This document shows positions 1-64,000 of a DNA stretch of 64,000 bases, piece after piece (the stretch's first letter is position 1; each line of letters opens with the position of its first letter). Location: contig CAZVGS010000001.1 in assembly GCA_964627245.1 (NCBI GenBank), positions 25,256 to 89,255 on the forward strand, read 5' to 3'. This stretch comes from an uncultured Gammaproteobacteria bacterium. GTDB lineage: Bacteria; Patescibacteriota; Microgenomatia; Levybacterales; GWA1-39-11. The position numbers and the translations under genes were made by a program. The notes under the pieces were generated by a model. That model saw nothing but the letters and a program-made list of their open reading frames with translations, made no database searches and was not told the DNA's origin.

Positions 1-1559
1 CTCTCTTCACGCTGTTCAAATTCGGGTTTGCCTACTCCAAGGATCGAGAACAAGACTTCGGTTATGCCCTTAGCGTAAAAGAAATCTTTTTTCCGGTCTT
101 TGATAAGAAAGGCAAGGTGCTGAATTTCTTCAGGCAATCCATCAGCCTTTTTTTTATATATATTTGAAATCTCAAACAACATAATTTTCTCACGTATTTT
201 ATTCTGCTGCGCGACCTCGAAAAGACTTGGCAGGAGACTTTGCCTCATGTAAGCTTTGTCTTCCGTAAGAGGGTTTTTGATTTTGACGGCGCTTTCAATA
301 GGGCCATCAAACAATTCTTCAGGCACGAGCGAATAAGTATAAGTTTCGGCAAAACCCCAGTATTTGAATGCTTCTTTTACTTTCTGTGTCCAATAGAACT
401 CATTCCTATCCTGGTGATAAAATGCTTGTGAAGGAGAGGAAGGCAATGAGTTGGGTATTTTATGATAGCCGTAAATTCTTGCAATCTCCTCAACTATATC
501 TTCTTCAATTTCAATATCATTTAACCTTGCTGAAGGCACGGTTAGCATGAGAGTGTCACCTTTATCATCTACAGCAAATCCTAGAGCTTTTAGAATAGAA
601 AGAATTGTTTTTTTCTCAATTTCAATGCCGATAAGCCGGCTAATAGTCTGAATGTCAATCACTACTCTTTTCTCTTTTGGTTTGTTAGGATAAATATCAA
701 TTACCGGACTTATAACTTTTGCATCGGCATTCATTTCTAAAAGCTCAACTCCTCTTAACAAAGTCGGCATCATAAGCTCAGGGTCTACTCCTTTTTCGTT
801 CAAAACAGCCGCTTCCGTTCTTATGCCAAGGTTCATTGAGGTATTTCTAAGAAGGGATGTGTTATTGTTGTCTAGAAATAAAACAACACGTTTTGTATTG
901 TCGGTGACTACACTGTTTGCGGTACCCATGATCCCTAAAAGATCAATTATTTCTCCCTGTCCGTTGTCAGCAACTATATCATTCCCCGGGAGTGTGTGTT
1001 CTTTTTCATCTAGCGTTACAATGCGCTCTCCTTTTTTTGACTTTCTTATTATTAATGTGTGATCTTTAAGTCTGTCATAATCAAATACGTGCGAGGGGTG
1101 CCCTATTTCACGCATAATGTAATTTGTTACATCAACTACGCTGTTAATGCTTCTTATCCCTGTCTTTTCGAGTCTGTCAGAAATTAGCTTTGGTGACGGC
1201 TTGAGATTTACTTCAAGTACTACAGCAAGGATCCGGTTAACAAGTTCGGGATCGTTTTGTATATTAAGCAGACTGCTTTGATGAACAACTTCAAGTCCCG
1301 TTACCGTTTTTTTTCCTACATATACCGCGCTATACCCTGCAAGAGGTAAAACAGCCGCCGCCTCTTTTGCAATTCCCTGGATACTCATCAAATCAGGTCT
1401 ATTGGTAGTAACCTCGATATCAAAAACATAGTCATCGTCTACCTTCTCAACTCTTTCAATCGAAACACTCGCAAGACTCATGGCAGCAGCAAATTGCGTT
1501 GCAGTAGCGTTGGTTTTGAGATAGTCCTTAAGCCAGCTGTTTGGTATTAGAATGTTCAT
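1..1559 (-). CDS. pheT: Phenylalanine-tRNA ligase beta subunit, N-terminal part (3' end runs off window)
   Basis: Own translation of the minus strand from ATG at 1559 gives MNILIPNSWLKDYL..., a PheT-like N-terminus (established family). The frame stays open to position 1. It is not in the ORF track because no stop lies within the window. Classic position downstream of pheS. Confidence 0.85.
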   Translation of the reverse strand, partial: MNILIPNSWLKDYLKTNATATQFAAAMSLASVSIERVEKVDDDYVFDIEVTTNRPDLMSIQGIAKEAAAVLPLAGYSAVYVGKKTVTGLEVVHQSSLLNIQNDPELVNRILAVVLEVNLKPSPKLISDRLEKTGIRSINSVVDVTNYIMREIGHPSHVFDYDRLKDHTLIIRKSKKGERIVTLDEKEHTLPGNDIVADNGQGEIIDLLGIMGTANSVVTDNTKRVVLFLDNNNTSLLRNTSMNLGIRTEAAVLNEKGVDPELMMPTLLRGVELLEMNADAKVISPVIDIYPNKPKEKRVVIDIQTISRLIGIEIEKKTILSILKALGFAVDDKGDTLMLTVPSARLNDIEIEEDIVEEIARIYGYHKIPNSLPSSPSQAFYHQDRNEFYWTQKVKEAFKYWGFAETYTYSLVPEELFDGPIESAVKIKNPLTEDKAYMRQSLLPSLFEVAQQNKIREKIMLFEISNIYKKKADGLPEEIQHLAFLIKDRKKDFFYAKGITEVLFSILGVGKPEFEQREE

Positions 1560-1582
1560 AATCTATTAGTCATTAGTCATTG

Positions 1583-2650
1583 TTAGAACTGTTCCAAAAA
1601 AGAAAGATCATTTGTGTAAAGAGTTCTCAAGTCATCAATCTTAAGCCCCTCTTTCATCATAAGTACTCTTTCAACTCCCCAGCCAAAAGCAAAACCGGTA
1701 TACTTTTCCGGGTCAATTTTGCCGGATTTCAAAACATTAGGATGCACCATCCCGCTGCCTCCCATCTCAAGCCACCCTTCTTTGCAAAGCCTGCACCCGG
1801 ATCCGTTGCAGACACCGCATGTAACATCAATTTCAAAAGATGGTTCTGTGAATTGAAAGTGGTAGGGTCTTATTCTGAATGTTCTTTGCTCTCCAAAATA
1901 GGATTTTACAAAAAACTCAAGCACCCCTTTAAGATGAGATATATTTATTCCCTCCCCTACGACAAGCCCTTCAAATTGATGAAACATCTGCGTATGCGAC
2001 ACATCGGACTGCCTTCTGTAGCATTTTGCTATATTGAGCATTTTTATAGGAAGTTCTCCCTTAAGCATTTCTCTTACTTGGCCTGATGATGTATGAGGAG
2101 TGAGCAAAACAGGACCCAGCTTCTCGTCAGAAGGTGCATCAATGAAGAATGTCTCCCAATCATCCCTGGCCGGATGGTTTTCGGGGAAATTAAGAGCACC
2201 AAATGCATACCAGTCATATTCCACTTCAGGATAGCGCACTCGCAAAAAACCGATTTTCTCAAAAATCGATGTGATCTCCTCCATGGCCTGTGTTACCAAA
2301 TGCAAAGAACCTATAGGCGGTTTATTTCCGGGAAGTGTTACGTCAAAAAAAGTCTTTTGTCCGGATGACTGATTTGTCTTATGTTCCTGCTTAAAAAGCG
2401 GCTTTTTGAGCTCTTTTCTCCTGTCATTTATTTGCTCCTCAAGTGTTTTTTTTATTTCATTTGCGAGTTTTCCGATTTCTGCCCTTTCGTCCTCAGCTAA
2501 TTTAGGAAGCTCTTTCATGGCAATGGTCAGCTTTCCTTTTTTACCAAGGTAACTTAGGTAAATTTGCTCTATCTCATCTCCTTCTGATGAAAGAATTTGA
2601 GACATCGCCTCATTTTTGATTTGAATTAACCGTTCATCCATTTTTAGCAA
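1583..2650 (-). CDS. pheS: Phenylalanine-tRNA ligase alpha subunit
   Basis: 355 aa. Class II aaRS motifs are present (FPENHPARD, GLVVGEG, GFAFGWGVERV). Adjacent to pheT. Confidence 0.92.
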   Translation of the reverse strand: MLKMDERLIQIKNEAMSQILSSEGDEIEQIYLSYLGKKGKLTIAMKELPKLAEDERAEIGKLANEIKKTLEEQINDRRKELKKPLFKQEHKTNQSSGQKTFFDVTLPGNKPPIGSLHLVTQAMEEITSIFEKIGFLRVRYPEVEYDWYAFGALNFPENHPARDDWETFFIDAPSDEKLGPVLLTPHTSSGQVREMLKGELPIKMLNIAKCYRRQSDVSHTQMFHQFEGLVVGEGINISHLKGVLEFFVKSYFGEQRTFRIRPYHFQFTEPSFEIDVTCGVCNGSGCRLCKEGWLEMGGSGMVHPNVLKSGKIDPEKYTGFAFGWGVERVLMMKEGLKIDDLRTLYTNDLSFLEQF

Positions 2651-3086
2651 TAACTCCGCTTACTAACTCCAAGGTATCTTCAAGCGTTCTTAATTTTACA
2701 ATCTGATGCAGGCTGTACCACTTGGCGTCAGCCGTTTCCTCATCGGTTATTGTACTAATTGTACCAGATACAATTTCAGCTCTAAAGCCGTTAAGAATGT
2801 ATATTTTCCCGCGGTAGGGATGAGATAGAGTGTAAGGCTCGGCAGAAGTCAGTTTTACCTTAAAACCTGTCTCCTCGAATACCTCGCGAAGACACGCTTC
2901 TTGCAAAGTCTCCCCCTTTTCTACAGCACCGCCGGGAAGCTGCCAGCAAAGATGAATGGATTTGTCATGAGGTGCATTCCGCTGCGTTAAAAGAATTTTA
3001 TTATTTCTAATTATTACGCCTACTGCAACTTCCACAGTTTTTTTGTCCATATACAAAAAAAGCCTCCGGATTGGAGGCTTTGTCAA
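2634..3086 (-). CDS. NUDIX hydrolase (MutT-like)
   Basis: Nudix box GGAVEKGETLQEACLREVFEETGF (GX5EX7REUXEEXGU). The real start may be M13 (MDKKTVEV). Confidence 0.85.
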   Translation of the reverse strand: MTKPPIRRLFLYMDKKTVEVAVGVIIRNNKILLTQRNAPHDKSIHLCWQLPGGAVEKGETLQEACLREVFEETGFKVKLTSAEPYTLSHPYRGKIYILNGFRAEIVSGTISTITDEETADAKWYSLHQIVKLRTLEDTLELVSGVIAKNG

Positions 3087-3100
3087 AGATTTATCAAGCG

Positions 3101-3454
3101 TTATTTACCCTTGAAGGCCTCTTTGACAATATTACTAAAAACTTCCCTATTCTCGTTTATTAAATTTGCCATTATTTTTCTATCAAGTTCTATTTTCTGG
3201 TCTTTTAATGCTTTTATAAATCTATTGTAGGAGTACCCTTCTTCTTTAACCGCTTGTCCGATTCTGGTTATCCAAAGGCGCCTAAAATCCCTTTTCTTTC
3301 TTTTTCTCCCGTGGTAAGCGTACTGATCGGCATGTAAAACAGCCTCAGTCGCTGTTTTTATAAGTCTTGATCTTGTGCCCCTGTAACCCTTTGCAAGGTC
3401 AAAAATCTTGTTGTGTTTTTTACGGGATATTACTCCCCTTTTAACTCTTGACAT
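3101..3454 (-). CDS. rplT: 50S ribosomal protein L20
   Basis: MSRVKRGVISRKKHNKIFDLAKGYRG... is a typical L20 N-terminus. Start chosen at M7 of the tracked ORF. Confidence 0.93.
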   Translation of the reverse strand: MSRVKRGVISRKKHNKIFDLAKGYRGTRSRLIKTATEAVLHADQYAYHGRKRKKRDFRRLWITRIGQAVKEEGYSYNRFIKALKDQKIELDRKIMANLINENREVFSNIVKEAFKGK

Positions 3455-3537
3455 ATTATTTTTCAAAAGCAAGCTCTGCTTACTCTACTCATATTTCTTT
3501 TGCTATTGTCTTATAGCTATTGTCTTCTGTCTACTAT

Positions 3538-3735
3538 TTATGCTTCTCCAAGCAAATGCCTTATCTTCTTTGCAAATGCTCCTTCAACCTGCTTAATTTC
3601 TTTTTGAGCTCTTAAGGTCTTTTTAGACTTTTTTGATCTCAAATGGCTTCTCATCTGCGATCCCCTCAAAACTTTTCCGGTTTTGGTTACCTTAAATCTC
3701 CTCCTTACACTTCTTTTTATTTTAAGTTTGTACAT
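3538..3735 (-). CDS. rpmI: 50S ribosomal protein L35
   Basis: 65-aa basic protein MYKLKIKRSVRRRFKVTKTGK... in the conserved infC-rpmI-rplT context. Confidence 0.9.
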   Translation of the reverse strand: MYKLKIKRSVRRRFKVTKTGKVLRGSQMRSHLRSKKSKKTLRAQKEIKQVEGAFAKKIRHLLGEA

Positions 3736-3751
3736 ATCAATTTATATTTTC

Positions 3752-4285
3752 TTACTTATTCTTAGTAAGCATCATTACCATTTGTCTTCCTTCCATCCGG
3801 GCTTCCCGTTCTACTTTTGCCAGTTCACCCAGCTTTTCAAGTACCATATCAAGCTTGCCTCGTCCAATTTCCGTGTGTCCCATCTGTCTTCCGGTAAATC
3901 TTACCGAGAATTTAACTTTGTTGCCCTCTTCCAAAAACTCCTTCGCCTTTTTTAACTTTATGTCCAAATCGTGCTCTCCGATAAAAGGCCCAAATCTTAT
4001 CTGCTTTGTCTCAGAGCCCTTTACTCCTTTCTTCTCCTCCTGCTTTTTCTTTTTAAGCTGGTAAAGAAATTTTGAGTAATCGATGAGCTTTGCTACCGGC
4101 GGCTTTGCCAGCGGCGCTACTTCAACAAGATCAATTCCCAATTCTTCTGCTTTTGCAAGCGCTTCTTTTATAGGAAGAATTCCTATCATAGCTCCGCGGT
4201 CGTCCAAAACTCTTACCTCTGAGGCTCGGATTTGATAATTTTTCCTGTAAAAAACTTTTTGTCTGAACTTATTGTTTTGTCTCAA
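3752..4285 (-). CDS. infC: Translation initiation factor IF-3
   Basis: IRASEVRVLDDRG...IDLVEVAPLAKPPVAKLIDYSKF matches IF3 N- and C-domain signatures. The operon position also fits. Confidence 0.9.
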   Translation of the reverse strand: MRQNNKFRQKVFYRKNYQIRASEVRVLDDRGAMIGILPIKEALAKAEELGIDLVEVAPLAKPPVAKLIDYSKFLYQLKKKKQEEKKGVKGSETKQIRFGPFIGEHDLDIKLKKAKEFLEEGNKVKFSVRFTGRQMGHTEIGRGKLDMVLEKLGELAKVEREARMEGRQMVMMLTKNK

Positions 4286-5516
4286 TTTCTTTTTGAATTT
4301 GTTGTATAAACTTTTCTAATTCGACACTGCCAAGGTCTTTTCCGTCCCTCGCTCTTACAGAAACAAATTTAGATCCTTTCTTGGACTTTTCTTCTTCCTG
4401 ACCGCCTATTATACACATGTAGGGTACTTTTTGTAAAGTAGCCTCACGGATTTTTCCTCCAAGTGTGTCATTGGAAAAATTTCTCTCCACCCTTATGCCT
4501 GCATTTTTTAAGTCGGCAAAGACACTTTGGGCGTATTTTTCAAATTTTTCCGATACGGGAAGAACCGTCACCTGCACCGGTGCAAGCCAAACAGGAAAAG
4601 CGCCATTATAATGTTCGATTAGAAAAGCCATAACACGCTCAATAGCACCTATTGAGGATCTGTGAATTACAATGGGTTGTTCTAAAGTGCCTTTTTCGTT
4701 TATGTAAGTCAGATTAAATCTTTTAGGCATAACAAAGTCGTACTGTACTGTAAAAGCGGTATCTTCTTTACCGTTGGTGTTTTTCATTTGAACGTCAATC
4801 TTGGGGCCGTAAAAAGCTGCTTCATCTTCAGCCTCAACGAAATGAGCCTTTCTTTTCTTAAGAACTTTCCTAAGAGTTTCTTCAGCAGTATCCCAGGCTT
4901 TGTCGTCTTTGAAATACTTCTTGCTGTCCTTTCTATTTCCTAGTGACAAGCGGTAGTGATATTCCTTTCCTTGCTTAAGGTTAAAGACTCCGGCGATGTA
5001 CTCAATCAAATCCAAAACAGAATCAATTTCTCCTTCGGCGTTTTCCTTCTGGGTTATAATATGAGCATCTGCCAGGCAAAATGTCCTAACTCTTTGAAGA
5101 CCCATAAGCTCTCCCGACTGCTCAAATCTATAAAGCTTTGCAAGTTCAGCGTATCTTACGGGAAGTTCACGGTAAGAATGAGGGCGCGAAAGATATAGTT
5201 CAAAGTGATGGGGGCACGTCATTGGCCTGAGCATAAATTCCTCGTCCTCAATTGTAATAGGAGCATACATTGAGTCTTTGTAGTAGGGATAGTGTCCCGA
5301 TTTTTTGTAAAGCTCAAGCTTTGCTATATCGGGCGTATAAACATGCAAATAATCTCTTTTTAGCTCTTCATCCACAATAAATCTTTCAAGCTCCCGCCTT
5401 ATAGCAGAACCTTTGTGGGTAAATAAGGGAAGTCCCTTTCCAACGGTGTCTGAAAATGCAAAAAGCCCAAGCTCCCGCCCAAGTCTTTTGTGATCATTAG
5501 GTGCCAATTCATCCAT
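4269..5516 (-). CDS. thrS: Threonine-tRNA ligase, catalytic plus anticodon-binding domains only (no N-terminal TGS/editing region)
   Basis: 415 aa and begins at the DHKRLGRELGLF region, which lies just after the editing domain in full-length ThrRS. Class II motifs HIITQKEN and FYGPKIDVQ are present. A TATAAT sits 9 nt upstream of the ATG with no SD, so the mRNA is probably leaderless. Confidence 0.88.
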   Translation of the reverse strand: MDELAPNDHKRLGRELGLFAFSDTVGKGLPLFTHKGSAIRRELERFIVDEELKRDYLHVYTPDIAKLELYKKSGHYPYYKDSMYAPITIEDEEFMLRPMTCPHHFELYLSRPHSYRELPVRYAELAKLYRFEQSGELMGLQRVRTFCLADAHIITQKENAEGEIDSVLDLIEYIAGVFNLKQGKEYHYRLSLGNRKDSKKYFKDDKAWDTAEETLRKVLKKRKAHFVEAEDEAAFYGPKIDVQMKNTNGKEDTAFTVQYDFVMPKRFNLTYINEKGTLEQPIVIHRSSIGAIERVMAFLIEHYNGAFPVWLAPVQVTVLPVSEKFEKYAQSVFADLKNAGIRVERNFSNDTLGGKIREATLQKVPYMCIIGGQEEEKSKKGSKFVSVRARDGKDLGSVELEKFIQQIQKEIETKQ

Positions 5517-5570
5517 ATAGAATGTAAATTATACCTTAGTCAGCCTCAAATTGAAAGTCATGAAAATTTG

Positions 5571-5792
5571 TTAAAAAGGAAAAATTGAATTGTTCTTTGC
5601 AACATGTTCGCTGATCGAACTGACAAAATCACCGACAATTGGCACAAGATCAATTTTCGACAGGAAGTAAAGTAATATCCCGATGATAACGGCAGAACCG
5701 ACCCAAACCCCTAATGACCATACCACTCCGCCCAAAAAATTGTCCAAAAGCATTTTTCCCCGGGATCTGTATATTTTTTCATTAGGTTCCAT
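5571..5792 (-). CDS. Small hypothetical membrane protein (one TM)
   Basis: 73-aa ORF with a hydrophobic core VVWSLGVWVGSAVIIGILLYFL. No recognised family. Confidence 0.4.
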   Translation of the reverse strand: MEPNEKIYRSRGKMLLDNFLGGVVWSLGVWVGSAVIIGILLYFLSKIDLVPIVGDFVSSISEHVAKNNSIFPF

Positions 5793-5829
5793 ATTTACAT
5801 ATTATCCATTAAACTCATTCATAACAAGT

Positions 5830-6408
5830 CTAATTTTCAAAACCCAGATCAACTGCTATAGCCTGCATCGAAGCCAAAACAATCCCAACGAACTCTTTTA
5901 CTGTAAACCCAAGTTTTGGCTCACAAGCGGCAATTTGTGTTCTGTCAACGCTCTTTGCGAAAGACTGATCCTGCATTTTGGTAATTACCGTATCAACAGT
6001 AACCAGATTCAGCCTTTTTTCTCTTTGTTCAAGACCGCAGCTTATGATAAATCCAGTAAGCTCATCGCAGGAGTAAAGAGCCCAATCCATTGCAGAAACC
6101 GGTTGTTGTCCGGTGTAACGGTAGTTGTGGGATTTAATCGCATACATTATTTCTTTTGGTAAAATCTTGCCGAGTCTTTCTTCAAGGTAGAATGTATGCT
6201 TCTCGGGGGTTTTTCTTGTAATTTCATAGTCCGCGTCGTGAAGTAGACCTGTAATGCCCCAATATTCTTCATTGGCAAATTTTTTTGTGCGGGCAGTGTA
6301 AATCCTGCAAATTGCCCGCATTGCAGCCTCGACTGCCAAGTGGTGTCTTATCAGGTTGTTGGCTTTTGTATATAACTGAAGTGTCTGAAATGCCTCAAGC
6401 CGGGTCAT
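5830..6408 (-). CDS. HD-domain phosphohydrolase
   Basis: An H..HD motif (HHLAVE...GLLHDADY) is present. Start set at MTRLEAFQ, because the tracked N-terminal extension overlaps the tRNA-Val fragment repeat. Confidence 0.7.
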   Translation of the reverse strand: MTRLEAFQTLQLYTKANNLIRHHLAVEAAMRAICRIYTARTKKFANEEYWGITGLLHDADYEITRKTPEKHTFYLEERLGKILPKEIMYAIKSHNYRYTGQQPVSAMDWALYSCDELTGFIISCGLEQREKRLNLVTVDTVITKMQDQSFAKSVDRTQIAACEPKLGFTVKEFVGIVLASMQAIAVDLGFEN

Positions 6409-6452
6409 AATACTAGTATTTAGTATTATGACCCAAGTTTCAAGTGATTTTG

Positions 6453-6490
6453 TGGACCCGACAGAACTCGAAGTCTTAGACCTTTGCAAT
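6453..6490 (-). repeat. Partial duplicate of the 3' ~38 nt of tRNA-Val(GAC), a pseudo-tRNA fragment
   Basis: tgtggacccgacagaactcgaa is identical to 6567-6588. The next ~16 nt are near-identical and end in ...cctttgcaat. The 5' half of a tRNA is absent. Confidence 0.7.
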
Positions 6491-6568
6491 GTGATGCGCC
6501 GGTATGAAATAGCTAGTGCCCTTGGGGTACAACGCTCGCGTTGCCCTGTTTGAAAAAACTAACTGCTG

Positions 6569-6643
6569 TGGACCCGACAGAACTCGAATCTGTGACCTTT
6601 GCAATGTCAATGCAACGCTCTAACCAACTGAGCTACGGATCCA
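6569..6643 (-). tRNA. tRNA-Val (anticodon GAC)
   Basis: Reverse complement reads GGATCCGTAGCTCAGTTGGTTAGAGCGTTGCATTGACATTGCAAAGGTCACAGATTCGAGTTCTGTCGGGTCCA. Cloverleaf folded by hand. Anticodon loop TTGACAT. Confidence 0.85.
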
Positions 6644-6774
6644 TTTTTTAGATCCGCAAACTCTGTTTACGGATCCGCTTGCTTCGCAAGCATTTTCTAT
6701 AGACCATGTATTGTCAATATTTAGCTTGTGTATTATACAAATAAATCCAACCGGCAACAATGTTTTTACTCAAT

Positions 6775-7158
6775 TTAGCTTGCTGCATCTGCCAAGCCCT
6801 GCATCTCGTGATTTACTCCAATATTTTCAATTTTTTCGCTGCTGATTCTTAACGCTCCTCTGCCTTCCGGACAAGAAACAACGTTGTTTTGCATAACCAA
6901 ATTCTTGTTACATCCTTCTGATAGCGACAAAAGCGGGCATTGTGATCCAATAACGCTTCTCTCCCTCTCCTTTTTAACAGACATGCACACATTGACAACT
7001 TTTCCTTTCATAAGTTCTCTTGCGTCGCCAAGCGCTACCTGCATCATCAAGTATTTCTCATCCATTATAAGTTCAGGCAATTTTTCACTAGGATTTCTAT
7101 AAATTCCTCTGGGTTGTTTTCTTATATCTGCAAGACTATATCTATCTTTCTCATTCAT
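6775..7158 (-). CDS. Hypothetical protein, 127 aa, four Cys
   Basis: ORF with a strong SD (AAAGGAGGTAAAAAT-ATG). It is preceded by a leader terminator and a consensus promoter. No family recognised. Confidence 0.5.
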   Translation of the reverse strand: MNEKDRYSLADIRKQPRGIYRNPSEKLPELIMDEKYLMMQVALGDARELMKGKVVNVCMSVKKERERSVIGSQCPLLSLSEGCNKNLVMQNNVVSCPEGRGALRISSEKIENIGVNHEMQGLADAAS

Positions 7159-7188
7159 ATTTTTACCTCCTTTCTTTTAATTTCCCAC

Positions 7189-7233
7189 AAAAAAACCTCC
7201 GCTTAAGTGTTTGGAGTTCTCCAAACTGCGAAG
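7189..7233 (-). terminator. Intrinsic terminator/attenuator hairpin in the leader of the 6775-7158 ORF
   Basis: Minus-strand read: CCTTCGC-agTTTGGAGaaCTCCAAAcactta-GCGGAGG followed by TTTTTTT. It sits ~15 nt upstream of the SD. A second CCTTCGC...GCGGGGG pair lies upstream and could form alternative pairings. Confidence 0.6.
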
Positions 7234-7321
7234 GTCAAATTTGTAAAATTACAAAACCTAACCCCCGCTAAGCGAAGGTAAACCAATAAGTTCTAAATAG
7301 GTTCTGCAATTTCATTAAATA

Positions 7322-7350
7322 AATTTTAGTTCAATTTGTGCTTACTGTCA
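7322..7350 (-). promoter_or_regulatory. Sigma70-like promoter (TTGACA-17-TAAAAT) for the 6775-7158 ORF
   Basis: Minus-strand read: cccTTGACAgtaagcacaaattgaacTAAAATtta. Exact -35 box and 17-nt spacer. Confidence 0.55.
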
Positions 7351-7357
7351 AGGGTAT

Positions 7358-7597
7358 TTACTGCTTTCTTATTTCAATTGCTTGTTCTTTTGGCATCACT
7401 ATAGCCAATCTGGCATTTACATATTCTTCTAAAGCCGGCTCTCCCCAAGTAGACACAATTGCTTGACTTGAAACTTGAATTCCCCGCTGTGCCAATTCTG
7501 TTGCAGATCTCACTACAATGGCACTTCGTACAGAGTCACGGCAGTCCGGTGCAAACCTCATTTCAGCTGGACTAATATTTTTATACTGTTCTGACAT
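7358..7597 (-). CDS. Hypothetical protein, 79 aa
   Basis: ORF with a strong SD (GAAAGGAGGTAAAAT-ATG). It has the same leader module as the ORF at 6775-7158. Confidence 0.5.
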   Translation of the reverse strand: MSEQYKNISPAEMRFAPDCRDSVRSAIVVRSATELAQRGIQVSSQAIVSTWGEPALEEYVNARLAIVMPKEQAIEIRKQ

Positions 7598-7618
7598 ATT
7601 TTACCTCCTTTCTGCCAC

Positions 7619-7645
7619 AAAAAAACCTCCCGTTTGGGAGGTTAG
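7619..7645 (-). terminator. Intrinsic terminator/attenuator hairpin in the leader of the 7358-7597 ORF
   Basis: Minus-strand read: CCTAACCTCCCaaacGGGAGG followed by TTTTTTT, then GTGGCAGAAAGGAGGTAAAAT-ATG. Confidence 0.6.
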
Positions 7646-7734
7646 GCAATTTTCAACTACTTTCCCTCCACACTACTACACTCCGAGAAGGAGTACTCTA
7701 GTAATGTGTAGGTATTTTGATTTCATTTAGTATA

Positions 7735-7763
7735 TATTAATAAATTTTCCTTATTCCTGTCAA
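7735..7763 (-). promoter_or_regulatory. Sigma70-like promoter (TTGACA-17-TTAATA) for the 7358-7597 ORF
   Basis: Minus-strand read: ctgTTGACAggaataaggaaaatttaTTAATAtatact. Confidence 0.5.
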
Positions 7764-7822
7764 CAGTAAGCACCCCCCCATTGTCTATACTTGCCTAGTG
7801 TCTTTTATCTATTGCTACCAAT

Positions 7823-8497
7823 CTATCCCGCTTGAGTGGCAACGGATCTGTCGTGGTGCAATGTATAACTTGTGCCTCCCTTTTTTGCCATTGAATGGTA
7901 AGACTTTTCCTGCTTCCGGCTTCTAAATAACTTGGCATACACTACCCCGTCTTGCACCTTGTCCTTCATCTTCATAACTAGCTTCAAAAAACCTTCAAAG
8001 AAAGTTAAATGATAAATACCGGGTTTTTCAGGCGGAGTATCAATAGCTACATCCCTAAATACATTTTCCAGCTCATCAGAAGAGGTCTTCAGGTTACGCA
8101 GTTCTGCCAAAATTGACTCAAGCTGTCTTCTTATCACAATGCTTGTTTCATCTTCATTCTTGCCTTCGGTATTTCTTTTGAATTCCGAAAAATATGACAA
8201 ATGCTCAGAAGTTATCTTTACTTTTTCTGACTTTTCCTCCCTTTGGGCATGTTCTTCCGCTTTTTTACCTAGACTTACAGATTTCCCTGGAGTTAGCTCA
8301 AAGCCAAAAACCTGATTCAAGACAACGTTAAATTCACTCTTTGCCTCACTTGCCACAGCATCCTTTGCACTTTTTATTGCCTCAGTATTTATTATAGGAG
8401 TCTTTTTTGCTCCCTCAAAAACTTTCTTAATAATTTGGGAGGTATCATGCTGTCTTTCCTCTCCTGAATATTTTGATGTAGTACCCGCCTTTTTCAT
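7823..8497 (-). CDS. Hypothetical Lys/Glu-rich protein, 224 aa
   Basis: Long ORF with no recognised motif. Confidence 0.45.
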   Translation of the reverse strand: MKKAGTTSKYSGEERQHDTSQIIKKVFEGAKKTPIINTEAIKSAKDAVASEAKSEFNVVLNQVFGFELTPGKSVSLGKKAEEHAQREEKSEKVKITSEHLSYFSEFKRNTEGKNEDETSIVIRRQLESILAELRNLKTSSDELENVFRDVAIDTPPEKPGIYHLTFFEGFLKLVMKMKDKVQDGVVYAKLFRSRKQEKSYHSMAKKGGTSYTLHHDRSVATQAG

Positions 8498-8554
8498 AAA
8501 ATTACACTGAAATTATAGCACTTAGCTTCAAATTTGGCAATTGCCTGAGGAGAT

Positions 8555-9412
8555 TTATAAATTTGACAGAAAGGTCACTGTTTTTTGCTGTCTTATTATT
8601 GAGGCGACAAGATATGGGTTTTTCATTATTTCCTCACGCTCTTTAGGGTTTTCTATCGAATTTAGCGCTTTCTCAATGTCTTCTTTCTCGACAGTAACTT
8701 TCTCCTCATCTGCAACTTTTCTCAGGAAAAACTCCAGCTCTAAGTCTCTTTTAGCTTTTTCCTTGTACTCATCCCGCAGTTTGTCGCCGTCAAGGTTTTT
8801 AGAATTGAGATATTGATCAAGAGTCAGTCCAAGCTTTTTTAGCTCATCAAGAAGTTGTGATAAAAGACGTGATGTCTCACTCTCAACAAGTATTTGCGGG
8901 ATTTTAATATCAGCCTCTCCTATTGCAGCTGTTAGTATTTCATCAAGGTCAGTCTTTTTCTCTTCCTTTCCGGGGACGACAATTTTTGAGTTTGAACTCA
9001 CTTTTTTTACAGCTTCCTTATAATTATTCAGCTTTACCTCAGGCTCTTCACACGTTGAAGCTGTAAAAACTATATCTGTGCCGTCAGTGAAGACCTCAAT
9101 GTGTATCTGCGGACTCAAAATCGGATTCAGATTATTTTTCTTAATAGCCTCATTGTAAGCATGCCCTATGACTTTTTTAAGCATCTCCTCTCTTACAAGC
9201 TCCATGTTGAGTTTTGCTTTTGCAACGTTTTTTGGCGCTTGTCCGGGTCTAAAACCTGCAACCTTTACGTTTTTTATAAGCTCGTTTTCAACTTGATCCT
9301 GAGCTTTTCTTGCATCACTCCATGGAACAATAACCGTCAACTCGAGAGTGCCGTCAGCTTTTCTGTTAAGACCTTCTTTATGTGTTTTTGTAACGGGTTT
9401 TTTTTCTGCCAT
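8555..9412 (-). CDS. tig: Trigger factor, short form (N-terminal ribosome-binding domain plus C-terminal domain, no PPIase domain)
   Basis: GFRPGQAPKN matches the GFRPGK signature of the trigger factor N-domain. 285 aa against ~430 aa for canonical trigger factor. Confidence 0.75.
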   Translation of the reverse strand: MAEKKPVTKTHKEGLNRKADGTLELTVIVPWSDARKAQDQVENELIKNVKVAGFRPGQAPKNVAKAKLNMELVREEMLKKVIGHAYNEAIKKNNLNPILSPQIHIEVFTDGTDIVFTASTCEEPEVKLNNYKEAVKKVSSNSKIVVPGKEEKKTDLDEILTAAIGEADIKIPQILVESETSRLLSQLLDELKKLGLTLDQYLNSKNLDGDKLRDEYKEKAKRDLELEFFLRKVADEEKVTVEKEDIEKALNSIENPKEREEIMKNPYLVASIIRQQKTVTFLSNL

Positions 9413-9471
9413 AAGTGAGAATTATACAAGATTTCGAGCTCATTGTAAAGCTTATGGGATGAATAGTAAGC

Positions 9472-10407
9472 TTAAAATAACTGTATTGCTCCAAATGCAA
9501 TAAAGAGAGCAACAAGCACAAATGCCTCGTTTCTCGAAAGAACTTTATTTGTTCTTGAAAAGACATATAAAAGTCCGAAAGCAAGCAAAAGAGTTACGAA
9601 TGCAGGCAGAAAATGATCAGTAACCACAACTTTTCCCCGCCCAAGAAGACCAAAAATACCAAAAAGTAAAGTGTTGGCTGCTCCGCTTCCGATATAATCT
9701 CCAAAAGCCACGTCCTTTTTGCCTGAAAGAACCGATTTAACAGCAAGTGAAAGTTCAGGCAAGTTTGTCCCTACAGAAATGATTATGAGGCTGATAAAAA
9801 AAGTCGATAGATTTAAGTATTGACCGAAGTAAATTGCACCATCGACAATATATCTGCTCGCAACGATAACAAGTCCTACGCCCAAGACCATCTGCAATAT
9901 GTCTTTAACGGAGTAAGATTTATGATCCAATAGTACTGCATTGTCACGTTCAAGTAGCCCTTTTTCGCGCTGTATCATAAAAAGGAGAAAGAAATATGAA
10001 GATATTAAAATAACTGATTCGACAATAGTAATTCTGCCATCCAGAACAAAAAAAGGCGGTAAAAGCATTATTCCGAAGGAAAGAAGAAGGTTACGGTCGT
10101 TTATACTTTGCTCAAATTTCAGTCCGCGTCCTAAAATTGCCAGAAAAGGTATTGCAAAGAGGAACAAAACAGGTATCCCCCCTATCAAATTCCCTATCCA
10201 TATATCCGGTTTGCCTTCCGAAACCGCTGTCAATCCCACACCGAATTCCGGCATCGAAGTAAGAAGACCCAAAAATAAAAATGAAAACGCAAACGAAGAA
10301 ACTTTAAGTCTTCTTGAAAATTTATCTGCTGAAGCAACTATTTTACCAGCTCCGTACCATACCATCAAAAAAGACCCCAAAAAAACAAAAAGCTGCAAAA
10401 AAGCCAT
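9472..10407 (-). CDS. Ca2+/cation antiporter of the CaCA (YrbG-like) family
   Basis: Polytopic membrane protein with two alpha-repeat motifs: GLLTSMPEFGVGLTAV and SVGTNLPELSLAV. Confidence 0.75.
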   Translation of the reverse strand: MAFLQLFVFLGSFLMVWYGAGKIVASADKFSRRLKVSSFAFSFLFLGLLTSMPEFGVGLTAVSEGKPDIWIGNLIGGIPVLFLFAIPFLAILGRGLKFEQSINDRNLLLSFGIMLLPPFFVLDGRITIVESVILISSYFFLLFMIQREKGLLERDNAVLLDHKSYSVKDILQMVLGVGLVIVASRYIVDGAIYFGQYLNLSTFFISLIIISVGTNLPELSLAVKSVLSGKKDVAFGDYIGSGAANTLLFGIFGLLGRGKVVVTDHFLPAFVTLLLAFGLLYVFSRTNKVLSRNEAFVLVALFIAFGAIQLF

Positions 10408-10482
10408 ATATTCAGTATAGATTATTTTCTTTTATGAGAAAGTGTGTGAAGAAGCGGGAAATTGAGGTATAATATCCAGAAT

Positions 10483-10517
10483 GCGGGTGTGGTGAAATGG
10501 TATACACGCTAGTTTTA
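10483..10517 (+). repeat. Partial duplicate of the 5' half of tRNA-Leu(TAG)
   Basis: GCGGGTGTGGTGAAATGGTATACACGCTAGTTTTA matches the tRNA 5' end through the anticodon-loop start with two differences. A TCACGCaagGCGTGA hairpin follows. Confidence 0.7.
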
Positions 10518-10547
10518 TCACGCAAGGCGTGACGAGAAAATAATTAG

Positions 10548-10630
10548 GCCCGGGTGGTGAAATGGTATACACGCTAGTTTTAGGAACTAGTGCTTTTACG
10601 AGCGTGGAGGTTCAAGTCCTCTCCCGGGCA
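10548..10630 (+). tRNA. tRNA-Leu (anticodon TAG), long variable arm
   Basis: GCCCGGGTGGTGAAATGGTATACACGCTAGTTTTAGGAACTAGTGCTTTTACGAGCGTGGAGGTTCAAGTCCTCTCCCGGGCA. Perfect 7-bp acceptor stem. Confidence 0.85.
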
Positions 10631-10738
10631 CAAATTATTTTCGACTGAACTAAGGAGCGTGAATTGAGCTGCACACTGCTTCAGAGACCCAGTCCTTTCA
10701 CCCGCGCTGGTTTTAGCTTCTAACTCCCAGCTTCTAAA

Positions 10739-11263
10739 TTAAATGGTAAGCTCAAGCTCTGTAAGCTCAATAAGGGTAAGTTCTGCTTCAAATTTTGCCA
10801 TAAAGTTTTTTACCCTAGGTACCCAAGTTGTGCTTTCGGCATAAATAGGACCAATTTGCTCAACAGTTGTTGCACCGCGTGAAGCATACTTTTCCTTAAA
10901 GGCTTTATTAATTACCTCAATTCCATGCTCGTATGAGTCGAAATAAATTTGTCCGCCACCCCAGCCATAAGAATTATGAGAACCGGGCATCTGCCTTTTT
11001 CCAAATGAAGACTCAAGTCCCGCGATTGCAGGCAGCAGCTTCCAGTCAATACCGTATTTATCGGCAGTATTTACATACACTGAAGCATATGGAGCAAGCG
11101 GAGAGTTATTTTTTTCAAAAACTCTTTCAAGTGCCTGCGCACGTAAGTCAGGGCTTTTAATAACCGTAACTTGAGTATCAAGCGGTTTTGTTATAGAAGT
11201 AGCCTCCGCAGCTGAAGCGGCAAAAACTACTGTTATTATGAGCAGTTGAATTATTTTCTTCAT
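10739..11263 (-). CDS. Secreted peptidoglycan hydrolase, glucosaminidase (FlgJ/AcmA-like) domain
   Basis: N-terminal signal peptide. DWKLLPAIAGLESSFG resembles the glucosaminidase-domain motif. Confidence 0.65.
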   Translation of the reverse strand: MKKIIQLLIITVVFAASAAEATSITKPLDTQVTVIKSPDLRAQALERVFEKNNSPLAPYASVYVNTADKYGIDWKLLPAIAGLESSFGKRQMPGSHNSYGWGGGQIYFDSYEHGIEVINKAFKEKYASRGATTVEQIGPIYAESTTWVPRVKNFMAKFEAELTLIELTELELTI

Positions 11264-11350
11264 ATTTGGGAAAACCTTTTTGGTAGGTAATCCTAAATAT
11301 GCGGTTTGAGAGGAGCCAAACCGAAGTTATGTGGATGATCCAAAAAAAAA

Positions 11351-11390
11351 TCCTAAAGTAGTTTTGGGCTACCTTAGGATCTAAAGTGAA
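11351..11390 (-). terminator. Intrinsic terminator of the 11521-12165 gene
   Basis: Minus-strand read: ATCCTAAGGTAGcccaaaaCTACTTTAGGAT followed by TTTTTTTTT. Confidence 0.65.
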
Positions 11391-11418
11391 TTATATACAA
11401 TAACTATGGGTTTGTCAA
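11390..11418 (-). promoter_or_regulatory. Consensus sigma70 promoter (TTGACA-17-TATAAT) for the 10739-11263 gene
   Basis: Minus-strand read: cTTGACAaacccatagttattgtaTATAATtcac. Both hexamers are exact. Confidence 0.65.
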
Positions 11419-11520
11419 GTGTCTAACTATAAGACAAACACAGAAGATTTCAAAGAAATTTCATGGGTTTCTCAAGGGGTTAACTATGGGACTTTAGCCT
11501 CAAATGAGTAATAGTTTGAT

Positions 11521-12165
11521 TTAGATTGATGCCTTTAGGCGTGTCATTATCATGCTCACGACTTCCGACCACTTACCGGTGTCGCTTGGAGTATACTTCT
11601 TCACAATATCCTCAGGGTGAACCAATCCTTGCTGGACGTATTTCTTAGCTAATGTAGATGTAACAGTTGATATAGCTTCATCGTAACTTGAAAAGCGTGT
11701 TACTTTACCTCCATATATTCCAAAACCCCAGCAGTTGTGGGAATCTTTAATAATTTTCTTACACAAAGTGCTTTCCTGCATCGCAATTGCGGGTAACAAG
11801 CGGTAGTCTATATTATGTTTGTCCGCTTCTTCTATTATCGTTTTTGCGTGTCCTTCAAGCGGAGAGTCATATTGTGCGAAAAATTCATCTAAAGATTCTT
11901 GTCTTCCGTCTTCCGTTTCAAAATTGACGGCGCTTAATTCGGAGTCTTCAGGCACTGCTTGAAACTGAGGTTTGTGAAGCTGGCGTGATATATAGCCATT
12001 GCTCTGATATTTTACGGTCAATGAGTAAAGCACCATGAAAAGTAAAAATGTAGGAATTATGAGCATATATCCGGTAACGAAGAAAAATCTCTTAAAACTG
12101 TTATGCCGATTTTGAGGTATAACTTCATCTTCAACTGCAGTATCAACGCTCCCGGAATGATCCAT
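11521..12165 (-). CDS. Membrane-anchored glucosaminidase-domain protein, paralog of 10739-11263
   Basis: IDYRLLPAIAMQESTLCKK resembles the glucosaminidase-domain motif. N-terminal TM segment. Confidence 0.6.
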   Translation of the reverse strand: MDHSGSVDTAVEDEVIPQNRHNSFKRFFFVTGYMLIIPTFLLFMVLYSLTVKYQSNGYISRQLHKPQFQAVPEDSELSAVNFETEDGRQESLDEFFAQYDSPLEGHAKTIIEEADKHNIDYRLLPAIAMQESTLCKKIIKDSHNCWGFGIYGGKVTRFSSYDEAISTVTSTLAKKYVQQGLVHPEDIVKKYTPSDTGKWSEVVSMIMTRLKASI

Positions 12166-12259
12166 GTCCTTAATTAAACATGTGAAAAGTTAAAAATCAA
12201 GAAGGCTAAAATACTCTTAATAGGACAAACTGGTATAAGTATTTGATACAATAACTTGT

Positions 12260-12285
12260 CGCCCGAGTGAGATCGCCACTCGGGA
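12260..12285 (+). repeat. Hairpin built from a copy of the tRNA-Leu(CAG) 5' acceptor sequence
   Basis: GCCCGAGTGagatcgcCACTCGGG lies 11 nt upstream of the tRNA. The first 9 nt equal the tRNA 5' end. Confidence 0.5.
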
Positions 12286-12296
12286 ACATGTAAGCC

Positions 12297-12379
12297 GCCC
12301 GAGTGGTGAAACGGTATACACGCAGTGTTCAGAACGCTGTATCCTTATGGGTGTGGAGGTTCAAATCCTCTCTCGGGCA
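12297..12379 (+). tRNA. tRNA-Leu (anticodon CAG)
   Basis: GCCCGAGTGGTGAAACGGTATACACGCAGTGTTCAGAACGCTGTATCCTTATGGGTGTGGAGGTTCAAATCCTCTCTCGGGCA. Anticodon loop TTCAGAA. Confidence 0.85.
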
Positions 12380-12482
12380 CTCAAGAAATCTAAGTAACTT
12401 GTTAGGTTTTGCGTTAAGGCTTTATTTATCGGGGCAGATTGCTATAGCATGTCTTTTTTAGTACAATAAGTAACGTTCATTT

Positions 12483-12568
12483 GGGCTTGTGGTGAAATGG
12501 TATACACGCAGCCTTGAGGTGGCTGTGCCAGTAATGGTGTGGAGGTTCAAGTCCTCTCAAGCCCACCA
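12483..12568 (+). tRNA. tRNA-Leu (anticodon GAG) with encoded CCA
   Basis: GGGCTTGTGGTGAAATGGTATACACGCAGCCTTGAGGTGGCTG...GGAGGTTCAAGTCCTCTCAAGCCCACCA. Confidence 0.85.
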
Positions 12569-12598
12569 AATAGTTCAGTTGAATGAAAACATATTTTG

Positions 12599-12671
12599 GG
12601 GCGATTAGCTCAGCTGGTAGAGCGCTTCGTTTACACCGAAGATGTCAGGGGTTCGAGCCCTCTATCGCCCA
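12599..12671 (+). tRNA. tRNA-Val (anticodon TAC)
   Basis: GGGCGATTAGCTCAGCTGGTAGAGCGCTTCGTTTACACCGAAGATGTCAGGGGTTCGAGCCCTCTATCGCCCA. Confidence 0.85.
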
Positions 12672-12729
12672 CAGAAAGAAAGACCAACATCATTTATAGA
12701 TAAGATAAACTTATCTTCTTGAAAGTTAA

Positions 12730-12802
12730 GCCAAGATTGCCAAGTTGGTCAAGGCGCGTGTCTGAAGAACACGTTATCCGGGTTCGATTCCTGGTCTTGG
12801 CA
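12730..12802 (+). tRNA. tRNA-Phe (anticodon GAA)
   Basis: GCCAAGATTGCCAAGTTGGTCAAGGCGCGTGTCTGAAGAACACGTTATCCGGGTTCGATTCCTGGTCTTGGCA. Confidence 0.85.
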
Positions 12803-12821
12803 CTAATAGTTTGTTTTTTTT

Positions 12822-12893
12822 GCGGCGGTAGTTCAGTGGTAGAACGCTTCCTTGCCAAGGAAGAGGTCGCCAGTTCAAGTCTGGTTCGCCGCT
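12822..12893 (+). tRNA. tRNA-Gly (anticodon GCC)
   Basis: GCGGCGGTAGTTCAGTGGTAGAACGCTTCCTTGCCAAGGAAGAGGTCGCCAGTTCAAGTCTGGTTCGCCGCT. Confidence 0.85.
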
Positions 12894-12934
12894 CAGAGCT
12901 TTTGTGCAATTGATTTATTTACAGAATCGTCGGA

Positions 12935-13999
12935 TTATCGTAGTGGTGATTTTTTTTGTGCTTTTTGAAAAAGAGCTAAAGCATCTTTTCCTCTGTTTTT
13001 ATTAAGAAGGTTAATGATAGAGTCCCAAGCGTATTTATTCTTATGTATTCCCAATCTAATTCTTAGAATATCATGCAGACTAGGATCAACTAAAGTTATT
13101 TCGTATACTTTTCCTCTTTTTTTATCTTGCTCTCCTTTACGGATATGTGGTTCTAAATATGCTGACAGTGCAGTTTCAACGCTTACTTCACTTACGATTT
13201 CGTCCCAAAGCTCACATGCGGACTCATAATCATCATCTTTCAGGCTATTTTTTTTCGGTGAATCGGTCTGTATGATAGACTCTGTAAAATAATCTGTTGC
13301 GGCCTCGTCTAGATAGTTTGGAAGAGTAGAGTCTGACAAAGCGTGCCATAGTTCATGTGTAGCAGTTGCGATTTGCTCGTTTTCATTCTTCTCAATTACA
13401 GCGGTGTCAAGAATAACAAATTGATACGGCTTACATTGAACGCCATAAATCTTACCAAAGCCAGAATTCAAAGCCTTTTGGGTTGATTTTTTGTATCCAG
13501 CCAGGCCAACGTGATCTAGGCCATCAACGACAATGGTTCCCTTGTGAAATTCCCCAAGATGTTCGGTTTTGTGCTTCGGCAAAAGGTGATGATATTTATC
13601 ACCTATCAATTGAGCTGATCTTTCAATCAACGCTTTACCTTTATCCTGAAATTCTTGACTTGCTAGTTCTACCTTCTTAAAATCATCCCAACCTAATTCT
13701 TCCAGTTTGAAGTCTTCGGCATCTAATTCCGGTGAAAATTCTATTTTGCGGTTGTCAAATATGGGATGATCAAATGTAATTCTGGTTTTTTTCTTTTTAC
13801 CGCTTACTCTTTCTTGAAAGTACAATCTATTCTGCTTGTCAAGGACTCTTAGTCCGAGGAAAAAACTTTCATAAAGGAGTTTTTGTGGGTCTTTATGTAG
13901 TCTTTCTGCTGCACTATTAAGATGTCTATTAATATCAAAAGGTACATCTAATAAGTATTGCGTTTCTGTTGGTCCTCGTCTTCTAAATTGCTCCAGCAT
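12935..13999 (-). CDS. Hypothetical protein with an HExxH zinc-metallopeptidase-like motif
   Basis: 354 aa. ATHELWHAL is followed ~17 residues later by LDEAATDY, a possible third Glu ligand of gluzincin type. No family assigned. Confidence 0.5.
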   Translation of the reverse strand: MLEQFRRRGPTETQYLLDVPFDINRHLNSAAERLHKDPQKLLYESFFLGLRVLDKQNRLYFQERVSGKKKKTRITFDHPIFDNRKIEFSPELDAEDFKLEELGWDDFKKVELASQEFQDKGKALIERSAQLIGDKYHHLLPKHKTEHLGEFHKGTIVVDGLDHVGLAGYKKSTQKALNSGFGKIYGVQCKPYQFVILDTAVIEKNENEQIATATHELWHALSDSTLPNYLDEAATDYFTESIIQTDSPKKNSLKDDDYESACELWDEIVSEVSVETALSAYLEPHIRKGEQDKKRGKVYEITLVDPSLHDILRIRLGIHKNKYAWDSIINLLNKNRGKDALALFQKAQKKSPLR

Positions 14000-14066
14000 G
14001 AATATATAATTTATTCTTGTAAATTTTGGCGTTGTTTTCCAATTGATTTTAGCATATTATTTTAAA

Positions 14067-14531
14067 ATGAAGCATTTAGTATTGTCGTCAATTGCCTTTC
14101 GCAATAACGAAAAAATTCCCTCAAATTATACATGCGATGGTGAAGACATCAATCCTCCTTTTACTTTTGAGAATGTTCCTGAAGAAGCAGAAAGCCTGCT
14201 TTTTTTAGCGGAAGATCCTGACGCGAAAGGTAAAACTTGGCTTCATTGGGCAGTTATTAATATTAGCCCTACAGCTACAGGTATCAACGAGGACTCTGTG
14301 CCTGTTGGTGGAAATGAGATAGTGTCGGATTTTGGAAACATTGGGTATGGTGGACCCTGTCCATCGACTGGCATGCATAGATATCACTTTAAGTTATTTG
14401 CCCTTGACAGGGAACTTGATTTATCCGAAGATGCAACCTTGGCGGAAATTTATGATGCCATAGATGGTGCCGTTTTGGATACGGCTGAAATAGTTGGCCT
14501 TTATTCAAGAGATGGAAGCATTAATGGTTAG
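14067..14531 (+). CDS. PEBP/YbhB-YbcL family (Raf-kinase-inhibitor-like) protein
   Basis: GPCPSTGMHRYHFKLFALD matches the PEBP signature region. Start chosen at MKHLVL. Confidence 0.75.
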   Translation: MKHLVLSSIAFRNNEKIPSNYTCDGEDINPPFTFENVPEEAESLLFLAEDPDAKGKTWLHWAVINISPTATGINEDSVPVGGNEIVSDFGNIGYGGPCPSTGMHRYHFKLFALDRELDLSEDATLAEIYDAIDGAVLDTAEIVGLYSRDGSING

Positions 14532-17263
14532 GCGTGCATCATGCTTTCAGAAAAATATTTGCGTCTGATCCACTTAACAAACTCTGTTGCAACTACGAAG
14601 AAACCTACACCTACCATAAGCTTTGCCCAATCCTGTATTCCAAGTGAGACTTGCTCAAAAATGCCCTTCAGTATTGGGGTGTACATTCCAATAAGCATTA
14701 GTCCCAGAGAGACAGTAACTCCCATAACCAGACTCTTATTTGCAAATACATCTTTACTTAGAAGGGTTAGTTTGGTAGATCTAGCGTTAAATGCTTGCGT
14801 TAGCTGAACCAGGACAAGCATTGCAAAAGCCATGGTTCTGGCTTTCTCTATCGATGCGTTGCCCGCAGATACTTCTGTAAGAAATACTGCAAGCATGAGG
14901 CCTGCCATTAAAGCGCCGTGTAATAGTATAAAAACAACATCTGCTTTTCTGAAAATACCCTTCTTAGGATCCCTTGGTAATTTTTCCATTGCTTTAGGAT
15001 CAAGTTTGTCAAAGCCGAGTGCTAGTGCTGGCGGCGTGTCTGTGACTAAATTAAGCCAGAGTATTTGAACAGGAGTAAAAGGGAGAGGTATGCCTGCTAT
15101 GGTCGCGAAAAGTATCCCAAAAACATTACTAAAATTGCAGGAAAGCAGGTATCTAATAAATTTTCTTATATTAGCAAAGATTCTTCTACCCTCCTCGACA
15201 GCACTTACTATTGTTGCAAAATTGTCATCAGCCAGGACAATATCAGCCGCTTGACGGGTAACATCTGTTCCTTCTTTGCCCATAGCCACACCCACGTTTG
15301 AATGCTTGATAGCAGTAGCGTCATTAACTCCATCTCCTGTCATAGCAACTATATAGTTCATTTTTCTAAGTGTTGTAATGAGCATTAGCTTATTTTCAGG
15401 GCTTACCCTTGCAAATACCCTGGGAAATTTTTCAAGCTTCATCAGATCATGTTCGGAAAGATGGTCAAGCTCGTTCCCTGCCATAACTTTATCTGTCTGC
15501 GGGTCAAAAATACCAAGCTGAGCTGCAATATTTGAAGCCGTAGCAGGATGGTCTCCGGTTATCATGATTACCCTAATCCCTGCTGTTCTGCATTTAGCAA
15601 CTGCCTCTTTTGCTTCCGGTCTCGCAGGATCCAGAACCCCCACCATGCCTACCAGTGTCATGCCTGATTCAACTGTCGAAGGTTCAAAATCCACAGGAAT
15701 TTGTGTCAACTCCCTTCTAGCTAGAGCTAACACTCTTAGACCTCTGTTTGCCATATCTTGATTGATCTTTTTGTAATGATTTTTTTCTCCATCAAGAGGA
15801 ATTATTTGCCCATCCTTTAAGAAATGAGTGCAAGCATTAAGAACCTCCTCAGGCGCCCCTTTTGTAAGGACAGTGGGTTTTCCATTCAACTCAAAAACCA
15901 TTGACATTCTCTTTCTGTCCGAATCAAATGGAAGTCCTTCAATAAATTTACTTCTCTTTTCAATATCTTCCTTTTTAACGTCCAGTTTGTGCGCGAGAAC
16001 CTGCAGGGCTATTTCTGTTGTATCGCCTACCCCTTCCCAAGTGCCCTCTTCGTCCTGCTGAAGAACCGAGTCGTTACACAAGGAAGCAATTAAAAGTGCT
16101 GTTTTTAGGTCTTGCGGCATATCGCGTACAGGCTTATCATCACAATATATCGAGCCTTCAGGTCTTATTCCTACTCCCGAAACCGTATAGAGCTTGTCTC
16201 CTACCCAGAGATCCGTTGCTACCATCTTTCCCTCTGTTAATGTTCCAGTCTTATCTGAGCAAATAACATTAACCGCTCCTAAAGTTTCAACAGCGGGGAG
16301 GCTTCTAACAATTGCATTGCGCTTTGCCATTCGCTGCACGCCAATTGCCATTGTTACTGTGACAACTGCAATAAGTCCCTCCGGTATAACGGCAACGGCA
16401 AGACTTATGACAGTGAAGAGCTGTTCGTTAAGATCTCTGCCCTGAAGCGCCCCTATTACAAAAATTACTGCAGCAACAACAATAGCAGCAAGCACGATCA
16501 GCTTTCCAAGAGCGGTCAAATTCCTTTGGAGTGGGGTAGGTTTTTCGTAAGGAGTTGCCAGTGTTTTGGCAATTTTACCAATTTGTGTTTGTGCGCCAAC
16601 AGCTACCACTACCCCTCTTCCGTGACCGCTAGTTGTTACGGTTCCCATGAAAGTCATATTGAGTCTTTCACCAACCGAAACTTTATTTTCTATCACATCG
16701 CGAGAATCTTTCTGAACAGGAACCGACTCTCCCGTAAGTACAGATTCATTGATCTCAAGTCCAACCGATTCTGTAAGTCTTAAATCGGCAGGAACAATAT
16801 CTCCCTCCTCAAGAACAACTATATCTCCTCTGACTATTTCAAATGTCTGGATCTCTTCAATCTGTCCGTTTCTCACTATCTTAGCGGTTGGTGCTGCCAT
16901 TTTTTTAAGAGATGCAAGTGTCCTTTCTGCCTTGTATTCTTGATAAAACCCAATTGCTGCATTGATCAGAACAACAACTCCGATTAAAATAGCGTCTTTT
17001 ACATCTCCAAGAATAAATGACAAAACAGTAGCTCCAAGAAGGATATATATAATGAAATTTGTAAACTGCCTAAATAGTAAATGCAATACTGAAACTTTCT
17101 GGGGCTCAGGGAGCCTATTCTCCCCTTCGTTGGCAAGTCTTTTCTTTGCCTCGTCAACAGTCAGCCCTTCTTCGGGGTCTGTATTAAGTCCTTTTATGAT
17201 ATCAGCAGATGTCTGGGTATAAAACTCATGTTCTGAGGTAGAATTCTGGACAGAAAGGTTCAT
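14528..17263 (-). CDS. P-type cation-transporting ATPase, type II (Ca2+-ATPase-like)
   Basis: Phosphorylation motif ICSDKTGTLT and hinge motif MTGDGVNDA, plus an N-terminal cation-ATPase domain. ~910 aa. Start chosen at MNLSVQN. Confidence 0.9.
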   Translation of the reverse strand: MNLSVQNSTSEHEFYTQTSADIIKGLNTDPEEGLTVDEAKKRLANEGENRLPEPQKVSVLHLLFRQFTNFIIYILLGATVLSFILGDVKDAILIGVVVLINAAIGFYQEYKAERTLASLKKMAAPTAKIVRNGQIEEIQTFEIVRGDIVVLEEGDIVPADLRLTESVGLEINESVLTGESVPVQKDSRDVIENKVSVGERLNMTFMGTVTTSGHGRGVVVAVGAQTQIGKIAKTLATPYEKPTPLQRNLTALGKLIVLAAIVVAAVIFVIGALQGRDLNEQLFTVISLAVAVIPEGLIAVVTVTMAIGVQRMAKRNAIVRSLPAVETLGAVNVICSDKTGTLTEGKMVATDLWVGDKLYTVSGVGIRPEGSIYCDDKPVRDMPQDLKTALLIASLCNDSVLQQDEEGTWEGVGDTTEIALQVLAHKLDVKKEDIEKRSKFIEGLPFDSDRKRMSMVFELNGKPTVLTKGAPEEVLNACTHFLKDGQIIPLDGEKNHYKKINQDMANRGLRVLALARRELTQIPVDFEPSTVESGMTLVGMVGVLDPARPEAKEAVAKCRTAGIRVIMITGDHPATASNIAAQLGIFDPQTDKVMAGNELDHLSEHDLMKLEKFPRVFARVSPENKLMLITTLRKMNYIVAMTGDGVNDATAIKHSNVGVAMGKEGTDVTRQAADIVLADDNFATIVSAVEEGRRIFANIRKFIRYLLSCNFSNVFGILFATIAGIPLPFTPVQILWLNLVTDTPPALALGFDKLDPKAMEKLPRDPKKGIFRKADVVFILLHGALMAGLMLAVFLTEVSAGNASIEKARTMAFAMLVLVQLTQAFNARSTKLTLLSKDVFANKSLVMGVTVSLGLMLIGMYTPILKGIFEQVSLGIQDWAKLMVGVGFFVVATEFVKWIRRKYFSESMMHA

Positions 17264-17340
17264 TATATTATCATAAAAGAAAATGAAAAAAATGTACATG
17301 GCATAGTCCGAATAATCTGATATAATTTTTCTTTACATCC

Positions 17341-18261
17341 ATGGGCGCGCAAACAAACCTTCTCTTACTTTTTGGTGTGATAATTGTTGGTTTTTTGGCT
17401 TTGGATTTGGGATACTTTAACAGAAAAGCTCATAAAATCGCTCCAAAATCAGCATTGATTCAGTCCCTCTTTTGGGTGGCAGTTTCCTTTGCTTTTGCTT
17501 TCCTGATATTTCTTTATATGGGACAAAAGCTTGCTGTTGAGTTCATGAGTGCTTACGTGACCGAAAAGATGCTTTCAGTCGACAATTTATTTGTCATAAT
17601 GCTTATTTTCAATTTCTTCAAGATCGAGGAAAAATTCCATCATAAAGTACTTTTCTGGGGAATTATGGGAGCGATTGTTTTTAGAGCTGTTTTTATTCTG
17701 CTGGGCGCTTACATAATTCACAATTTCCATTGGGTTTTGTACATTTTTGGAGCTATCTTAATCTATACTGGGATAAAACTCTTTACAGATAAAAAAGAAG
17801 AGCATGTGGATTTTAACAATAACCGCGCAGTAAGGCTTACAAGAAAGTTTTTTCCGCTAACAAGCGATTACCATAATGGAAAATTTATAAGCAAAAAGAA
17901 TGGCAAAATACTCTTCACTGAACTGGTTTTGATAATTGTTTTGGTTGAAGCAACTGATATTGTTTTTGCAATCGACTCGATACCGGCAGCATTTGCGATA
18001 AGTCAAAACCCTTTTGTCGTATTTACGTCAAACATTTTTGCAATTATGGGTCTTAGGGCTCTTTTCTTCTTGCTGCAAAATGTTATGGGGAAGTTTCACC
18101 ACCTTCAAAAGGGCTTATCTTTTATACTCGTTTTTATTGGAGCAAAAATGTTACTTGGCCTATTTCACCTGCACTTAGATTCTCTATTGTCATTTGGTGT
18201 GATAATGGCTGCTTTAGGCGCCTCTCTTCTGTTGTCTATCGTGTTTCCGAAGGAGGTATAA
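17341..18261 (+). CDS. TerC family integral membrane protein
   Basis: EKMLSVDNLFV matches the TerC signature. Multi-TM. An extended -10 (TGATATAAT) sits 14 nt upstream. Confidence 0.8.
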   Translation: MGAQTNLLLLFGVIIVGFLALDLGYFNRKAHKIAPKSALIQSLFWVAVSFAFAFLIFLYMGQKLAVEFMSAYVTEKMLSVDNLFVIMLIFNFFKIEEKFHHKVLFWGIMGAIVFRAVFILLGAYIIHNFHWVLYIFGAILIYTGIKLFTDKKEEHVDFNNNRAVRLTRKFFPLTSDYHNGKFISKKNGKILFTELVLIIVLVEATDIVFAIDSIPAAFAISQNPFVVFTSNIFAIMGLRALFFLLQNVMGKFHHLQKGLSFILVFIGAKMLLGLFHLHLDSLLSFGVIMAALGASLLLSIVFPKEV

Positions 18262-18364
18262 TTATAAATAAAGTCAATAAACAGCAGAACAATTTGATAC
18301 TTCACTAAAAAAACTCCTTTTCTTGAAGCTGGCATTAATTTTGAGTATAATTGAGTGTTAATAT

Positions 18365-18435
18365 TGGGATGTCGTCTAATGGTAGGACAACAGCCTTTGG
18401 AGCTGTTTATTTTGGTTCGAGTCCAAGCGTCCCAG
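18365..18435 (+). tRNA. tRNA-Gln (anticodon TTG)
   Basis: TGGGATGTCGTCTAATGGTAGGACAACAGCCTTTGGAGCTGTTTATTTTGGTTCGAGTCCAAGCGTCCCAG. U1:A72 and G73 are typical of tRNA-Gln. Confidence 0.8.
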
Positions 18436-18518
18436 CACAAGTTAACGCTAAATGGTTTCAAGCTCAAATTTGACTTAAGCATTTAGTATGCTAGTATTTA
18501 GATAAGTCTTGCCTCATT

Positions 18519-19685
18519 ATGAAAAAGACTCTTTTTGTACTAAGCACTTTCCTTCTCAGTTTTTTCTTGTTCTCCTCTCAAGCATTTTCCCAAGAAACTA
18601 CAAAAACAACCACTTTGCCAGAGAATGAAACCATCAATAGAGACTACTTCGCCGGCAATGAACGCGTAATAATTTCAGGAATTGTTAACGGCGATATATA
18701 TTCCGCAGGTGCAGAGGTAACTTTTGACGGAACAACATCCTCAGATCTTATAACTATGGGAGGGAATATTACAATTTCCGGACAAATTGACGGGGATGTC
18801 AGGCTTGCCGGGGGTAATGTTACCTTCTCAGGAGCTGAAATTGCAGGAAACGTAACAGTTGCAGGAGGAGACGTTCTTATAGACCAAGCTACTAATATAG
18901 GAGGCTCGATAGTGGCTCTTGGAGGCAACTTACAGTTTATGGGGCCGATAGGCAAAAATCTTGTTGTTGCAGGGGGAAATGTAACGGTTGGAAATAGTAT
19001 TAATGGTGACATCTGGTCGCCTGGGGTCGGAAGTCTGAGACTTATGAATGGAGCTAGTGTAAATGGACAGCTGACCTATACATCAAGCGAAGAAGCGCTT
19101 ATTTCAGACGGGGCCACAGTCTCCGGGGTAACTGAAAGAAGAGAACCTCCCGTTGATAAGCAGGATGCTAATGAAGCTGCCGGAAAAGGTATGGCAGGAC
19201 TTGCAGGACTATTTCTCTTCATTCTTCTTGGAGACCTTTTAATGTCAATATTATTAGGGCTTGCCCTGGTCTTTTTTATGCCGAATTTTGTAATAAGAGC
19301 GGCTGGCAAAGCCATAACAAGTGTCGGTAATTCTTTTTTAATCGGCCTGGTCGTTGCAATTGTTGCACCAATTGCCCTTCTGCTTTTTATGCTGACCTTA
19401 GTAGGTATTCCTTTGGCTTTGGCATTATTTGTCATATTCTTCCTGGTTCTTTGGTTTGCCAAAGTTCTAGGTTCTATCGCTTTAGGCAGGAGAATACTTA
19501 CTGTAAAAAAGACTGAAAGCTCCTACAAAGCCGTATTTTTGGGGGTTGTTTTATACTTTGTCCTGGGAATAATTCCTGTCATTGGAAGCCTGCTTCAAGG
19601 ATTTATAGCCTTAACCGGTCTTGGCTCCTTGGCTATCAGCAAAAAAGAATATTACAATGAGTTAAGAACTAAAAAAATTCTTTAA
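18519..19685 (+). CDS. Signal-peptide protein with bactofilin-like beta-helical repeats and a C-terminal multi-TM region
   Basis: N-terminal signal peptide. The repeated pattern G(D/N)VxhxGxhxGNVTVAGG is typical of polymer-forming (bactofilin/CcmA-like) domains. Six hydrophobic segments in the C-terminal third. Confidence 0.55.
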   Translation: MKKTLFVLSTFLLSFFLFSSQAFSQETTKTTTLPENETINRDYFAGNERVIISGIVNGDIYSAGAEVTFDGTTSSDLITMGGNITISGQIDGDVRLAGGNVTFSGAEIAGNVTVAGGDVLIDQATNIGGSIVALGGNLQFMGPIGKNLVVAGGNVTVGNSINGDIWSPGVGSLRLMNGASVNGQLTYTSSEEALISDGATVSGVTERREPPVDKQDANEAAGKGMAGLAGLFLFILLGDLLMSILLGLALVFFMPNFVIRAAGKAITSVGNSFLIGLVVAIVAPIALLLFMLTLVGIPLALALFVIFFLVLWFAKVLGSIALGRRILTVKKTESSYKAVFLGVVLYFVLGIIPVIGSLLQGFIALTGLGSLAISKKEYYNELRTKKIL

Positions 19686-19783
19686 TTACGCATAGCCTCA
19701 GGCCCTCTTCGCTGTGATTGATAAATTTATAGATAGACAAGTTATAAATAGTAGCAATAAAGTAACTTTGTTATAATTTCCTA

Positions 19784-20872
19784 GTGAAAAAATTTATTTT
19801 GCTATTCTTGGTAGTTCTTTTTCTGATAACACCGGTATCATCTTTTGCGCAAAGCAGCCCGGAATACATAGAAGCTAAAGTTATAGGAATTTCTGAGGAA
19901 AGTACAATTATAGAAAGCGACGGGTTTAAGCATCCTTACCAAAAACTCCAGTTTCTAGGGCAATCAGGATCCATGAAAGACAAAACATTCACGCTTGAAA
20001 ATGGATACTACAATCAAAGCACAATAGTAAGGTACAAAGTTGGAGATAAATTGGTCTTAACAAAAACTAAAGACCCATCAGGCAACAATCAGATACTAAT
20101 AGCTGACTACGTAAGAACTACTCCTCTTTTGCTTTTAGCAGTAATTTTTGTTCTGGTAACGGTTGTTATAGGGGGAAAAAGGGGGACTTTTTCTCTTGTT
20201 GGCATGGTACTCACCTTTGGTGCAATTTTCGTCTTCGTTCTGCCTCAAATTTCAGCAGGCCAAAATCCGATAGTAATAACAAGCGTTGCCGCGCTCGTTG
20301 TAATCCCCGTAACTTTTTTACTCGCTCACGGCTTTAACATAAAAACCTTTTGTGCAATTGGAAGTACATTTATTGTTCTTATATTTACGGGCTTTCTTTC
20401 CCAAATATTTATGAATTACACGCATCTCACAGGCTACGTAAGTGAAGAAGCGGCCTTTCTAAATACCATAAAGCAAGGCAGTCTTGATGCCCGCGGACTG
20501 CTTTTTGCAGGAATAATTGTGGCTCTTCTTGGGATACTTGAAGACATAACAATTTCCCAGTCAGCAATAGTCGTGCAGCTCGAAAAAGCCAATAAAAAGC
20601 TTTCCATAACCGATCTTTTTAGAAGAGCAATGGATATTGGAAAAGATCATATAGCTTCAATGGCAAACACATTAATTCTTGTTTATGCCGGCGCCTCACT
20701 CCCCCTACTATTGCTCTTTGTTAACAGCAGTGTGCCGATTGCGCAAGTTTTTAACTCGGAAATAGTTGCTGAAGAAATAGTAAGAACCCTAACTGCAAGT
20801 ATCGGACTTATTGTAGCAGTTCCAATAGCAACCCTTCTTACAGTACTGGTCGTCAAAAGAAAGTCTTTTTAA
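19784..20872 (+). CDS. YibE/F-like family membrane protein
   Basis: Signal peptide, a soluble N-domain, then polytopic TM segments containing GILEDITISQSA. Confidence 0.6.
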   Translation: MKKFILLFLVVLFLITPVSSFAQSSPEYIEAKVIGISEESTIIESDGFKHPYQKLQFLGQSGSMKDKTFTLENGYYNQSTIVRYKVGDKLVLTKTKDPSGNNQILIADYVRTTPLLLLAVIFVLVTVVIGGKRGTFSLVGMVLTFGAIFVFVLPQISAGQNPIVITSVAALVVIPVTFLLAHGFNIKTFCAIGSTFIVLIFTGFLSQIFMNYTHLTGYVSEEAAFLNTIKQGSLDARGLLFAGIIVALLGILEDITISQSAIVVQLEKANKKLSITDLFRRAMDIGKDHIASMANTLILVYAGASLPLLLLFVNSSVPIAQVFNSEIVAEEIVRTLTASIGLIVAVPIATLLTVLVVKRKSF

Positions 20873-21177
20873 GAATTGTTTATATTTATAACTGAGCCTA
20901 GGCTAATTTTGTGCTTTTCAATTTCCCCATTTTTAAGCTCCAAAACCCTAAAAAACCACGGATTCCACAAAAAAACTCTATTGGGCTTTAAGCCATTCGC
21001 TAATTTAACAACCAAATTTTTATCGTCCAGAATAACTACATCAATGGGAAACTTCAAAAAAAAAGTATGAATTCCCCATCTTGTCTCAAAATAAATATTT
21101 TCGGCTTTTTCTTTTCCCAAAAGACCCTTTGATTTTTGATCAAAGTTTTTAAGAAATTTTGCATTTACTTTTATCAC
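20869..21177 (-). CDS. DUF192 (COG1430) family protein
   Basis: GLLG...ETRWGIHTFFLKFPIDVV matches the DUF192 core. Confidence 0.65.
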   Translation of the reverse strand: MIKVNAKFLKNFDQKSKGLLGKEKAENIYFETRWGIHTFFLKFPIDVVILDDKNLVVKLANGLKPNRVFLWNPWFFRVLELKNGEIEKHKISLGSVININNS

Positions 21178-21218
21178 AAAATGAGTTTATCATAATAAAT
21201 ACTGTTATAATATAGGAT

Positions 21219-22178
21219 ATGAAATTAGTTGATGATGTAGTAATTACGGTTGAAGCCGGTAACGGGGGAAATGGCGCCACAATTACCAAGCAGATGTACG
21301 CCAGTAAAAAAACCACTCCTGACGGCGGAAATGGAGGTAATGGCGGAAATGTGTATTTTAAGGCAGACAAAAATATCTCGGATCTTTCCCAGTTTCAGTA
21401 CAAAAAAAAGATAAAAGGAATTGATGGAACAATGGGCAAAAGAAAAGATTTGGACGGAAAGAACGGCGAGGATCTTACTGTTCTGGTGCCATTCGGCACA
21501 ACAATCAAAAACGAAACGACCAAGGAATATGTAGAGCTATTGACTGATTTACCGTTTTGCGTTGCGTACGGTGGACATGGGGGCATGGGCAATCATGACT
21601 ATGCTCCTGATATTAAGAATTTCGGGCCTAGGATTGCCGAAGGGTCAAAAGGAGACTCATTCACACTGCATTTAACCTTAAGTCTTATTGCTGATATTGG
21701 GCTTGTTGGGCTTCCGAATGCCGGAAAAAGCTCTATACTGGAAGCTCTAACAAACGCCACTCCTAAAATAGCCGACTACCCTTTCACTACTCTTTCACCA
21801 AATTTAGGCGTTTGTAAAGATAAAGTAATTGCCGATATCCCCGGACTTATTGAGGGAGCTTCAAAAGGCAAAGGACTTGGAATTTCATTTTTGAAGCACA
21901 TCGGAAAGACAAAGGTTCTATTCCACTGCATAGATTCAACCGAAGAGGATGTCTCAAGGGTTTACAAGCTTGTAAGAGACGAATTTTCAGAGTTTGATAA
22001 AAAACTGCTTGATAAAGAGGAAATTATACTTTTAACAAAGGTCGATCTTGTTGAGAACAAAACTATTCAAAAGAAGACAAAAGAGTTACAGAAATACAAA
22101 AGAAAAATTGTTCCTGTTTCAATTTACGACCAAAAAAGCCTCGACACATTAATGGAAATTGTCTTAAGTTTTACTTAA
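21219..22178 (+). CDS. obg: GTPase Obg/CgtA
   Basis: Gly-rich N-terminal Obg fold (GGNGGNGG). G-domain motifs GLPNAGKSS and DIPGLIEGA. Confidence 0.9.
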   Translation: MKLVDDVVITVEAGNGGNGATITKQMYASKKTTPDGGNGGNGGNVYFKADKNISDLSQFQYKKKIKGIDGTMGKRKDLDGKNGEDLTVLVPFGTTIKNETTKEYVELLTDLPFCVAYGGHGGMGNHDYAPDIKNFGPRIAEGSKGDSFTLHLTLSLIADIGLVGLPNAGKSSILEALTNATPKIADYPFTTLSPNLGVCKDKVIADIPGLIEGASKGKGLGISFLKHIGKTKVLFHCIDSTEEDVSRVYKLVRDEFSEFDKKLLDKEEIILLTKVDLVENKTIQKKTKELQKYKRKIVPVSIYDQKSLDTLMEIVLSFT

Positions 22179-22202
22179 GAGAAATTCTGTTAGAATATCT
22201 TC

Positions 22203-22871
22203 ATGAGAATTCTGATCGTTGAAGATGAAGAAAAAATAGCAAACTCCCTAAAGTTAGGTCTGACACAAGAATCCTACGCAGTTGATGTTAAAAATGACGG
22301 GCAAGAGGGCTACGAGATGGCCTCTTATGAACCTTACGACCTTATTATCCTGGATCTGATGCTTCCGTCTATGGACGGTTTTGAGATCTGCAGGAAGCTG
22401 CGGGAAGAAAAGAACGTTACTCCCATTCTTATGCTGACAGCCCGGGGAGAAATTGAAGATAAAGTGAAAGGTCTTGATATCGGGGCAGATGATTACCTTC
22501 AAAAACCGTTCGCATTTAATGAGCTTTTAGCACGCATAAGAGCGCTTGCAAGAAGACCCAGAAAAACAACCGGATTAACGCTTGCAGTTGAAGACTTGAC
22601 TCTAGACACGGTTACGTCAGAGGTAAAAAGAGGAGGCAAGGCAATTCCATTATCAGGCAAAGAGTTTGCTCTTTTGGAGTATCTCATGCGCCACAAGGGG
22701 ACAATTGTCAAAAAAGATCAAATAATAAGTCATGTTTGGGATTACGACTCTGATGTTATGCCCAATTCTGTTGAAGTTTATATAACCCATCTGAGAGGAA
22801 AGGTCGATAGACCTTTTAAGGGCAAAAAATTAATAACAACAATAAGAGGCTTCGGATACAAAATAGGCTAA
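22203..22871 (+). CDS. OmpR-family response regulator
   Basis: Receiver domain (MRILIVEDEE...DLIILDLMLP) followed by a winged-helix trans_reg_C domain. Confidence 0.9.
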   Translation: MRILIVEDEEKIANSLKLGLTQESYAVDVKNDGQEGYEMASYEPYDLIILDLMLPSMDGFEICRKLREEKNVTPILMLTARGEIEDKVKGLDIGADDYLQKPFAFNELLARIRALARRPRKTTGLTLAVEDLTLDTVTSEVKRGGKAIPLSGKEFALLEYLMRHKGTIVKKDQIISHVWDYDSDVMPNSVEVYITHLRGKVDRPFKGKKLITTIRGFGYKIG

Positions 22872-22872
22872 A

Positions 22873-23883
22873 ATGTTCAGATCGGCACGGCTAAAACTAA
22901 CAGGATGGTACTTACTCATGATAATGTTCGTGAGTCTTTTTTTCTCTGTTGTAATATATGCCAACGTCGACCGCGAACTCTTCAGGCTTGAGCAGATCCA
23001 GCAAATTTCCAAGCAAAGAGCTGAGGAATACTTCGGCTATGCCCCGCCCGCACGGGTTACGACAATAATTGAGGCCAACCTTATCGATGAAGCGCGCGAT
23101 AGGCTTTTGACTGACCTTGCGGTTCTTAACGTCTGCATTTTCTTTGCTGCTGCTTGGGTAGGCTTTTTCTTAGCAGGAAGAACGCTTACACCGATTAGAA
23201 AAATGATTGACACGCAGTCGCGCTTTTTAGCGGATGCTTCTCACGAGTTAAAGACCCCTCTTACCACTCTCAGAACCGAAATTGAAATATATCTGAGGGG
23301 AAAAAAGCATTCACTTCAGGACTCTGAAAAAATTATTCAAAGCAATCTTGAGGAAGTAGTAAGACTTCAGAAGTTAACGGATAATTTGATGGAGTTAACT
23401 ACATTGGAAAAAATCGGAAAAAATATTCCTTTTGAGAAAATTGACATCGTTGAGGTTATGAATGAAGCATCAGACAGCCTCAAAAAGCTGGCAGTCAAAA
23501 AAAAGATAGAAATAATTGAAAGGTATAAAAAAGCTTATATGTACGGGCACAAGAAAAGTCTAGTAGAACTTTTTACTATTCTTTTGGATAATGCTATAAA
23601 ATATAGCCATGAAAAGTCTAAAGTCACTCTTAGCTGTGGCATAAAAAAAGGCTATGTTGTAATTAAGGTTGAAGACCGGGGTATAGGAATTCTCGAGGAA
23701 GACATAGACCATATTTTTGACCGTTTTTACCGCGCAGACAAATCAAGAAATATCTCAAAAATCCCGGGCTATGGACTTGGTCTTTCTATAGCAAGGGAAA
23801 TTGTAAAGCTTCACAATGGCCGGATCTACGCAAAAAGGCTAAAGAAAGGAACTCTATTCACCGTTGAGCTCCCTAGGGCTTAA
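22873..23883 (+). CDS. Sensor histidine kinase
   Basis: N-terminal TM segment, H-box ADASHELKTPLTTL, and a HATPase region. Forms a two-component pair with the upstream regulator. Confidence 0.88.
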   Translation: MFRSARLKLTGWYLLMIMFVSLFFSVVIYANVDRELFRLEQIQQISKQRAEEYFGYAPPARVTTIIEANLIDEARDRLLTDLAVLNVCIFFAAAWVGFFLAGRTLTPIRKMIDTQSRFLADASHELKTPLTTLRTEIEIYLRGKKHSLQDSEKIIQSNLEEVVRLQKLTDNLMELTTLEKIGKNIPFEKIDIVEVMNEASDSLKKLAVKKKIEIIERYKKAYMYGHKKSLVELFTILLDNAIKYSHEKSKVTLSCGIKKGYVVIKVEDRGIGILEEDIDHIFDRFYRADKSRNISKIPGYGLGLSIAREIVKLHNGRIYAKRLKKGTLFTVELPRA

Positions 23884-24138
23884 CCTTAAATCTCTTTCAT
23901 TTGCTAGAGTAATTTTATTCGCTCTATTAAGTTTTTTTATTTTCGCTTCGCGGGTGAGTGCTTCAGAAAGACTCTGACAAGTCTCATAATAAACAAGCTT
24001 CACAGGGCGTCTTCCCGAAGTATATTTTGCGCCTCCGGAGAGTATCCCATTGTGCTCCTTTACCCTTTTTTCAAGGTCTTTTGCAATACCGCAGTATAGT
24101 GTTCCGTCACTGCATTTTAGAAGATAAACATAATACAT
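23854..24138 (-). CDS. GIY-YIG nuclease family protein (UPF0213/YhbQ-like)
   Basis: MYYVYLLKCSDGTLYCGIAKDLEKRVKEHN matches the GIY-YIG core. Confidence 0.75.
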   Translation of the reverse strand: MYYVYLLKCSDGTLYCGIAKDLEKRVKEHNGILSGGAKYTSGRRPVKLVYYETCQSLSEALTREAKIKKLNRANKITLANERDLRLSPRELNGE

Positions 24139-24230
24139 AGCTCATTATAAACTTTCTTCAAAAGCAAAGGCAGGCCTTCCAAAATGACCTATTTTGTGCT
24201 ATAATAGTATATCTTCGAAAGTAAAACACC

Positions 24231-24503
24231 ATGCAGACAAAAAATTCAAATCCATGTACCCGTTGCGGAAAAGAAAGAATTGAGGGTAAAAAATATAAAG
24301 AAGAAATAGCAACTTTTTTCGGCACATCAACCATTGTTCATGTTGATACTATTTGTCCTGATAAGGAGTGTCAGGAAATTGTTGAGTCGAAGCTTGAAGC
24401 GCTAAAGCAAAAATCAGATGAAATGAAGCTTGAAAAGCAAAAAAAGCTTGATGTTGCCGCCGCCGCAAGAAAAGAAAAAGCTCTCCAAAAACTCAAAAAC
24501 TAA
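24231..24503 (+). CDS. Small zinc-ribbon-like hypothetical protein
   Basis: 90 aa with CxxC at 9/12 and CPDKEC at 42/47. An extended -10 TGcTATAAT lies upstream. Confidence 0.45.
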   Translation: MQTKNSNPCTRCGKERIEGKKYKEEIATFFGTSTIVHVDTICPDKECQEIVESKLEALKQKSDEMKLEKQKKLDVAAAARKEKALQKLKN

Positions 24504-24631
24504 TTTTTTTAGAAATCAATTTCTCTATAAATAAATAATTGTTGTGGTTTGTTATTGCGTGAAAAAATTATAAATTTTGCGTGAAATATTTTTTAATAGA
24601 CTTTGATAACAAATGTTACAGAAGATGTATA

Positions 24632-24660
24632 TTGTGTGAAATATTTTCACGTCATATAAC
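24632..24660 (+). promoter_or_regulatory. Putative promoter (TTGTGT-17-TATAAC) of the TasA-like gene with a palindromic operator in the spacer
   Basis: The 15-bp perfect palindrome GTGAAATATTTTCAC (24636-24650) lies between the -35 and -10. Upstream direct repeats TTGCGTGAAA sit at 24555 and 24577. Confidence 0.45.
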
Positions 24661-24720
24661 TTTGATGATAGTTCTTTACAACAACTTGCCCACTGTAAAG
24701 ATAGATAAATTTTCTGCCCT

Positions 24721-26085
24721 ATGTCAAGATTTTTTACTGCCAGGATTTTATTGTCTTTTGCAATTCTTACGGGTGCAATTGCTGTAGTAGTTGCTGCAAC
24801 ATTCGCATTCTTGTCGGATACCGAAACCTCCACAGCTAACTTTTTAGAAGCCGGAGATATAGATCTTAAGATAGATAACACAAGTTACTACAATGGCGCT
24901 CAAAGTCCGACAACAACTTGGGATCTTGATGACCTGGACACACACTTATTCTTTAATTTTCAAGATCTTAAACCCGGAGACTGGGGAGAGGATACGATTT
25001 CAATCCATGTAAATACAAATGATGCATGGGCTTGTTTCAACTCGACATTAACCTCTGATGATGACGTCAGCTCAAATGAACCCGAACTGCTTGTTGATGT
25101 ACCTGAAGATAATAATGATGATTTTGACGGTGAACTGGGCAGCAATATCGACTTTCTGCTTTGGGTAGATGATGGCGACAATGTACTTGAACAAGGAGAA
25201 AGCGATAACAATATAATAGCTTTTGGAAAAGCAAATTCTGTTCTACAGAACATGTCAGAAAGCCTCGCAGATTCAGTTTCGGGACTAGTAGTAGATGACG
25301 GACAGCCTTTAAGCGGGGGCCAAACCTATTACATCGCGAAGGCATGGTGCTTTGGAAATATGACTCTTGCTCCACTCCCTGAAGGACAAGGGGTAAATCC
25401 AACTGTTGACGGTGGAATTTTGTGCGATGGCTCAGGTTTTGATAACTCCACTCAAACAGATAAGCTTACTGCAGATATTTCTTTTACAACAGTGCAATTC
25501 AGAAATAACCCTGACTTTGTCTGCTTTGAAGAGCCTCAATTTGCCTGCGGAGAAGAATCGGATCCAATATACGCTGTAGCATTTTCAGAAAACAATCAGG
25601 GTCTAAGAAAAAATGGCACTGCAATTTTGCCTGATAGAACTGATCCGAATGTCGCTTTGGGTGTTCCGCAAAGCGCAGGAATTGCAAATGACGCCCCTGT
25701 AGTTGCAGGTTCATTTTTCAGTCTTGGTTTTCCGCACGCAAATAACCTCAATACTCCCGGAAGCATAGTTTTTGATATGGGTGAGACTTTTTATCCTAAC
25801 AATGGCGGAGACGACATCATGGTGTATGAGGTAACTGGCGGAACTTACCCCGTTGAAACAGTTAAAGTTGAAGCAAAGCTAGAAACCGGTGACTCCTGGA
25901 CTAATCTTGGCACTATTAACCGAGACGGGGGCGTTGAAATGTCACCGCTTACGTCAGCCCGCTACATAAGACTTACCGAAGCAAGCAATATAGCACCATT
26001 TGAAGCAACGGCCGACGGATATGATCTGGATGCAGTTAAAGCATTATGCACACCCGAAAACCAAATCGACCCGGGAGGGCAATAA
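24721..26085 (+). CDS. TasA/camelysin-like secreted protein with a SipW-cognate signal peptide (paralog 1)
   Basis: N-terminus ...AATFAFLSDTETSTANFLEAGDIDLKID and the DLKPGD motif parallel Bacillus TasA/CalY (established family). The protein is acidic and D-rich. Confidence 0.75.
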   Translation: MSRFFTARILLSFAILTGAIAVVVAATFAFLSDTETSTANFLEAGDIDLKIDNTSYYNGAQSPTTTWDLDDLDTHLFFNFQDLKPGDWGEDTISIHVNTNDAWACFNSTLTSDDDVSSNEPELLVDVPEDNNDDFDGELGSNIDFLLWVDDGDNVLEQGESDNNIIAFGKANSVLQNMSESLADSVSGLVVDDGQPLSGGQTYYIAKAWCFGNMTLAPLPEGQGVNPTVDGGILCDGSGFDNSTQTDKLTADISFTTVQFRNNPDFVCFEEPQFACGEESDPIYAVAFSENNQGLRKNGTAILPDRTDPNVALGVPQSAGIANDAPVVAGSFFSLGFPHANNLNTPGSIVFDMGETFYPNNGGDDIMVYEVTGGTYPVETVKVEAKLETGDSWTNLGTINRDGGVEMSPLTSARYIRLTEASNIAPFEATADGYDLDAVKALCTPENQIDPGGQ

Positions 26086-26150
26086 ATTTGAAAATTAACC
26101 ATGAGAAACACGAAAAACTCTTAATGAGTTGGCAGGAAAGGAGGTGAAAT

Positions 26151-27692
26151 ATGACAAAATTTTTAAATACTAGAATTTTACTATCAGGAGCAACAATTTT
26201 AACAGCATCAGCTGTTATTATTGGTGCAACTTTCGCATTCTTTTCAGACACTGAGACTTCTAGTGGCAACACATTTGCCGCCGGTGGTATTGATCTTCTA
26301 GTAGACAGCCAAGCACATTATGCAGGACTTACATGTATCGAAGGCGTATGGGTTGAAGATCAAGCTGAGGAATCAACACGTCCTGATTTAATAGGCTTGC
26401 CATGTTCAGGAACTTGGACCCTAACCGATCTAGGACCTGCTCATACCTTCTTTAACCTCGGAGATCTCAAACCGGGGGACGAAGGAGAGAATACTATATC
26501 TCTTCATGTTGAAAACAACGACGCATACGTTTGTGCTGTAGTTAACAACTTGGAGGATAATGACAATGGTCTTACTGAGCCTGAAGAAGACGATGGCGAT
26601 ACTACAGGAGGTGATGGAGAGGGAGAATTGTCTGCTGCTCTCAGATTCTTTGCATGGGCTGACACAGGCCCAAATGACATCTTCGATGGAGATGATCCGC
26701 TTGAAGGAGACAACATTTGGCAAGAAGGCGAACAGCCTCTATTCTCCAATGGAGAAGGACCTGCAAGTGATGTTTTGGGAGGAGTTTCATACCCTCTTTT
26801 TACGCCTAGTACAAATTCCTTACCAGCAGGAGACACAGCATATGTTGGTCTTTACTGGTGCTTTGGGGAAATTTCGATTGGTGCTGGCACACTTACCTGC
26901 AATGGTGAGCTTGTCAACAACATCACACAGACTGACAGCATGACTGCTGATCTTAGCTTCTATGTTGAACAGGCAAGAAATAACGAGGACTTTACTTGTC
27001 CTACACCTGACCAAATAGAACCTGACAACAATATTACAGTTGTTGTTGAAGAAGAAGATCTTGAAACGGCAAGTCTTGTAACAGCTAAAACGAACGGTAG
27101 TTGGTTTTTCTATAACGATACAGCAGATTCAATCATGACGATTGATCAGTTCCTAGGTGACGGAGGAGAAAACCACATGGATGAAGTTGCAGGCGTCGGC
27201 AGTGCAAAAATGGTACTGCATGAAGCTTCAGCTCGTTACAACATTGCTACCTATAAGTACAGTGATATTAAGCTTGCTGACATAGATGAACTTTCATATC
27301 GAATATATGATGGTTCGGCTTCAAGCCAAACTCCATACCTTCACTTTAATGTTGACTTCAACAATAGTGATACATGGCAGAATCGCTTAGTAATGGTTCC
27401 TTCAGGTGTAGCTTCTGAAACATGGGCTACAGTTGATGCAATCGATGGAGGTAGTGCAATGTGGACATACTCCGGTGCAAACTGGCCAGCTGGCTTAGTT
27501 GACGGCACTGGTTCTACGCCAGGCACGACCCCACGTTCTTGGGATGACATTCTAGCGAATTATCCTGATGCGGAAACCCGCTCAACAGATTCATTCTTAG
27601 GTGTTAGGGTAGGTCACCCTGGGCCTGATGGTGAAATCGGATATGTGGATTGGATTAACTTCAACGGTGAAGTGTCTAATTTCGAGAACTAA
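26151..27692 (+). CDS. TasA/camelysin-like secreted protein with a SipW-cognate signal peptide (paralog 2)
   Basis: GATFAFFSDTETSSGNTFAAGGIDLLVD and DLKPGDEGENTISLHV are paralogous to the first ~280 aa of 24721-26085. Strong SD AGGAGGTGAAAT-ATG. Confidence 0.75.
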   Translation: MTKFLNTRILLSGATILTASAVIIGATFAFFSDTETSSGNTFAAGGIDLLVDSQAHYAGLTCIEGVWVEDQAEESTRPDLIGLPCSGTWTLTDLGPAHTFFNLGDLKPGDEGENTISLHVENNDAYVCAVVNNLEDNDNGLTEPEEDDGDTTGGDGEGELSAALRFFAWADTGPNDIFDGDDPLEGDNIWQEGEQPLFSNGEGPASDVLGGVSYPLFTPSTNSLPAGDTAYVGLYWCFGEISIGAGTLTCNGELVNNITQTDSMTADLSFYVEQARNNEDFTCPTPDQIEPDNNITVVVEEEDLETASLVTAKTNGSWFFYNDTADSIMTIDQFLGDGGENHMDEVAGVGSAKMVLHEASARYNIATYKYSDIKLADIDELSYRIYDGSASSQTPYLHFNVDFNNSDTWQNRLVMVPSGVASETWATVDAIDGGSAMWTYSGANWPAGLVDGTGSTPGTTPRSWDDILANYPDAETRSTDSFLGVRVGHPGPDGEIGYVDWINFNGEVSNFEN

Positions 27693-27709
27693 ATTCTGTT
27701 ACTCTAGCC

Positions 27710-27765
27710 CTGCTGTCCAGGGCTAGAGGGCAGACCGGAGGAAAGGAACGTTTTTTCCGGTCTTC
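27710..27765 (+). terminator. Two consecutive stable hairpins after TasA-like paralog 2
   Basis: CTCTAGCCCTGctgtcCAGGGCTAGAG (11-bp stem), then AGACCGGA...TCCGGTCT. There is no clean U-tract. Confidence 0.4.
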
Positions 27766-27772
27766 CTATTAA

Positions 27773-28807
27773 ATGGGCAAAGTCATTAAGCTTTTTACAA
27801 TCCTTTTTTCCATTGTTTTAATTGCATCTGCATTTTTTGTGGCAATGCTGGCATTTCCTATCTTTGGCAATCAGGCTCTAATTGTGCGCTCGGGATCAAT
27901 GGAGCCTACCATTGGAGTCGGATCAGTCGTTGTAGTTAGACAAAGCAACACTAGCACCTACCAAGAAGGTGATGTCATATCCTTCCGTTATGACAAAGAC
28001 ACGATAATAACCCACAGGATTTTTGAAGTTATAAAATCTCCAAATGGTAATATTTCTTACAAGACAAAAGGGGATGCTAACGAAGAGGAAGATAACTGGG
28101 TTGTTGCTTCAGAAGATATTCTAGGAAGGAACTATTTCACAATTCCGGAATTCGGTAAGTTGCTCGCCTTCGCACGCTCAAAATATGGTTTTCCTTTACT
28201 GATAATCTTTCCCTCAAGTCTTGTCATCTTGCTTGAGATTGTAAGCATCATAAAAGAAGTTAAAAAAGGAAAAAAGAAAAAAGAGTTAATTCACCCGCTG
28301 GTTTTTCCAAAGGATAACGCAGTAGACTACCAAACGGTCTTTACAAAGAAAAATTTTGGTCTTTTGAAGGTCTTACTGCCCTTCGTGGTTTTTGCATTTT
28401 TTATCCAAAGTACATCTGCATTCTTCTCCGATACCGAAACGTCCTCGAATAATTACTTTCAGGCAGCAACGACTTTTGGAACACCCACCCCTACACCTTC
28501 CGTGCCGGTCACTCCAACGCCTACAAATACTCCCACCCCAACACCTACCCCGGGTGGCGGGTGCGGGTCAAGTATTATTATTTCTGGGAATGGAGCGTGG
28601 TCTATCAACAAAGCTTATATAAAATGTATTCTTGAAAATTCCGTTACCCAGACGAATAACACAAATGTTAATACAAACGTAGAGACAAATTCTGATACCG
28701 GCGAAAATTCTTCAAATGGAAATGACGGAGGAGACAACAATACCGAAAGCGGGAACGCAAGTAATACTGTTGAGGTAACAGTCGAAGGCTCAGTAAATGA
28801 AAACTAG
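27773..28807 (+). CDS. sipW: SipW-type signal peptidase I (aa 1 to ~170) fused in frame to a small SipW-substrate-like domain (aa ~196-344)
   Basis: Catalytic Ser motif SGSMEPTIGVG and a His in ITHRIFEV, with TM segments at both ends as in SipW. A second hydrophobic stretch then leads into AFFSDTETSSNNYF, a PT-rich linker and a short C-terminal domain. No stop codon separates the two parts. Confidence 0.7.
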   Translation: MGKVIKLFTILFSIVLIASAFFVAMLAFPIFGNQALIVRSGSMEPTIGVGSVVVVRQSNTSTYQEGDVISFRYDKDTIITHRIFEVIKSPNGNISYKTKGDANEEEDNWVVASEDILGRNYFTIPEFGKLLAFARSKYGFPLLIIFPSSLVILLEIVSIIKEVKKGKKKKELIHPLVFPKDNAVDYQTVFTKKNFGLLKVLLPFVVFAFFIQSTSAFFSDTETSSNNYFQAATTFGTPTPTPSVPVTPTPTNTPTPTPTPGGGCGSSIIISGNGAWSINKAYIKCILENSVTQTNNTNVNTNVETNSDTGENSSNGNDGGDNNTESGNASNTVEVTVEGSVNEN

Positions 28808-29334
28808 CTTACAGGCTTTGCGACTACTACGAAGCGCTTGGAGTCCAGAAATCCTGTGCAGGTGTAAAGAGTGATCCTGGTGTCATTGGTAGAGTTAATA
28901 ATATAACTTTCTGAAGGTTCTACAACTGCAGTATATTCCACCTCAAATTCTCTCTTGTCCCCATTTTTAAGTGTAATAAATATCCTTTCTCCCGGTCTTA
29001 CGGACGGTAGGTCTTTCAGCAAACTCTCCCAGTTGTGCCCATACAATACGCTATTTCCCTTTTGTCCGGGCTCAGGCGTAGAAGCAAGGTAGGAAATGCC
29101 TTTATGAGTTGTTTCCCAATTACTGCCCTCTTTTATTGCGGGAACTATCGGCAATTGCAGATTTATTGAAGGAATTTCAATAGTATTTGGCGGGGTTATG
29201 CTTTTCTGGAGATTACCAGGCTTATTCTCAAAGGATAAAGGCTTTGGGGAGTGACGTAAATACACTAAGTAAAATCCAAAAAACACAAGAATAATTCCTG
29301 TGAGAGTTAACAATCTGGAAATTAAGCGCAACAT
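28804..29334 (-). CDS. Sortase (class E-like)
   Basis: N-terminal TM anchor. Active-site signature RITLYTCTG (TLxTC) and His motif VLYGHN. Confidence 0.8.
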   Translation of the reverse strand: MLRLISRLLTLTGIILVFFGFYLVYLRHSPKPLSFENKPGNLQKSITPPNTIEIPSINLQLPIVPAIKEGSNWETTHKGISYLASTPEPGQKGNSVLYGHNWESLLKDLPSVRPGERIFITLKNGDKREFEVEYTAVVEPSESYIINSTNDTRITLYTCTGFLDSKRFVVVAKPVS

Positions 29335-29363
29335 AGTGACTGAGTGCTCACCTATGTAAGCTA

Positions 29364-29960
29364 TTAGTTAGCTTTTCTCCTCAAGAGGATACCCGTGAGA
29401 GTCAAAAGAACTCCCGCACCAAAAGTTTCAGCAATAAATAGGAGGTTACCTGTAGAAGCAAGGCTTGTACCTTGAGCAGACTGGACAATTGATCCTAACC
29501 CATCAGATCTTCCATCAGTACGTCCATCTGTTCTGCCGTCTCCTCCGCCTGAATTCGTGGTAGACGAAGACTTGCAAGAGTAAGTGATGTTCTTTGCCAA
29601 ATATGAGCCTTCAGAAAGACCCCATGCGGTTCCGTCTGGAATAAATATCCAGCCTTCTTTTTGAAGAACCTTAATTTCATCCTGAGTTAGATTTGATGTA
29701 TTTAACCAATTTGTCTGGATACCTTCTCCATTCTCGCCGCAAAAACACTGCATTGCTTTACCATTTTCCTGCAAGTGTACAGCATCGGATCCTATTTTTG
29801 AGCCAACACCAGGAATGCCGTGTGTTCCATTGTCATAATTTGCGATTACTTCACCTTTTGGCGAAAGACACGAAGGGAATTCAGAGATTTGCTCAGAGTG
29901 AGCGCTTCCTGCGAAGACAAGAAATGCAATTGATAGAAGAAAAAACGATGACTTCTTCAT
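29364..29960 (-). CDS. Sortase-substrate surface protein with an LASTG sorting signal
   Basis: Signal peptide. C-terminal LASTG, then a hydrophobic stretch and RRKAN. GDGRTDGRTDGRSDG repeats. Start chosen at MKKSSFF, just downstream of the consensus promoter. Confidence 0.7.
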   Translation of the reverse strand: MKKSSFFLLSIAFLVFAGSAHSEQISEFPSCLSPKGEVIANYDNGTHGIPGVGSKIGSDAVHLQENGKAMQCFCGENGEGIQTNWLNTSNLTQDEIKVLQKEGWIFIPDGTAWGLSEGSYLAKNITYSCKSSSTTNSGGGDGRTDGRTDGRSDGLGSIVQSAQGTSLASTGNLLFIAETFGAGVLLTLTGILLRRKAN

Positions 29961-29970
29961 AACTGGAGGC

Positions 29971-29999
29971 ATTATAGTATATAACTACAGGTTTGTCAA
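29971..29999 (-). promoter_or_regulatory. Consensus sigma70 promoter (TTGACA-17-TATAAT) for the LASTG-protein gene, near-leaderless
   Basis: Minus-strand read: gcTTGACAaacctgtagttatatacTATAATgcc. The ATG lies ~10 nt after the -10 with no SD. Confidence 0.6.
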
Positions 30000-30000
30000 G

Positions 30001-31251
30001 CTAGAATGGTAGGGGTATTTTAAGAAGCAGTATAAGCAGTCTTTCAATAGACGAAGGGTTGCTTTTGATGAGTTTTATGTTGTCATTATGAAGGTGAAGA
30101 TCCACTTTTGAGTGCTCGTACCCCTCTGCCATAATAGTTGCTTGACTTGTGTTCTTGAGGCTTGGGATCGCAAAATTTCCGTCCTTATCTGTCTTATATG
30201 CTCGATTCTCAACATTAATTGTAGATCCTAGGCCTTTTCCAATATAATCCGTTACCTGTCCTGCAAATACAAAGGGACTATAAGACTTTGCGATTGTATC
30301 AACTGCAACCCTTTTGTAACCGGATTCCTCCCATACTTCAGTTGAACCGCCTGTATTAGTCCAGTAGTTCATGCCCATTAAATGGATGTTTTTTGACATT
30401 AGCTCAAATGCTTCCGTGAGCCACTCATTTTGCTCAACCTCAGACATTTCTCCGTGAATATCGGGAATTGGAGCCCCAAATTCTCCAAGAACAACTTTCC
30501 CCCCGCTTCTTAGTGCGTATTCAGTAACATCCTGGTTGAGCTTTTCAGGCGTTAGTACATAGTGATCAACAACAACAAGACCCCCCAGCTTTGACGTGGT
30601 ATCCTCATCCATAATAAGCTTTGCGACATCTCCATTCATTGAATTAAATCGCGTGTCCACCTTTTTACCAATTTTTGCAAATGCCCTTTTTGTGATTTCG
30701 TATTCTTTGATCAGAAACTCCTTGTGACCTTGTGCATCATTGTTGTGCCTTGGATCACCCGGCCCTCCGTTCTCACACTCAGGACAAGCACTGAACACAT
30801 CTCCGTCGGCAAAAAGACCCGGGTTGTTCAAAATGAATTCCTCAACAAGCCTGGCATGAGTGTCGCGGTCAATTTTGTCATACGAGAACCACCCTTCCCA
30901 GCCTGAAAAATTTCCCCGGAACCACACATTTAAGCCATACCTTCTCGCATAACTTACCCATCTTTTAAGAAACGGCCCAAACTCCTCATCATATGGCGTT
31001 GCTATTGAAACGTGCGTTGCACTTACATCTGCGATTTGCTTAATCTGACGCTCAATTACAACATCAAAAGTGGAGTCATTATTTTTTTCGCGCGCAAGAT
31101 CCCGGGAATACTTCATAGTGTCAACAGATTGAAAATCCCAAAAACGCGTTTTCTCCTGAAGACTTATCCGAGAATTACTGACACTAACCCCAATAACAAT
31201 TGAAAAAAGTGTTATGCAAATTGCCAAGAACGTTACGATTTTTTTATTCAT
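30001..31251 (-). CDS. Membrane-anchored glycoside hydrolase (TIM-barrel, GH5-like) with a C-terminal beta-sandwich domain
   Basis: N-terminal TM. The NEW..E region and VVLGEFGAP resemble GH5 catalytic-residue regions. The family call is tentative. Confidence 0.5.
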   Translation of the reverse strand: MNKKIVTFLAICITLFSIVIGVSVSNSRISLQEKTRFWDFQSVDTMKYSRDLAREKNNDSTFDVVIERQIKQIADVSATHVSIATPYDEEFGPFLKRWVSYARRYGLNVWFRGNFSGWEGWFSYDKIDRDTHARLVEEFILNNPGLFADGDVFSACPECENGGPGDPRHNNDAQGHKEFLIKEYEITKRAFAKIGKKVDTRFNSMNGDVAKLIMDEDTTSKLGGLVVVDHYVLTPEKLNQDVTEYALRSGGKVVLGEFGAPIPDIHGEMSEVEQNEWLTEAFELMSKNIHLMGMNYWTNTGGSTEVWEESGYKRVAVDTIAKSYSPFVFAGQVTDYIGKGLGSTINVENRAYKTDKDGNFAIPSLKNTSQATIMAEGYEHSKVDLHLHNDNIKLIKSNPSSIERLLILLLKIPLPF

Positions 31252-31254
31252 ATA

Positions 31255-32745
31255 TTATTTTGCTATACCTATTACATCCTGCTTTACCTTCGGAACGGTT
31301 ACAAAACCCTCTTTTGATACATGAGAGGTTGCCGCATGTTTTAAGTTTACAGGATTGTACCATTTCATTTGCGTTATATCAGCTTTGAGTCTGATTGTAC
31401 CAGCTTTGTTAGCGTCCGGAATATAAATTATTGTTGTACTTTTACCTGAGGCTGCAATAGCTCCGCTTTGCTTATTTAGCCTCATAAGACTCAGGTCGGG
31501 TCTTAAGTCCTCCCACTTTTGCTTTTGAAGAAATGCTTTTGAAATCCCCAGTTGAAAGGCGCCAGGAAATCTCAAAGCTTTTTTGTAAGAAGAATTGCCC
31601 CAGTGACCCATGAAATTATCTCCCTTTGCTATCTGCCAAACCCCATGTGCCCCATATGAGTGCCCCTTTGCGCCGGAAAGAGCACATGCCCAAAAGGCAA
31701 GGCGTTGATGGTATGCTCCAAAATTACCCATTATTCCCTCATACCAGGGTTCCAAATTAATGATAATTTTCTTCGAGCTTTCTATTGCTTCCCTCATAAA
31801 TTGAAGCCTGTTAACATCATGACCGGACTGAATTGAATTAACGTCAATCATGCCGCCAAAATATGTATCCGCTTTGACCATACCGCTTACGTGTGCAGTC
31901 AAAAGCGAATTGTTGTAATTGATTTTTCTGAGGTTAGAAAGCGCGCTTTTCCACTTATGGATTCTTTGAGACAAATTCTTTTTAGGCGCTTTTTTGAATT
32001 TCTTGAGTAACGAATAGACATTTTCGTTAGTGCTTAGAATTCTTTTGAAAATGTCCTTCACTCTGCCTGTTTTTTCTCCATAAAAGACATCTACCTCACC
32101 GGAAAGTGAGAAAATAGCCGGATAATAGCCGTAGCGCGCAAAAACTTCATTAGCAAAGTCATTAAATTTTCTAACTCCAAATAAATCTATATGATGACCC
32201 CACCCCAGAAATAGCATCGGCAAAAGTTCTGCCTCACAAATTTTATCAATTCTTTTATCAAGCGCGTCAAAATAACTCTCATTTACTGAAAAATCTTTAC
32301 GGAATGGATGACCATTGTCGTTATGGGCTTCTTCTGAGAAGAAAGGAATTTCAGGGGGCACACCAACAACAAGTTGTATGGCATTAAAGCCCTGCTTTTT
32401 GCGTTTTATTATGTACTTTTCAAATTCTTCATTTGAAATTCTTTTTGTGGCACCATACCAGATAGTGTCAGACAAAAGAAATATGGATTTTCCACCCAGC
32501 TTAAAGTAATCCTTTCCGCTTGAAAGCAACAGTTTGACTGAAGTCTTTCTTAGCACAAAAGCGCCCTCTTCCTTTGCTGTTCTATAGATATATGACCCTT
32601 TTTCACCTGAAAAACGGAAATAAGATTTGCCATCCGCCTTTTGAAAAATCAAAGCTGTGTGCTTTGTTCTGCCTGTTATTAATACCGTTGTATTTTTGCC
32701 GTAACTTTTACTCAAAGCTACTTCTATTGGCTTACAATTGAGCAT
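31255..32745 (-). CDS. Putative glycoside hydrolase (DUF4038/GH140-like) with a C-terminal collagen-binding-like domain
   Basis: TIM-barrel-like core with IINLEPWYEGI. Tentative family call. Confidence 0.4.
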   Translation of the reverse strand: MLNCKPIEVALSKSYGKNTTVLITGRTKHTALIFQKADGKSYFRFSGEKGSYIYRTAKEEGAFVLRKTSVKLLLSSGKDYFKLGGKSIFLLSDTIWYGATKRISNEEFEKYIIKRKKQGFNAIQLVVGVPPEIPFFSEEAHNDNGHPFRKDFSVNESYFDALDKRIDKICEAELLPMLFLGWGHHIDLFGVRKFNDFANEVFARYGYYPAIFSLSGEVDVFYGEKTGRVKDIFKRILSTNENVYSLLKKFKKAPKKNLSQRIHKWKSALSNLRKINYNNSLLTAHVSGMVKADTYFGGMIDVNSIQSGHDVNRLQFMREAIESSKKIIINLEPWYEGIMGNFGAYHQRLAFWACALSGAKGHSYGAHGVWQIAKGDNFMGHWGNSSYKKALRFPGAFQLGISKAFLQKQKWEDLRPDLSLMRLNKQSGAIAASGKSTTIIYIPDANKAGTIRLKADITQMKWYNPVNLKHAATSHVSKEGFVTVPKVKQDVIGIAK

Positions 32746-32753
32746 AGACGATC

Positions 32754-34061
32754 CTATTTATAGGAGGGTGTGAAATTCGGAAAGGAGAAATTGAAATTGA
32801 ATGAAAACCGCTTTTTTACTGGTGCGGTAAGTCCAAGAAGAACAGTTGCGGGATTTACTTCTAAAGTAACATCCGACATCCTTACAGCCTCTCCTCTTTT
32901 AATGTCTTTTAAGAGTATAGCGTTTTTTGCTAGGCCTACCGGTAATGTATTAGAATTCTTTTTGAAATTTGAAATTTGCCCATACACCATATCTCCGCCT
33001 ATCCCGTCCAGCCTATCCCCTGCCTTCAAATTTTTCTTTGCAACTGTCATGGTTGTAGTCTTTTGGTGTGAATTGTTTATCGTCACTTCTTTGTATAAAG
33101 CAGCAGAAGCTATAGTTTGCATAACCTCAAGGTGGCACAAGTGATAAGGTTCAAATAGTAAATAATACGGCCCATCTCCGAGGCTGAGGTATCTTAGGTA
33201 CTTCACTTGGTTTGGGTCTTTATGTTTTGCTATTACGAATATTCCGGGAAATAGGTTGAGGCCAATTACATAATCCACTATTCCTCCTTTAGGAATTTTT
33301 TTGAAGTCAAATTTCTTAAGTATGTCTTTAAGCTCGTCCACTCTTGTCCCTACCATGCCGTCCTTCATAACTTTCATTCCATAGTAGTTTGCGACCAAAT
33401 TCATCTCAATTGACTGCTTTGTTCCATCTGTAAAAGAAACAGTTTGCCTGACATTCAGCCCCTTGTCATCTGCCCATTTCTGCATTTTAGACTGCGTCGC
33501 ACGCTCGTCCATGTAACGTTTCATATTTCCGGCAACAATTACCTCAAAACCCATAAGACGCGCTTGCGAGATGAGGCGTGTTAGACTCCCGGGCTGGTCA
33601 CCCAAAACATCGGTTATCAGAACACCCTTTTTATCAGCCAAAGCTTTTAGCTTGTGGCCTACGGTTGCCTGAAGCTCGGGGTTCATTGTGATCAAGTGCT
33701 TCTTTGAATTAATAGTGGCCAATGCAATTTGTGTTCCGTAATCGACCGTTCCGGACACTTCAAGAACAACGGCATTTTTGTATTGCTTTATAAGAGTAAT
33801 ATCTGAAGAAACAGCAATAATTCCATGTGCTGTGAGCTCTTTAACCTCAAAAATTGACGCTACTGCCAATGCCTTTATGCCGTTTTTGTTAAGATATTCA
33901 ACGGCTTCATCAGCACGCCTTGTAATAATAAGGGGAATTTTGATATACGGACTCTTTGAAGCAGAGGAGATAAATCCAAATCCCATAAACCCAAGACCGC
34001 ATACAATAACTTCAAGCGGTTTTTCGAGTCTTTCAAGGTCATGAATGAGCTTCGCGTACAT
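32754..34061 (-). CDS. NAD(P)-binding dehydrogenase with a C-terminal SAF domain (COG4091, homoserine-dehydrogenase-like)
   Basis: N-terminal Rossmann motif VIVCGLGFMGFGF. C-terminal SAF-like region LLKDIKRGEAVRMSDV. Confidence 0.6.
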   Translation of the reverse strand: MYAKLIHDLERLEKPLEVIVCGLGFMGFGFISSASKSPYIKIPLIITRRADEAVEYLNKNGIKALAVASIFEVKELTAHGIIAVSSDITLIKQYKNAVVLEVSGTVDYGTQIALATINSKKHLITMNPELQATVGHKLKALADKKGVLITDVLGDQPGSLTRLISQARLMGFEVIVAGNMKRYMDERATQSKMQKWADDKGLNVRQTVSFTDGTKQSIEMNLVANYYGMKVMKDGMVGTRVDELKDILKKFDFKKIPKGGIVDYVIGLNLFPGIFVIAKHKDPNQVKYLRYLSLGDGPYYLLFEPYHLCHLEVMQTIASAALYKEVTINNSHQKTTTMTVAKKNLKAGDRLDGIGGDMVYGQISNFKKNSNTLPVGLAKNAILLKDIKRGEAVRMSDVTLEVNPATVLLGLTAPVKKRFSFNFNFSFPNFTPSYK

Positions 34062-34102
34062 GTGTAAATTATAACCTATAGTAGAAGCTAAATCAAGTGC
34101 TT

Positions 34103-35716
34103 TTACCTTTGATTGGGGAACATCTCAGAAGTATTCAATTGATTTACGTATTCATCTTTTATCTCATAGATATCTGCAAAAGGATACTTTTCTACCAAAT
34201 TGTACTTCTGCAAAGCCTTATTCTCGGCAAGCTCTTTGAAAGTTAGGTCATTCACGTCATTTGTGCGCATGATGATCCACCTTGCCCATCTATCAGGCGC
34301 TGACGTGGCTGCGATCCAGTAAGCCCCTGTTCCTTCATGAATAAATTTCTTCATTTGAAGTCCGGATGAAAAAATGATGGCATCATGTGAGGCGGCAGAA
34401 ATAAGGACAAAACCCTCCTTACCGGTGATATTTTTCCTCATCCAGCCTGAAACTTCAGACACGTTCTTTTGAGATGAGCCAACCCTTGCATCATCAATCG
34501 TTACGGCATCCTGGCTTGTAAAAGTAAAAACGCTTACAAGAAGTATGAGCCCGACGAGTACGTATTTCAGCTTTTGCGAAACGCCGACCAAGTATCCGGT
34601 AAAAATTGCAATAGCCGGTGCAAGCATGATCCCGTAGCGCACATTGAACCAAGTATTTCCTGATAATCCTTGAATAAATAGCACGGATTGACCTAAATAC
34701 AAAGCAAGAATGTTGAAAATTAGAGGTGCAAGAAGTGAAAATGAAGCAAGCTTGACCCCTGATGAGAATTTCTTATTAAGAAAGAAAAATATACTTCCCA
34801 ATAACCCAAGCAGGACAATAAATGTGTTGCTGTTGAACAAAAGTGCGTGTGTATAAACCTTTATTGAAAAGAGCAAATTCCCCTTCGTGGCAAGGTTGCC
34901 TGCCTCTTCAAGCTGGGTCTGTTGCGTATAGGCAGAGTAAGGACCGTAGATAAAATATAGAGGATCTTTGAAAATTACCAAATTCCACAAAAACCACAAT
35001 GCAACACCAAGGCTCCCAAGAGTCATAAAGAAGATGGTTCTACCCTCAGCTGTCTTAAAACCTGATTTTTTTAGAGTATGCAAAAAGATAAGAACCGTCA
35101 TCATAAATAATAAGAACCACCCGTCGTATCTTATGAGTGTTGCAAGCATTACCCAAAATGAAGCCATTACAAGGTTAAGAAGTTTTTCTCTTTGATACCA
35201 GACGAGAAGCTCAAAAGATGCAGCTGTCATAGTGGCAATAAGCAAAAGCTCAGTCATGGCGGTTGACTGAAGGTACAAGATGTTAAGGTTGGCACAAAAA
35301 ACAACAACTGCAGTGAGTCTTCCAAGAGCCGGGACACTAAGCCTTTTTAGGTAATAATAGATCATCATACCTGTGGCTACAAAAGACACCATGGACTGTA
35401 ATGCGCCTGAAAGACCGGAATGCCACATAAAGTCATTCCAGATTGTCGGCACCATGAGCAGATGAGGTAAAGGAAGCCAAACGGAACCTAGCTGAGCAAA
35501 ACCCGGCTTTAGACTCTCAACAACGCGCCTGCCGATATCCAAATGGGATCTGGCATCGTTATACGAGAGTCCCAGTCCGTTACTAAAGTAGACAGCATAG
35601 GAAAAAACTGAGATTACCGTAAGAATATACAGCAAAATCTGAAAGTCGTACTTCTCAAAAAACCTCAATAGACGTTTTACAGCCTTGAAAGGAATTGGGA
35701 AAATTAGTCCGTTCAT
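34103..35716 (-). CDS. Polytopic membrane protein, probably a GT-C-fold glycosyltransferase, with a C-terminal extracytoplasmic domain
   Basis: ~11 predicted TM segments followed by a ~130-aa soluble C-terminus. Sits in the glycosyltransferase operon. Family not resolved. Confidence 0.4.
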   Translation of the reverse strand: MNGLIFPIPFKAVKRLLRFFEKYDFQILLYILTVISVFSYAVYFSNGLGLSYNDARSHLDIGRRVVESLKPGFAQLGSVWLPLPHLLMVPTIWNDFMWHSGLSGALQSMVSFVATGMMIYYYLKRLSVPALGRLTAVVVFCANLNILYLQSTAMTELLLIATMTAASFELLVWYQREKLLNLVMASFWVMLATLIRYDGWFLLFMMTVLIFLHTLKKSGFKTAEGRTIFFMTLGSLGVALWFLWNLVIFKDPLYFIYGPYSAYTQQTQLEEAGNLATKGNLLFSIKVYTHALLFNSNTFIVLLGLLGSIFFFLNKKFSSGVKLASFSLLAPLIFNILALYLGQSVLFIQGLSGNTWFNVRYGIMLAPAIAIFTGYLVGVSQKLKYVLVGLILLVSVFTFTSQDAVTIDDARVGSSQKNVSEVSGWMRKNITGKEGFVLISAASHDAIIFSSGLQMKKFIHEGTGAYWIAATSAPDRWARWIIMRTNDVNDLTFKELAENKALQKYNLVEKYPFADIYEIKDEYVNQLNTSEMFPNQR

Positions 35717-37224
35717 GCTTTTTTCTCCTTTCTGTAGAAAGACAGCAAAAGAAGTGTCAGCCCAATCCCAAGAACAGAGGCAAAATGTGCGATAGTATAG
35801 CTATAGGCATTCATGTAGGGCGAAAGAAAGATATTGTAGATAAGAGAGCTTGATTGATTTTTCTCAAGCATAGAAAGATTGTATTCAGGCGTATGAGGAA
35901 TTGGCTGTGGTAACGCAATGGCCTCTACTTTTGGCGGGATAGCATTGGTTGTCATGACACCAAGCGTACTTAGAAAAGAACTGTATGCAAAAAGCGCAAC
36001 AACACAAACCAGAAGCAAATATCTGATCCTTTCAAAACTAAGAACCAACGGAACTGCACTGCAAAGAATTGCCGCGGCCGGTATTAAATATCTGGGACCA
36101 TATGACCACCCGCCCCAAGGATCTCCAAACATAGTATAAAGCACTATATTAAGAAGAATTACAGAAGAAGCTGTAGCAGCAGCAATGGCATGGCTTTTTC
36201 TGCGGTATGAAATTATAAGTCCTAAAATTCCAATCAGAACAATAGGACTGTAGTAAAGCCAAGACCTCTCATCGCTTAGAGTTAACACATAAAATCCCTG
36301 CATCTGCTCACGGGTATCAAAAGGCAAAAGGAGCCCTCCCCTGTCAGTCAAGTCACCGCTAGGTCTGTTGGAAACCGCCGTACCTACTGCAAAAACATCT
36401 GTTCTTCCAACTGATTGAGCCAGAGAAGTATAACTTCCAAGAGTTATTTTGTTATACATGCCAAAGGCAATAAGCACGGGTATTAGTCCTACAAGAAGTC
36501 CAAATAGTGCAAAATTTATTTTAAGCTTAAATTTATCAAGGCTTTTTGAAACAATTACAATTTTCGAAAGCAAAAGTAATCCGGCTGGGATCATAAGAAT
36601 CAGTGCTGGAATATCCACAAGCAAAGCAACCCCGCAAAGAAATCCAAAAAGTACAGATCTCATAAAATTAACCTTTGAAACCGCTATCAGTATTCCCAAG
36701 AGAACAACGGTAACGCTCATGTGGTGCTGGGTTAGGGTTTGGGAATAGGCAAGTGCATTTGTAGCAAAAGTGAATGCAAAAGCTCCAAAGAGACTACCCC
36801 AAAAAGAGGCGCCAAGTCTTTTTGCAAGACTTGCTACTAAAAAGAAGTTGGCAACCGCAAAAAGAGCGGTTGCAAAATACGCTCCCAATTGCGGAGCTGA
36901 AAAGTACTGACCTAGGAGATAAAATGGAACCGCTGCAAATGACACGCCGGGAGTAAAAATAGAGAAAAATTTTCCGCCGCTTGCAACAACGTCAGGAGAT
37001 GCGAATTTTGCTTGCTCAAAGTTGAGCTCAAAAGTGCCGTTTTTAACTATAGCTTCTGTAAGTGCGTAGCGTGCAGTACTATTTGAAGACTCAAAAGGTC
37101 CGCTCACGCGTATGTCGTAACCCGATTGAAAAGCAATAGGGTTCCCGCGGTTACCTTTTACAGCAAAAGCTATAAGTGCAACCACTACCAAAGCAAGAAT
37201 GATAATTACTATTTTTCTAAACAT
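35713..37224 (-). CDS. Polytopic membrane protein, GT-C-like (PMT/ArnT-type) candidate
   Basis: N-terminal TM, a periplasmic segment, then ~10 TM segments. Operon context. Confidence 0.4.
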   Translation of the reverse strand: MFRKIVIIILALVVVALIAFAVKGNRGNPIAFQSGYDIRVSGPFESSNSTARYALTEAIVKNGTFELNFEQAKFASPDVVASGGKFFSIFTPGVSFAAVPFYLLGQYFSAPQLGAYFATALFAVANFFLVASLAKRLGASFWGSLFGAFAFTFATNALAYSQTLTQHHMSVTVVLLGILIAVSKVNFMRSVLFGFLCGVALLVDIPALILMIPAGLLLLSKIVIVSKSLDKFKLKINFALFGLLVGLIPVLIAFGMYNKITLGSYTSLAQSVGRTDVFAVGTAVSNRPSGDLTDRGGLLLPFDTREQMQGFYVLTLSDERSWLYYSPIVLIGILGLIISYRRKSHAIAAATASSVILLNIVLYTMFGDPWGGWSYGPRYLIPAAAILCSAVPLVLSFERIRYLLLVCVVALFAYSSFLSTLGVMTTNAIPPKVEAIALPQPIPHTPEYNLSMLEKNQSSSLIYNIFLSPYMNAYSYTIAHFASVLGIGLTLLLLSFYRKEKKA

Positions 37225-38131
37225 ACTGAATTTTTTTTGTTGATACGGCCATGGTCCATTTTGCTGTTAATAGCCGTTCAGCTTTATGCGCTAGAATCTT
37301 TGTGTAAAGGTTTAATATAAAGATAAAAACACAATGCACCGGATGCTTAATAAAGGTTACTATGTATATTCGCAAGAGTAAACTCATATCAATTGAGTAT
37401 TCCTGTTCAAGCAAAGAATTAGGGAAATACTTTTTTAAGCGAAGCGGAGCTGCCCTAAACCTTGTATTTTGCACTATTTGGTCTCTCAGGTTTTGAGGTG
37501 ATCGAAAACTAACGATTGCACTTTTAACAAACTTGTATCTAAATCCCATAGAAAGGTTAGAAAAGTATGCAAACTCATCGTTTGCAATCATGTCCACAGG
37601 GATTGAAAGCTTTTTATAGACTTCCTTTTTGAAAGACAGAAGTCTGCCGTCAGCAGAAAGGGGATTCTCTCCATTTCTCACAAGGGGTCTTAGTTTTATG
37701 TAAGCCTCAACTGTATGGTTCACCGCCGCTTCGATAAAGGTTTTTGCTTCGGCTGGCATTGGGTTTCCTCCACACATTCCATATTTTGATTTATTAAGCA
37801 ATGGCTTCACAATATCCCTGACAACATATTTGTGAGAGAATACTACATCAGCATCGGACTGAACCAAAACGTCTGCTTTAACCTTTGAGTAGATCGCATT
37901 TAAGTTTGATGATTTACCCTTTCTTTTCTTATTAACCAAAACTTTAATTCTTGAATCTTTCACTTTGCTTATCTGTTTTAATGTTCTATCCTCCGAACAG
38001 TCGTCTATAACTAGAATTTGGTTGATTACAAATCCTTCTTCCTTCTGCGAAACAACCGACTTCAAAAAATTCAAGATATTATCTTCTTCATTGTAAGCAC
38101 TAATAGCAATTGATACAGTTATTTTTTTCAT
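37217..38131 (-). CDS. Glycosyltransferase family 2
   Basis: ISAYNEEDNI...VIDDCSEDRT...SDADVV matches the GT-A DxD architecture. Confidence 0.85.
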   Translation of the reverse strand: MKKITVSIAISAYNEEDNILNFLKSVVSQKEEGFVINQILVIDDCSEDRTLKQISKVKDSRIKVLVNKKRKGKSSNLNAIYSKVKADVLVQSDADVVFSHKYVVRDIVKPLLNKSKYGMCGGNPMPAEAKTFIEAAVNHTVEAYIKLRPLVRNGENPLSADGRLLSFKKEVYKKLSIPVDMIANDEFAYFSNLSMGFRYKFVKSAIVSFRSPQNLRDQIVQNTRFRAAPLRLKKYFPNSLLEQEYSIDMSLLLRIYIVTFIKHPVHCVFIFILNLYTKILAHKAERLLTAKWTMAVSTKKIQYV

Positions 38132-38132
38132 A

Positions 38133-39290
38133 TTAAATTATCTCCTTAACATAGTTAACCAACTGCTTTGCTACCGCTTTGGGCGTAAATTTTTTACGGA
38201 AAAGCTTGTACCCATTTTTAGCTATTTTTACCCTTAAGGCTGGGTTATTTTTTAGTTCAACAATTGCTTTTGCTAAAGCCTTTGGATCAGCAGGCTTTAC
38301 AAGATACATATTGTCTTTGTGCTTAAACATACTTCTTGTTACAGGAGCATCCGCAGTCATAACTACTCTGCCAAGAGAAAGCCCTTGGTAGACTTTATTA
38401 GGAATTATTCTATCAACGCTTGGGTGCTTTTGAAGAAAGCCCAAAAATATATCTGCGGATTGCATGACTGGCAAATGCTCACTCACTGGAACATTGTGAT
38501 AGAACTTTAAGTTTTTAAGCTTAAGTTTTTCAGCAAGATTCCTATTTTTTTCGTAGGTGTTGCCTTGACCAACAAAGGAAAATGTAACATTTTTGTCATT
38601 TCTCAAAAGATGCGCTGCCTTAACAATGTGTTCTACTCCATGAACCGGACTGTATAGGCCGTAATATACAACATGCACTTTCTTACTTTTCGTATTTTTG
38701 TAAGGTGTGTACTTATAGCCTGCATCATCAGCACCAATTGGAAGAACTCTCAGCTTCTTCTCGTTTAGATTAAAATCCCGCTTCAAATGCTCATATTGAA
38801 AAGGGGTGTCTGCAAAAACCATGTCGCAGGCCTTGTAACATAGTGCCTCGGCAAGCTTTATGGACCTACCCAGAAGTGATGTTCTTTTTAGAATCCCTTG
38901 CTCGTCGGAAAATCCATTGTAAATTATAAGCAAAGGGTTGAATACAAGTTTTTTCCCAAAAATCTTTGCGAATGGATAGGCAAGGAATACATCAAAATGC
39001 CCAGGATAACCAACATATATTGCATCGGTTTTAGCAAATTTGTCAAAATTTCTGAAAATTTCAACAAAAATCTTATACTTCCTTAGGATCCGCTGAAGCA
39101 ATTTCACAAATGACATCTCATTTTTCTCAGTTAATTTTGTAACTTCTATATGCGAGTTTATCTCAACAACTTTGATATTGTTTTCCGCAAGACCGCGAAG
39201 CATCATTTTATTTGATGTGTAATTCTTATCGTATGTACCAAAAAAGCAAATTTTCATATTAATTAAAAGCCTTAGAGCTCTTGCTGACAC
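38133..39290 (-). CDS. Glycosyltransferase family 4 (GT-B)
   Basis: GT4-like two-Rossmann layout. EX7E-like C-terminal region (MTADAPVTRSMFKHKDN). Confidence 0.75.
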   Translation of the reverse strand: MSARALRLLINMKICFFGTYDKNYTSNKMMLRGLAENNIKVVEINSHIEVTKLTEKNEMSFVKLLQRILRKYKIFVEIFRNFDKFAKTDAIYVGYPGHFDVFLAYPFAKIFGKKLVFNPLLIIYNGFSDEQGILKRTSLLGRSIKLAEALCYKACDMVFADTPFQYEHLKRDFNLNEKKLRVLPIGADDAGYKYTPYKNTKSKKVHVVYYGLYSPVHGVEHIVKAAHLLRNDKNVTFSFVGQGNTYEKNRNLAEKLKLKNLKFYHNVPVSEHLPVMQSADIFLGFLQKHPSVDRIIPNKVYQGLSLGRVVMTADAPVTRSMFKHKDNMYLVKPADPKALAKAIVELKNNPALRVKIAKNGYKLFRKKFTPKAVAKQLVNYVKEII

Positions 39291-40161
39291 TCCATGTAGA
39301 AGTTGTCATCCTCTCAACTCTAGCGTTAATTTTCATTTTTATAAGAATCCCAAAATATATTAAAAAAGTGAGCGGATATCTAACCAAATACTTTATGGAA
39401 TGCTTAATAACTATTGACCTAGGCAGTCTTATTTCTGACTTCAAAAAAGTACTGCCAAAAACTCGCTTTAATTGTTTGTAGGAGTTAAAAAACCTAACAC
39501 TTTGTTTTTTGTGATCCTGTAGAGTCTGCGGAAGACGGTAATATACATTGGCGTTTCTTGCAAAGCGGTATGTATACCCATTGGCAATTGCAAAAAGGTA
39601 TGAAAATGCGTCTTCGGCTACAATACTCTCATCAAATTTCATTTTTTTATAGAGTCTTTTAGTAAGAGCCCTTGCTCTTCCATGGCACGTATAGATGTTG
39701 TCGCCATTTTTATAATCCTCAAAAATTTCCTTTTTCAGGTTCATGCTAATTTTGAGAACCTGTTCAAGCTTCGAATGTGCCCAGTACTCTTTGACCCTTG
39801 CGGATGTCAGGTCAGCATCTTTATTAAGAACTGGGTCAATAAGCTTGCACAAGAGCATAGGATCCTTAATCAGAATGTCTGCATCAAGATGTACAAGAAT
39901 GTCTGAAGTTGTCTCTTTTGCTATTAAATTAAGAGCATATGCCTTTCCTCTTCTTTTCTTATTCTCGAAAAGCACTATTCTTTTATCTTTAATTGCCCGT
40001 ACTTTTCTAACAGTGCTGTCTGTACAATTGTCAGCGACAACAACTAGTTTATCTATGTCATATGTCACATTTTTTTGACTTAAGACGGAAAACACAAGGC
40101 TTTGGATGTTAGCCTCTTCGTTATATGCCGGTATGCCGATAGTTATGGTAGTTTTTTTCAT
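39259..40161 (-). CDS. Glycosyltransferase family 2
   Basis: MKKTTITIGIPAYNEEANI...VVADNCTDST...LDADIL. Start chosen at MKKTTIT. Confidence 0.85.
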   Translation of the reverse strand: MKKTTITIGIPAYNEEANIQSLVFSVLSQKNVTYDIDKLVVVADNCTDSTVRKVRAIKDKRIVLFENKKRRGKAYALNLIAKETTSDILVHLDADILIKDPMLLCKLIDPVLNKDADLTSARVKEYWAHSKLEQVLKISMNLKKEIFEDYKNGDNIYTCHGRARALTKRLYKKMKFDESIVAEDAFSYLFAIANGYTYRFARNANVYYRLPQTLQDHKKQSVRFFNSYKQLKRVFGSTFLKSEIRLPRSIVIKHSIKYLVRYPLTFLIYFGILIKMKINARVERMTTSTWSVSKSSKAFN

Positions 40162-40163
40162 AA

Positions 40164-41081
40164 TTACATAAAAATTCCTATTTTTGAGGAAAACGTTAGT
40201 TCCCATTTTCCATTTTTTGACGCAGCCTTCCTTAGCGGAAATAGTCTAATAAATAGATTCATAGCAACCGATCCCGTTGTATATACAGGGTTCTTAAGAA
40301 AGAATTTAATGGTTGATCCTAAAAGCAACCTTCTTGGCATGTAATACTCTTTCATTATTTCTTCACCAATTGTTTGTCTGACACTTTTTTTATCTTCAGT
40401 AGTTGACCGCAACCCAAGAACTCTCCAGTCATGGAGTGTACTTACTGTTCTCATGTAGACTTCGGCTTTCTTACAGAATACGTAGCCGTTCTTATTATTT
40501 TGGGTTGCTTTCGCATAAAGATAATTTTGATCAGAAATAGTGTTTTTTGGATAAAAGATATTCCTTGCAAACTCGGTTCTTACCAATTGGGCTGCACCCA
40601 TTAGTGAATAAATGTTGTTTCCGCGATTCAATTTCATGACAGCATCCTCAAAACTTTCATAAGAGTAGTTACTGAGAATTCCAAAAAAGCTCTTCTGGTG
40701 TACTGGTATAAAGCGTGCACCAACGACATTCACATTCTTCTCAATCTTCTCAACCAAATTTTTTATAGTATCAGTATTCTTAAGAACAACATCGCCATCC
40801 AAAGACAATATAAAATCCCCTGTAGCAATCCTATAAAGTTCATTTAGTCTTTGTGCTTTACCCTTCCTTCGCCCATCAGCCAAAAGAGAAATATTTGGGT
40901 GTTGGTTTGCAAAATCTCTCACAACATCTTTTGTACCATCATGAGAACCATCATCGAGCACCAAAATTTCCTTAATGGAAAAATTACTTCCTTTTTGCCT
41001 ATAAATCGATTCCAAAAGATTGAGAATGTTTCTTTCTTCATTAAGTACTGGTATGGCGACTGTTATAGTTACTTTTTTCAT
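40164..41081 (-). CDS. Glycosyltransferase family 2
   Basis: MKKVTITVAIPVLNEERNI...VLDDGSHDGT...LDGDVV. Start chosen at MKKVTIT. This leaves a 1-nt gap to the upstream gene. Confidence 0.85.
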   Translation of the reverse strand: MKKVTITVAIPVLNEERNILNLLESIYRQKGSNFSIKEILVLDDGSHDGTKDVVRDFANQHPNISLLADGRRKGKAQRLNELYRIATGDFILSLDGDVVLKNTDTIKNLVEKIEKNVNVVGARFIPVHQKSFFGILSNYSYESFEDAVMKLNRGNNIYSLMGAAQLVRTEFARNIFYPKNTISDQNYLYAKATQNNKNGYVFCKKAEVYMRTVSTLHDWRVLGLRSTTEDKKSVRQTIGEEIMKEYYMPRRLLLGSTIKFFLKNPVYTTGSVAMNLFIRLFPLRKAASKNGKWELTFSSKIGIFM

Positions 41082-41082
41082 A

Positions 41083-43545
41083 TTAATTTCTATTGAACGA
41101 CGGTAGTGATATGCTTGGGATAATTCCCTTTGACTTCTGTCGTGCTTCGATATTTGTGAGATTGTAAAATTTTTGGGCATTTTTCTTCCAGCTAAATTCT
41201 TGTGCCCATGCATATGCCTGCTCAGAAAACCTTAATCTTACATTTTCCTTCAAAAATAGCTTTTTTATCGTTCTTTCAAACTCGTCTATATTGTTAAGCG
41301 CAACTAAAAAGCCTGTTTTGTTATGAAGAACAGAATCCCTGAGACCATTGACCCTTGATGCTATGACCGGCGTTTTATAGGCATTTGCTTCAATAACAGT
41401 AATTCCCCACCCTTCAACCGATGAAGGCTGGACGGCAGCCCAGCTTTGTGAAAGTAACTTTGCTTTCCTTCTCTCGCTGACCTTTCCTGCAAATATTACA
41501 TTTTTCTGGATGTTAAGACCTTTAACAAGCTTTTTAAGCGTTGTCAGACTTTCCCCTTCCCCGGCAATGGTAAATTTGGCGTTGGGAATGTCAGCTAGAA
41601 TTCGTGCAAAAGCCTTTATTGCAACATCCACATTCTTGTAGTTCTTAAGTCTTCCAAGGTACAGCAATGACGGATAAGAAGTCTTAGGATGCATCTTTCC
41701 GCTTAATGTGATACCGGGATTGACTATTTGTATATTCTCCGGCTTTGCAATTTTTGCCCGTAAAATTTCATTTCTTGAGGACTTTGAGACGGTAACCACA
41801 ATGCTGTTTCTATAAATAAATGGCATCGCTTTTCCTTCTAAAAATTTAGCCACGTATGACAATGGGAATTTAAGGTGCTGCATAAAAATGTCTTGATGAA
41901 CATGATGGATGAGTAAAATGACTTTTCTCGTGCTAAAAAGAGGAGCAAAAAATGGAATTCCGTTTTCCGAGTCGATAATAACGTCATAGGAATTTCTTAA
42001 CTTGAATATATAGTAGACCGCAGCCCAAAAGTACACGGTGTAAAACCCCCCGCGTCTAAGAATAAGAATTCCGTCAATGACTTCATTTGTTCTGCATTTT
42101 CCGTCATTTCCACAAAAAATTGTTACGTTGTTGCCTGCCTTTTTCCATTCACGGGCGAGTTCACGGATGTATACCTCGGCTCCGCCGGACCACAAATGCT
42201 TTGTATCCCGCCAGTTAAATATAAGTATGTTTTTTCCATCGGTCGGAGCCAGGGGTATGGGTCGCAAAAGATCCGGTATAAGCCGTATGTTGCTCCACAA
42301 AGCATAAAGCCTTGTATTGAGCATATGAACGGTAAGTGTTACTCCGAGGCTCACAAAGCCTAAAAATGCCATAACAACAGCAATTTCTCCTACATTGCTG
42401 TGAAATGTTGCTATTAAGATTACTTGTACTGTTGCTAATATGAAGCCGAGAATTGGAAGCATGTGATACCCTTTAATTTGATGGTATGAAATGATATTGG
42501 AGGCCACTGTAAATGCAACCATTCCGGCGGTGTAAAGCCCGATATATGGCAGTATGCTTTGCGCCCTATCTCCGAATAGCAACGGCACTGTTACATCCTT
42601 GAAGGCCGAGATCACAACAAAAGCAGCAAAGCTTGACAGGAAAGTACCTATTAGAAGCTTGTTAAAAACGTTTGACTTTTTGCCCCTTCCTTCTTCAAGA
42701 CTTACCATTGGAAGTATAAATTGCGAAAGCAAAGACCCGGCAAAGTACACCATTTTTCCTATAAGAGAAAGGAGGGCATAATGCCCGGCCTGGTCTGCAG
42801 GCAGGAAATGCTTAGCAAGAATGACATCAGCAGTTATATAAAGTACTGCCGAAGCCCTTGTCAGGGCGCTTGTTGCCACGAATTTGTAGGGAAACTCATT
42901 TTTAATTTCTACTTTCTTTAGTCCTGCCTTCACAGTTCTTGTAAAGTAAGCGATAAGTGCGAATGTTACAAATGAGGAAATTGGAAGTCCCAAATATACA
43001 TATTCTCCCAAATTATTTTCGGCAAGAATAATAACAACAAGAAGCTTAGCCAAAGCATCAATAACGCCGATTGCTGCTAGTCTTCCAAAGAGTAAATTAC
43101 CGCGGATAAAACCCCCATCAATTGCAGATACCAAACCCATTATCCAAATCGGGGAAATCGCAAGAAGCGGAACTATACTATCAAGCTTGAAAAACTCCTT
43201 CAGCAAGGGAGTTGAAAGTGTCCAAAGCACAGTCACTATAAGAGCACTAAGAGCTACTCTTTTTCTCATATACTTCCAAAATTCTTTAGCCGGAATTTTG
43301 AACTTTCCTAAAATGTAAGCGCTTCTATACGTCACACTTCTCCCAAGGGCGTTTATAGGAATATCAAAGAGTGAAAAAATACTTCCAAGAAGGCTTATGG
43401 TTGCAAAATCCTCAATGCTTATGGATCTGCCAAGGTACACGTTATAAACAAAATTTATAAAATTGGCAAAAATTGTTGATCCAATAAGAACAAGCCCCCT
43501 TGTTTTGACCGAGTCTCTTTTTATAATTTTTTTAAGTAAATTCAT
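41083..43545 (-). CDS. Fusion of a Wzx/RfbX-like polysaccharide flippase (N-terminal, ~12 TM) with a GT4 glycosyltransferase (C-terminal)
   Basis: aa 1 to ~420 is a MATE-like polysaccharide-biosynthesis membrane domain. aa ~440-828 is GT4 (NILIFNWRDTKHLWSGGAEVY...EGWGITVIEA). Start could be 43569 (first M) or 43545 (M9). Confidence 0.7.
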   Translation of the reverse strand: MNLLKKIIKRDSVKTRGLVLIGSTIFANFINFVYNVYLGRSISIEDFATISLLGSIFSLFDIPINALGRSVTYRSAYILGKFKIPAKEFWKYMRKRVALSALIVTVLWTLSTPLLKEFFKLDSIVPLLAISPIWIMGLVSAIDGGFIRGNLLFGRLAAIGVIDALAKLLVVIILAENNLGEYVYLGLPISSFVTFALIAYFTRTVKAGLKKVEIKNEFPYKFVATSALTRASAVLYITADVILAKHFLPADQAGHYALLSLIGKMVYFAGSLLSQFILPMVSLEEGRGKKSNVFNKLLIGTFLSSFAAFVVISAFKDVTVPLLFGDRAQSILPYIGLYTAGMVAFTVASNIISYHQIKGYHMLPILGFILATVQVILIATFHSNVGEIAVVMAFLGFVSLGVTLTVHMLNTRLYALWSNIRLIPDLLRPIPLAPTDGKNILIFNWRDTKHLWSGGAEVYIRELAREWKKAGNNVTIFCGNDGKCRTNEVIDGILILRRGGFYTVYFWAAVYYIFKLRNSYDVIIDSENGIPFFAPLFSTRKVILLIHHVHQDIFMQHLKFPLSYVAKFLEGKAMPFIYRNSIVVTVSKSSRNEILRAKIAKPENIQIVNPGITLSGKMHPKTSYPSLLYLGRLKNYKNVDVAIKAFARILADIPNAKFTIAGEGESLTTLKKLVKGLNIQKNVIFAGKVSERRKAKLLSQSWAAVQPSSVEGWGITVIEANAYKTPVIASRVNGLRDSVLHNKTGFLVALNNIDEFERTIKKLFLKENVRLRFSEQAYAWAQEFSWKKNAQKFYNLTNIEARQKSKGIIPSISLPSFNRN

Positions 43546-43546
43546 A

Positions 43547-45790
43547 TTAAAAGATAATTGAAATAGCATATCTCACAGGCTTTAGAATGATTTTAGGAAT
43601 GTCAAACTCCTTATTTGTTTTTTTGGATTTTCTTATCAGGTGAAGTCCGTGAACTGTTTTTTCCCAATAATGGGGCTTGAATATAAGCTGGTGAAGCGCC
43701 ATAAACCCGGCAATACTTATAGCAATCCAATAAATTGGAATGAGAAATGTGTACTTAATAATCCCGTACTCCTTTCTTTTCATAGCACCAACCATGTAGT
43801 AATACATAAAGAAGAAGTTCCCGAAGACAAGTGATGTTACAGCCATATAAAAAACAATTGAAGGATAAAGCCTTTCAATCGACGGTCCCACAAATGAATA
43901 CAATGTGAAGTAGGAAATTGTTGCGACCCACAAAAATGGATTTATGAGTATAAAAGCAATCTTGCCACCTATGATTAAGTGAAAAATCGGAAAATGTCTG
44001 CCGTGCTCTTTTGCAAATTTAAGACTTTCTCTGGTATGGACAAGATAAGTTTGCATATATCCTTTAATCCACCGTGATCTTTGTCTAATCCAATTTCCCC
44101 ATTTAGAATTTGCTTCCTCCAGAGTGGTCGACTCAATAATCGCCGTTTTATATCCCAGCTTGAATAGTCTCATTCCAAGATCTGCATCTTCAGTTACATT
44201 GAATGGATCCCACCCTTCAAGTCTGTGAAGATCTATTGTCCGGAAATGATTGGAAGTTCCACCAAGCGGAATACTCGTATTGATAGACTGAAGACCTGTG
44301 AGGCTCACATCAAACCATAAAGAATACTCAGCTGTGAAAAACCGTGTTAATAAATTTTGATAAGGATTATAGTAATTCAGCTTTGCCTGAAGACAGATAA
44401 CATTTCTCGGTACTTTTTGGAAAGCAAGATAGGCTTTTTTCAGCTGTTGAGGTTCGGGCTTATCCTCGGCATCAAAAATAACAAGATATTCTCCCTTTGC
44501 AAAAGATAGACCGTAGTTGCAAGCCTTCGGCTTGGTTTTTGGCTGGGAGTCAGGGACAACTACAGCCCTTACGTAGGATGGTAAATGCATTTTCTTTACT
44601 TTGGCTATTGATTCCCTATCGTCTTCTTCAAGAAGAAGCATGACGTCAAGCTTCTCCTTAGGCCAATTAAGTTGATCAATTGAGCGCAAGAAATGTGGAA
44701 TAACGTGAGCTTCACGATAAAGAGGGCAAAGAATTGTGTAGATTGGAAGAGTGTCATTCTCCAGAGCATTTAAGGTAGTCGGATGTATATCGATTTCCTG
44801 TGTATTTCTTAGACTTTTAAGAACAAGGTATAAATTAAACAATGTGTCCGAGAAGTAAATAAAGCTTAACGTTGCGACTAGAATGGATAGAGTCAGCATC
44901 GGATTTGCAACCATCCCTACCAAAAATATTACAAAAAGCAAACGGATGAAATTTTTTTGTTTTGTAGTAAATGTTGTAATAGAGCTCGCCTTATGAGAGA
45001 GGGTTGTATGAGTGACATAGTGTCTTTTTTTATGTCTCAACCCGGCTCCTCTCATGGAGCCGTCAATTTTAGAATTAAATGCTTGAGGACCGACCTTATT
45101 TAGCTTGAGCCGGATTGCGTTTCCGCCTATTTCAAATATTGTTTTTATTGCCCCGACATTTGACGATCCCGAACTTCTTTTTTCAAAGCTTATTTCGTGG
45201 TTATTAATTTCGTAGCCAGCCTCTGTTGCCTTGTACAAAAATTCCAAGTCAAATGTCCATGCCGAACTGGGATAGACCCGTACAACATCAATTACTTCCT
45301 TCCTAAACAACTTCAATCCGGATTGGATGTCATGGTCAAGACCAAAGAGGGTCTTTCCGAATCCAAATCTAAATCCACGGCTTAACACTTTTCTAAAAAA
45401 GCTGTCCTTATATTTTTTCCTATTAGCAACAACAATGTCACAGGCTTTAAGTTTTTCAGCCATTTCAAAAACAGCTTCAGGAGGATATTGCAGATCTGCA
45501 TCGATAAATGCGATATTCTCGTATTTAGCGTAAGAGAAGCCCTCCAACAAGGAGTAAGACTTTCCTCTTTTTCCCCTTTTTAGGTAAAATGAAACTGGAT
45601 ATATAGTTGAGAGAACTGAGGCAATTTGTCTGGTTTTGTCTGTCGAGTGATCGTCCACAACAATTATTTCAAAATCGTAACCTTTGTTAAGAAGGGTAAT
45701 ATTGATCCGTTCAACAAGAGCAGTAATATTTTCTTCCTCGTTACGGGTTGGAACAATAATTGACAACTCTTTTTTGATTTTTTTGTTCAT
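43547..45790 (-). CDS. Tandem GT2: a Dpm1-like GT2, TM segments, then a processive GT2 synthase (cellulose/chitin-synthase-like)
   Basis: N-domain LSIIVPTRNEEENI...VVDDHSTDKT...IDADLQ. C-domain VIFDAEDKPE, VTEDADLGMRL (TED) and QRSRWIKG (QxxRW), with multiple TM segments. Confidence 0.75.
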   Translation of the reverse strand: MNKKIKKELSIIVPTRNEEENITALVERINITLLNKGYDFEIIVVDDHSTDKTRQIASVLSTIYPVSFYLKRGKRGKSYSLLEGFSYAKYENIAFIDADLQYPPEAVFEMAEKLKACDIVVANRKKYKDSFFRKVLSRGFRFGFGKTLFGLDHDIQSGLKLFRKEVIDVVRVYPSSAWTFDLEFLYKATEAGYEINNHEISFEKRSSGSSNVGAIKTIFEIGGNAIRLKLNKVGPQAFNSKIDGSMRGAGLRHKKRHYVTHTTLSHKASSITTFTTKQKNFIRLLFVIFLVGMVANPMLTLSILVATLSFIYFSDTLFNLYLVLKSLRNTQEIDIHPTTLNALENDTLPIYTILCPLYREAHVIPHFLRSIDQLNWPKEKLDVMLLLEEDDRESIAKVKKMHLPSYVRAVVVPDSQPKTKPKACNYGLSFAKGEYLVIFDAEDKPEPQQLKKAYLAFQKVPRNVICLQAKLNYYNPYQNLLTRFFTAEYSLWFDVSLTGLQSINTSIPLGGTSNHFRTIDLHRLEGWDPFNVTEDADLGMRLFKLGYKTAIIESTTLEEANSKWGNWIRQRSRWIKGYMQTYLVHTRESLKFAKEHGRHFPIFHLIIGGKIAFILINPFLWVATISYFTLYSFVGPSIERLYPSIVFYMAVTSLVFGNFFFMYYYMVGAMKRKEYGIIKYTFLIPIYWIAISIAGFMALHQLIFKPHYWEKTVHGLHLIRKSKKTNKEFDIPKIILKPVRYAISIIF

Positions 45791-45791
45791 A

Positions 45792-45980
45792 TTAGTGAGT
45801 AACTCTGTGATTCTTAACAAAGCCTTCCAGGGCATTTTTTTCAACCCTGTAATGACCACCAAATTCCACTGCAGGCAAGTCTCCTTCTTTGATATATTTG
45901 TAAATTGTGAGAACAGAAAGCTTGAGGTGAGATGCTACCTCTTGCACGGTTAGTAGTTCGTTAATCTCGTTATATCCCAT
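45792..45980 (-). CDS. Excisionase-family helix-turn-helix DNA-binding protein (MerR-like fold)
   Basis: 62 aa. LTVQEVASHLKLSVLTIYKYIKEGDLPAVEFGGHYRV matches the excisionase/Xis-type HTH domain. Sits at the head of the glycan operon. Confidence 0.7.
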   Translation of the reverse strand: MGYNEINELLTVQEVASHLKLSVLTIYKYIKEGDLPAVEFGGHYRVEKNALEGFVKNHRVTH

Positions 45981-46093
45981 ATTAAATAGTTATAAGATGT
46001 GAATTATAACTACTCTAGCCTATATTGTCAACTATAGGGTATCTATTAGGAATAATCAGTTATATTAAGTAGTGCCAGGTAAGGTTTGGCGAG

Positions 46094-47488
46094 CTAAACG
46101 CTAAAGAAGTTTTGTTTTGTATTCAACCAGAAATTCTCCTGACGGGTCAAATATTTGACGTCAGCTGAGTTGTCTAGCATAAATTTTATAGCCTCCTCAA
46201 GATAAAGTGTGTTTTGAGAACCCTTGACTAAAATAATTGCATCCTGGGGTAATTCTTCTTTCAAATGAAGCCCTGCCTGAACTGCATTCTTATACCACAC
46301 AACATTTTGTGTCCGGTTCTTACGGCCGGAGTATGATTTAACAACAGGAACAATATATTCTTGGGTCAATGGTCCTACACAATAAAGCTGATCTACGCAT
46401 TTGGCAATCGCATGGGCAACTTCTTCATGCTCTCCTTTTGCCTCATTTCCTAGCTCCCGCATATCTCCCATCAAAAAAACTGTCGGTTTTTTCGTCTTGT
46501 TTTTCAATATTTTTAATAGCGATAGAAAAGAAAGCACAGTGGATTTTGATGAATTGTATGAGGAATCGATAATTATAGAATTTTTAATTCCCTTCAAAAG
46601 GGTAGATCTTCCTTTAGGTAGTGCAAAATTTTTCTCCAGAGACTCTTTTATCTGAGAGTATGAAAGACCAAGCGCGTGGCATGCTAAGATAACTGCGCCA
46701 AATCCTTCTTGCGATACTGGAGGTAGCAACATATCCGAAAATGATAACTCAAGAGTACTTCTTTTTTGCCTTGAGTTAACCAAATAAGTAAATTTGGTCC
46801 TTTTTAGTGAAATATCATACCCGTTGAATGATATTGTATTCTTCTTTTCTTTTCCGAATGTAAGAAGAGTTACTGTCGCCCTGTCAGCATTTTTTTCGAT
46901 ATTTTTTGAAAGCAGGTGGTCATCACTATTATAAATGCCTATCTTCGTATATCCGTTTGTAATAATTTTACTATCCTCCTGTGCAATCTTTCCGACTAAA
47001 AAATCAAGCGAATTTTTGTATTTTTTCTGCAAAAGCTTCTCAAACTGTAAAGTATGAGTGGCAGTTGCATTAAGATCAATTGCCATATCAGGCTTAATAA
47101 TTGTAAGCAAATATGACATATTTTTCGGAGGTTCGGGATCGTCTATTCCCATCTCCACGACCAAATATTGGATTCCCTTGAGGTTAAAAATTCGAACAGG
47201 CGCTTTTAGCAACGTTTTTAGCCAATTTTTTTTATTAAACCCGTCAATTTCAATACCAAGAATTCCAAGAGGAATTCCGGTTTCTGAATTTCCGCTTACT
47301 ACCTTAACTAAAAAGTAGTCTTTCAAAACGGCAAATAAAGCATTTCTTGTGGAAGACTTGCCAACGGATCCGGCCACTCCAATAACATACGGTTTGTGAA
47401 TATAAAGGGCAAGCCTCGCCCAAAATCGCAAGTAGTATAAAACACACCAAACTGCAAAATTACGCATAAGGATATTATACAGCCTCAA
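46094..47488 (-). CDS. Mur ligase family protein (MurF-like)
   Basis: P-loop VIGVAGSVGKSST and MGDMRELG (MurF-like GDMxELG signature). Confidence 0.65.
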   Translation of the reverse strand: MRLYNILMRNFAVWCVLYYLRFWARLALYIHKPYVIGVAGSVGKSSTRNALFAVLKDYFLVKVVSGNSETGIPLGILGIEIDGFNKKNWLKTLLKAPVRIFNLKGIQYLVVEMGIDDPEPPKNMSYLLTIIKPDMAIDLNATATHTLQFEKLLQKKYKNSLDFLVGKIAQEDSKIITNGYTKIGIYNSDDHLLSKNIEKNADRATVTLLTFGKEKKNTISFNGYDISLKRTKFTYLVNSRQKRSTLELSFSDMLLPPVSQEGFGAVILACHALGLSYSQIKESLEKNFALPKGRSTLLKGIKNSIIIDSSYNSSKSTVLSFLSLLKILKNKTKKPTVFLMGDMRELGNEAKGEHEEVAHAIAKCVDQLYCVGPLTQEYIVPVVKSYSGRKNRTQNVVWYKNAVQAGLHLKEELPQDAIILVKGSQNTLYLEEAIKFMLDNSADVKYLTRQENFWLNTKQNFFSV

Positions 47489-47545
47489 TCAATTTTAGCC
47501 TAATTTCGAAATAATACTTGACTAACATTTGTCATCTAATATATA

Positions 47546-48043
47546 TTGGTACTCATGGATGATACAAAAGACGAAGTCGTAATTGACGGACAACTTGAGG
47601 AGACGTCTCAGGAAAATCTACCCGTAGCAACGGTGGAACAAGCTCAACCTGAAAATCAAGCGGAGCTTGTCGTGAGCCTCACGAATTTAATTAATTCTAA
47701 TTTGACGGAAATTGAGAATATTGAAAAAGAAATTTCCCAAACAAAAGAAATGGTTGATAGCGTGCTGGCCAATGATGAAACTTATCAAAAACATGCTGAA
47801 GCCTCAAAGGAAGCATCGAGAATAAAAGGAAACACAAAGAAGGAAATTTTCAAAAGACCAGACGTCAAGCACGTTGTTGAAAAGTTGACCGAGCTGAAAG
47901 ACAATTTGTCAGATACTCGGGGGGAGTTATCAAATTACATACAGGAATACGCTCAAGCATCAGGTCAAAATTACTTTGAGGCCGAAGATGGAACAATCCA
48001 GGAGATTGTTTACGTTGCAAAGCTCCGCAAAAAATCCGCATAA
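47546..48043 (+). CDS. Acidic hypothetical protein
   Basis: 165 aa, Glu/Asp-rich. A TTGACT/TATATA promoter abuts the ATG, so the mRNA is probably leaderless from MDDTKDE. Confidence 0.4.
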   Translation: MVLMDDTKDEVVIDGQLEETSQENLPVATVEQAQPENQAELVVSLTNLINSNLTEIENIEKEISQTKEMVDSVLANDETYQKHAEASKEASRIKGNTKKEIFKRPDVKHVVEKLTELKDNLSDTRGELSNYIQEYAQASGQNYFEAEDGTIQEIVYVAKLRKKSA

Positions 48044-48192
48044 TTTGCTTTTTGTCTTTTCCAATTAATATAAGGTCATCTTTTTTAGTGAACGTAATGA
48101 TAAATTTAGACTAATCAAGCTATCAGATCAGAAAATTCAAGTGCATAAAATTTGAGTTGAAAAAAAATAGAAAAATCGCATAAAGAAAAATT

Positions 48193-48288
48193 ACAAAAAA
48201 AATACCGCAGGTTAATGAATATCATTCTGAAATTTTTCAGAACCTTTCGCTGAATTACTTCAGCACAATATTCATACCACCTGCGGTA
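48193..48288 (-). terminator. Large compound hairpin followed by a U-tract after the RRM-protein gene
   Basis: ACCGCAGGT...ACCTGCGGT (9-bp outer stem) encloses two inner hairpins (GCTGAAgtaatTTCAGC and TTCTGAAAaaTTTCAGAA). On the minus strand it is followed by TTTTTTTTGTAATTTTT. Confidence 0.5.
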
Positions 48289-48295
48289 CAATTTT

Positions 48296-48649
48296 TTAAT
48301 TTCTGTCCCAGCCTCCTCTGTCTCCTCCGCGTCTATCGTCTCGTCCTCCGCGTCTATCAAATCCTCCTCTTCCGCCTCCAAAGCCTCCGCCTTGTGGTCT
48401 CTCCTCTCTAGGTCTTGCAACTGAAACAAAAATTGTTCTGTCTCCCATTGCCGATTTATCAAGAGCAGTTATTGCTTCTTGAGCTTTAGCATCATCTTCA
48501 AGTTCTACGAACCCAAAGCCTTTGCTTCTTCCGCTATCTCGGTCTGTAATTAGAGTTGCAGATAATACATTTCCGTACTCGGAAAATATAGTCTTCAATT
48601 CATCTTCTGTTGTTTGGTATGGTAAATTACCAACATAAAGTTTTGTCAT
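48296..48649 (-). CDS. RRM-domain RNA-binding protein with a Gly/Arg-rich tail
   Basis: RNP-2 LYVGNL and RNP-1 KGFGFVEL. RGG repeats at the C-terminus. Confidence 0.9.
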   Translation of the reverse strand: MTKLYVGNLPYQTTEDELKTIFSEYGNVLSATLITDRDSGRSKGFGFVELEDDAKAQEAITALDKSAMGDRTIFVSVARPREERPQGGGFGGGRGGFDRRGGRDDRRGGDRGGWDRN

Positions 48650-48927
48650 AAAATGTTCACCACCTTTCTTTTTCGGATAATTAGTTTATGTGTGTCTATA
48701 GGTACTGAGGCTAAATGCGGAACTTTCCTTCTTAGCTATTGTATTATAGCATAAATAAATTAGTTGCGATATCAAAGTATCCGAGAATATATTGCTTGTA
48801 CTTTTTTTACTCAATTTTTTGCTTCAAAATTTTGCGTGAAGCGCTATATTTTTCATGAGAGTAAAATGTTGTAAGTATATAGTTTTGCGCTTATTGACAA
48901 TAAATTTTTTTGATCATATCATGAAGT

Positions 48928-48988
48928 AGTTTTGGGCTGCCTTAAATTACAACCCGGTTCTTGTATAAAGACTGGGTTGTTTTTTGTT
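48928..48988 (+). ncRNA. Candidate small RNA: plus-strand promoter then ~60 nt ending in an intrinsic terminator
   Basis: TTGACAataaatttttttgatcaTATCAT (48893-48921). A predicted transcript GAAGUAGUUUUGGGCUGCC... follows. It ends with an AACCCGG/CTGGGTT hairpin and a GTTTTTTG U-tract on the plus strand. No ORF. Confidence 0.3.
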
Positions 48989-49620
48989 TAGGTGGATTTT
49001 TTTGTTAAAACGAGTGACCAAGCAAAAGGATGTTTGCTTTTTACTACAGTCAAGCCTTGCTTTCTAAGAAATTTTTCAAATCCCCACGCGCTCCAGTGAT
49101 TTATATGTTCGGGGTGATTTCCAAAATTTCTAATATATTTTCCCCTCATGAAGTTAGCACCTATAAAAAGGGGCTCATTTGGAACTGAAAAGATAAGGTA
49201 TTTTCTCGTCACTCTTTTAATTTCTTCAACTGCCCGCTCAGGATTTTCTAGATGCTCCAAGACCTCGGTGCAAAGCGATAAATCAAAGCTGTTGTCTTTA
49301 TATTTAAGATCATAAATATCTCCTTCAAAAAGACTAAGATGAGGGTAAATTTTCTTTCCTATTTTAATGGCATCTTTGGAGTAGTCAATACCCTCGTTTT
49401 TATTACCGATTTTCTTCTCCTCAAGTTTTTTCAGAGTAAAACCCTCACCACAACCCACATCAAGAATACTCTGCGCTTTAAGAGGCTTTATCATCTTAAA
49501 AAGAGTCTTGTAGAAATTGTCAATCAAAGCCCTCTGGATGGGATTTTGATTTTGATGTTTTAGGAAGTTTGTTGTTTCGGGCACAAGTGTCATTATAAAG
49601 CTTTTGATGCTTACCATCAA
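48988..49620 (-). CDS. Class I SAM-dependent methyltransferase
   Basis: Motif I ILDVGCGEGFTLKKL and an acidic motif II. Possibly starts at M10. Confidence 0.8.
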   Translation of the reverse strand: MMVSIKSFIMTLVPETTNFLKHQNQNPIQRALIDNFYKTLFKMIKPLKAQSILDVGCGEGFTLKKLEEKKIGNKNEGIDYSKDAIKIGKKIYPHLSLFEGDIYDLKYKDNSFDLSLCTEVLEHLENPERAVEEIKRVTRKYLIFSVPNEPLFIGANFMRGKYIRNFGNHPEHINHWSAWGFEKFLRKQGLTVVKSKHPFAWSLVLTKKST

Positions 49621-49651
49621 TCACAAACAAAAATTGCTATACTGTATTTTT

Positions 49652-50611
49652 ATGAAGGTACTTGGCAATTTTCTATTCTGGTTTATTGTTATTCTTATAA
49701 CTTCAAACATCATACTCATGGTTTTTTCTTATAAAGGCACCAGCCTGAATATTAATACTTTAGCTTCCCCTTTACCTAAAATTATAACTGACACCTTCAA
49801 TAGAAATTCTTTTTTTTGGCAGCCTAATTTTACTGCTAAAGCAAGCTCTTCTGAGAATTTGGGACTTACAGCTATGAGCGCGATTTCCTACGATACTGCA
49901 ACAGACAAGCTTTTGTATGAAAAAAAATCGGGAGAAAGACTGCCAATGGCCTCTTTAACAAAAATTATGACTGCCATAATTGCACTTGAAAATTTAAATC
50001 TTTCTGAAAAAGTAGTTGTTACAAAAAACGCTTCTGAAATAGGGGAAGGAACAATGGGTCTTTCGGATGGTGAAAGTCTTACAGTAAATGAACTACTCTA
50101 TGGACTGCTTCTTCAATCTGGGAATGATGCAGCTGAAACCATTGCCCAAACCAGTAAGTTTGGCAGATCCCGTTTTTTACATTTAATGAATAAAAAGGCA
50201 GAAGACCTGGGCCTTTCAAACACTAGATTTACCAACCCCTCAGGTCTTGAGGGAGATGGAGAACAGTACTCCACCGGAAAAGATCTTGTCGTTTTGACAA
50301 ATTATGCTATGAAAAACCCGGAATTTGCAAAAATTGTAGGAACATATGAGTACGTTATCCCACAGACTCAAGAACATAAAGAATTTCATCTCTTCAACGA
50401 AACCAATCTATTAACAACCTACCCCGGGGTTAAGGGTGTCAAAACAGGATATACTTATGAGGCAGGACTTTGCCTTGTTACCTACTTGGACTATGAGGGA
50501 CACAAAATTATCGCAGTGCTTCTGAATAGTCAAAACCGCCGCGAAGAAATGGCAGAACTTCTGGACTACAGCCTAAGAGAACTTGAAATAGAACCGCCAG
50601 AAAGAAGCTAA
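49652..50611 (+). CDS. D-alanyl-D-alanine carboxypeptidase (peptidase S11, PBP5-like)
   Basis: SxxK (ASLTKIM), SGN (LQSGND) and KTG (VKTGYT) motifs. Start chosen at MKVLGNF to avoid a 5' overlap with the divergent gene. Confidence 0.8.
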   Translation: MKVLGNFLFWFIVILITSNIILMVFSYKGTSLNINTLASPLPKIITDTFNRNSFFWQPNFTAKASSSENLGLTAMSAISYDTATDKLLYEKKSGERLPMASLTKIMTAIIALENLNLSEKVVVTKNASEIGEGTMGLSDGESLTVNELLYGLLLQSGNDAAETIAQTSKFGRSRFLHLMNKKAEDLGLSNTRFTNPSGLEGDGEQYSTGKDLVVLTNYAMKNPEFAKIVGTYEYVIPQTQEHKEFHLFNETNLLTTYPGVKGVKTGYTYEAGLCLVTYLDYEGHKIIAVLLNSQNRREEMAELLDYSLRELEIEPPERS

Positions 50612-50648
50612 TTTTTTATACATTAAGTCTTTCCTCAAAAACCTTTTT

Positions 50649-50731
50649 GTGCCTGAGGTGGGACTCGAACCCACATCGGGAAACCCGACACGCTCTTAAG
50701 GCGTGCGTGTATACCATTCCACCACTCAGGC
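50649..50731 (-). tRNA. tRNA-Leu (anticodon TAA)
   Basis: Reverse complement reads GCCTGAGTGGTGGAATGGTATACACGCACGCCTTAAGAGCGTGTCGGGTTTCCCGATGTGGGTTCGAGTCCCACCTCAGGCA. Confidence 0.85.
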
Positions 50732-50773
50732 GCTTAAGTATTTTAGTATTAGTAAGACCTAAAAACAACCTTG

Positions 50774-51373
50774 TTACTTTATGTTGTTTTTCAGAAATTC
50801 AATTATTCTTTCGTGATAATTATAAAAGATCCACATGTTAAGAATTATTAACCCGGGAAATACTATTCCTTTTTCAATAAAACTTCCGGTATGAAATCTC
50901 AATGCCTTAACAGGAGGAATACCGAATTTTATTGGAATCGGGAAAAACCACGGAACACCGCCATGCGTAAAGCTATCTGCAACCAAATGTGACACCACGC
51001 CAATCATAAAAGACCACCACACAACATTACCATCAACTATCAGCACATTTGAAGTCAAAGTCAAAAACAGTTTTGAAATAACACCAAAAAAAACAATTCC
51101 CAAGACAGAATGAGAGATGTGTCTATGACCTCCGAATATTGGGGCTAAAACCTTACCCAACAATCTTCCAAGCCTCACCCTTTTCCAGAGTGTGCCTGTT
51201 GACTGGTCTATATCAGGCGCAAGTCCGCCTATCATATTGGCCGAAAAGGCTATAAAGGCTGTGGCCAAAGTCATTTGTCCAACCGGCTGGGTCGCTACAA
51301 TAAAAGACATAGCAGTAAATGCAGTAAGGTCATGAGTTCTTCCGGTCATACTAATCCTTGAGGTTTTCTTCAA
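50774..51373 (-). CDS. Membrane-bound metal-dependent hydrolase (DUF457/YdjM-like)
   Basis: His-rich TM protein: HRHISHS...HLVADSFTHGG. Confidence 0.6.
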   Translation of the reverse strand: MKKTSRISMTGRTHDLTAFTAMSFIVATQPVGQMTLATAFIAFSANMIGGLAPDIDQSTGTLWKRVRLGRLLGKVLAPIFGGHRHISHSVLGIVFFGVISKLFLTLTSNVLIVDGNVVWWSFMIGVVSHLVADSFTHGGVPWFFPIPIKFGIPPVKALRFHTGSFIEKGIVFPGLIILNMWIFYNYHERIIEFLKNNIK

Positions 51374-52238
51374 AAAAAGCGTCTAAAAGCTCCAAATACT
51401 TGTCAGGGTTTTTAATGTAGGTTTCGACATGTCCGGTATTTGGAAATGTAACTCTTTTTGCGTTTGTTACCATATTGAAAAGTTCTTCTGAATTAGAAGG
51501 CGCGATTAAAGTATCGCTTTCTCCATGAAGGAACAGAAGCGGAGTATTGCCAAGCAAAGAGATTTTATCAATAGGTCTTACCCTATCAATGTCTATATCA
51601 AAAAATAGCCTGGCTGCCAAAAAAGACCCGGGGTATAAAAAGCGAGGCACACTATGATCATCTTCCATTATATTTGAAACTATACTTTTGATTTCTGAGG
51701 CCGGGCTATCAAGAACTACAGCACCTGCATCCTTAATATCATTTCCGGCCATGATTGTTGCAATTGCACCCAATGAGTCACTAATAATCCCAATACTCTC
51801 AGGCTTGAACTCCTGCTTAATCAAATAATTGAAAGCCCCTGCAACATCATCTGCCTCATGCTGACCAAAACTTATCCTGACTTTTTGAGATTCTCCTATT
51901 CCTCGGAGGTCAAACATCAAAAGAGAATACCCTTGCTCATAAAAATGCTTTGCTATTTCAGGTGCCCCGTAGACCTCATTGGCTCTATTTTGGTTCCCCG
52001 CCCCGTGTACAAAAATTATCGCTTTGTCATTAACTCCTCTAAAATACCAGCCAGCAAGCTGAACATTATCCTTTGACCGGAAAACAACGTCTGCCACCCT
52101 TTCACCTATGAGCTTTTTGTCGTACTTAATAGGAGTTTCAGCGGGCGATGTCAGTGTTGATGCTATATACAAACTAACCCCGCCGTAGAGTGAAAGAAGA
52201 AAGACTATTACAGCTGAGATAAGTACTGTTAACCCCAT
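51351..52238 (-). CDS. Alpha/beta-fold hydrolase
   Basis: N-terminal TM. Nucleophile elbow GIISDSLGA (GxSxG) and a C-terminal His. Confidence 0.7.
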   Translation of the reverse strand: MGLTVLISAVIVFLLSLYGGVSLYIASTLTSPAETPIKYDKKLIGERVADVVFRSKDNVQLAGWYFRGVNDKAIIFVHGAGNQNRANEVYGAPEIAKHFYEQGYSLLMFDLRGIGESQKVRISFGQHEADDVAGAFNYLIKQEFKPESIGIISDSLGAIATIMAGNDIKDAGAVVLDSPASEIKSIVSNIMEDDHSVPRFLYPGSFLAARLFFDIDIDRVRPIDKISLLGNTPLLFLHGESDTLIAPSNSEELFNMVTNAKRVTFPNTGHVETYIKNPDKYLELLDAFFEENLKD

Positions 52239-52253
52239 ATTAAGATATTATCA

Positions 52254-53456
52254 CTAATCCCAGTCTTTCCGATAGTACTTTTTACCTTTGAGGCTTTTTG
52301 GAAGATATTCCTGCTCCGCTTTTTTTCCGGTTTCTTTTTCAACTTTCCAAGCGTATCTTGTGTGATCCTTCCCGTATCCCAGCCCTTTCATAACCTTATT
52401 TGAGGCGTTTCTAAGGTGAAAAGGTATTTCGGGTAAATTTTCTATCTCAACATCGTTTAAGGCTTCAAATATACCATTTGTCGATGCAATAGATTTCTTA
52501 GCAGAAGCCAAAAAAGTAGCGCACTGGGAAAGTATAAGCTGCGACTCAGGCATTCCTATCATGGTTACAGCAGACATTGCACTTGTTGCAACGACAAGAG
52601 CAGTAGGCTGGGCATTTCCAATATCTTCTGAGGCAAAAATGACCATTCTGCGCGCAATAAATAAAGGGTCCTCCCCCGCTTTTATCATCCGTGCCAAATA
52701 GTGAAGGGTTGCATCAGGATCGCTTCCCCTCATAGACTTTATAAAGGCCGATATTGTGTCGTAGTGATAATCCCCTTTTTTGTCATAATAGACAGCCCTT
52801 CTCTGAACCGCTTCTTCAGCTACTTCAAGGTCAAGCTTATCTGCTAAAATTACTGCCTGCTCAACAGCATTTATGGCAAATCTGGCGTCACCATTGGAAT
52901 AATTAACTATATGATCAACAAATTCCTTGCCGTACTTCACCTTAGGATAATTTTTTAATGCTTTTAAGACAACCTTTCTTATGTCCTTATTTTCTAAAGA
53001 TTTCAAAACAAAAAGACTTGATCTTGAGAGAAGAGGCGCATTTATCCTGAACCCTGGGTTTTCAGTGGTTGCACCTATCAAAACAATCGTCCCGTTTTCA
53101 ACATGAGGCAAAAAAGCATCCTGCTGGGATTTATTAAACCTGTGTATCTCATCGACAAACAAAATTGTCTGCTTTCCCATTTTCCCGACCTCGCGTGCCT
53201 TTTCGATAACTTTTCTGACATCCGCAACTCCTGAGGTGACGGCAGAGAAAAAAACAAAGTCCGCTTTGACTGAATTTGCAATAACAGTTGCCAGGGTTGT
53301 TTTGCCGGATCCGGGAGGTCCCCAAAACATCATCGAAGTTATTTTCCCCGATTCTATCATTGATCTTATCGGCTTACCCTTACCGACCAAATGCTCTTGA
53401 CCGATAATCTGAGTGATCTTTTGAGGGCGCAAAACCTCTGCCAAGGGTTTTTCCAT
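52254..53456 (-). CDS. rarA: Replication-associated recombination protein A (AAA+ ATPase)
   Basis: Walker A FWGPPGSGKTT and Walker B ILFVDEIHRF, plus a MgsA C-terminal region. Start chosen at MEKPLAEV. Confidence 0.88.
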   Translation of the reverse strand: MEKPLAEVLRPQKITQIIGQEHLVGKGKPIRSMIESGKITSMMFWGPPGSGKTTLATVIANSVKADFVFFSAVTSGVADVRKVIEKAREVGKMGKQTILFVDEIHRFNKSQQDAFLPHVENGTIVLIGATTENPGFRINAPLLSRSSLFVLKSLENKDIRKVVLKALKNYPKVKYGKEFVDHIVNYSNGDARFAINAVEQAVILADKLDLEVAEEAVQRRAVYYDKKGDYHYDTISAFIKSMRGSDPDATLHYLARMIKAGEDPLFIARRMVIFASEDIGNAQPTALVVATSAMSAVTMIGMPESQLILSQCATFLASAKKSIASTNGIFEALNDVEIENLPEIPFHLRNASNKVMKGLGYGKDHTRYAWKVEKETGKKAEQEYLPKSLKGKKYYRKDWD

Positions 53457-53536
53457 AGGGTAATTGTACCACCAACAGCAAGCTGTCTCGTGGCATAACA
53501 CATTCTATGCTGAATTTTTGGTAAAATAGGATTCTC

Positions 53537-53608
53537 GGGCCCATGGCTCAATGGTAGAGTACTTCCATGGCATGGAAGGGGTTAGGAGTTCGAATCTCCT
53601 TGGGTCCA
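53537..53608 (+). tRNA. tRNA-Ala (anticodon GGC)
   Basis: GGGCCCATGGCTCAATGGTAGAGTACTTCCATGGCATGGAAGGGGTTAGGAGTTCGAATCTCCTTGGGTCCA. The G3:U70 alanine identity pair is present. Confidence 0.85.
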
Positions 53609-53664
53609 CAAAGGTAGTTTCTTTCAGGTAACTTATTGACAAAAAAGAATGCGCGTGACATAGT

Positions 53665-54159
53665 ATGGACATGGAAAATCAGGCTCCAGCTCCAAAATCT
53701 TCATCAAAAACACCCATTATCCTCATTTCCGTGGTAGTTTTGATAATAATTGTCGGAGCTATTGTTTTCGCAATGTCCAACAAGCAGGAGGTTAACCAGA
53801 CAGCGGTTGACCAGACACCTGCTCCTACTTCCCAAGAAGTTGAAGCAACATCAGCAGGAGTTGAGTACAACAATGGCACCTATGACGCAGTAGGCAACTA
53901 CACTTCTCCCGGCGGAGAAGAGACCATCGACGTTACCCTGACACTTGCAGATGGCGTTATAACTGATGCAACAGTTGCATCAAATGCTACACGCCCAATT
54001 TCAAAACAAATGCAGTCCGCATTTATTGAAGGGTTCAAAGAACAGGTTGTTGGAAAAAACATTGATGAGGTCAATGTTACCAAGGTTTCAAGTTCATCAC
54101 TTACTCCAAAAGGATTTATGGACGCACTGGAAAAGGTTAAAACTCAAGCATCTGCTTAA
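53665..54159 (+). CDS. FMN-binding domain protein (membrane-anchored, extracytoplasmic)
   Basis: N-terminal TM, then a ~110-aa domain ending ...VTKVSSSSLTPKGFMDALEK. This resembles FMN_bind domains, which are flavinylated at a Thr/Ser. Confidence 0.6.
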   Translation: MDMENQAPAPKSSSKTPIILISVVVLIIIVGAIVFAMSNKQEVNQTAVDQTPAPTSQEVEATSAGVEYNNGTYDAVGNYTSPGGEETIDVTLTLADGVITDATVASNATRPISKQMQSAFIEGFKEQVVGKNIDEVNVTKVSSSSLTPKGFMDALEKVKTQASA

Positions 54160-55010
54160 TGCACTCCTTCTCATTTGAGGCAATCGGAACCCAATGGACA
54201 GTAGATATACCCGAAGAAAATAACCGCCTCATACAAGAAATACTTAGACTAATTGCTTCATTTGACAATACATACTCAAGATTCCGTAAAGACTCAACCA
54301 TCTCTAAAATTTCAAATAAGATCGGCAGGCACAAAGCACCCGCTGATTTTTTACCGCTTAAAGAAATTTATGAGAAACTTTATTTTCTAACGGACGGCCT
54401 TTTTACTCCGCTTGTCGGCTCACTTCTTGAGGATGCAGGATACGACAGCACTTACTCATTAATACCTAAAACCCTCAAGCCTATAGGAGAATTGGGAAAG
54501 TCAGTGATTTTTGCAGACTTAAATATTGATACTCTAGAGCCAATTACCCTTGATTTTGGGGCTTGCGGAAAAGGTTATCTCGTCGACAAAGTTGCTCATT
54601 TAATAAGCAAAAAAGGTGTAAAAAATTATTGCATAGATGCCGGAGGGGACATACTTGTCAAAGACACAGAAGTAACCCGCATTGGTCTTGAGCATCCCGA
54701 GGATGCCGGCAAGGTCATTGGTGTTGCTGAAATTAAGAATATGAGCATTTGCTCATCCTCAGGAAATAGAAGGAAGTGGGGGTCATATCACCATATATTA
54801 AATCCTAAGACGCTAAAACCTGCAGATGAGATCATAGCAACTTGGGTTGTAGCGGAAAAAACTATAGATGCAGACGCTTTAGCCACGGCTCTTTTTTTAC
54901 TGCCAAAGCCCGAAAGATACAAAGACTTCAAATTTGAGTATGTAATGTTGTATAAAGATTATAGTGCCATAAAATCACTAAATTTCCCAGGGCAATTATT
55001 TACAGCATGA
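54159..55010 (+). CDS. apbE: FAD:protein FMN transferase (ApbE family)
   Basis: MHSFSFEAIGTQWTVDI..., GACGKGY and IDAGGD are typical ApbE segments. Confidence 0.85.
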   Translation: MHSFSFEAIGTQWTVDIPEENNRLIQEILRLIASFDNTYSRFRKDSTISKISNKIGRHKAPADFLPLKEIYEKLYFLTDGLFTPLVGSLLEDAGYDSTYSLIPKTLKPIGELGKSVIFADLNIDTLEPITLDFGACGKGYLVDKVAHLISKKGVKNYCIDAGGDILVKDTEVTRIGLEHPEDAGKVIGVAEIKNMSICSSSGNRRKWGSYHHILNPKTLKPADEIIATWVVAEKTIDADALATALFLLPKPERYKDFKFEYVMLYKDYSAIKSLNFPGQLFTA

Positions 55011-56518
55011 ACCCGATTGATAATTTTCTCAACCGTTTTACAATGTACAGAGTGGTTGAGTATGGGTTGCTAACACTCACATGCTATTCATTCATTTTAA
55101 GCTTACTGAGCTCAATCTCATTCAATCCCTTAGAACTATTTACTACTCTTGCATCACTCACTTTTGCTTGCTATTTTTCAAATTTATTATTCGGAAAGCT
55201 CTTCAAAGTACCAATTAATGCTGAATCATCAATAATAACTGCTCTTATTTTGTTTTTTCTGCTTTGGCCGTCCAGCCAGATAGAAAGCGTATTACTCTTT
55301 CTTGCAGCCGGATTAATTGCAATGGCTTCAAAATATATTATTGCTTTTCGGGGAAAACACATATTCAATCCTGCAGCTGTCGCTGTTTTTTTGCTTATGT
55401 TCTTAAATAACGGCGCGATATGGTGGATTGCAACGCCATTTATGCTGCCTGCAGTACTTGTTGTGGGTCTGCTTATTGTTAGAAAAATACGAAGATTTAC
55501 CATGTTTTTTACTTTCTTAACAGTAAGCTTGTTAACTTTTCTTGGTTTTGTGGCACTTAATGGTAAAGACCCTATTGATGAATTAAAGATCTTTTATTTT
55601 TCTTTTCCGGTAGTTTTTTTGGGTACAGTTATGCTCACAGAACCGCTAACAACTCCTCCTACTAAAAAACTTCAAATCATTTACGCTGCAATTGTCGGAG
55701 TTATATTTTCTCTTCAAACTCCTCTTGGTCATTTCTATCCGACTCCTGAGGTAGCCATCCTTGTTGGTAATTTATTTTCATTTGCGGCAAGTCCGAAGTA
55801 CAAATTGAAGCTAAAACTTCTTAATAAAGTTGAAGTCGCAAAAAAAACACTTGAGTTTTCTTTCGAAAAACCCGCCAATTTTAGTTTTAGCCCCGGCCAG
55901 TACCTGGAATGGACATTGCCTATTCTAAGAACCGACGGAAGAGGAAATAGGCGCTATTTTACAATTGCATCCTCACCTACCGAAGACAAATTAAGACTTG
56001 CTGTCAAGCTCAACACTCCTTCAAGCACTTTCAAAAAGTTTCTCTCAAATCTTAAAGACAGCCAATTTATAACAGCAGGAAGTCTAGCGGGCGATTTCAC
56101 TCTAAAACATTCAAAAAAAAATAACTTGGTATTTATAGCCGGCGGAATTGGAATTACTCCTTTCAGAAGTATTATCAAAGAGCTGGTAGACAATAAAGAC
56201 ACAAGGAGGGTTGTCCTTTTCTACAGCAATAAAACTTCGGAGGAAATAGCCTATCAGGAATTTCTTGGGGATGCTTCTCAAAGAATCAATCTTGAAGTCG
56301 TGTACGTTCTAACCGAAACTGAAAACATACCCTCAAATTTTAGAGGAGAAAAAGGAAGAATAACAAGCCAAATGCTTTCAAAATACATAAAAAACACAGC
56401 AGATTGTGATTATTTTCTCTCAGGACCTATATCGATGGTTAACGGTTACAAAAGTCTGCTTAAATCAATGAATGCTAACGGAAAAAATATTTTTACCGAC
56501 TATTTTCCCGGGTTTTAG
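55007..56518 (+). CDS. Membrane-anchored ferredoxin-NADP-reductase-like oxidoreductase (polytopic N-domain plus FAD/NAD(P)-binding C-domain)
   Basis: ~8 TM segments (aa 1-280). Then RRYFTIASSP (RxYS FAD motif) and GGIGITPFRSII (NAD(P) motif). Confidence 0.7.
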   Translation: MNPIDNFLNRFTMYRVVEYGLLTLTCYSFILSLLSSISFNPLELFTTLASLTFACYFSNLLFGKLFKVPINAESSIITALILFFLLWPSSQIESVLLFLAAGLIAMASKYIIAFRGKHIFNPAAVAVFLLMFLNNGAIWWIATPFMLPAVLVVGLLIVRKIRRFTMFFTFLTVSLLTFLGFVALNGKDPIDELKIFYFSFPVVFLGTVMLTEPLTTPPTKKLQIIYAAIVGVIFSLQTPLGHFYPTPEVAILVGNLFSFAASPKYKLKLKLLNKVEVAKKTLEFSFEKPANFSFSPGQYLEWTLPILRTDGRGNRRYFTIASSPTEDKLRLAVKLNTPSSTFKKFLSNLKDSQFITAGSLAGDFTLKHSKKNNLVFIAGGIGITPFRSIIKELVDNKDTRRVVLFYSNKTSEEIAYQEFLGDASQRINLEVVYVLTETENIPSNFRGEKGRITSQMLSKYIKNTADCDYFLSGPISMVNGYKSLLKSMNANGKNIFTDYFPGF

Positions 56519-56555
56519 GATTGACTTTATAAAGATATTCACATAGTATTTTGTT

Positions 56556-57071
56556 GTGAAGAAAATTGTAATTGCCCTCTCCTTGTTGTCTGCTTTACTC
56601 CTTATTGCTCTCGTTTTTGTTTTATTTAACAAACAGATCAACATTACTATTCCTCAAATAAATTTTTCAAATTTGAAAATGCCCGATGTAACACCCTTAC
56701 CCACAAACACAATGCTTGATGAACTTTCCGAAAATTCCATCGACAAAGATGTAAACGGAAGCAAAAGAATAGAAGCAAAAGGCATAACAATGGGAGGAAT
56801 CAAGCAAGGAGTAATCGAAGCCTCAAATTTTAAGTTTACTCCCGATGCCATACAAGTCAATGAAGGCGATACTGTAGTTATTACGATAAAAAACGTTCAG
56901 GGATTGCACGATTTCGTTATTGATGAGTTAGGAATTAAGACCAAAACACTTAAAGAAGGTGAATCTGAAGAAATTACATTTGTTGCTTCAAAAAAAGGTA
57001 CTTTCAACTTTTACAGCTCTATCGGTCAGCACAGGGTAATGGGAATGGAAGGAACCATGATAGTTAACTAG
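56556..57071 (+). CDS. Cupredoxin-fold protein lacking the canonical Cys ligand
   Basis: N-terminal TM. FKFTPDAIQVNEGDTVV...HDF...FYSSIGQHRVMGMEGTMIV aligns to plastocyanin/azurin-type His..Cys..His..Met sites with Ser in the Cys position. The protein has no Cys at all. Confidence 0.6.
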   Translation: MKKIVIALSLLSALLLIALVFVLFNKQINITIPQINFSNLKMPDVTPLPTNTMLDELSENSIDKDVNGSKRIEAKGITMGGIKQGVIEASNFKFTPDAIQVNEGDTVVITIKNVQGLHDFVIDELGIKTKTLKEGESEEITFVASKKGTFNFYSSIGQHRVMGMEGTMIVN

Positions 57072-57999
57072 CTTTTCTATCCTCAAATCTCTTCTTAACT
57101 ACCTCAAATACATCTTTAATCCTGGTTGTGACCACTTCAAAAGTCGTTCTTTTCTTACAGATAAATTCTAAATTTTCTATGTCATCTTTTGAAGGTGTTA
57201 ATACATCAGTGGTTTGAGGGTACATGATAGATTTTGAATTTACGCTGTGATCAAGACCCAGCGCGTGCCCAAATTCGTGAGTTAGGGTGTGAAGGAACTC
57301 TTCGTGTGAAACGTCAATATAAATGCTGATCTTCCTGCTCTTCCCATCCTGCTCGTAGAGTCCTTCTTCAGGCTTTGTTACCAAAACTCCCTGATAATCA
57401 TCAATCGTATTATTTAGATATCTTGCGTTTGAATTATAGTCACTAGTCTCTTGTCCTAAAGCCTGAGCCTCAGCTGTCAAAGCTTCTGCCTCCCTCTTTA
57501 ACTCCTCCTGCCTTGCAATCAGCTTATCAAACTCTTCCTTAGGAGCACCCCCTTGTGAATTCCAGTAAGAAATGTCCGCGTTAAGTGACTTTACTTTTTG
57601 TTCAAACTCTAGCTTTCTTGTCTTGTAGTCTTCGATCTTGGGGTCAATCTCACTCTGCTTTTGCTTTAAGTCCTCACTCAAATCGTTGATTTTACTTGTT
57701 AATTCCTGCCTATTGTCATAAACCATGTTTATGGTAAAAGATGATTTAGGGTCGTACTGCAGTAAGTTTTTATTAAGTGCCTTATTCCAAATTCCGGCTG
57801 CAATCTTAGTGTCTTCCAATAACTCCTCAGCTGTAGTATTAAATCCCGAGTCAATTGTTCCGATTGAGTAAGTTATGGGCGTATCGCACGGTGAATAGTA
57901 GAAGACGCTGTTAAAAGCAGATTGAACTTGAGATCTAAAGAAAATAGCTGAAAGAACCGACACCAATAAAATAAAAATAGCTATAAAAATCTTTCTCAT
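57064..57999 (-). CDS. Secreted metzincin zinc metalloprotease (matrixin/M10-like)
   Basis: HEFGHALGLDHS (HExxHxxGxxH) followed by a Met-turn SIMYP. N-terminal signal/TM. Coiled-coil middle region. Confidence 0.8.
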   Translation of the reverse strand: MRKIFIAIFILLVSVLSAIFFRSQVQSAFNSVFYYSPCDTPITYSIGTIDSGFNTTAEELLEDTKIAAGIWNKALNKNLLQYDPKSSFTINMVYDNRQELTSKINDLSEDLKQKQSEIDPKIEDYKTRKLEFEQKVKSLNADISYWNSQGGAPKEEFDKLIARQEELKREAEALTAEAQALGQETSDYNSNARYLNNTIDDYQGVLVTKPEEGLYEQDGKSRKISIYIDVSHEEFLHTLTHEFGHALGLDHSVNSKSIMYPQTTDVLTPSKDDIENLEFICKKRTTFEVVTTRIKDVFEVVKKRFEDRKAS

Positions 58000-58047
58000 A
58001 ATTAATTTTAATAGCTTCCTTTACTAATGTCTATTATCCGACTTATT

Positions 58048-58917
58048 TCAGCGCTCCTCATCGAAGTAACTGTCAAAGTTAGACTCTTTCAAGTATTCGT
58101 AGCTCTCAGAATTTACTTCTCCGCGCTGCGCGCTCTCAGAAGCGTGTCGATGAATATCAGGGAGCAGAGAATGTAGGGATGATATTGCAATAAAAGTCAA
58201 CAGTATGCCACCAAGAAGTGCAAAAGTCTCAGCAAGCGCAAATCCCTTTCTGTTTTCGTGGTGGATTTCAGGTATAAGGTTTGATAAGGAAATGTAAAGG
58301 AAAAACCCAGCAGCAATTGCAACGAATACAACAGAAAGACTAGTAAAAGAGGATCCTAAATAAAAAGTAATAATTGCTCCAACTACCGAAACCGAAGCAC
58401 TTAAGACATTGATGAATAAGATATTTTTTCTCGCAAGACCCTTCTTAAGAAGTACCCCAAAATCCCCTATTTCTTGAGGAATTTCGTGTGCCCCAACAAC
58501 AAGTGCAGTAATTATACCTACTGGCATATTAATCAAAAAAGCTGATGCAATAGCAATTCCATCGACGAAATTGTGAATAGTATCTCCTATCACTATCATT
58601 GCAACAATAGGCTCTCTCGAACCTACTTCATCATGTGTGTGCTGCCAATGAAGAATTCTCTCAAGTAAATAAAAAACAACAATTCCAACTAGCGTAAATA
58701 GATAAAAATTGCTAACTCCGATTGTTTCTTCAGATTGATGAAGACCTTCCGGTAAAATTTCAAAAAAAACAGCTCCCAAAAGAGTTCCCGCAGCAAAAGA
58801 GGACAAAATATGAGCTATTTTAACTACTTTTTTGTTCAATAGTAAAAGTATGCCCCCGGCAAGCGAAAATACACTGCCGATAATTACAAACAAAACAATA
58901 TATGCTAATAAATTCAT
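58048..58917 (-). CDS. ZIP-family metal (Zn2+) transporter (ZupT-like)
   Basis: HNFVDGIAIA and HEIPQEIGDFGVLL are ZIP signature helices. Confidence 0.85.
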   Translation of the reverse strand: MNLLAYIVLFVIIGSVFSLAGGILLLLNKKVVKIAHILSSFAAGTLLGAVFFEILPEGLHQSEETIGVSNFYLFTLVGIVVFYLLERILHWQHTHDEVGSREPIVAMIVIGDTIHNFVDGIAIASAFLINMPVGIITALVVGAHEIPQEIGDFGVLLKKGLARKNILFINVLSASVSVVGAIITFYLGSSFTSLSVVFVAIAAGFFLYISLSNLIPEIHHENRKGFALAETFALLGGILLTFIAISSLHSLLPDIHRHASESAQRGEVNSESYEYLKESNFDSYFDEER

Positions 58918-59333
58918 AGGTTGTTATTTCTACATTCTTTACAAATTCCAAAAAACTCTAAAGAATGGTTTTCTGTCTTAAATCCAAGCTTTTCCTCCAA
59001 TTTTCTTTCAGCTCTTTTCATAGAACATCTTCCAACGTCCTCGATCTTACCGCATTTATTGCAGATAGCGTGGTGATGATCTTTTCTCATTATCTCATAG
59101 TAGAATTTCTTTTTTTGCAATTGAAGTCTTCTTACAACATCTTTGTCGATGTAATTTTCAATTATCCTATAAATTGTTGCCTGGTCGGCGTCTACATGGC
59201 TCTTTGCTACTTCTTTATATATTGAGGCTATATCAAGAGGTCCTTGATGCTCTTCCAGGATCTTTAGTACAGCAATTCTTGCAGGGGTAATACGAAGCCC
59301 TATGCTTTTTATAGTCTCTTTTTGAGAAATCAT
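58914..59333 (-). CDS. Fur-family metalloregulator (probably Zur)
   Basis: Winged-helix N-domain and a C-terminal HHHAICNKCGKI...C metal site. Start set at MISQKE, directly after the promoter. The tracked upstream extension would cover the promoter. Confidence 0.8.
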   Translation of the reverse strand: MISQKETIKSIGLRITPARIAVLKILEEHQGPLDIASIYKEVAKSHVDADQATIYRIIENYIDKDVVRRLQLQKKKFYYEIMRKDHHHAICNKCGKIEDVGRCSMKRAERKLEEKLGFKTENHSLEFFGICKECRNNNL

Positions 59334-59339
59334 GAATAA

Positions 59340-59368
59340 ATTATATGCAAATGATTTGCATTTGTCAA
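59340..59368 (-). promoter_or_regulatory. Consensus promoter (TTGACA-17-TATAAT) with a perfect Fur/Zur-box-like palindrome in the spacer; leaderless fur-zip operon
   Basis: Minus-strand read: TTGACAaATGCAAATCATTTGCATATAATttattcATG. The 17-bp palindrome ATGCAAAT-G-ATTTGCAT spans 59345-59361. The -10 lies 6 nt before the ATG. Confidence 0.65.
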
Positions 59369-59467
59369 TCACCCTTATACACATTAACAGACCAGCAATG
59401 TGGTCTGTTAATGATTATGTAGTGCATAATAAGTATGCACTGTTGCTTTACAAAGCAAATCTTTCAA

Positions 59468-59644
59468 CTAAACGCTAACTGAATCGTATGCGTCTTTAGA
59501 AACAAAGCGGGTCAAATTCCTTCCATCTGATGTCTTTCCTTTTACTGCGTATTTAGTCTGTCCTTTTACTTGGTAAGTGGTTTTTTCGGTAACTTCAGCG
59601 TCAACTTTGCTTCTTGTTTTTACATCGTAGAATTGCATTTTCAT
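59468..59644 (-). CDS. Unannotated small ORF (58 aa), Lys-rich
   Basis: Own translation: MKMQFYDVKTRSKVDAEVTEKTTYQVKGQTKYAVKGKTSDGRNLTRFVSKDAYDSVSV. SD GGAGGTGA 9 nt upstream. A TTGACA-17-CATATT element lies ~120 nt upstream. It falls below the ORF-track length cutoff. Confidence 0.45.
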   Translation of the reverse strand: MKMQFYDVKTRSKVDAEVTEKTTYQVKGQTKYAVKGKTSDGRNLTRFVSKDAYDSVSV

Positions 59645-59922
59645 AATGTCAAATCACCTCCTTTGTCGTTATGGTAGGTTCAATTTAAATACTGATTTAA
59701 ACTGAATAGGTTCAATTTTTAATATTTTGAACTTAACTAGCTTCAAAATATTTTCATTTGAACTTACCTTACTAATATGCACGTTCAAATCCAATTTGTC
59801 AAGTGTCTATGAGCGTATTGAAAAATCTTTGATCTTTTTTTGTAAGCATTTGTTATGTTTATAGTATTTTAGCTTGTGTTTGTGTTGGGCAACTATTAAA
59901 ATAGGAGAAAGTTATACGTTTC

Positions 59923-59996
59923 CGGGGAGTAGCTCAGTTGGCTAGAGCGCGCGGTTTGGGACCGTGAGGTCGGAGGTTCAAGTCCTCTCTCCCCGA
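59923..59996 (+). tRNA. tRNA-Pro (anticodon TGG)
   Basis: CGGGGAGTAGCTCAGTTGGCTAGAGCGCGCGGTTTGGGACCGTGAGGTCGGAGGTTCAAGTCCTCTCTCCCCGA. C1:G72 is typical of tRNA-Pro. Confidence 0.8.
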
Positions 59997-60127
59997 CATT
60001 TGCTTTTCCTATTACTCTACAAACTCTAGATAACATACTTAATAGTCTGACCCCTTTTTATTTACTTGACACTTCAACTCAATCGTGCCTAAGATATTAG
60101 TAGATCTAATGGAAGGAGGTGAATAAT

Positions 60128-60346
60128 ATGAAGAAACTTCCAATGATTGCATGGTGGTTGGCTATAGTTGGAGCCCTTAACTGGCTCTTAGTAGGACTTG
60201 GTAGCGCGTTAGGACTTGATAACTGGAACTTAGTTAACCTAATTCTCGGAAGCTGGCCCGGGCTTGAAAACCTCGTATATATACTTGTCGGTGTTTCAGG
60301 ACTCTGGCTTCTTTGGGATGAGTTGATGGGAAGCAAAAAAAGGTAA
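60128..60346 (+). CDS. DUF378 family small membrane protein
   Basis: MKKLPMIAWWLAIVGALNWLLVGL... matches DUF378. Strong SD GGAAGGAGGTGAATAAT-ATG. Confidence 0.7.
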   Translation: MKKLPMIAWWLAIVGALNWLLVGLGSALGLDNWNLVNLILGSWPGLENLVYILVGVSGLWLLWDELMGSKKR

Positions 60347-60493
60347 ATTTTTACCTGCCCATTGAATTCATTTCAGCAAAAAAAGCGATCCGGATTTATT
60401 CCCTAAAAAATTCTTGTTTCGCTTTTTTTGTAATGTTATAATAACTGTTCAAACAGATTAAAGTTTGTTTGTAGTGAGTGTGAGGAGAAACAA

Positions 60494-60540
60494 GCGCGGG
60501 ATTTGGTTAGTTTTTACAGAGTAAAAACCAAACTAATCCA
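60494..60540 (+). repeat. Partial duplicate of the tRNA-Gly(TCC) 5' end plus an imperfect hairpin
   Basis: GCGCGGGATTTGGTTAGTTTTTACagaGTAAAAACCAAACTAATCC. The first 10 nt are identical to the tRNA 5' end at 60556-60565 (gcgcgggatt), which is followed there by AGTTTAC. Confidence 0.5.
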
Positions 60541-60557
60541 AGCGAAGTGAAACGAGC

Positions 60558-60631
60558 GCGGGATTAGTTTACCGGTAAAACATCAGATTTCCAATCTGAG
60601 GTAAGGAGTTCGATTCTCCTATCCCGCTCCA
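60558..60631 (+). tRNA. tRNA-Gly (anticodon TCC) with encoded CCA
   Basis: GCGGGATTAGTTTACCGGTAAAACATCAGATTTCCAATCTGAGGTAAGGAGTTCGATTCTCCTATCCCGCTCCA. Confidence 0.85.
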
Positions 60632-60736
60632 AGAATTGGTAAGGGAGAATATCACGAAGTGATTTCATCCCGCTTCAAGAATTCAACACCCTATTCCTTG
60701 TAAACTTCCTCAATTCGTCCTAAAATATAAAAGTCC

Positions 60737-62197
60737 TTGATGAATATTCCATCCAAAAATATCCCAACAGTATTTATAATTTTTGGCGCAACCGGAGATC
60801 TAATGGCCAAAAAAATTGCCCCTGCCCTATTTCATCTGTATACCAACAAAAAATTCCCAAATCTCTTCAAAATTGTTGCTTTCTCAAGACGGGATTTATC
60901 GCTGGAAGACTTCAAAGAGCACATCCGCTCAATACTCAAGTCTCACAAAAAGAAAGCCAAAGAGAGTGACATAGAGGCCTTTTTAGAATACTTCTTGTAT
61001 CAAAAAGGGGATTTTGAGAAGGTAGACGCTTACAACACCTTGGCTGAAGACTTGGGCAGAATTGACGGTGAATGGCGCGCTTGTTCTAATAAGCTTTTTT
61101 ATCTCGCAGTCCCGCCAAGCAACTACAAATCTATATTTGAACACCTTAAGACGTCAGGTCTAACATTGCCCTGCGGACCCGATGAAGGCTGGACAAGAGT
61201 AATAGTTGAAAAACCCTTTGGAAAAGACGCAAAGTCCGCCTTAGAGCTTGATATGCTTTTGTCAGAACTCTTCTTAGAAGAACAAATATACAGAATTGAT
61301 CACTATCTGGGAAAAGATATTTTGCAGAATATCTTGTCTTTTAGATTTAATAACGACCTTTTTGAGGATTCATGGAGTAACAAATATATAGAAAAAATTG
61401 AAATCAAATTCTTAGAAAGTTTTGGAATTGAAGGAAGATCTACTTTCTACGACGGCGTCGGAGCTTTAAGGGACGTAGGGCAAAATCATATGCTTCAGAT
61501 GCTCGCTTTTATAACTATGGACAAACCTTCCTCATATATCGCGGAGGATGTTAGAGAAAAAAGGTTTGACGTCTTAAAAAAACTCGTCCCGTTAAATCCG
61601 GAAGGTATAAAAAAACTTACCTACAGAGGCCAATATAAGGGTTACAAGAATACAAAAGGCGTCGAAGGACACTCGGATACCGAGACCTACTTTAAGGTTG
61701 TAGCAACCTTGGATAACGATAGGTGGCTGGGGGTACCAATTATTTTAGAGGCGGGCAAAAATCTAGAGAGAAGAAAGGAAATAATTGTAACTTTCAGACA
61801 CCGAACTCCTTGTCTTTGTCCTGACGGTGGACACTACAAGAACAGGGTTCTTTTTACCTTGGAGCCGAAAGAGGGAATAACAGTGGAATTCTGGGCAAAA
61901 AAACCGGGACTTGATTTCGTGATGGAAAAGCAAAAATTGTCATTTTTATTCCGTGATCAAAGAAAAAAAGTGCAATACGTTGAAGAATATGAAAGATTGC
62001 TTCTTGACTGCATTTCAGGAAACCAGATACTTTTTGTTTCAACCAATGAAGTGAAAGCGATGTGGGATTTCATAGATCCTATAATTGAAGGCTGGGAAAG
62101 AAATGAGGTACCGCTTGCTGAATACAAGCCTAGTTCAAAAAAAATTCTTTCCGACTCTTTAACTGTTGAAAAAAATGTGATAGAGTCTGACATATAA
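60737..62197 (+). CDS. zwf: Glucose-6-phosphate 1-dehydrogenase
   Basis: NADP motif IFGATGDLMAKK and active-site RIDHYLGKD. 486 aa. Confidence 0.92.
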   Translation: MMNIPSKNIPTVFIIFGATGDLMAKKIAPALFHLYTNKKFPNLFKIVAFSRRDLSLEDFKEHIRSILKSHKKKAKESDIEAFLEYFLYQKGDFEKVDAYNTLAEDLGRIDGEWRACSNKLFYLAVPPSNYKSIFEHLKTSGLTLPCGPDEGWTRVIVEKPFGKDAKSALELDMLLSELFLEEQIYRIDHYLGKDILQNILSFRFNNDLFEDSWSNKYIEKIEIKFLESFGIEGRSTFYDGVGALRDVGQNHMLQMLAFITMDKPSSYIAEDVREKRFDVLKKLVPLNPEGIKKLTYRGQYKGYKNTKGVEGHSDTETYFKVVATLDNDRWLGVPIILEAGKNLERRKEIIVTFRHRTPCLCPDGGHYKNRVLFTLEPKEGITVEFWAKKPGLDFVMEKQKLSFLFRDQRKKVQYVEEYERLLLDCISGNQILFVSTNEVKAMWDFIDPIIEGWERNEVPLAEYKPSSKKILSDSLTVEKNVIESDI

Positions 62198-63121
62198 ATG
62201 AAAAAAAGAATTGGAATAGTAGGCCTTGGCCGAATGGGCGGAGGAATTGCTCAAAATTTGCTCGACCACAAGTGGGAAGTAGTGGGATATAACAGGACGC
62301 CATCCGTTACCCGCGAGCTCGAAAAAGCAGGGCTGGAAGGCGCTTACTCACTCAAAGAACTTACAGGCAAACTCAAATCCCCCAGAGTTGTATTTCTGAT
62401 GTTAACAGCAGATGGTGCAAATGATGAGGTAATTTTCGGCAAAGATGGCCTTAGCACAGTGCTTTCCAAAGGCGACATAATAATAGATGGAGGTAATTCA
62501 TACTACAAGAAAGCAATTGAAACTTCGGAAAAACTTAAGAAATTTGGAATAACATTTATGGATGCAGGTATTTCCGGCGGACCCGGAGGAGCCCGGAATG
62601 GAGCCTGCAGTATGGTGGGCGGAGATAATAAAACCTTTGAATATATAGAGAATCTTTTTAAGGACATCTCTGTACCCAGTGGATACATGCATTTTGAGGG
62701 TGTCGGCGCAGGCCATTTTGTAAAAATGGTTCACAATGGAATTGAATACGGCATGATGCAGTCCATTGCTGAAGGATTTGAAATAATGAGAAAATCACCC
62801 TACAAACTTAATCTTTTGAATGTAACTGAAATTTATCAGCACGGAAGTGTTGTGACAAGCAGACTTGTTGGCTGGCTTCAGGATGCATTCAAAAAATACG
62901 GGCAGGACTTAAAGAATGTTTCAGGCTCGGTAGGTTATACGGGTGAAGGAGAATGGACTGCCAAAGCCGCAAAAGAATTTGGGGTTTCTGCTGAAGTAAT
63001 TGAGAAAAGCTTCAAATTTAGAGTTAAATCTCAAAAAAATCCTTCCTTTACTGGAAAAGTATTAACTGGAATGCGCAATATGTTTGGTCATCATTCCATT
63101 GAAAAAGGCAAAATGACCTAA
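62198..63121 (+). CDS. gnd: 6-phosphogluconate dehydrogenase, decarboxylating (short YqeC-type)
   Basis: N-terminal GIVGLGRMGGGIAQNL Rossmann motif and a 6PGDH-like middle region. Start is adjacent to the zwf stop. Confidence 0.85.
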   Translation: MKKRIGIVGLGRMGGGIAQNLLDHKWEVVGYNRTPSVTRELEKAGLEGAYSLKELTGKLKSPRVVFLMLTADGANDEVIFGKDGLSTVLSKGDIIIDGGNSYYKKAIETSEKLKKFGITFMDAGISGGPGGARNGACSMVGGDNKTFEYIENLFKDISVPSGYMHFEGVGAGHFVKMVHNGIEYGMMQSIAEGFEIMRKSPYKLNLLNVTEIYQHGSVVTSRLVGWLQDAFKKYGQDLKNVSGSVGYTGEGEWTAKAAKEFGVSAEVIEKSFKFRVKSQKNPSFTGKVLTGMRNMFGHHSIEKGKMT

Positions 63122-63212
63122 ACTCCATTTGAGTTAACACCTTTTATTTAGTAAAATATAGGCTGATAGTATTTTTCTCCACAAGAGGAACCTTGTGAAA
63201 AAAATATATTTT

Positions 63213-63285
63213 GCCTCCGTAGCTCAATGGATAGAGCACATCGGTTCTAACGATTAGGTTGGGGGTTCGAGTCCCTTCGGAGGTA
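63213..63285 (+). tRNA. tRNA-Arg (anticodon TCT), tentative
   Basis: GCCTCCGTAGCTCAATGGATAGAGCACATCGGTTCTAACGATTAGGTTGGGGGTTCGAGTCCCTTCGGAGGTA. The hand fold needs a C27/U43 mismatch and G1/U72 wobble. Confidence 0.6.
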
Positions 63286-63387
63286 CAAGAAAAGCAATGT
63301 AATTCAAGCAACCAGCTTTGCTGGGAAAATACAAGTTTTGCTTCACTCAACTTGCATCTACCCCTTCTTAGCAAAGCAAAAAAAAAT

Positions 63388-63465
63388 GGTGGATGTAGCT
63401 CAGTTGGTTAGAGCGCAAGATTGTGGATCTTGAGGTCGCCGGTTCGAGCCCGGTCTTCCACCCCA
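63388..63465 (+). tRNA. tRNA-His (anticodon GTG) with encoded G-1 and CCA
   Basis: G-GTGGATGTAGCTCAGTTGGTTAGAGCGCAAGATTGTGGATCTTGAGGTCGCCGGTTCGAGCCCGGTCTTCCACCCCA. A G-1:C73 pair is present. Confidence 0.85.
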
Positions 63466-63529
63466 AGTTTTTTAGCCTCGATTTTTTATACCCAAAACCT
63501 CAAGTTCGAACCTTTGGTATAATTCTCTA

Positions 63530-64000
63530 ATGACAGCATTCTATTTAGTGAGACATGGACAGAAAGAGGCAATTCCTTTTGACCCACCACTAACAGCGGT
63601 CGGTGTAAAACAAGCAGAAGTTACAGCAGAACTCTTGAAAGCTGTTTCATTTAAGGAAGTTCTCGCTAGTCCCAAGCTGAGAACTAAACAAACCGCAGAG
63701 ATTATAGCCAAATCTCACTCTCTGAATGTAATTACTGATGAGAGATTGATAGAGCGTCTTGAATGGGAAAACGATGAGTCTTTTGACGAGTTCATAGAAG
63801 AATGGAACAAAACAGATATTGATAGGTCTTATCATCCCAAAAAAGGCATGTCTTCAAAGACAAATGGTGAAAGAATGAAAAATATTCTGGATGAGCTGGC
63901 TGAGAAATATAAAGATGGGAATATTCTTATTGTTTCACATGGAGGCACAATAGGTGACCTATTAAGGAATTTATTTACAGAGGAAGCTATTGAGCATAAG
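63530..64000 (+). CDS. Histidine phosphatase family protein (phosphoglycerate-mutase-like), 3' end runs off window
   Basis: Own translation from ATG at 63530 gives MTAFYLVRHGQKEAIPFDPPLTAVGVKQAE...SHGGTIGDLL. The RHG motif and a C-terminal His are present. Confidence 0.75.
   Translation, partial: MTAFYLVRHGQKEAIPFDPPLTAVGVKQAEVTAELLKAVSFKEVLASPKLRTKQTAEIIAKSHSLNVITDERLIERLEWENDESFDEFIEEWNKTDIDRSYHPKKGMSSKTNGERMKNILDELAEKYKDGNILIVSHGGTIGDLLRNLFTEEAIEHK

Follow-up and report, generated by a model that had tools for sequence, protein, structure and literature searches.

The 64,000-nucleotide stretch of DNA analysed here (hereafter the window) carries, between positions 53,665 and 57,071, four co-oriented open reading frames, g1 to g4. 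An ORF check confirmed the coordinates given for them in a preliminary description of this DNA, and the domains assigned to them there proved correct. The locus comprises the following features.

53537..53609, + strand: tRNA-Ala(ggc), identified with ARAGORN and Rfam
53636..53664, + strand: promoter-like box TTGACA-N17-(TG)aCATAGT, from a consensus scan
53665..54159, + strand: g1, membrane anchor and FMN_bind-like domain
54079..54099, + strand: putative flavinylation motif of g1, T139-K-V-S-S-S-S145 (family consensus x-K-V-S-G-S-S)
54159..55010, + strand: g2, ApbE-family FAD:protein FMN transferase
55007..56518, + strand: g3, RnfD/NqrB-like membrane domain fused to an NqrF/FNR-like domain
56521..56549, + strand: promoter-like box TTGACT-N17-TAGTAT, from a consensus scan
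56556..57071, + strand: g4, membrane-anchored cupredoxin without Cys
56907-56909, + strand: H118 of g4, ligand position, His kept
57015-57017, + strand: S154 (AGC) of g4, Ser at the type-1 copper Cys position
57030-57032, + strand: H159 of g4, ligand position, His kept
57045-57047, + strand: M164 of g4, ligand position, Met kept

The g1 and g2 genes overlap by 1 nt and g2 and g3 by 4 nt, and a 37-nt spacer separates g3 from g4. On its left side the locus is always bounded by the tRNA-Ala(ggc) gene: it also precedes g1 in the homologous loci L002, L081 and L084, and in relatives devoid of g1 to g3 (L003-L008) the cupredoxin gene directly follows it. The region as a whole, with tRNA-Leu, MgsA, tRNA-Ala, cupredoxin, M10, ZIP, Fur, tRNA-Pro and tRNA-Gly, is syntenic across the clade. 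The first promoter-like box has 10 of 12 consensus matches and an extended -10 TG, and it abuts the start of g1, whose family-conserved Met is residue 3, at 53671. The same box and the 'ATG GAA AAC GAG' start are kept 3' of tRNA-Ala in L002-L005, L007, L008, L081 and L084, and we consider it a candidate g1 promoter. The second box, a putative promoter of g4, is located 6 nt 5' of the g4 GTG start. Comparable boxes are found 5-6 nt before a GTG in the spacers of L081-L084, L086, L087, L168, L169 and L171, the weakest being that of L087 (-10 = TACTAT). They are missing from L001 and L002, in which a single nucleotide separates g3 from g4, and from the same 'taaaATG' junction in L170, which was read from the printed sequence, the called start there being 26 nt further on.

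The g1 protein consists of an N-terminal membrane anchor (residues 18-36, one transmembrane helix), a linker of ~30 residues and an FMN_bind-like domain (residues 70-164). It matches Pfam FMN_bind weakly, with 18.2 bits for a cutoff of 22. FMN_bind is the sole recurrent family among its relatives (15 of 44 match, best 7e-6), its AlphaFold2 model has pLDDT values >90 for residues 70-164, and a Foldseek search of the PDB with this model yielded as top hit 8p2a, a flavinylated FMN-binding domain, together with 3o6u and RnfG (8ahx_G). As had been proposed for the first protein, g1 thus models as FMN_bind-like, and it represents the NqrC/RnfG-like extracytoplasmic subunit in a system of the NQR/RNF-like type. 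Residues S144, S145, L146, P148, G150 and F151 are invariant among 44 relatives (motif SS-L-x-P-x-G-F), and in the Pfam FMN_bind alignment (profile 4-74 of 77) this segment comes to lie on SGAT, the C-terminal end of the model. The canonical motif is D-x-x-[S/T]-G-A-[S/T], with Ser acceptors tolerated (PMC12052999), and that of g1 in the window differs from it at four of the five specified positions. Ser145 is the predicted FMN acceptor.

The g2 protein matches Pfam ApbE with 159.7 bits (E = 1e-46), and wherever a homologous locus extends far enough, an ApbE gene adjoins g1. No signal peptide or transmembrane segment was detected in g2, whose maximum 19-residue hydropathy is 1.27 (3.1-3.4 for the anchors of g1 and g4), and the ORF check revealed no in-frame start upstream. 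The N-termini of the ApbE homologues encoded beside g1 are no longer, as the match begins at residues 1-6 and runs to ~281. The lack of an export signal in ApbE leaves the extracytoplasmic flavinylation of g1, which we assume, without a mechanism.

In g3, a polytopic membrane domain (residues 1 to ~260) precedes a FAD/NAD(P)H domain (~265-503). The former, initially described merely as polytopic, is RnfD/NqrB-like (NQR2_RnfD_RnfE, PF03116, 30.5 bits for a cutoff of 27.7; family profile A3 against Azotobacter RnfD 8ahx_D, E = 2e-5). The latter matches NAD_binding_1 (PF00175, 65.4 bits, 9e-18) and, weakly, FAD_binding_6, and the best PDB matches of g3 include NqrF chains. The RnfD-like domain is devoid of ~70 residues between the FNPA motif and its C-terminal half, a loop that we take to be the region carrying the covalently flavinylated Thr in RnfD/NqrB. 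Its absence agrees with the finding that the flavinylation Thr of NqrB/RnfD is not conserved in the NQR/RNF-like membrane subunit (PMC11334425; Fig. 4F-G). By homology, g3 is probably the transmembrane electron conduit.

Genes g1-g3 belong to the NQR/RNF-like flavinylation system already described in the literature (Méheust et al. 2021, eLife, PMC8238504; Huang et al. 2024, mSystems, PMC11334425), here in a Patescibacteria copy of Microgenomates type with identical gene content, i.e. an anchored NqrC/RnfG-like subunit, ApbE, and an NqrB/RnfD-like domain fused to an NqrF-like NAD-binding domain. The logic of ApbE, FMN_bind and membrane reductase put forward in the preliminary description matches that system (PMC8238504 section 13; PMC11334425), which has been reported mainly from Actinobacteria and CPR and for which a one-way flow from NAD(P)H to the extracytosolic flavin was proposed (PMC8238504; PMC11334425). 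In CPR bacteria the module is common as a stand-alone cassette: g1, ApbE and g3 recur together in 80 metagenomic module loci where the sequence allows, with heterogeneous flanks. The locus differs from the published system in an ApbE without export signal, a divergent flavinylation motif (x-K-V-S-G/S-S-S) and, in one clade, a cupredoxin gene downstream of the module; the main texts of PMC8238504 and PMC11334425 contain no occurrence of copper or cupredoxin. With its Cys-less cupredoxin, the locus is a rare lineage-specific remodelling and not a new kind of system.

The g4 protein harbours an anchor (residues 4-22), a disordered linker of ~55 residues and a cupredoxin domain (residues 80-171; Pfam Cupredoxin_1, 3e-10; Copper-bind, 7e-7), which is modelled by AlphaFold2 with pLDDT values >90. 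In a Foldseek comparison with the model, the Cupredoxin_1 protein of B. anthracis (4hcf/4hci) reached a target-normalised TM of 0.86-0.91. By sequence, the best match in the PDB is 2dv6 (E = 1e-10), from NirK, the nitrite reductase of Hyphomicrobium, and the type-1 copper Cys of its N-terminal cupredoxin domain aligns with Ser154 ('fnyyCSIaGHRqaGMeG' versus 'fnfySSIGQHRVMGMEG' in g4). Ser154 also aligns with the family Cys, 100% conserved in 196 family members. The HDF...SSIGQH...MGM region does correspond to the type-1 site by alignment, and the initial observation of a Ser in place of the ligand Cys, in a protein with zero Cys, stands. The fold and the H...C-x4-H-x4-M loop architecture are those of type-1 copper proteins (plastocyanin, azurin family, 2dv6), but in g4 of the window Ser occupies the Cys ligand position and the whole protein is free of Cys, and unlike single-domain type-1 proteins it is membrane-tethered via its long linker. 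Since the Cu-thiolate bond by which a type-1 site is defined is impossible with Ser at this position, g4 cannot be a blue-copper centre or electron carrier.

The wider CPR/DPANN cupredoxin family (~2,000-5,000 clusters) has the complete ligand set, and all 230 other members examined (80 species loci and the best 150 of ~2,000-5,000 cluster representatives) have the Cys. Among the family members examined, the changes C→S/D, H→Q and M→L are found only in this small clade, where they affect three of the four predicted metal ligands. Ser154 is also present in four further genomes (AGC or AGT) from independent assemblies, and Asp154 in two genomes (GAT) plus P0003. Nine close relatives display five different ligand combinations, with His118 retained in 9/9, His159 in 7/9 and Met164 in 7/9, while the length of the ligand loop and its Gly residues are conserved. 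Sister lineages show distinct series (S followed by S+Q; D followed by D+L and this by D+L+L), and within the Ser lineage a second ligand is lost through H159Q. In the 20 columns at least 90% conserved in the family, the non-conservative changes of the clade are those at C154, H159 and M164, plus one A144→P. Between clade genomes, identity is 73-92% for the cupredoxin domain, except for the Asp-versus-Cys pair L082-L083 (67%), and 48-76% for g1, g2, g3 and g5; in all pairs that can be compared, the cupredoxin has a lower dN than g3. The cupredoxin fold is under strong purifying selection, with a stronger constraint than its neighbouring genes.

That the module ends in a cupredoxin, as the preliminary description had it, is true of one Microgenomates-type clade, in which the cupredoxin gene follows g3 in 14 genomes, down to ~50% identity. 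The claim does not extend to the 80 metagenomic module loci outside the clade, none of which has a family cupredoxin, and it is weakened by the promoter-like box of g4 and by the retention of the cupredoxin without the module in sister genomes. Cupredoxins 3' of the module, and only those, have a conserved PxPTxTM linker motif. In L003-L008, a chimera of the g1 anchor and the cupredoxin is encoded behind the same tRNA-Ala and promoter box: residues 1-38 of the L003 protein match L002 g1 (55% identity, E = 4e-5), and residues 69-171 match the L002 cupredoxin (E = 3e-42). A single in-frame deletion from a pre-existing four-gene cluster is the best explanation for this chimera, and these sister genomes would thus have lost the module and kept the cupredoxin. 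We infer an electron hand-off from the module to the cupredoxin; the persistence of the latter without the module in this highly syntenic lineage means that their adjacency could be inherited synteny.

In three other CPR lineages (L012, L015, L028), a Cys-bearing family cupredoxin is followed by a Ferric_reduct-FAD-NAD (NOX-type) membrane reductase, whose gene overlaps that of the cupredoxin in L015 and, in L012 and L028, begins 12-18 nt beyond it; neither ApbE nor FMN_bind genes were found in these three loci. These loci resemble the MsrQ-like/NOX-type reductases with extracytoplasmic partners (PMC8238504 section 10) and combine, like the window, an outward conduit driven by NAD(P)H with a tethered acceptor, but their conduit is haem-b-based, whereas that of the window is flavin/RnfD-based, and the NOX-type arrangement is absent from the window. 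The adjacency in these three lineages ties the cupredoxin family independently to outward electron conduits. Stand-alone RnfD-like genes are found near family cupredoxins in L022, L024 and L078, and further neighbours elsewhere include DsbA-like proteins, Fe/Mn SOD, MsrA, DoxX/MauE and AhpC.

The explanation that best fits the whole, and to which we give an even chance, is a flavin conduit with a downstream cupredoxin that was its ancestral acceptor and whose copper centre is disabled in the window. NAD(P)H would reduce the FAD in g3's cytoplasmic FNR domain, as indicated by homology, and electrons would cross the membrane via its RnfD-like domain, presumably on non-covalent flavin, to reach the FMN that ApbE would have placed on Ser145 in g1, within its tethered extracytoplasmic domain. 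In the clade ancestor, a membrane-tethered, canonical His-Cys-His-Met cupredoxin encoded directly after g3 would most likely have been the protein acceptor of the g1 FMN. In the window genome, Ser would have replaced the thiolate ligand within the clade-specific ligand change, so that the g1 flavin would in effect be the terminus of electron flow, as it would be in the many module loci without a cupredoxin, and the fold may have been kept for an accessory or docking role, non-blue and poor in copper.

It is possible, if doubtful, that the two are neighbours by descent only, with a cupredoxin independent of the module (e.g. in envelope redox repair or oxidative-stress defence, as its neighbours elsewhere suggest) occupying a conserved slot between tRNA-Ala and Fur-ZIP-M10. 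The synteny of the region, the survival of the cupredoxin after module deletion, the g4 box and the cupredoxin-free, heterogeneous flanks of the 80 other module loci are all consistent with this, but the 1-nt g3/g4 spacing in L001 and L002 with the same junction in L170, the restricted linker motif, and the NOX-type and RnfD-like neighbours of the family argue for a functional link. The preliminary description had also suggested that the module may relate to the downstream Zn/metal genes. NOX/FRE-type reductases, such as the cupredoxin neighbours in L012, L015 and L028, are metalloreductases in eukaryotes. Six NQR/RNF-like clusters are linked to VIT1 iron transporters (PMC8238504), and the adjacency is conserved in the clade. 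Nevertheless, a single metal-homeostasis unit with Fur, ZIP and the M10 Zn-protease, e.g. a metalloreductase and a metal-binding cupredoxin for Zn/Cu uptake, is very improbable: Fur-ZIP-M10 is a convergent unit on the opposite strand, with an 8-nt overlap at the stop of g4, its synteny with the cupredoxin does not depend on the presence of the module, ZIP and Fur occur near the cupredoxin in only 1 and 2 of 72 genome loci outside L001-L008, and neither was found in the 80 metagenomic module loci. Although a single-base transversion (TGC→AGC) suffices to turn Cys into Ser, we rejected a sequencing or assembly error or a decaying g4 as scarcely credible, given the recurrence of Ser and Asp in other assemblies, the intact cupredoxin ORF in every genome, and a domain that is the best conserved part of the cluster, with its low dN.

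As to the copper site, a remodelled site or a non-copper scaffold was the right dichotomy to pose, and our data narrow it rather than decide it. We lean slightly towards a disabled centre in the window, because the ligands drift differently in sister lineages, the replacements are mostly near-isosteric and fold-preserving, and Ser is a poor copper ligand, as known from mutagenesis of azurin Cys112. In a tentative but plausible alternative, the Ser, Asp and Asp+Leu variants would all bind copper in non-blue type-2 or 'type-zero'-like centres made of His118, His159, Met and an O-donor, and the cupredoxin would remain the terminal redox acceptor, with a retuned potential. Ligand retention, the preserved loop and purifying selection are in keeping with such a site, but no single new ligand set is fixed, and H159Q goes against it. 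The same substitutions as in azurin C112D (type 2) and C112D/M121L ('type zero') (Lancaster et al. 2009, as cited in PMC11966278; PMC8915257) occur naturally in sisters, namely Asp in P0003 and Asp154+Leu164 in L087 and L082; only in the latter two does the residue next to His118 switch from Asp to Asn, hinting at second-sphere compensation. C112D/M121L azurin binds Cu(II) (structures 3FQY and 3FPY, as cited in PMC8915257), and copper binding by C112D was noted (PMC11966278), but the much higher reorganisation energy of C112D relative to the wild type (PMC8915257) makes it a poor electron carrier. Those azurins are laboratory mutants, whereas the sister proteins are natural; g4 of the window has Ser, not Asp, and the ligand loop is one residue longer between His and Met. 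With its ligands largely retained, its loop kept and Asp+Leu equivalent to a copper-binding azurin, a functional non-blue site is a serious contender. The His-His-Cys copper set is missing from the cupredoxin folds of CyoA, a part of quinol oxidases, and of plant early-nodulin-like phytocyanins. FtrB (Cup-II) and EfeO's N-terminal domain (Cup-I), natural cupredoxins that also lack it, are discussed as Cu(II) binders (PMC11966278). All are precedents for cupredoxins without a canonical site that still function in larger redox or transport systems, but they represent old, family-wide states with different sheet topology or partners, whereas the loss described here took place recently, in only a few genomes of a family that is otherwise canonical, and its intermediates can therefore be seen.

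The four co-oriented genes of the preliminary description are present at 53665-57071 as open reading frames with the expected Pfam domains, and are hereafter called g1 to g4:

53665-54159, + strand: g1, FMN_bind-like protein of 164 aa with a single strongly hydrophobic helix (residues 18-36) and a weak FMN_bind match (18.2 bits, cutoff 22)
54159-55010, + strand: g2, ApbE protein of 283 aa (PF02424, 159.7 bits)
55007-56518, + strand: g3, RnfD/NqrB-like membrane domain fused to an FNR-like half, 503 aa (NQR2_RnfD_RnfE, PF03116, 30.5 bits, cutoff 27.7)
56556-57071, + strand: g4, anchored cupredoxin of 171 aa (Cupredoxin_1, PF13473, 40.3 bits, cutoff 27; Copper-bind, 30 bits)

The g1 and g2 genes overlap by 1 nt and g2 and g3 by 4 nt, the ApbE gene being translationally coupled to both its neighbours, and 37 nt separate g3 from g4. 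The C-terminal half of g3 harbours a weak FAD_binding_6 signature and a NAD_binding_1 domain (PF00175, 65.4 bits, 9e-18), and its best solved relatives in a PDB sequence search include NqrF chains. The membrane domain of g3 gave no PDB match as a single sequence; a family profile was needed, and the one built from 24 sequences matched Azotobacter RnfD (8ahx_D, E = 2e-5). Approximately 70 residues that RnfD has between its FNPA motif and its C-terminal half, in the loop region that holds its flavinylated Thr, are missing from g3.

This composition matches that of the NQR/RNF-like flavinylation system, for which 127 clusters were reported, mostly in Actinobacteria and CPR, with NAD(P)H proposed as the donor, and an extracytosolic flavin as the recipient, of a one-way electron flow (Méheust et al. 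2021, PMC8238504). Its two-subunit complex was modelled in 2024, with a membrane subunit devoid of the NqrB/RnfD flavinylated Thr (PMC11334425). As in the known system, g3 combines the NqrB/RnfD domain and an NqrF-like C-terminal domain in one protein and lacks the region of the flavinylated Thr, and an ApbE gene belongs to the cluster. The core module g1-g3 is therefore already known, in agreement with the preliminary proposal that the FMN_bind, ApbE and membrane reductase proteins move electrons across the membrane. In 80 metagenomic loci with a g1 homologue (L088-L167), ApbE adjoins that gene wherever the sequence permits, and g3 usually comes next. The system represents a recently described outward electron route in bacteria that often lack respiratory chains.

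The g1 family is large and belongs to CPR bacteria, and its core S144-S145-L-x-P-x-G-F is invariant (consensus VSGSSLTPKGF). Homologues named Levybacteria or Roizmanbacteria, together with the Levyibacteriota relative L006, place the organism of the window. FMN_bind is the sole Pfam family that recurs among g1 relatives (15 of 44, best 7e-6). Since the sequence profile of the family matched nothing among PDB chains beyond transmembrane and low-complexity noise, a fold search was used instead. The top match of the g1 model was 8p2a, an ApbE-flavinylated FMN domain, although only at E = 6e-3 and a target-normalised TM of 0.63, and RnfG was also among its structural matches. The canonical flavinylation motif is D-x-x-[S/T]-G-A-[S/T], with Ser tolerated as the acceptor (PMC12052999), compared with T-K-V-S-S-S-S in the window g1, of which Ser145 is a plausible predicted flavinylation site. 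Neither a signal peptide nor a transmembrane segment was detected in the window ApbE or in any homologue neighbouring g1 in the 80 module loci; cytosolic ApbEs exist (PMC12052999). No member of this CPR ApbE family has an export signal, although the domain that it presumably modifies is predicted to lie outside the cytoplasm.

The fourth gene encodes a protein with no Cys residue at all. When compared with Hyphomicrobium nitrite reductase (2dv6), its C-terminal FYSSIGQHRVMGMEG pairs residue by residue with YYCSIAGHRQAGMEG in the type-1 copper domain, and g4 also aligns to the H...C-x4-H-x4-M pattern that its family shares, which places the ligand positions at His118, Ser154, His159 and Met164. 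Ser154 (codon AGC at 57015-57017) lies where the copper-binding Cys is expected, so that both alignments bear out the substitution noted in the preliminary description. In the AF2 model, residues 80-171 have pLDDT > 90, and Foldseek comparisons with solved cupredoxins gave target-normalised TM values of 0.86-0.91 to 4hcf/4hci, with many further matches such as auracyanin, nitrosocyanin and CuA domains; the model has the Greek-key beta-sandwich fold of cupredoxins. Compared with type-1 copper proteins, the window g4 keeps His118, His159 and Met164 but lacks the Cys thiolate ligand, and it is unable to make the Cu-thiolate bond by which a blue-copper centre is defined. A PCuAC-type chaperone was considered and discarded, as the H(M)x10Mx21HxM motif is absent from g4 and no PCuAC match was found in Pfam/NCBIfam at E values up to 0.1. 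In the public NCBI annotation, g4 (P0001, 130 aa) begins only at Met42 and lacks the conserved membrane anchor encoded in 56556-56678; the 171-aa form is backed by homologues.

We then looked at the distribution of the substitution. The cupredoxin family comprises 4,953 clusters at 50% identity with E <= 1e-3, or 2,037 with E <= 1e-10, and its members come mainly from CPR bacteria and DPANN archaea. The Cys residue is kept in 80/80 species loci (L001-L080) and in 150/150 best cluster representatives, and among the members examined it deviates only in the immediate clade of the window, a group of Microgenomates-type CPR genomes.

Residues at positions 154, 159, 162 and 164 of the cupredoxin in the clade
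Ser154, His159, Met162, Met164: window, L085, L086
Ser154, Gln159, Met162, Met164: L081, L084
Asp154, His159, Met162, Met164: P0003
Asp154, His159, Met162, Leu164: L087
Asp154, His159, Leu162, Leu164: L082
Cys154, His159, Met162, Met164 (ancestral): L083

The Ser codon is always AGY, a single transversion away from the Cys codon TGY, and Asp is encoded by GAT in the two genomes read. At the 20 columns with >= 90% conservation in 196 family members, nine clade members show non-conservative changes at Cys154 (8/9), His159 (2/9) and Met164 (2/9), plus one A144→P; His118 and every structural Gly and Phe are unchanged in them. No part of the cluster is better conserved than the cupredoxin domain, which has 73-92% identity between clade genomes (67% for the L082-L083 pair), against 48-76% for g1, g2, g3 and g5. 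As dS is saturated (> 1.5) in every pair, only the comparison of dN with that of g3 is usable; it is lower for the cupredoxin in every comparable pair, for instance 0.038 vs 0.146 between L081 and L084, both of which harbour Ser and Gln. We conclude that g4 is a functional gene in which the metal site specifically has changed, the Cys-less site being a rare, recent and selectively maintained variant. In neighbour-joining trees of g3 and g4, bootstrap support for deep nodes inside the clade is 17-64%, and the C→S and C→D changes are not ordered, so that it is not firm how many times Cys was lost independently (at least twice by state). A general exclusion of Cys from exported proteins does not account for the substitution, as other predicted secreted proteins in the window contain 2-6 Cys residues. 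Elsewhere in the family, four proteins of 560-900 aa (P0163, P0165, P0167 and P0168) carry 4-6 tandem copies of the cupredoxin domain; their C-terminal copies, the only ones inspected, keep the Cys in 4/4 cases.

That the module ends in a cupredoxin, as had been put forward, holds for part of its range. The cupredoxin gene directly follows g3 in 14 genomes (window, L001, L002, L081-L087 and L168-L171), across which cupredoxin identity falls to ~50%; in L001 and L002 a single nucleotide separates the two genes, and the same 'taaaATG' junction can be read in L170. However, tblastn searches found no family cupredoxin in the 80 module loci, and no recurrent fourth gene was identified among the 42 clustered module loci of >= 6 kb, the flanks of the module being heterogeneous. 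A cupredoxin profile HMM run on 580 kb of module loci yielded a single marginal and unrelated Cupredoxin_1 domain (28 bits), at the C-terminus of an anchored protein encoded ~1.1 kb downstream of an NQR/RNF-like module (L098:10940-11738), with Asp at the Cys position and no His or Met ligands downstream. In addition, a separate promoter-like box (TTGACT-N17-TAGTAT) lies 6 nt upstream of the GTG codon of g4, and nine relatives have a comparable one. The proposed partnership of the cupredoxin with the module is clade-specific. Within these limits, a tethered cupredoxin behind the conduit provides a concrete candidate acceptor for the NQR/RNF-like system.

Sigma-70-like boxes (TTGACA/T-N17-TAGTAT-like) end 5-7 nt before the starts of both g1 and g4 (53636-53673 and 56521-56558), the relevant starts being the conserved Met of g1 at 53671 and the GTG of g4 at 56556. 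This arrangement is conserved in relatives, including the spacers of L081-L087 and L168-L171, and no Shine-Dalgarno sequence was seen before g4; transcripts in this lineage of Microgenomates may therefore be leaderless.

The cupredoxin family is independently paired with another type of conduit in other lineages. In three distant CPR lineages, a Cys-bearing family cupredoxin is followed by a NOX/MsrQ-type reductase with Ferric_reduct, FAD_binding_8 and NAD_binding_1 domains (L012:3954-6328, L015:5878-7813 and L028:204-1990). The two genes overlap in L015 and are 12-18 nt apart in L012 and L028. These pairs look like two-gene NAD(P)H:cupredoxin conduits, of which we found no description in the literature. 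An MsrA gene comes next in L012. Stand-alone RnfD-like genes are also found <= 4 kb from the cupredoxin gene in L022, L024 and L078.

Comparison of gene orders revealed relatives devoid of the module. The syntenic order is tRNA-Leu, MgsA (- strand), tRNA-Ala(ggc), g1-g2-g3, cupredoxin, M10-ZIP-Fur (- strand), tRNA-Pro and tRNA-Gly; in L003-L008, g1-g3 are absent and the cupredoxin gene directly follows tRNA-Ala. With or without the module, tRNA-Ala is followed by a TTGACA-N17-TGnCATAGT box and then by ATG GAA AAC GAG ('MENE...'), the L006 sequence inspected ending before the -10 element. This 5' end opens g1 in module genomes and the cupredoxin gene in module-less ones. The module-less relatives L003-L008 carry a chimeric gene, in which the promoter and anchor of g1 run in frame into the cupredoxin domain. 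In the L003 protein (L003:4344-4859), residues 1-38 resemble the g1 anchor of L002 (22/40 identical, E = 4e-5), and the L002 cupredoxin is matched by residues 69-171 (E = 3e-42). Module-linked cupredoxins carry a different anchor, 'MKK...'.

One in-frame deletion with its ends in the linkers of g1 and of the cupredoxin most simply accounts for the chimeras, indicating that the FMN_bind domain, ApbE, RnfD-FNR and the cupredoxin's own anchor were removed together; an in-frame insertion creating two functional fusions is much less likely. Insertion of the module as a tRNA-adjacent mobile element was also dismissed, since no integrase-type family recurs nearby and the chimeras argue for deletion. 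A single deletion would imply that the clade started out with all four genes in a cluster, that the cupredoxin is worth keeping without an adjacent module and that the g1 anchor is able to carry a canonical copper domain across the membrane. Such export would support an outside location of the g1 flavin domain. Between the anchor and the cupredoxin domain, in a low-confidence region of the model (g4 residues ~45-56, 56688-56723), we noted a linker motif, P-x-P-T-x-T-M-(L/I)-x-(E/D). It is confined to cupredoxins encoded behind the flavin module, is missing in the chimeras of L003-L008, and may be a docking motif.

What became of the copper site can be read in two ways. For the Ser154 protein of the window, we lean, at slightly better than even chances, towards a disabled site in a fold kept for a non-redox or docking role. 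Close relatives display several ligand combinations, as expected under relaxed constraint, and most replacements are near-isosteric. Ser is a weak Cu ligand, and CyoA offers a precedent for a cupredoxin fold without the canonical site. FtrB and EfeO are further precedents (PMC11966278). The alternative, a remodelled, non-blue copper site, falls a little short of an even chance for the same protein: His118 is invariant, His159 and Met164 are mostly kept and the length of the ligand loop is conserved. The genomes with Asp and Leu moreover mirror the azurin variant C112D/M121L, which binds Cu(II) (PMC11966278, PMC8915257), and the Asp-His-His-Leu set of L087 and L082 is the natural counterpart of this engineered 'type-zero' azurin. 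In just these two genomes, the residue after the first His ligand, Asp in the family, is replaced (Asp119→Asn), which may represent second-sphere compensation.

The window's own g4 may be no more than a copper protein that has been disabled; its Asp- and Leu-bearing relatives could be natural 'type-zero' copper proteins. It is improbable, in our estimation, that the clade, with Ser-His-His-Met (window), Asp-His-His-Met (P0003) and Asp-His-His-Leu (L087, L082), holds a natural series of thiolate-free, Cu-binding centres serving as dedicated extracytoplasmic acceptors of a flavin-based NAD(P)H electron-export module in CPR bacteria. If true, the NQR/RNF-like system would gain its first protein acceptor, and these centres would be the first cupredoxin electron carriers of type-zero or type-2 to be known from nature. 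The clade provides a natural mutagenesis series (Cys, Ser, Ser+Gln, Asp, Asp+Leu and Asp+Leu+Leu) on a strongly conserved scaffold of ~90 residues, which would reveal either natural thiolate-free redox centres or how a copper protein retires with its fold kept.

The suggested link between the module and the downstream Zn genes found no support. The genes for the Fur-family regulator, the ZIP transporter and the M10 protease are convergent, on the opposite strand, and adjoin the cupredoxin gene with or without the module. Outside L001-L008, ZIP is present in 1/72 and Fur in 2/72 cupredoxin loci, and neither was found near the module in the 80 module loci. The wider cupredoxin family adjoins genes of envelope redox and oxidative-stress functions.

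Recurrent neighbours in the cupredoxin family loci L009-L080
DsbA-like thioredoxin: 11 loci
Fe/Mn SOD: 6 loci
MsrA: 5 loci
Second cupredoxin paralogue: 5 loci
DoxX/MauE: 4 loci
AhpC: 3 loci

Downstream of the NAD(P)H-consuming module, at a distance of ~3.7 kb, the window harbours genes for a glucose-6-phosphate dehydrogenase and a 6-phosphogluconate-dehydrogenase-like protein (60737-63118), which are syntenic in a relative (L170:7272-9640). Both dehydrogenases belong to the NADPH-producing oxidative branch of the pentose-phosphate pathway.

Follow-up and report, generated by a model that had tools for sequence, protein, structure and literature searches.

A putative zinc-responsive zur-zip operon with its operator in the promoter spacer in a Levybacteria-like CPR bacterium

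Fur-family operators in Bacillus subtilis reportedly follow a 7-1-7 design, given by Fuangthong and Helmann in 2003 as TGATAAT-N-ATTATCA for Fur, TTATAAT-N-ATTATAA for PerR, and TCGTAAT-N-ATTACGA for Zur; specificity among the three is set by arm positions 2-4. The predicted operator described here, TGCAAAT-N-ATTTGCA, has the same geometry and the AAT-N-ATT core common to the B. subtilis operators, but its TGCA arm would represent a fourth specificity class. In Cupriavidus metallidurans, zupT encodes a ZIP-family importer and is a zinc-starvation target of Zur; the design we propose likewise makes a ZIP importer the target of Zur, although in organisms with Zur-controlled zupT that gene is not known to lie in one operon with zur.

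Rodionov et al. (2004; PMC545781) predicted ATGCAACnnnGTTGCAT to be the Zur box that serves znuABC-zur in Desulfovibrio. The box described here resembles it as a 17-bp palindrome with outer arms ATGCAA...TTGCAT, located ahead of an operon for an importer and its own Fur-family regulator (PMC545781), but differs in the central five bases, where ours has AATNATT; the Desulfovibrio operon differs in that the importer is ZnuABC, the regulator is the last gene, and the site lies 47-216 nt upstream instead of in a promoter spacer. C. glutamicum (Actinobacteria) offers a parallel of another sort, a Fur-family zinc repressor with a palindromic box over the core promoter and leaderless zinc-uptake transcripts: in the Zur targets cg0042, cg0043, and cg2911, 5′-RACE put the first transcribed base on the A of the ATG, and these genes carry boxes over the core promoter (PMC2823685). 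Its box sequence is a different one, however, and the named leaderless targets do not include zur, nor does the string "autoregul" occur in that paper (PMC2823685); the operon described here opens with the regulator gene, and its importer belongs to the ZIP family. The present design is a tidy but ordinary case of a known kind of Zur control, with a motif class already known (PMC545781), and it leaves knowledge of Zur regulation unchanged. Its value is that an uncultured lineage of a candidate phylum gains a promoter-operator pair that is both clean and conserved, and that can act as a positive control when CPR promoters, leaderless starts, or metal regulons are to be defined from metagenome-assembled genomes.

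The locus lies within a 64-kb stretch of DNA that was analyzed as a whole (the window). We put at roughly 70% the probability that it is a zinc-responsive, negatively autoregulated two-gene zur-zip operon of a Levybacteria-like CPR bacterium.

Table 1. Features of the locus, in window coordinates
Feature	Position	Strand	Remarks
Three tandem hairpins between upstream 58-aa gene and promoter	59372-59467	minus	fold -32.9 kcal/mol, z = -5.4
-35 hexamer TTGACA	59368-59363	minus	half of 12/12 promoter
Spacer, 17 nt	59362-59346	minus	between TTGACA and TATAAT
Proposed Zur-type operator, perfect 8-1-8 palindrome ATGCAAATNATTTGCAT	59345-59361		read directly and conserved
-10 hexamer TATAAT	59345-59340	minus	half of 12/12 promoter
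Regulator ATG start codon	59331-59333	minus	A (59333) is 7th nt past -10, predicted transcription start
Fur-family regulator, proposed Zur, 139 aa	58914-59333	minus	Pfam FUR 7.8e-25
ZIP-family metal importer, 289 aa	58048-58917	minus	Pfam Zip 2e-36
Metzincin promoter-like signal: TAGACA, 17 nt, TAAAAT, 5 nt to ATG at 57999	58005-58033	minus	without box
Matrixin-type metzincin, 311 aa	57064-57999	minus	Peptidase_M10 4.9e-9

The architecture can be read directly from the DNA. Upstream of the Fur-family gene is the sole 12/12 promoter match in the scanned 4-kb region, TTGACA and TATAAT at a distance of 17 nt, for which the chance expectation is 0.09 per 64-kb window. The box reads ATGCAAATcATTTGCAT on the minus strand (59361-59345) and ATGCAAATGATTTGCAT on the plus strand (59345-59361), and occupies spacer positions 2-17, extending one base further onto the first T of the -10 hexamer. 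An earlier note on this DNA had described a perfect 17-bp palindrome filling exactly the spacer of a consensus promoter, with the ATG 6 nt past the -10 and no Shine-Dalgarno (SD) sequence. Both consensus hexamers are indeed present, the palindrome is perfect, and only TTATTC, with no SD, separates the -10 from the ATG; the exact fit to the spacer, in contrast, has to be corrected by one base. The note was also right that the regulator gene overlaps the ZIP gene: the stop of the first and the start of the second coincide as ATGA with no SD ahead of ZIP, the two genes overlap by 4 nt (or 1 nt) in the orthologues as well, and all Levybacteria-like orthologues are zur-zip. ZIP is thus probably translated by coupling to the regulator, as the overlap suggests. 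The ZIP protein itself scores 126.3 bits against a cut-off of 35.1 for ZIP transporters (PF02535), and its translation contains HNFVDG and HEIPQEIGD motifs (the TM4/TM5 metal site) as well as an HWQHTHDE loop; with the ZupT equivalog model it scores 62 bits against a cut-off of 252.

The same arrangement recurs in eight distinct Levybacteria-like orthologous loci whose regulators are 57-81% identical. Specifically, i) -35, box, and -10 are kept in all eight; ii) the -35 is TTGAC[AT] in seven, and TTGATT in locus L205; iii) the box has 0-3 mismatches and an identical position; iv) the -10 is TATAAT or TATACT in every orthologue; and v) the gap from the -10 to the ATG or GTG is 6 nt in 8/8 promoters, its sequence variable and never an SD, while the DNA upstream of the promoter is also variable. 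Because the arrangement is conserved in eight distinct loci, chance is ruled out for it as a whole.

The regulator belongs to the Fur superfamily (PF01475, 87.8 bits against a cut-off of 23.1, residues 11-127 of 139), and an alignment of 48 homologues was used to define its invariant columns. These include the two CxxC motifs of a structural Cys4 zinc site (C91xxC94 and C131xxC134); the protein also has an HHH motif (H86-H88), E80, D99, and H123, with C103 as one more invariant Cys. Neither NCBIfam nor comparison with the PDB assigns the protein as Zur, Fur, or PerR. Every NCBIfam equivalog score is far below cut-off: the curated enterobacterial Zur model NF008646 gives 45.3 bits against 167, and the PerR model 87.5 bits against 180; the PerR and Fur models both outscore NF008646 while remaining below their own cut-offs. 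Among PDB entries the best match is PerR (2fe3, 5.5e-26), and the solved Zur proteins match less well (MtFurB, 1.5e-17; ScZur, 1.9e-14; EcZur, 4.7e-12). In sequence, then, the regulator is nearer to PerR and Fur than to characterized or solved Zur proteins, PerR and then Fur being closest among both models and structures. Since Zur function is a polyphyletic trait among Fur-family proteins, the low score with the Zur equivalog weakens the claim to membership but leaves the proposed mechanism untouched; our label "Zur" comes from the operator and the neighboring genes rather than from resemblance between proteins. The metal ligands tell a similar story, for in the 2fe3 alignment E80, H86, H88, and D99 match PerR D85, H91, H93, and D104, a ligand set that looks Fur/PerR-like. 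The sensing site of Mycobacterium and Streptomyces Zur consists of Asp, Cys, His, and His; the two His may correspond to H86 and H88, and by hand alignment Glu80 would occupy the position of the sensing-site Cys in actinobacterial and Bacillus Zur. In the PerR subfamily, His37 and His91 are metal ligands oxidized by peroxide, and His37 is needed for peroxide sensing; the position of His37 is an invariant Pro32 in our regulator and its 48 homologues.

The zinc assignment comes from the company kept by the box and by the regulator clade. A scan of species-representative genomes found exact copies of the box in at least 120 other genomes, and among the matches listed, i) the copies are intergenic in about 110 of 124 cases; ii) the 150 flanking ORFs include, by Pfam, 33 ZnuA, 19 FUR, 5 cobW/COG0523, and 4 Zip matches; iii) the best NCBIfam scores of flanking ORFs are for the zinc types AdcA and AztC, plus ZigA (8.7e-192); and iv) the zinc genes in this set of 150 amount to 31-33 of the ZnuA/AdcA/AztC type, 4-5 ZigA/COG0523, and 4 ZIP. 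At 15 loci a Fur-family ORF matching the same clade profile and a ZnuA-like gene both lie within 8 kb of the box, and in Saccharibacteria and Woykebacteria the box is found between or ahead of Fur and ZIP gene pairs. Among 80 metagenomic relatives of the regulator (32-46% identity), the gene directly downstream is a ZIP in 31 and ZnuA-like in 26 (57/80 together), and the same or a related box sits in the spacer of the promoter in 32/80; distant CPR relatives use the variant ATGCAACTAAGTTGCAT. This association of operator and regulator clade with zinc-uptake genes is directly observed, and agrees with the earlier description of a Zur-type repression design. The further suggestion, that the box supplies a candidate regulon motif, needs correcting: the window holds a single copy, and the motif class is not new. 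No second box was found in the window even with 3 mismatches, and a search of the window and about 80 kb of orthologous contigs for sites with 3-4 mismatches, or with the ATGCAA-N5-TTGCAT arms only, returned the promoter site alone; regulon support for the Zur assignment is therefore absent in this lineage, where no regulon beyond the predicted zur-zip operon is visible. A literature text search found no named Zur box with exactly this sequence.

The same architecture and autoregulation might nonetheless serve another signal, either Fe2+ or Mn2+ (as in Fur or Mur) or peroxide (as in PerR), with ZIP importing the corresponding metal. ZIP transporters, ZupT among them, are broad-range metal carriers, and both ZIP and ZnuA-family proteins can carry Mn or Fe besides Zn; such breadth would suit this alternative, as would the PerR-then-Fur ranking of structures and models and the match of E80, H86, H88, and D99 to PerR ligands. 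We nevertheless consider it unlikely, given that the identical operator is tied across phyla to AdcA/AztC-type proteins and ZigA zinc chaperones, that the clade is coupled with ZIP or ZnuA operons in most of the 80 relatives, that Pro32 replaces His37 of a PerR-type sensor, and that no peroxide-defence or iron-uptake genes adjoin the box in the orthologous loci of this lineage.

The window at large bears on how the regulator mRNA begins. Across 56 ORFs, -10-like hexamers are most frequent 6 nt (9 genes) or 7 nt (4 genes) ahead of start codons, with about 1-2 at other distances, and SD-like motifs show no enrichment before starts; leaderless starts thus look like the norm for the source genome. 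As far as sequence reaches, the earlier claim that the regulator lacks a leader fares well: the 6-nt gap is invariant in the eight loci, no SD is present, and the gap falls within the 6-7 nt peak across the window. We infer a leaderless regulator mRNA whose first base is predicted to be the A of the ATG (59333). Literature text searches gave no relevant account of leaderless translation in Patescibacteria. The alternative is a transcript that enters from DNA upstream of the promoter, read-through from the 58-aa gene being one example; the mRNA would then have a leader, the hexamers would be mere flanks of the operator, and the operator would act as a roadblock. The regulator frame does stay open upstream to 59384 in the window, giving a 156-aa ORF, but in locus L201 an in-frame TAA lies within the box, so that an upstream start is impossible there; we regard the 156-aa ORF as an artefact whose extension is translated promoter DNA, exposing a recurring annotation error in which N-terminal extensions arise in this way. 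Read-through would also have to pass the three strong hairpins that part the operon from the upstream gene; these lack a T-run, so termination may leak. With a 12/12 promoter so rarely expected, hexamers and exact 6-nt distance kept despite a changing sequence in the gap, and the same -10-to-start spacing recurring across the window's ORFs, we think transcription from upstream improbable.

The hairpins are probably a terminator or insulator keeping the operon under its own promoter. The third (59382-59413) is conserved in eight loci with variable loop length, and was found at this locus only among all fetched loci; a second protein operator was rejected for this hairpin because loop length varies among orthologues. 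Rfam searches around the locus returned only tRNAs.

A perfect 8-1-8 palindrome is not rare by itself, since the window has four against 1.27 expected, two of them within tRNA genes. That ours arose by chance in an AT-rich spacer and has no operator function can nevertheless be dismissed as effectively refuted, given its position-by-position conservation in orthologues, the presence of this box or one related to it at the matching place in promoters of distant relatives, and the strong enrichment of copies elsewhere, among the matches listed, by zinc-uptake and Fur-family genes.

For the zinc-responsive, autoregulated zur-zip operon that we favor, the DNA binding, sensed metal, transcription start, and translational coupling are all proposed, as follows. 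A metal-loaded Fur-family dimer, most likely carrying Zn, would bind the palindrome between the -35 and -10 of a sigma-70 promoter and keep RNA polymerase away. When zinc drops, the repressor would leave the DNA and the strong promoter would fire; the transcript would begin directly with the start codon, ribosomes would initiate without a Shine-Dalgarno sequence, and the ZIP importer would be made by termination-reinitiation at the ATGA overlap. Imported zinc would then reload newly made repressor, closing the loop. More speculatively, and with considerable doubt on our part, zinc control in Levybacteria and related Microgenomates may have shrunk to this one cassette: a Zur variant with Fur/PerR-like O/N ligands (Glu for the sensing Cys, and the extra Cys103), its operator in the promoter spacer, a leaderless mRNA for itself and ZIP only, SD-less leaderless initiation as the default, and an adjacent secreted metzincin perhaps tied to zinc supply.

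That metzincin (M10, 36.7 bits against a cut-off of 24) has the HEFGHALGLDH zinc motif and SIMYP Met-turn of the matrixin type; its N-terminus is hydrophobic, and it contains a coiled-coil insert. Its gene follows fur-zip as the earlier note had it, and the synteny is maintained in all Levybacteria-like loci, but the gene has its own -10 and no box, and is absent near the regulator in the 80 distant relatives. A -10-like hexamer lies 5-8 nt before the metzincin start in 6/7 loci compared (L207 being ambiguous). Judging from these signals, this conserved neighbor is probably transcribed on its own, outside control of the box, and possibly also reached by read-through. Matches to the box with 4 mismatches at the metzincin start in L201 and L209 we judge to be due to chance; they fall on MKKI codons and lack the GCA arms.

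Along the minus strand the promoter of the Fur-family gene reads GGGTGA, TTGACA, AATGCAAATCATTTGCA, TATAAT, TTATTC, ATG ATT TCT CAA, and with its 17-nt spacer it matched 12/12 in a promoter scan, which no other site in the scanned 4-kb region did. This bears out the consensus promoter and palindromic box described in an earlier note, except that the palindrome does not occupy exactly the spacer: it runs over spacer positions 2-17 and one base further, into the initial T of the -10. The overlap of the regulator and ZIP genes and the start 6 nt past the -10 without an SD, both claimed there, hold as well; the ATG begins at the seventh base past the -10, where transcription from a sigma-70 promoter usually starts. 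A perfect 8-1-8 palindrome is by itself unremarkable (4 in the window versus 1.27 expected, two of the four inside tRNA genes); perfect TTGACA-17-TATAAT promoters number four, versus 0.09 per window expected by chance. Another perfect palindrome, GATGCAACAGTTGCATC, lies within an ORF and has ATGCAA/TTGCAT arms as in the Zur-type box, but its centre is 3 nt rather than 5 nt, and it is probably due to chance.

Features of the fur-zip locus and of other sites in the window
Feature	Position	Strand	Remarks
Palindrome ATGCAAATNATTTGCAT	59361-59345	-	
Fur-family protein, 139 aa	opens at ATG 59333	-	Pfam FUR 7.8e-25
ZIP transporter, 289 aa	ATG overlapped by regulator TGA	-	Pfam Zip 2e-36
Matrixin-type metzincin, 311 aa	start 48 nt past ZIP gene	-	HEFGHALGLDH, SIMYP Met-turn, hydrophobic N-terminus
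Three tandem hairpins	59372-59467	-	between 58-aa gene and zur promoter
Last hairpin	59382-59413	-	13-bp stem CATTAACAGRCCA/TGGYCTGTTAATG
Basic protein, 56-59 aa	59468-59644	-	conserved, always 5' of zur
ApbE, 503-aa protein, secreted cupredoxin	54159-57071	+	convergent on metzincin
Palindrome GATGCAACAGTTGCATC	53965-53981		
Other perfect TTGACA-17-TATAAT promoters	-35 starts 46031, 29999, 11418	-	
Hairpin, then nine-T run	about 11383-11335		directly after promoter at 11418

Homologues of the regulator are labelled Candidatus Levybacteria in public records, in which no exact match to the window's own Fur (156-aa form) or ZIP protein turned up; the window has a G+C content of ~39% and many tRNA genes. 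Seven further distinct loci (regulator identity 57-81%) have their genes ordered as in the window: 58-aa protein, Fur, ZIP, Peptidase_M10, and convergent cupredoxin gene. When the eight promoters are aligned on the start codon, i) seven have a -35 of TTGAC[AT], and the remaining one, the Levybacteria-like locus L205, has TTGATT; ii) the box lies in the spacer of all eight, with 0-3 departures from perfect symmetry; iii) the -10 is TATA[AC]T; iv) the gap from -10 to start is exactly 6 nt in 8/8, the start being ATG, or GTG in one; and v) the gap sequences vary (TTATTC, TTATTT, TTAGTA, TTAAAC, AAGTGC, AGACTT, TATTGT, TTTCAC) and none of the eight contains an SD-like sequence, while the sequence 5' of the -35 is also unconserved. 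In another of these loci, L201, an in-frame TAA within the box makes an upstream start codon unavailable. Ten of 79 database homologues (P0001, P0005, P0008, P0009, P0013, P0021, P0026, P0032, P0035, and P0038) measure 152-157 aa, and what they have in addition at the N-terminus (MCIRVIDKCKSFAYNLFM and the like) is translated promoter and operator, as in IDKCKSFAYNLFM, which is TTGACA-box-TATAAT translated. Start codons of leaderless genes seem here to be systematically misassigned.

Among 56 non-overlapping long ORFs of the window, a -10-like hexamer ends 6 nt ahead of the candidate start in nine genes and 7 nt ahead in four, the remaining distances accounting for about 1-2 each (starts with such a hexamer include 9412-, 10407-, 19784+, 21219+, 22203+, 34061-, 47467-, 53456-, 57999-, and 59333-), and SD-like motifs at starts are not enriched over internal codons (11/56 vs ~25% by chance). 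The hexamer peak at 6-7 nt and the lack of SD enrichment make a leaderless fur-zip transcript credible, in keeping with the leaderless operon proposed earlier and predicted also from the invariant 6-nt gap without an SD. Genes that lead operons in this Levybacteria-like genome appear to start leaderless by default, and the predicted state is not peculiar to fur-zip. The hairpin and T-run after the 11418 promoter suggest a tiny RNA or attenuator.

In an alignment of 48 regulator sequences the invariant residues are C91, C94, C131, C134, H86-H88, E80, D99, H123, E126, P32, and an extra C103, the first four forming the predicted structural zinc site. A profile search of solved structures put B. 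subtilis PerR at the top (5.5e-26) and several Fur proteins next, with Mycobacterium FurB/Zur (1.5e-17), Streptomyces Zur (1.9e-14), and E. coli Zur (4.7e-12) further down; all NCBIfam equivalog models fell far under their cut-offs. Regulator E80, H86, H88, and D99 align with PerR D85, H91, H93, and D104, but the position of PerR H37 is the invariant P32, which speaks against peroxide sensing. By itself, similarity between proteins does not point to one metal, and the putative zinc assignment draws on operator and gene context.

That context comes from an exact-match scan of species-representative genomes, which found the box in at least 120 stretches (at least 124 boxes). About 110 of 124 boxes among the matches listed lie outside long ORFs, in contrast to chance 17-mers, which are expected mostly within genes, and many of those listed have longer flanks, TAAATGCAAATNATTTGCATTTA. 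Pfam families of 150 flanking ORFs were ZnuA (33), FUR (19), cobW/COG0523 (5), Zip (4), and CbiM (4) among the matches listed; the best NCBIfam scores were for the zinc-type binding proteins AdcA and AztC and the zinc chaperone ZigA (8.7e-192). At least 33 box loci have a Fur-family ORF matching the profile of the window's clade, at least 15 of these 33 with a ZnuA-like gene also within 8 kb, and several Saccharibacteria have divergent ZIP and Fur genes with the box between them. Most hosts among the matches listed belong to Clostridia, Cyanobacteria/Melainabacteria, and CPR lineages. Only the Woykebacteria locus (L113), among the 120 exact-box matches listed, has the box within a promoter spacer (TTGACA...TATATT), 5' of a fur-zip pair whose genes likewise overlap by 4 nt.

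Among 80 more distant metagenomic loci (regulator identity 32-46%), 32 have the same promoter-operator fusion, and a ZIP gene (31/80) or ZnuA-like gene (26/80) lies directly 3' of the regulator. The box is thus widespread, and the operator-in-spacer layout a feature of this CPR group. The commonest reading of the fusion, TTGACAaATGCAACTAAGTTGCATATAcT, agrees exactly with a 17-bp palindrome, ATGCAACnnnGTTGCAT, for which a 2004 study predicted Zur binding at Desulfovibrio znuABC-zur (PMC545781). Many distant relatives have tandem operators, TATACTAAATGCAATTAAATTGCATTT, with a second box directly 3' of the -10 (L122, L132, L134, L139, L144, L150, and L165), whereas Levybacteria-like loci have one.

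The Zur-type reading is therefore favored by the zinc-uptake genes beside box copies and the ZIP or ZnuA-like genes downstream in relatives. As a candidate regulon motif the box is found beside such genes elsewhere, but the available DNA yields no regulon past the operon. A metal-loaded Zur dimer would occlude the fur-zip promoter, and low zinc would release the leaderless zur-zip transcript, giving an autoregulatory loop; we infer every step from sequence and comparison. Among systems mapped by experiment, the C. glutamicum Zur regulon comes nearest: its leaderless transcripts have Zur boxes that overlie the core promoter (PMC2823685). Motif class and design are already known, and the locus, a very clean example, is of modest interest as another instance.

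The secreted metzincin said to follow fur-zip is present, hydrophobic N-terminus included, but is probably transcribed as a unit of its own. A -10-like hexamer (TAAAAT or TACAAT) precedes its start by 5-8 nt in six of seven loci compared, no SD is conserved there, and the box is absent from this start in Levybacteria-like loci; in L207, one of these, the ZIP-metzincin gap is just 7 nt and the -10-like signal unclear. The ZIP-metzincin interval showed no terminator-like site, so read-through is possible. The whole neighborhood is syntenic in Levybacteria, and a metzincin is nearby in 0/80 distant relatives and in none of the 120 exact-box matches listed, so adjacency need not mean shared function. 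The convergent ApbE, 503-aa, and cupredoxin genes, conserved in orthologous loci, suggest that a CPR genome encodes an extracytoplasmic redox module; orthologues of the 503-aa protein match Pfam NAD_binding_1, with a faint NQR2_RnfD_RnfE match in L203, a Levybacteria-like locus.

The fur -35 is preceded by 96 nt that reach back to the stop of the 58-aa gene and fold into three hairpins (-32.9 kcal/mol, z = -5.4). The last is kept in sequence in 8/8 loci, with one compensatory pair and differing loop lengths, and among all fetched DNA occurs at the fur-zip locus only. That the loop varies in length is more easily squared with a hairpin (as a terminator or RNA element) than with a DNA site bound by a dimer; no T-run follows this last hairpin, which may be an unusual terminator or RNA element. 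The upstream basic protein has no Pfam or NCBIfam match, and its gene has a strong SD (AAAGGAGGTGA), in contrast to most genes of the window.
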